10,469 nt of DNA. It comes from Paramicrosporidium saccamoebae KSL3. Lineage: Eukaryota > Fungi > Cryptomycota. The translations under genes were made by a program, and so were the position numbers. How positions within the stretch are numbered: position 1 is the stretch's first letter; each line of letters starts with the position of its first letter. The notes below the pieces were generated by a model. It did not search any database, had not been told where the DNA came from, and worked only from the letters and a program-made list of their open reading frames with translations. Below, piece by piece: positions 1 to 10,469 of the stretch. Where the stretch lies: the NCBI GenBank assembly GCA_002794465.1, contig MTSL01000108.1, positions 1 through 10,469 of the forward strand, read 5' to 3'.

Positions 1-2
1 GA

Positions 3-233
3 ATGTATGCAAGCACCATCTTGGTGGGAATAGACCCCAACTTTGATCCCTCAATGCTGGAGATTGTAAATTTCGTCGGTATCGTTGCATTGTTCATGTG
101 CTTTTTATCTTTTGGAATGGGTAAAAAATCGATTATCGGATGGATAGTGTTCATTGCCTATTATTCCATTGTGATTGCGGAGCCTCAAAGTAATACACTT
201 GATATGTATGAATGGATTGCGTCACTTTGTTAA
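3..233 (+). CDS. Probable 3' end of an unidentified membrane protein (likely 5'-truncated by the window edge)
   Basis: Open frame from position 3 to TAA at 231-233 with two hydrophobic segments (IVNFVGIVALFMCFLSFG and SIIGWIVFIAYYSIVIA). Only 2 nt lie upstream, so the ATG at 3 may be internal. The last helix hairpin loosely resembles the C-terminus of Ca2+/cation antiporters (weak inference). Confidence 0.5.
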   Translation: MYASTILVGIDPNFDPSMLEIVNFVGIVALFMCFLSFGMGKKSIIGWIVFIAYYSIVIAEPQSNTLDMYEWIASLC

Positions 234-580
234 AGCCTGCAAACTCTTTAGCCGTCCTCCAATAGGCCGTTTCGGCTTTCAAACACTCGAATATGTATAG
301 ATGGTACTGTTTTAGTTATCCAGGCCCCAAATAAGATTAAAACAGACTCAAGCACCTCTACGTAATAATTGGTTGGTTTACAGTAAAGACTAAAGAGTCT
401 TGACCCAGAACTATTGACGAAAATGCACTGCTTTTACTATAATCTATTGGTGAACGTAAAATATTTGGCTCATGGTCATATTTTGGTGGCTATGCAATCT
501 CATGGCCGAGTTCCGGTAGCTATACAGTCTATTGGGGAAATTCTCCATCCATGCCACCCCGCTATCCATTCCCCTATTAT

Positions 581-1948
581 TTATGGCTTCTCACAACCGG
601 GTTCGTTGCTAATGCAGTAACGATTGTGACAGGGTCGATCTTGCCAAAACATTCCCACAATCACAAAGATGGAAAATATTACAAACGCACCAGCTGACAC
701 GCAGGCAGCTCCCCATAGCAACACTGCTCCCGTGTACTCTTCGTAGAGATATCCCCCGATGAAAGATCCAAAGACTGCCGGTATTTGCACATATGTGGCC
801 GTGTAGAGCGCCTGGAAGGTCGCCTCCCAGCCCTCAGGGGCGCACTGTGCCGCCTCTCGCACTCCACCCATGTGCGTAAAACTAAAAGAAATGCCGTTCA
901 GAAGTTCCACTGCAATGACTGCATGTCGATCGGTCACGTAATTGTAAGCGCCCAGACGAATCGTCATGGCACCCAATCCAACCAACAGCATCAGCCGCAC
1001 TCCGAGCTTTCTCAGCAAATAGGGTCCGGAGAAGAGAAAAATGATGGAAAAGAAGGATGAGCACAGATAAACTCTCCCAATTTGGTCTTTTTCGAGGCCC
1101 ACCGTGGAGGCCAGATAGGTCGGGAGGAAGAGGTTCATAATCTGACGACCCATTCCGATGGACAGAATCACCGAGAGGAACAGCAAGAAACGCGGGGAGG
1201 CAATGACTCGAATGGTTTGCAGGATAGACGCACGTCCAGGTCCGGCAGCGTCCAGCGTGTTCAACGACGGATCACTCATCCGTGGAGTGGAGGAGGAAGC
1301 ACCCACTAAAAAGACCACCGCGGCAGTGATAATGGACACTATAGGGAATGTATACAGCAGCACATGGGCGCCAAAGTTTTTCACCAAATGACCCAGTCCC
1401 TCTGTCGTCAGTCCATAGGCGATGGTGCCAAATAGCACTTGACGGCTATACAGTGTCTGCTCCACCTGGTAAATATCCTTTAATAGCCGTAATATCTGGA
1501 AATCCATCAGCGGTGAGAGGCCTCCATAAACCAGACCAAATAGTCCCATCACAACACATGTTAACCATAGCCAATACTCTTCCGGCACTAGTCGTTTTAC
1601 CGTGATCCCTTCAAAAGTCACACTCATCCCCAAACACAACGCAATAAACAGGCCCTTATGTATGCCCCGTACGTCTGCCAGTCTGCTCCACAGCGTCACG
1701 CCGATGATGCTGCCGATATTAAAGACAGCCATCGCGTAGCCCATCTTTTTGCTCCGAAACCCCAGGTACTCTTCAAAGAAACAGGGTCTGTAGACGTAGA
1801 ACATGTTCATCAAACTGCCCGTCCAAAAGTAGATGAGTTTAGTTGATAGCAAATGGCGGCGGTCCTGTGATTGCCACCAGCTTGGACTTTTTGCGCTGAG
1901 AGGTGTAGTGGGAGAGGACGTCATTGGCTGATTCCCTTGCCCCGGCAT
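581..1948 (-). CDS. MFS transporter paralogue 1 (MFS_1_like / MFSD6 / NupG-like), 455 aa
   Basis: About 12 hydrophobic helices. Motif A-like LWSRLADVRG; YSRQVLFGTIAYG (cf. family YGRQRLWG motif); C-domain VELLNGISFSF..APEGWEATFQALY..GSFIGGYLY. The track start at 1963 is TTG; the first ATG is at 1948. Stop TAA at 581-583. Confidence 0.92.
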   Translation of the reverse strand: MPGQGNQPMTSSPTTPLSAKSPSWWQSQDRRHLLSTKLIYFWTGSLMNMFYVYRPCFFEEYLGFRSKKMGYAMAVFNIGSIIGVTLWSRLADVRGIHKGLFIALCLGMSVTFEGITVKRLVPEEYWLWLTCVVMGLFGLVYGGLSPLMDFQILRLLKDIYQVEQTLYSRQVLFGTIAYGLTTEGLGHLVKNFGAHVLLYTFPIVSIITAAVVFLVGASSSTPRMSDPSLNTLDAAGPGRASILQTIRVIASPRFLLFLSVILSIGMGRQIMNLFLPTYLASTVGLEKDQIGRVYLCSSFFSIIFLFSGPYLLRKLGVRLMLLVGLGAMTIRLGAYNYVTDRHAVIAVELLNGISFSFTHMGGVREAAQCAPEGWEATFQALYTATYVQIPAVFGSFIGGYLYEEYTGAVLLWGAACVSAGAFVIFSIFVIVGMFWQDRPCHNRYCISNEPGCEKP

Positions 1949-2009
1949 GAATATGGACAGCAAATAGTATCAGTAATTAAAGAGGCCAAGTAAAGCGAAA
2001 ATGAAAAGG

Positions 2010-2018
2010 TATATATAT
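2010..2018 (-). promoter_or_regulatory. TATATATAT element: possible TATA box of MFS1 and/or 3'-end efficiency element of MFS2
   Basis: The only long TA run in the 148-bp spacer, 62-70 nt upstream of ATG 1948 and about 80 nt downstream of the MFS2 stop. Confidence 0.3.
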
Positions 2019-2096
2019 CCTCAGATCACAAATCATGAATAGGTCATATCCACAGGCTACACGTCATCACAAACCACAGACAAAAGGTCTTTATTA

Positions 2097-3386
2097 TCAA
2101 CTCTGCAAATTGCAGGTACGACGGCGGGCCACTCTAAGTATCAAAAATATGGTTAACGCTATGGACGACATGACGGGAGTGGTGAGGGCAACCGTCAACA
2201 GCCACCGTCCCCTATAGTACTTATAAATATATCCACCGACAAGAGAACAGACGACTGCCGGGAATTGCACATGCGCACATCCATAGGCGGCCTGGAATGC
2301 GGCATCCCAGCCTGGAGGTGCGCTTAGAGAAACTTGTTGCACAGCCGCCAAGTGGGTAAAGCTGTAGGCCATGCCGTTTAGTAGCTCTATGAATGGCACC
2401 ATGCTGGGAGTCGGGGTCAGAAAGGCATAGCTGGCCAGGCGAGCAACGAGAGATAGCTGGCCGATTAGGAGCATAGGCCAGATGCCCAAATGAGAGAGCG
2501 CATATGGGGCGGCAAAGTAAAAGAGGACCGAAAACATGGTCCCCATCAAGTAGGCATTTCCAACTTGTCCACTGGATAGTCCGAGCTCTTCAGATAGATA
2601 GTTGGGCAGAAAGATTGCCAGAGTCTGTCGTCCGAACCCGGATGCAAGGATTACAAGCAGAAACAACAAAAAGTTTCGCTGTCCGAGTGTCTCCAAATAT
2701 TTGAAAAACCCCACATTAGCCTCGGAAGACTCTGGATGGTTCCATTGCTGATTGATACTGCTGCGTTTCGCGGACATGCGTCCATATCCAAAACAGGCGA
2801 CCATTACGGCCGCAAATATTGCCGAAGAGGGAACGATCCAGATCATGGCACTGGCTCCGCAGCGGTCAAGCAGCTTGCCAAGACTAAAGGAGATGAGTCC
2901 ATAGGCCACCATGCCAAAGAGAGCCTGTCTTCCATACTGCTTACTGCATTGTTCATAGCGCCGTTCTAGCAGCCGTAATATCTGATCATCGGCAAGCGGA
3001 AGAAGCCCCCCAATAAGCAGCCCATACAGCGCAAACACTGCCACTGCCAAATATATCCACTTTTCTGGTGCAACAAGTCCTTTGAAGAGGACTCCCTCAA
3101 AGCAGATGCCCATGGACAGACACAACCCCACCAGCAGTCCCTTGTGAAGACTGGTCCAATCTGCCAAGTTGCTCCACAGCGTAACGCCAGCAAAACTGAA
3201 CACGTTCCAGAAAGTCTGTACGATACCGTACTGGTCCTCACCGAAGCCAAAATACTCGGTGAAGAAGCGCATGCGAAAGACATAGAACGAATAGTTCAGG
3301 ATGCCGATAGCAAAATAGATGGCCTTGGGAGCAAGACAGAATTGCTGGTCAAGGCTAACTGTAGGTGTGAGTGTGGATGGTGGCAT
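2097..3386 (-). CDS. MFS transporter paralogue 2 (MFS_1_like / NupG-like), 429 aa
   Basis: Collinear with paralogues 1 and 3: GVTLWSNLAD, GGLLPLADDQILRLL, YGRQALFGMVAYG, GFGRQ, ELLNGMAYSFTHL, APPGWDAAFQA. The track start at 3422 is TTG; the first ATG is at 3386. Ends TGA TAA TAA. Confidence 0.92.
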   Translation of the reverse strand: MPPSTLTPTVSLDQQFCLAPKAIYFAIGILNYSFYVFRMRFFTEYFGFGEDQYGIVQTFWNVFSFAGVTLWSNLADWTSLHKGLLVGLCLSMGICFEGVLFKGLVAPEKWIYLAVAVFALYGLLIGGLLPLADDQILRLLERRYEQCSKQYGRQALFGMVAYGLISFSLGKLLDRCGASAMIWIVPSSAIFAAVMVACFGYGRMSAKRSSINQQWNHPESSEANVGFFKYLETLGQRNFLLFLLVILASGFGRQTLAIFLPNYLSEELGLSSGQVGNAYLMGTMFSVLFYFAAPYALSHLGIWPMLLIGQLSLVARLASYAFLTPTPSMVPFIELLNGMAYSFTHLAAVQQVSLSAPPGWDAAFQAAYGCAHVQFPAVVCSLVGGYIYKYYRGRWLLTVALTTPVMSSIALTIFLILRVARRRTCNLQS

Positions 3387-3533
3387 GTAAAGTGTACAAC
3401 GGCCTCGTTTTGCATTCGCCAACTTTTGGCAAATTCCCTAGTGACCCCCGCAGTTTCTAATATAGTGTGAAATGGCGAGTTGAGAATGTGTAAAATGGTG
3501 AAATATTTGTATACTCAAGTATAAAGTGGTAAG

Positions 3534-3717
3534 TAACCGTGTACTTGTTTAAAATCCAACTTTGTACTTGCCCGAAATTCAACTTTGTACTCGCCCGAAA
3601 TTCAACTTTGTACTCGCCCGAAATTCAACTTTGTACTCGCTCGGAATACAACTTTGTACTCACTCGAAATCCAACTTTGTACTCACTCGGAATACAACTT
3701 TGTACTCACTTGAAATA
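3534..3717. repeat. 23-bp tandem minisatellite, 7 good copies plus 1 degenerate copy; best-conserved unit CAACTTTGTACTCGCCCGAAATT
   Basis: CAACTTTGTACT recurs exactly at 3557, 3580, 3603, 3626, 3649, 3672 and 3695 (period 23). Degenerate copy TAACCGTGTACTTGTTTAAAATC at 3534. Confidence 0.97.
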
Positions 3718-3766
3718 TTAAATGACTAAAATGCATGTCTACGCAAAAATAATCTATTGAATTGCT

Positions 3767-5212
3767 CTATTTAGACAGTCTACGAGATGATTGAAACATT
3801 TGGAATACCAAATAGCATGATAGAAGGACAGAGCTAACGACGGGAAAGGCGAGCGCAATTCTAAGCAAAGTCTTTCGTTCGCACCATTTCACCAGATATC
3901 CACCCACTATGGGACATACCATTGCGGGCAACTGTACAAAGATGCAACCGTATACCGCTTGGAATGTGGCCTCCCATCCGGGTGGCGCACACTCTGTCGC
4001 CTCCTGCACTGCTGCCAGATGCGTAAAGCTGTAGCCCATCCCGTTCAGTAGCTCTACAAACGGCACAAGGTGGGGATGCGGCGTGAAGAATGCATAAATG
4101 GAGATGCGCATAATCATGGCGAGCTGGCCGATAAGCAACATTGGTCTCACTCCCAAATAGCGGAAGGAGATGGGAGCGCAAAAATAAAAGAGGATGGAGA
4201 AGCAAGAGCTGCCGAGATAGGCATTTCCAATCTGATTTTCGCTCAGAAGAAGCTCCTTATTTAGGAATTGGGGTAGATAAAATTTCAGGGTTTGACGGCC
4301 AAAGCCGGTGGCCATGACGACGAGCAGACACAGGATAAACCGTGGCCGCGCTATTGTCGTTACATAGCTGGAAAAGCTGGTAGAGCTCGTTTCAGACAGA
4401 GCCAACAGCTTCTCGTCCCCCATCGTCTTTTCAGAAAGGACCACCAGCTCTTCTTCTCCCATAGTCTTCTCAGACGAGACCAAAAGTTCTTCATTTTCAA
4501 TCGTCTTTTCCATCCGCTCCTCGGTCGGCGTGGTGTGGTAACCAAACATGAGGACAGAGGTGCTGGCAAGCAATCCTGCAACAGGGACTATGACAAAGAA
4601 GACACCGACTTTGTAAATGTCAAAGAGATAGCTGGCCGTCTTGGTGATGATGCCGTAAACCAACATTCCCATCATGGCCTGTCGTCCGTACTGCGACTTG
4701 TCCTTTCCAAATCGTCTGGTGAGCAGCTTCAGAATCTGATCATCGGTAAGAGGCATCAGACCGCCTAGCAGTAGGCCGTACAGACCACACGTCGTAAAGG
4801 CCAGATAGTGCCAATACTGTTTGTCCAGATAGGCTGTCAGCAGGCCCAACTCAAACACGGCACTCATCGCCAGACAAATGCCAACCAGCATGATCCTATG
4901 TATTCCCAGTCGGTCTGCCAGGCTGCTCCACAGGGTGACACCCACAAAACTGGCCATGTTCATCACTCCCATCACGTAGCAACATAGATCCTCCTCAAAG
5001 CCAAAATGCTGTGTAAGCAGTTTCATGCGGTACACATCAAACGCATAGTTTAGTGCACCTACCGCGAAGCAGATATACTTTGGGGTGAGCAGAAAGCGGT
5101 TGTTGAGGGTGAGGGCTCCCTGAAAAGACATCTGCTTGTGGCCCCGGACGCGCTGGTTTTGCTCAAGTGGCTCCCATTGGTGGGTTTTTCGTAAATGCAT
5201 GCGCCGCGCCAT
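3767..5212 (-). CDS. MFS transporter paralogue 3 (MFS_1_like / NupG-like), 481 aa from first ATG; real start may be ATG 5131 (454 aa)
   Basis: Same motifs: GVTLWSSLADRLG, GGLMPLTDDQILKLL, YGRQAMMG, GFGRQ, ELLNGMGYSFTHL, APPGWEATFQA. ATG 5131 (MSFQG) gives an N-terminal tail close in length to that of paralogue 2. Stop TAG at 3767-3769. Confidence 0.92.
   Translation of the reverse strand: MARRMHLRKTHQWEPLEQNQRVRGHKQMSFQGALTLNNRFLLTPKYICFAVGALNYAFDVYRMKLLTQHFGFEEDLCCYVMGVMNMASFVGVTLWSSLADRLGIHRIMLVGICLAMSAVFELGLLTAYLDKQYWHYLAFTTCGLYGLLLGGLMPLTDDQILKLLTRRFGKDKSQYGRQAMMGMLVYGIITKTASYLFDIYKVGVFFVIVPVAGLLASTSVLMFGYHTTPTEERMEKTIENEELLVSSEKTMGEEELVVLSEKTMGDEKLLALSETSSTSFSSYVTTIARPRFILCLLVVMATGFGRQTLKFYLPQFLNKELLLSENQIGNAYLGSSCFSILFYFCAPISFRYLGVRPMLLIGQLAMIMRISIYAFFTPHPHLVPFVELLNGMGYSFTHLAAVQEATECAPPGWEATFQAVYGCIFVQLPAMVCPIVGGYLVKWCERKTLLRIALAFPVVSSVLLSCYLVFQMFQSSRRLSK
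4391..4510 (-). repeat. Intragenic 39-bp (13-aa) tandem repeat x3 in the central loop of MFS paralogue 3
   Basis: Protein EKTIENEELLVSS / EKTMGEEELVVLS / EKTMGDEKLLALS / ET. DNA units on the + strand start at 4391, 4430 and 4469 (YTCAGA...ATMGTCTT). Confidence 0.9.
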
Positions 5213-5217
5213 CCAAT
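5213..5217 (+). promoter_or_regulatory. CCAAT box in the putative bidirectional promoter of MFS3 and TBCA
   Basis: CCAAT(CTG) lies exactly midway between ATG 5131 (-) and ATG 5299 (+), 82 nt from each. GC-rich GCATGCGCCGCGCC is adjacent. Confidence 0.3.
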
Positions 5218-5298
5218 CTGCAACACGACGCCAAATAAGTCAGCCCGCGGCTATTGACTCGTCTTCATGCCGGGAGGAAAAGAACAAAATGATTAAAA

Positions 5299-5666
5299 AT
5301 GCCCTCTGCAGTAGGTGTCGACCTGAATAAGAAGCTGACTGTCAAGGTAAATGTTGTCAAGCGATACGCCAAGGAGATTGCATATTATCGCAAGGAGCAT
5401 TCGGAACAGGACGCCAAAATAACGGGACTGCGTGCCCAAGAGTGCTGTCCACATGACCTGGCCAACCAAGTAGCGGTTGGAAAGGAGACGGAGGCTGTGC
5501 TCAACGAGTGTCAGACGCGCTACAAGGAGGCGTGCGATGACTTGCGCGATTTCTTGGTACAAGGTCGCAAAGTATTATAATTGTTTAGAAACGACATGCG
5601 CCTGAAGAGTTTAATGCCGAGCAATACAATTCCGCCGAGTCATTAGCCACTGAAACTATAGTATAA
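5299..5666 (+). CDS. TBCA: Tubulin-binding cofactor A (TBCA/RBL2), join(5299..5556,5589..5666), 111 aa
   Basis: KKLTVKVNVVKRYAKEIAYYRKE..EQDAKI...ETEAVLNECQTRYKEACDDLRDFL follows the TBCA pattern (IKIKTGVVKRLVKE...ESRMMIPDCQRRLEAAYLDL). Removing GT..AG 5557-5588 adds a family-length C-terminal helix (KRHAPEEFNAEQYNSAESLATETIV). Confidence 0.88.
5557..5588 (+). other. Predicted 32-nt phase-0 spliceosomal intron in TBCA
   Basis: GTACAA...ATTATAATTGTTTAG. It contains the TAA that ends the track ORF, and splicing gives a 111-aa protein. Confidence 0.7.
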
Positions 5667-5890
5667 ACCCATATCAATGTATACTCTTCTTGAGTATGTG
5701 ACACCTATATATACCTATGTATGTATTTGTGAAATAGGGACTCTTATCATATGCGCGCACATGTGGCCCTTTTTTCCCGTGTTAATGCGGGTGAGTGTAT
5801 CTTATTAAAGTATATGACACACAGATTACCACCTTCATTCAACACGCTGGATTGCGATCAGGATCATCCATCATAAGCGGCACCTCGCTT

Positions 5891-6865
5891 CTAGTGTGCA
5901 CCTCTACCTACTCTACATTCAACTATATTGGAGGTTGCCAATCCAGGAATTTGGGAAAGAAACAATTCTTTGGCGCTCTGCAACTCGGCCTCAAGACAGA
6001 ATATAAATGCATTGGGTCCCGCGTCAAAAGTATACGCCAGTCTGACATTCTCTCGATTGTAACCATGCACCAGATGTATCACCGTGCGAGAAGCCTCGTT
6101 CAAATAAAATACAGGAGGATAGGAATCCATGCAAACTGCATGGAACTGATTTGAGTCGCGCATGACCAGCTCTGCAAATTTTGAAAAATCGCGCTGTTCA
6201 ATGGCGCGGAGAAGATGGGCGATATGGTCAGGCACTTTCTCCAGACGCGATGGAAAAAGTTCTGACGTGTGGACTGTGCGTTCCATGCCTGCTGCACTAG
6301 ATACAGCTTTCTCTGCAGCTGACAGGATGAGCACCAAACAACACAGCTCGGGCCAGTGTCCTGGTGCAATTATACTTTTCGAAATCGAGTCGCTGCCATC
6401 AGTCTGAATACCCGACTCCCACAAAACGAATCCATCAAACAGACTTCTACAGGCGCTCCCAGAGCCCAGCCTTGCCGCAATCGACTTTTGATTGGCATCA
6501 AGTGGGATCATTCCGGATATGGCAGTGACAAGCGCGGCATATCCCGAGGCGGAAGAGGCGAGCCCGGCCGCAGTAGGAAACATATTCTCCGTTCTAACTT
6601 TGACACACGGGAAATCTGCAATACTCCGAAGATATTTCAAACAGCGTTTAATACGCTCATTGGGTGCCGACTCGACGCCATTCAGTATCACCGAGTCCTC
6701 GTGATGCGGCTCCACGATTGTTCGCGTCACCAATTGCAAGTCTGAGCTGGTACAAGTCTCCAGCGTGACACTGAGAGAAGAATTTGTGGGTAGATTGAGT
6801 GAGACGTCCCGCTTTCCCCAGTACTTTACCAATGCAATATTGACCGGTGCCTCTGCCTCATACAT
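5891..6865 (-). CDS. MVD1: Diphosphomevalonate decarboxylase (GHMP superfamily), 324 aa
   Basis: Diagnostic motifs APVNIALVKYWGKRD, LPTNSSLSVTL, FPTAAGLASSASGYAAL, ARLGSGSACRSLFDGFV, RDSNQFHA and YTFDAGPN (catalytic Asp). Confidence 0.97.
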   Translation of the reverse strand: MYEAEAPVNIALVKYWGKRDVSLNLPTNSSLSVTLETCTSSDLQLVTRTIVEPHHEDSVILNGVESAPNERIKRCLKYLRSIADFPCVKVRTENMFPTAAGLASSASGYAALVTAISGMIPLDANQKSIAARLGSGSACRSLFDGFVLWESGIQTDGSDSISKSIIAPGHWPELCCLVLILSAAEKAVSSAAGMERTVHTSELFPSRLEKVPDHIAHLLRAIEQRDFSKFAELVMRDSNQFHAVCMDSYPPVFYLNEASRTVIHLVHGYNRENVRLAYTFDAGPNAFIFCLEAELQSAKELFLSQIPGLATSNIVECRVGRGAH

Positions 6866-7102
6866 GGCAAATACTGATTGGCCAGTATATGGGCTTGATT
6901 AGGATCCTGTTGAATGATGAGAGTATATCCTTGTTATAGTACATGGCACATAGTCTGCCATCTTCAACAAACCGGATTGTAATCAGGATTGCCAATCGCA
7001 AGGGAACACTGTTTAACAGGGTTTATTAGTGGACAGAGGTTTTACTGGTAAAGTAGACGGCGCTTTTATAGACCGCCGCCCTCATCTGATTGGATACTCG
7101 AA
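6866..7102. promoter_or_regulatory. 237-bp divergent promoter region of MVD1 and VID27, with CCAAT-type motifs
   Basis: Head-to-head start codons. CTGATTGG at 6874-6881 and 7086-7093, plus GCCAATC near 6990. Confidence 0.45.
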
Positions 7103-9160
7103 ATGTTCATGTTAAAGACACTCAGTCGGTTCATCTTGGGAGATGACACACAAAAAGAGCTATTTAAGCTCCCAACTGGAGAGCTTTGGCAGACAGAGTT
7201 AAAGAAGAAAGTCTTGAATAGGACCAGAGTGTATCCAAATGCTTCAGTGACCCTGCAAAGGCTAGACCAGCCGTTCGAGTTTGCGCTCGTCGTAGAGGAG
7301 GCTGGTGAGGAGAACGGCAAGTCTACAGAATGTCCGATATTCGCCAATATGGATTTTGAGCGGCATTACGGAGACGATGGCGAGGCTATTTTTAGCTGGG
7401 CGGGGGAGGGTGTAAAGTATCGGTATGAGTTTGTGGCGGACCCGTCCACGACTCCCTCCACCATTGAAATGTTCCATGTAATTGTTGCACAGTGCCTCTA
7501 CTCCACCATGCAGAGGAGACCACACACTGAGGCCACCGACGACGAGCTGCAGCAGTTATTGGTTGTGTCAAGAAATGACCAGCCACTACTGACGAGCGGA
7601 GAGCTGTTCAAGTCCGAGTTGGCACTTTTCTATGTCTTTGATGCTTCAACCGGAGTTTTCTTGCCCAAAAGCGAACAATCTGTGAACGCCATCATCTCTA
7701 TCGACGATAAGGGCAAGGTCTTTTACTTGTCAGTTGTAACAGTTGACGGAACCGAGCTGCACAGACAAGTGGTCGACCCAGATGCTACCCTCCACACTGA
7801 TCGTCCCAATAATTCTTTCATCTGGTGCCACTTCAATGATGCGGGCTACACGTGGACATTTAGTCTCCGTTTCACTGATTCTGTGGGACTCATGGGCATG
7901 TCAAATGCAATGGGAATGACGATTTACGAGATTCTAAACAACTCCAAGGTATCAGAGGAGGATTCAAAGTATCTAATGAGCGCCTTTACTGCGGATGTGG
8001 AAATGGTAGACGCTAGCAGCGAGGAGAGCGGGTCTGACGTGTCAGATGTAGAGTCTGAAGCATCCGGTTTGGATGAGGAACGGTATGAAATGCAAAAGTC
8101 CGAATCTGCAAACCAGCAGCTTGTTGTTGGATTCAAGAATGACCGCTCGTTTGTGACTCGCGGGAACACGATTAGTGTGTTCAAGCACACGGCTGATGAT
8201 TCAATCCAGCTGGCTGCAAATATTGACAAGGTTCAGAACACCAAGGGTCGCAAGTTTAATCCTACCAAGATGATGCTTCACGAGGAAGACAAATCCATGG
8301 TGCTAATGGATGCTGCAGACCCGAGTCATCTGTTCAAAATGGATTTGGAATATGGAAAGGTGGTTGAGGATTGGAAGGTTCATCCCAATGAAACCACCAG
8401 TATCACTGCCATCATCCCCGACTCCAAGTACGCGCAAATGACCAGCAATCAGACACTGATTGGACTCAATCCAAACTCAATATTCCGAATCGATCCGCGT
8501 CTCCCAGGCACAAAGAGGGTGGATAATGAGATGAAGTCTTATGTGGTCAAGAATGACTTTACATGTGGAACGACCACGGGAAATGGTGAATTGGCCGTTG
8601 CTAGTGCCAAGGGGGAGATTCGATTGTTCGACAAGCTCGACAAACGAGCCAAAACGCTGCTCCCTGGATTTGGAGACGCAATCTTGGGAATCGATGTCAC
8701 TGAGAGCGGAAAGTACATTATTGCTACCTGCAAGACCTATCTGTTACTCATCTGCACCGAAATTCCCGGGACCGATTCGCTGGGCTTTAAAAAGTCGATG
8801 GGCGCCCAGAAGCCGATCCCGAAGCGCCTACAGCTCAAACCCGAGCACGTGGCATATATGGGCACTCCCATCTCCTTCACACCCGCCCGCTTCAGTACAG
8901 GACAGAGCGAGGAGCGCGCAATCATCACCAGCACTGGTCCTTACGTCATCACATGGAATCTTAGACGAGTGAAACAGGGCGCAATGTATGAATACCAAAT
9001 TAGAAAGTACCAAGAAGACGTAGTTGCCGATAACTTCCGCTACGGCCAAGATCGAAATATTGTAGTCACCCTGCCCAACCATGTAACGATGATCTCCAAG
9101 CAAAGCCTGGCAACACCCTCTGCAAGCCTGTTCAAAAGCGACATTGTTCAGAAGTATTAG
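7103..9160 (+). CDS. VID27: Vacuolar import and degradation protein 27 (VID27/CYPRO4 family), 685 aa
   Basis: N-terminus LSRFILGDDTQKELFKLPTGELW, acidic linker (EESGSDVSDVESE), and C-terminal WD-like propeller with NSIFRIDPRL, GELAVASAKGEIRLFDKLDKRAKTLLPGFGDAILGIDVT, KYIIATCKTYLLLI and VVADNFRYG. Confidence 0.93.
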   Translation: MFMLKTLSRFILGDDTQKELFKLPTGELWQTELKKKVLNRTRVYPNASVTLQRLDQPFEFALVVEEAGEENGKSTECPIFANMDFERHYGDDGEAIFSWAGEGVKYRYEFVADPSTTPSTIEMFHVIVAQCLYSTMQRRPHTEATDDELQQLLVVSRNDQPLLTSGELFKSELALFYVFDASTGVFLPKSEQSVNAIISIDDKGKVFYLSVVTVDGTELHRQVVDPDATLHTDRPNNSFIWCHFNDAGYTWTFSLRFTDSVGLMGMSNAMGMTIYEILNNSKVSEEDSKYLMSAFTADVEMVDASSEESGSDVSDVESEASGLDEERYEMQKSESANQQLVVGFKNDRSFVTRGNTISVFKHTADDSIQLAANIDKVQNTKGRKFNPTKMMLHEEDKSMVLMDAADPSHLFKMDLEYGKVVEDWKVHPNETTSITAIIPDSKYAQMTSNQTLIGLNPNSIFRIDPRLPGTKRVDNEMKSYVVKNDFTCGTTTGNGELAVASAKGEIRLFDKLDKRAKTLLPGFGDAILGIDVTESGKYIIATCKTYLLLICTEIPGTDSLGFKKSMGAQKPIPKRLQLKPEHVAYMGTPISFTPARFSTGQSEERAIITSTGPYVITWNLRRVKQGAMYEYQIRKYQEDVVADNFRYGQDRNIVVTLPNHVTMISKQSLATPSASLFKSDIVQKY

Positions 9161-9188
9161 CATTCAGGCATGCAACCGAACACTAATC

Positions 9189-9194
9189 AATAAA
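9189..9194 (+). terminator. Possible AATAAA polyadenylation signal of VID27
   Basis: AATAAA about 29 nt after the VID27 stop. Confidence 0.35.
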
Positions 9195-9846
9195 CTATGC
9201 CAATGTAGGTCACGATGGCGGATATTAGTGACTTTTCATTCCCTCCTCCAGTAGCATATCCGCCACCAAGTGTCTAATTATTACGAGATGCTATAGCTAG
9301 TTCTGATATAGAGGATTGACTAGCTGGGTATTTGAAGACATTTTCCTGGTTTCGAGGAGACATTGTGAGACAGGGTGGATTGATCGGCTGAATATTTGGG
9401 GGCTATTAAGTTATTTGTGAGACCACAAAAGGACCTGTCCGTTTATAACAAGAGTTCCCTTGCCTCCCAAATCAAGAGCAGTGACAAAGTCCGTAGTATT
9501 ATCCCCATTACGCGACATAAATAAAGAGTCTTATTGCTGGAGTATTTGCGCAACCTTTGACCAATTCGCCCTGAAATTTATCTAACACAAACATACATAT
9601 TTGTATTTACAAATCACCTCGCAAGTATTCCTTGAGAAGAGGTGGGAGTGGTGCGGAAATATCAAAAGCTACCGGGTACAGGAGCAAGTACGCGCAAAGA
9701 GCTTCGTAACTTGTACCAATCCCGAATCCAAAAGGAGTCTTTATCGGAGATCAGTTCTCTAGTCGAAGCATGGTGTTTGCAAGAACACACAGACTAGAGC
9801 ATTATTTTACTGATTGCCCATGACGTCACAAAGAATCATGTTGGTC

Positions 9847-10469
9847 TCACACTGACTCATTATATGCCAACTCGAACTGATGCAGCGACGATCGAAACAT
9901 GACTCGAAAAACTGTAACAACCTCCAGAACTCTGACGGGAATGGCATCACGGATGGGATTCAAAAGATGCATTTGCTTGGTGAAATTGAACGTTGTCTGG
10001 AGGTCTCTCTTGCGAACGTCGAGGATGTTAAGAATGCGTGTCCATTCTTTGGGACGGTCCAAGTAACTCTTCTGGAGCTCTTGGATTCTTTCTGAAACCT
10101 GCATCACTATTCCCCAACGTGTGAGACGTTCTTCAACAATCAGGAAACCCTCCGGCAACAGTTTGATTCGATAAAAGACGGCGCTGACTTCGTTGGATGT
10201 TTCTGGAGTATAGATTCTCCAGCGCGCACCAGGAATGCGCGTGGTGGGCGTATAACCGCATCCCACAACCCCACCGTCCAAAAAGTAATCTCGTATCTCT
10301 GGATAATCCTTTGGGTTCATGTCTGTGCGGACATTCCAGGAAATGGAAACGTCTTTTGCAGGAATCCTGACGCCAGATATACGAGCCAATTCCTCCGAGA
10401 AGATATTCGGAATGTCACCTTTTCTGAATGGCTTATCAGGTATCTTGCCGTACCGAACCGCAGAAGTAA
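9847..10469 (-). CDS. Hypothetical protein, 3' portion (at least 207 aa; frame open to the window edge)
   Basis: The track start at 10389 is TTG. The frame stays open upstream to 10469 (TSAVRYGKIPDKPFRKGDIPNIFSEELARISG...). Composition looks globular and coding-like; I recognise no family. Confidence 0.7.
   Translation of the reverse strand, partial: TSAVRYGKIPDKPFRKGDIPNIFSEELARISGVRIPAKDVSISWNVRTDMNPKDYPEIRDYFLDGGVVGCGYTPTTRIPGARWRIYTPETSNEVSAVFYRIKLLPEGFLIVEERLTRWGIVMQVSERIQELQKSYLDRPKEWTRILNILDVRKRDLQTTFNFTKQMHLLNPIRDAIPVRVLEVVTVFRVMFRSSLHQFELAYNESV

Follow-up and report, generated by a model that had tools for sequence, protein, structure and literature searches.

A conserved tandem array of three putative transporters in Paramicrosporidium saccamoebae: a derived subclade of the ThMFS family with a remodelled pore

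What is carried by three related transporters of the major facilitator superfamily (MFS) that are encoded side by side in the genome of Paramicrosporidium saccamoebae, and are all three maintained as functional genes? P. saccamoebae is an intranuclear parasite of amoebae without de novo synthesis of purines and pyrimidines, without nucleoside kinases and without NTT carriers (Quandt 2017) and therefore depends on its host for phosphorylated nucleotides. In Trachipleistophora hominis, uptake of ATP and GTP was shown for the transporters ThMFS1-4, two of which (ThMFS1 and ThMFS3) are localized on the parasite surface (Major et al. 2019). The three genes (copies 1, 2 and 3) lie in a window, i.e., the whole stretch of DNA analysed, of 10,469 nucleotides, which is identical to the complete contig MTSL01000108.1 of the assembly GCA_002794465.1 (Table 1). 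The explanation that accounts best for the data, with a probability of roughly 0.6, is a functional array of three transporters, which forms a derived subclade of the ThMFS family, has grown stepwise, has a remodelled pore and encodes putative importers.

Table 1. Features of the window, with coordinates counted from its first nucleotide.
Feature	Position	Strand	Details
Copy 1	581..1924	-	447 aa; ORF 581-1963, ATG at 1924; MFS_1_like
Copy 2	2097..3386	-	429 aa; ORF 2097-3422, ATG at 3386; MFS_1_like
Copy 3	3767..5200	-	477 aa from ATG at 5200 (481 aa for the whole ORF, 3767-5212)
Helix-5 site, column of NupG Arg136	copy 1 Val163, 1436..1438; copy 2 Ala155, 2922-2924; copy 3 Ala175, 4676-4678	-	hmmalign and MAFFT
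Helix-8 site, column of NupG Glu264	copy 1 Ser293, 1046..1048; copy 2 Ser286, 2529-2531; copy 3 Ser335, 4196-4198	-	hmmalign and MAFFT
Helix-10 site, Asn of ELLNG	copy 1 Asn343, 896..898; copy 2 Asn337, 2376-2378; copy 3 Asn386, 4043-4045	-	hmmalign and MAFFT
39-bp (13-residue) tandem repeat within copy 3	4392..4507	-	about 2.6 copies; Tandem Repeats Finder
23-bp tandem repeat	3552..3707	.	6.8 copies, 92% matches; spacer between copies 3 and 2
Tubulin-binding cofactor A (TBCA)	5299..5580	+	PF02970, 66 bits; adjoins the array; synteny anchor
Diphosphomevalonate decarboxylase (MVD)	5891..6865	-	PF18376 and PF22700; synteny anchor
VID27	7103..9160	+	PF08553, 468 bits; synteny anchor

The initial annotation described three intact, co-oriented and intronless paralogues, and this description was confirmed. 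The minus-strand reading frames contain no internal stops, the encoded proteins align with their homologues from end to end without intron-like gaps, the public gene calls consist of one uninterrupted range each, and the motifs that are invariant in the family are preserved in the alignment of all three copies. Copies 2 and 3 are indeed the closest pair with 45.2% identity in pairwise BLASTP (E 6e-125), compared with 38.8% for copies 1 and 2 (E 6e-93) and 36.3% for copies 1 and 3 (E 5e-82). The match of 33 of 37 nucleotides between positions 2353-2389 and 4020-4056, which had been given as an example of the closeness of this pair, is exact and encodes the conserved helix-10 motif ELLNGM[A/G]YSFTH. 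As copies 2 and 3 are only 56% identical in nucleotide sequence overall and their synonymous sites are near saturation (pS 0.72), this stretch reflects constraint at the protein level rather than recent gene conversion.

[quoted passage not shown] Copy 1 is of the "b-type", i.e., the orthologue of the gene on the PreP side, and groups with P0011 with 100% bootstrap support outside of clade "a". Copy 2 is of the "a-type", the orthologue of the gene on the TBCA side, and falls into clade "a" (95% bootstrap) beside L002_a, L006_a and L007_a. Copy 3 is a second "a-type" gene with a branch longer than any other in clade "a"; the trees are neighbour-joining trees from simple distances, and its placement within this clade has a support of only 40-75%. 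The order of copy 3 followed by copy 2 is kept on L010, the locus of the nearest relative. Selection on each copy was estimated against orthologues: dN/dS is 0.136 for copy 1 against a fragment of its orthologue on L011 (87% identity), 0.108 for copy 2 against the 87%-identical orthologue P0002 on L010 (421 codons), and 0.119 for copy 3 against the C-terminal 76 residues of an orthologue (86.8% identity) directly upstream of the orthologue of copy 2 on L010. Together with the synteny in relatives, these values of 0.11-0.14 bear out the earlier suggestion that selection keeps all three copies. The array may thus have arisen by an old duplication at the MVD-TBCA-[MFS]-PreP locus, giving rise to "a" on the TBCA side (copy 2) and "b" on the PreP side (copy 1), followed by a later duplication of "a" to copy 3, which would be older than the divergence from the closest relative sampled, and all three copies would have been retained by purifying selection since then.

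Two tandem repeats accompany the array. The 39-bp repeat encodes an acidic loop between helices 6 and 7 of copy 3 (...EELLVSSEKTMGEEELVVLSEKTMGDEKLLALSE...), which is an insertion relative to copies 1 and 2 in the alignment. The 23-bp repeat, for which five matches were found with none expected by chance, is located about 165-320 bp upstream of the start of copy 2 and 60-215 bp downstream of the stop of copy 3; it was found neither in the equivalent spacer of L010 nor at any other locus compared.

Judged by sequence, the triplet belongs to the same rozellid/microsporidian family as the ATP/GTP importers ThMFS1-4 of Trachipleistophora, in which it forms a lineage-specific, derived subclade. Two Pfam families had been considered for the proteins. 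PF12832 (MFS_1_like; cut-off 25.2 bits) holds for all three, with 135.8, 132.2 and 125.7 bits for copies 1, 2 and 3 and E-values of 1e-36 to 1e-39, and PF03825 (cut-off 25.9 bits) is passed by copy 1 only (38.9 bits), copy 2 staying below it (24.0 bits) and copy 3 giving no match. PF12832 as top match and the 12-helix MFS architecture are common to the triplet and to ThMFS1-4 with their family c_456, and the Pfam family is also shared with animal MFSD6 and other eukaryotic MFS_1_like proteins. The AlphaFold2 model of copy 1 (pLDDT 83.9, pTM 0.80) is all-helical, as would fit 12 transmembrane helices. With a profile built from the triplet's clade, 3189 proteins were retrieved at E <= 1e-3, among these the Rozella allomycis protein EPZ35898.1/RKP19139.1 (E 2.6e-35; 468 aa), which is probably O9G_003543 of the published family tree; the same profile gave zero matches to PDB sequences. 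A broad family profile could be aligned to the whole of NupG (74.8 bits), and the rozellid profile retrieved insect MFSD6 (1e-20 to 1e-22) and a Chlorella protein (6e-52). In the neighbour-joining trees, the triplet's local clade of 19 sequences (100% bootstrap) is nested among canonical rozellid-like sequences, and MFSD6 and the Chlorella protein are placed outside of the rozellid group.

The label "NupG-like", in turn, did not stand. Next to the failure of copies 2 and 3 in PF03825, the GxxxD motif of the NHS family, for which a role as proton site was described (PMC11979927), is missing, as are the Arg and Glu that bind the ribose, and membership of the triplet in the NupG/NHS family was rejected for these reasons. 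The best curated bacterial NCBIfam models are HcaT/PPP (3-phenylpropionate) and galactoside/oligosaccharide permeases instead of a nucleoside permease (39-58 bits, cut-off 259), and TIGR00889 was hit by copy 1 only with 25 bits (cut-off 446). In structural searches with Foldseek, the top matches of the copy 1 model were NupG (7dla; E 6e-10, TM 0.74/0.81) and YegT, with nearly equal scores for NupG, NorA, LacY and DgoT.

The proteins themselves are not new to the literature. Matched by length and order, copies 1, 2 and 3 correspond to the consecutive accessions PJF18654.1, PJF18653.1 and PJF18652.1, which are among ten P. saccamoebae homologues of the ThMFS family (c_456) listed in Fig. 1-source data 2 of Major et al. 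2019 (eLife 8:e47037), where nucleotide uptake by this family was already proposed for P. saccamoebae. Hence, neither the family assignment nor the uptake hypothesis is new, and what remains of the earlier claim of an undescribed local expansion is that the tandem arrangement and the subclade were not remarked on there; the triplet is not included in the published tree of c_456. Lineage-specific and tandem duplications are usual in this family, as suggested by the consecutive tags ECU11_1870/1880, EDEG_00275/277/280 and SLOPH_0466/0467. The indel of 16-38 residues of microsporidian clade A appears to be absent from the triplet, since helices 7 and 8 are not separated by a long insertion in the alignment. 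Nucleoside uptake in P. saccamoebae was assigned to PSACC_00918 and PSACC_02618 (Quandt 2017), and transporter or expression terms were not found in the accessible part of the supplements of that study.

A difference to the family concerns the central cavity. Of about 105 family representatives outside of the local clade, 87 have Arg in the helix-5 column and 97 have Glu in the helix-8 column. The 19 sequences of the local clade never have this Arg but carry Val, Ala or Leu, and their helix-8 residue is Ser or Thr throughout. At the helix-10 ELLNG site, which is the column of NupG Tyr318, the canonical residue is Lys, sometimes His or Arg, and the local clade has Asn, in a few cases Ser or Gly. 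All columns were obtained with hmmalign and reproduced by an independent MAFFT alignment. According to these alignments, both Arg and Glu have been kept over the distance between bacterial NupG and animal MFSD6, and also in Rozella, Metchnikovella and PSACC_00393; the Chlorella protein, unlike the triplet, likewise keeps both. The third residue is basic in Rozella, Metchnikovella and PSACC_00393, Tyr in NupG and Gln in MFSD6; in place of ThMFS1-4, two homologues from Metchnikovella (R, E, R) and one from Rozella (R, E, K) were compared. Two further P. saccamoebae members are encoded outside of the array on contigs of 173 kb and 88 kb, respectively: PSACC_00393 (465 aa) has the full canonical set (R, E, K) unlike the triplet, and PSACC_02535 (411 aa) is an intermediate (R, Q, S, N), which shares the Gln, Ser and Asn with the triplet but retains the helix-5 Arg. 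The local clade and the clade of PSACC_02535-type intermediates are placed as sisters with only 44% support. Three charged residues of the central cavity have thus been exchanged within the triplet's subclade.

In NupG, the ribose is bound by R136 and E264, the latter of which also relays the proton together with D323. In the triplet, the column of R136 contains Val or Ala and that of E264 Ser, T140, likewise a ribose ligand, is Thr in copy 1 and Met in copies 2 and 3, the base ligand Y318 is Asn, and D323 of the GxxxD motif is replaced by Ser348, Ser342 and Ser391 of copies 1, 2 and 3, five residues past the Asn. A helix-7 Gln in the column of Q225 is invariant in the triplet's clade and is a likeness to NupG, next to the structural match. 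The triplet proteins would thus lack a proton relay of the NupG type, which fits the CCCP-insensitive transport by ThMFS1 and ThMFS3 (Major et al. 2019). The Arg of YGRQ, the Arg of the helix-7 GRQ and the Glu of ELLNG are still present as charged cavity residues, so that the pore is changed and not neutralised, and the substrate may still be a nucleotide.

Such a remodelling might mean that the subclade has switched to a non-nucleotide solute (e.g., a sugar or organic acid, or some other metabolite of the host) and that only its descent connects it with the ThMFS family, a reading that deserves consideration as a minority possibility. The coordinated loss of Arg, Glu and Lys with the gain of an invariant pore Gln, the intermediate of which survives in PSACC_02535 and its relatives, points in this direction, as do the bacterial permease models and the nearly equal Foldseek scores. 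However, the NCBIfam scores are so far below their cut-offs that they are uninformative on the substrate, and nothing speaks positively for any particular alternative. Moreover, Arg and Glu are kept across NHS, PPP and MFSD6 proteins with very different substrates and may thus serve the general mechanics of transport, so that their loss need not change the substrate.

That all three copies are surface importers of ATP and GTP like ThMFS1-4, differing only in the stage of expression or in purine preference, is rather doubtful. The published homologue list, the activity and localization of the ThMFS proteins, the two basic pore residues left and the dependence on host nucleotides argue for it, and ATP/GTP import as such is plausible for the triplet. 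It is weakened by the pore, as the helix-5 Arg and the helix-10 Lys, both basic, and the helix-8 Glu are gone in this clade. Moreover, the canonical paralogue PSACC_00393 is retained and could serve the ancestral function in place of the derived copies, Major et al. 2019 cautioned that substrates differ between close paralogues in such families, and identity to the nearest published member is low, the published best BLAST matches being Mitosporidium proteins with about 1e-22 to 1e-29.

A localization inside the cell, on the membrane of the mitochondrion, vacuole or ER, instead of a function in host uptake is improbable: it would suit the conventional mitochondrion kept by the parasite (Quandt 2017), and the surface evidence for the family comes from ThMFS1 and ThMFS3, as protein expression of ThMFS2 and ThMFS4 was undetectable in T. 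hominis (Major et al. 2019), but these assayed relatives are found at the parasite surface. Decay of at least one copy into a nonfunctional duplicate is disfavoured and very improbable, since the long branch, the repeat-expanded loop and the missing PF03825 signal of copy 3 are set against full-length frames, intact invariant motifs and low dN/dS values towards 86-87% identical orthologues, the sampled part of copy 3 included.

As a summary, the functional three-transporter array is best read as encoding probable importers at the parasite surface for a polar metabolite of the host, and each copy probably has its own substrate or its own timing of expression. The parasite can make neither nucleotides nor nucleosides and lacks NTT carriers, which makes these two the leading candidates for the substrate. 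New are the conserved locus, the orthology of the copies, the kept order of copies 3 and 2, the purifying selection on each copy and the loss of the pore triad in the subclade. Given the three lost charged pore residues, it is uncertain what the triplet carries: it may carry something other than ATP and GTP, and canonical paralogues such as PSACC_00393 would be better candidates for ThMFS-like import of ATP and GTP in P. saccamoebae.

The three minus-strand MFS transporter genes c1, c2 and c3 (together the triplet or array) are, as the initial annotation had claimed, intact, co-oriented and intronless paralogues: no internal stop codons occur in their ORFs, the full-length alignment with homologues contains no gaps suggesting introns, and the ORFs, with starts set at the first plausible ATG, agree with the public gene calls. 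The closer relationship claimed for copies two and three was also borne out, as c2 and c3 share 45.2% amino acid identity (BLASTP, E 6e-125) compared to 38.8% for c1/c2 (E 6e-93) and 36.3% for c1/c3 (E 5e-82), and the 33 of 37 identical bases quoted for c2 and c3 are exact. This stretch encodes the helix-10 motif ELLNGM[A/G]YSFTH. Since the motif is conserved, c2 and c3 share 56% nucleotide identity overall and their synonymous sites are almost saturated, the stretch reflects protein constraint; together with a third-position identity of only 0.47 within identical codons this rules out recent gene conversion between the two copies. A bacterial origin or contamination is excluded by the eukaryotic neighbors TBCA (tubulin cofactor A), VID27 and MVD (mevalonate diphosphate decarboxylase) and by the presence of the contig in the P. 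saccamoebae assembly. Scans for tRNAs and Rfam families across the window gave no matches. The central cytoplasmic loop of c3 carries a 13-residue repeat (units EELLVSSEKTMGE, EELVVLSEKTMGD and EKLLALSE...), an acidic expansion found in neither c1 nor c2; several relatives have unrelated long insertions at this position.

Positions of the transporter genes and of further features in the window
Feature	Extent	From ATG	Strand	Size	Remark
Window end past c1	1-580				AT-rich, GC 0.39 vs ~0.50 in genes
Stretch matching L011 (contig of a relative)	404-510				74% identity
c1 (ORF)	581-1963	581-1924	minus	447 aa	
c2 (ORF)	2097-3422	2097-3386	minus	429 aa	
23-bp tandem repeat	3552-3707			6.8 copies	92% matches; plus-strand consensus AAATTCAACTTTGTACTCGCCCG
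c3 (ORF)	3767-5212	3767-5200	minus	477 aa	
39-bp tandem repeat in c3	4392-4507			~2.6 copies	
VID27-MVD spacer	6866-7102			237 bp	
Past VID27	9161-10469				no public gene call
ORF past VID27	9847-10389		minus	180 aa	no Pfam match

For each of the three proteins PF12832 (MFS_1_like) is the top family, with 135.8, 132.2 and 125.7 bits for c1, c2 and c3, respectively, all above the gathering threshold of 25.2 bits for the whole-protein score. For PF03825, c1 reached 38.9 bits (cut-off 25.9), c2 stayed below the cut-off with 24.0 bits and c3 gave no match; the nucleoside permease model TIGR00889 scored 25.2 bits for c1 against a cut-off of 446.1 and did not match c2 or c3. The best NCBI curated bacterial model was the 3-phenylpropionate transporter HcaT with 39-58 bits for c1-c3, the cut-off being 259. 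An AlphaFold2 model prepared for c1 only (pLDDT 83.9, pTM 0.80) is all-helical with a disordered loop at residues 213-231 and is consistent with an MFS fold of 12 transmembrane helices, six in each half, with a cytoplasmic loop linking the halves; c2 and c3 align with homologues throughout. Foldseek gave 375 PDB matches for this model at a cut-off of E ≤ 0.001, with MFS transporters making up all 50 that are listed. The top matches are NupG (7dla, E 6e-10, TM 0.74/0.81) and YegT, with NorA, LacY and DgoT scoring nearly level with NupG. The link to NupG was made by fold comparison only, as a search of PDB sequences with the triplet-clade profile returned nothing significant. Because of the PF03825 and TIGR00889 results, the silent PDB sequence search and the near-equal Foldseek scores, the term NupG-like used in the initial annotation describes a loose likeness within the superfamily, and c1-c3 fall outside the nucleoside:H+ symporters (NHS) by these measures: the PF12832 assignment of all three copies and NupG as top fold match stood, PF03825 held for c1 only, and the ribose-site Arg and Glu and the proton-site Asp of the NHS proteins are missing. 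For the microsporidian proteins the same conclusion was already drawn by Major et al. (2019; PMC6699826).

The triplet-clade profile matched Rozella allomycis EPZ35898.1 (468 aa) with an E-value of 2.6e-35. Word-indexed homologue searches with c2 or the clade alignment as query yielded 9-10 proteins only, and the homologues named here were reached via an exhaustive search of representatives and a third one started from canonical representatives, i.e., sequences with a pore arginine in helix 5, glutamate in helix 8 and lysine in helix 10. An indel that spans 16-38 residues and lies between helices 7 and 8 marks microsporidian clade A and is lacking in Rozella, Mitosporidium and Amphiamblys (PMC6699826). 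Inspection of an alignment without microsporidian clade A sequences revealed no long insertion in c1 between helices 7 (residues 244-275) and 8 (279-307), and none at the corresponding place in c2 and c3; the three copies thereby appear to differ from clade A and to share the state of Rozella, Mitosporidium and Amphiamblys.

The central pore of the triplet is remodelled. In NupG, uridine is bound by R136, T140, F143, Q225, N228, Q261, E264, Y318 and F322, of which R136, T140 and E264 contact the ribose and are identical in NupG, XapB and YegT (PMC8042404). Furthermore, the proton relay consists of E264 and of D323, which lies in the GxxxD motif of helix 10 (PMC11979927). A profile of 122 diverse representatives spans full-length E. 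coli NupG (K-12 record) with 74.8 bits; when the clade profile was aligned to NupG by itself with hhalign, only the C-terminal half was covered, with a probability of 73%. At the R136 column, 87 of about 105 other representatives have Arg, compared to Val, Ala or Leu and never Arg in the local clade, which comprises the triplet and its close relatives (19 sequences). Glu occupies the E264 column in 97 of the others, while the 19 clade members have Ser or Thr and never Glu; at Y318 the others have mostly Lys (73) or His (18) and the clade Asn, Ser or Gly, never Lys. At the Q225 column, Gln is invariant in all 19 clade sequences and the others have Ser, Ala or Gly. A separate alignment made with MAFFT L-INS-i gave the same pore columns as the profile, with YGRQ-R-LWGT in canonical sequences versus YGRQ-[AV]-LFG[TM] in local ones for helix 5, ..E..FF versus.FS..F.F for helix 8 and IELLKG versus ELLNG for helix 10. 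In both alignments the equivalents of R136, T140 and E264 are V, T and S in c1 and A, M and S in c2 and c3. The helix-10 GxxxD motif is changed to GxxxS (ELLNGISFS in c1, ELLNGMAYS in c2, ELLNGMGYS in c3). With this serine in place of the aspartate and Ser for E264, the NupG-type proton site is missing from the triplet, and c1-c3 differ from the NHS proteins NupG, XapB and YegT in the ribose residues and in the proton aspartate. Other charged cavity residues remain, i.e., the Arg of YGRQ, the Arg of the helix-7 GRQ motif and the Glu of ELLNG.

Arg and Glu are both kept in NHS, in the 3-phenylpropionate transporter (PPP) family, in insect MFSD6 and in a Chlorella protein, and also in Rozella EPZ35898.1, both published Metchnikovella homologues and PSACC_00393, a P. 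saccamoebae paralogue outside the array. At the helix-10 column, Rozella EPZ35898.1 and PSACC_00393 have Lys and the Metchnikovella homologues Arg, while His is found in PPP and in the Chlorella protein, Gln in MFSD6 and Tyr in NHS proteins of the NupG type. A second paralogue outside the array, PSACC_02535 (P0222), together with its uncultured relatives P0219, P0221, P0023 and P0026, is intermediate, having kept Arg, gained Gln and exchanged Glu for Ser and Lys for Asn. In a 68-sequence neighbor-joining tree, based on simple distances and built without ThMFS1-4 (the ATP/GTP importers of Trachipleistophora hominis) or core Microsporidia, the local clade has 100% bootstrap and is nested among canonical rozellid-like sequences including PSACC_00393, with NHS, PPP, MFSD6 and Chlorella proteins outside and the two Metchnikovella sequences outside on a long branch. 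It adjoins the intermediate group, the joint node reaching only 44%. On the simplest reading of these sequences, the central cavity would have changed stepwise and lineage-specifically, the Glu/Lys pair first and Arg after it. As read from the alignments, the derived pore distinguishes the subclade within its family, Rozella, Metchnikovella and PSACC_00393 taking the place of the assayed ThMFS1-4 in this comparison. Canonical, intermediate and fully derived pore forms make up a natural series inside the P. saccamoebae genome.

The closest homologues stem from uncultured organisms represented by metagenomes and read-archive assemblies. Several lineages share a gene order, checked by tblastn, of VID27 (where the contig extends that far), MVD, usually TBCA, the MFS gene or genes and a PreP-type M16 peptidase; TBCA is present at every compared locus but L008. 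The number of MFS copies is two at L002-L005 and at L006, one each at L007 and L008, and three in the window, whose contig ends 580 bp after c1. The TBCA-side (a-type) genes of L002, L006 and L007 form one clade with c2 and c3 (simple-distance neighbor-joining, 95% bootstrap), and c1 groups with P0011 (100%) among the PreP-side (b-type) genes, indicating that the a/b duplication predates these lineages; c3 is an additional a-type copy. The nearest relative, from JGI sample 3300042204, shows 82-85% nucleotide identity. On L010, one of its contigs, the region directly upstream of the c2 orthologue encodes the C-terminal 76 residues of an orthologue of c3 (86.8% amino acid identity); this fragment, at 3-230, had been auto-called in the wrong frame (2-151). 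A separate contig, L011, holds a c1 orthologue fragment, so the three-gene arrangement is older than the split from this relative. No relative of c3 was confirmed when JGI metagenome contigs were scanned. Against these orthologues, dN/dS (Nei-Gojobori) is 0.136 for c1 (245 codons), 0.108 for c2 (421 codons) and 0.119 for c3 (72 codons). Judged from these ratios, c1, c2 and c3 are under purifying selection, which supports the earlier proposal that the duplicates were kept by selection.

The surroundings of the array differ in detail among relatives. The PreP gene, present after the array in every relative, is missing from the window, so the assembly probably breaks inside the c1-PreP spacer. 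The 23-bp repeat takes up a large part of the sequence from the c3 stop to the c2 start and was found neither in the rest of the window nor in the equivalent L010 spacer or the other loci. It may represent either a minisatellite specific to the species or an array that regulates c2. L002-L005 have an unannotated gene of 377-398 aa between VID27 and MVD (L002 6597-7730), which are adjacent in the window; L006 and L007 lack this gene as well. Past VID27, L002, L004 and L006 encode a pseudouridine synthase, of which tblastn detected no trace in the window. In L002-L005 the 396-aa a-type gene is called from MYFAIG (L002 9971-10000), and similarity to c2 and c3 starts about 30 bp upstream, pointing to a short intron or an incorrect start call. 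Moreover, L012 (GCA_020047435.1, JAHZTN010003787.1) carries canonical Arg/Glu/Lys MFS_1_like paralogues at 1148-2425 and 6076-7374, 3.6 kb apart with a WD40 gene and a mannosyltransferase gene in between; here, too, the family has duplicated locally, though in other genomic surroundings.

P. saccamoebae, whose genome is MTSL00000000, is a rozellid that parasitizes amoebae inside the nucleus (Quandt et al., 2017; PMC5701793); the window is its full-length contig MTSL01000108.1 (10,469 bp; assembly GCA_002794465.1). The family to which the triplet belongs, c_456, was described by Major et al. (2019; PMC6699826), who showed that ThMFS1-4 import ATP and GTP and located ThMFS1 and ThMFS3 on the parasite surface. 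Among the ten P. saccamoebae homologues tabulated in Figure 1-source data 2 of their paper are PJF18654.1 (447 aa), PJF18653.1 (429 aa) and PJF18652.1 (477 aa), all three with PF12832 as top Pfam family and Mitosporidium DI09_30p280 or DI09_25p180 as best BLAST match (PMC6699826). The consecutive accessions, equal lengths and order identical to the gene calls identify these as c1, c2 and c3, respectively. The homologues were proposed as an alternative route for host nucleotides in P. saccamoebae, which has no NTT carriers, and its proteins are in the table and were left out of the published tree (PMC6699826). By this listing and this proposal the genes, the family and the hypothesis were already published, and the initial annotation's suggestion of an undescribed local expansion does not stand; as first stated, the finding of tandem NupG-like candidate nucleotide importers has been largely known since 2019. 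The word "tandem" is absent from that paper, and consecutive locus tags in its family table (ECU11_1870/1880, EDEG_00275/277/280, SLOPH_0466/0467) hint that its members are often duplicated in tandem. New are the syntenic array of one to three copies, the orthology of the copies, selection on each copy and the derived pore signature.

The three 12-helix MFS_1_like genes of the triplet are intact, under selection and arranged in a conserved array, and the pore of their products is derived. In the best explanation, to which we assign a probability of about 0.6, its proteins would import a polar host metabolite, c1-c3 having diverged in substrate or expression timing; by analogy with ThMFS1 and ThMFS3 they may reside at the parasite surface and work without proton coupling, protonophore-insensitive ATP/GTP transport having been demonstrated for the T. 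hominis proteins only (PMC6699826). Nucleotides are the leading candidate substrate, since P. saccamoebae lacks de novo purine and pyrimidine synthesis, NTT carriers and apparently nucleoside kinases (PMC5701793). A non-nucleotide substrate for the triplet is a less likely alternative. That its proteins are ATP/GTP importers like their ThMFS relatives is unlikely, because two basic and one acidic pore residues are gone and a canonical paralogue is still encoded in the genome, so that the label cannot simply be transferred. With similarly low confidence, the Gln/Ser/Asn subclade of triplet, syntenic orthologues and, distantly, PSACC_02535 might be a neofunctionalized class restricted to Paramicrosporidium-like rozellids, whose less charged pore would carry another metabolite than ThMFS-type proteins. 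One possible cargo of such a class would be some nucleoside or nucleotide that the parasite can obtain in the host nucleus, its home, and the array of one to three copies would then be a mark of adaptation to intranuclear parasitism.

As a summary, knowledge at the level of the family is unchanged, as genes and hypothesis were already published. The occurrence of canonical, intermediate and derived forms in one genome allows a clean comparative transport experiment to be defined. The ThMFS family is the only published proposal for the nucleotide supply of P. saccamoebae, and three of its ten members in this organism are atypical in lacking pore residues otherwise conserved from bacteria to animals, which calls for caution against annotating every homologue as an ATP/GTP importer.
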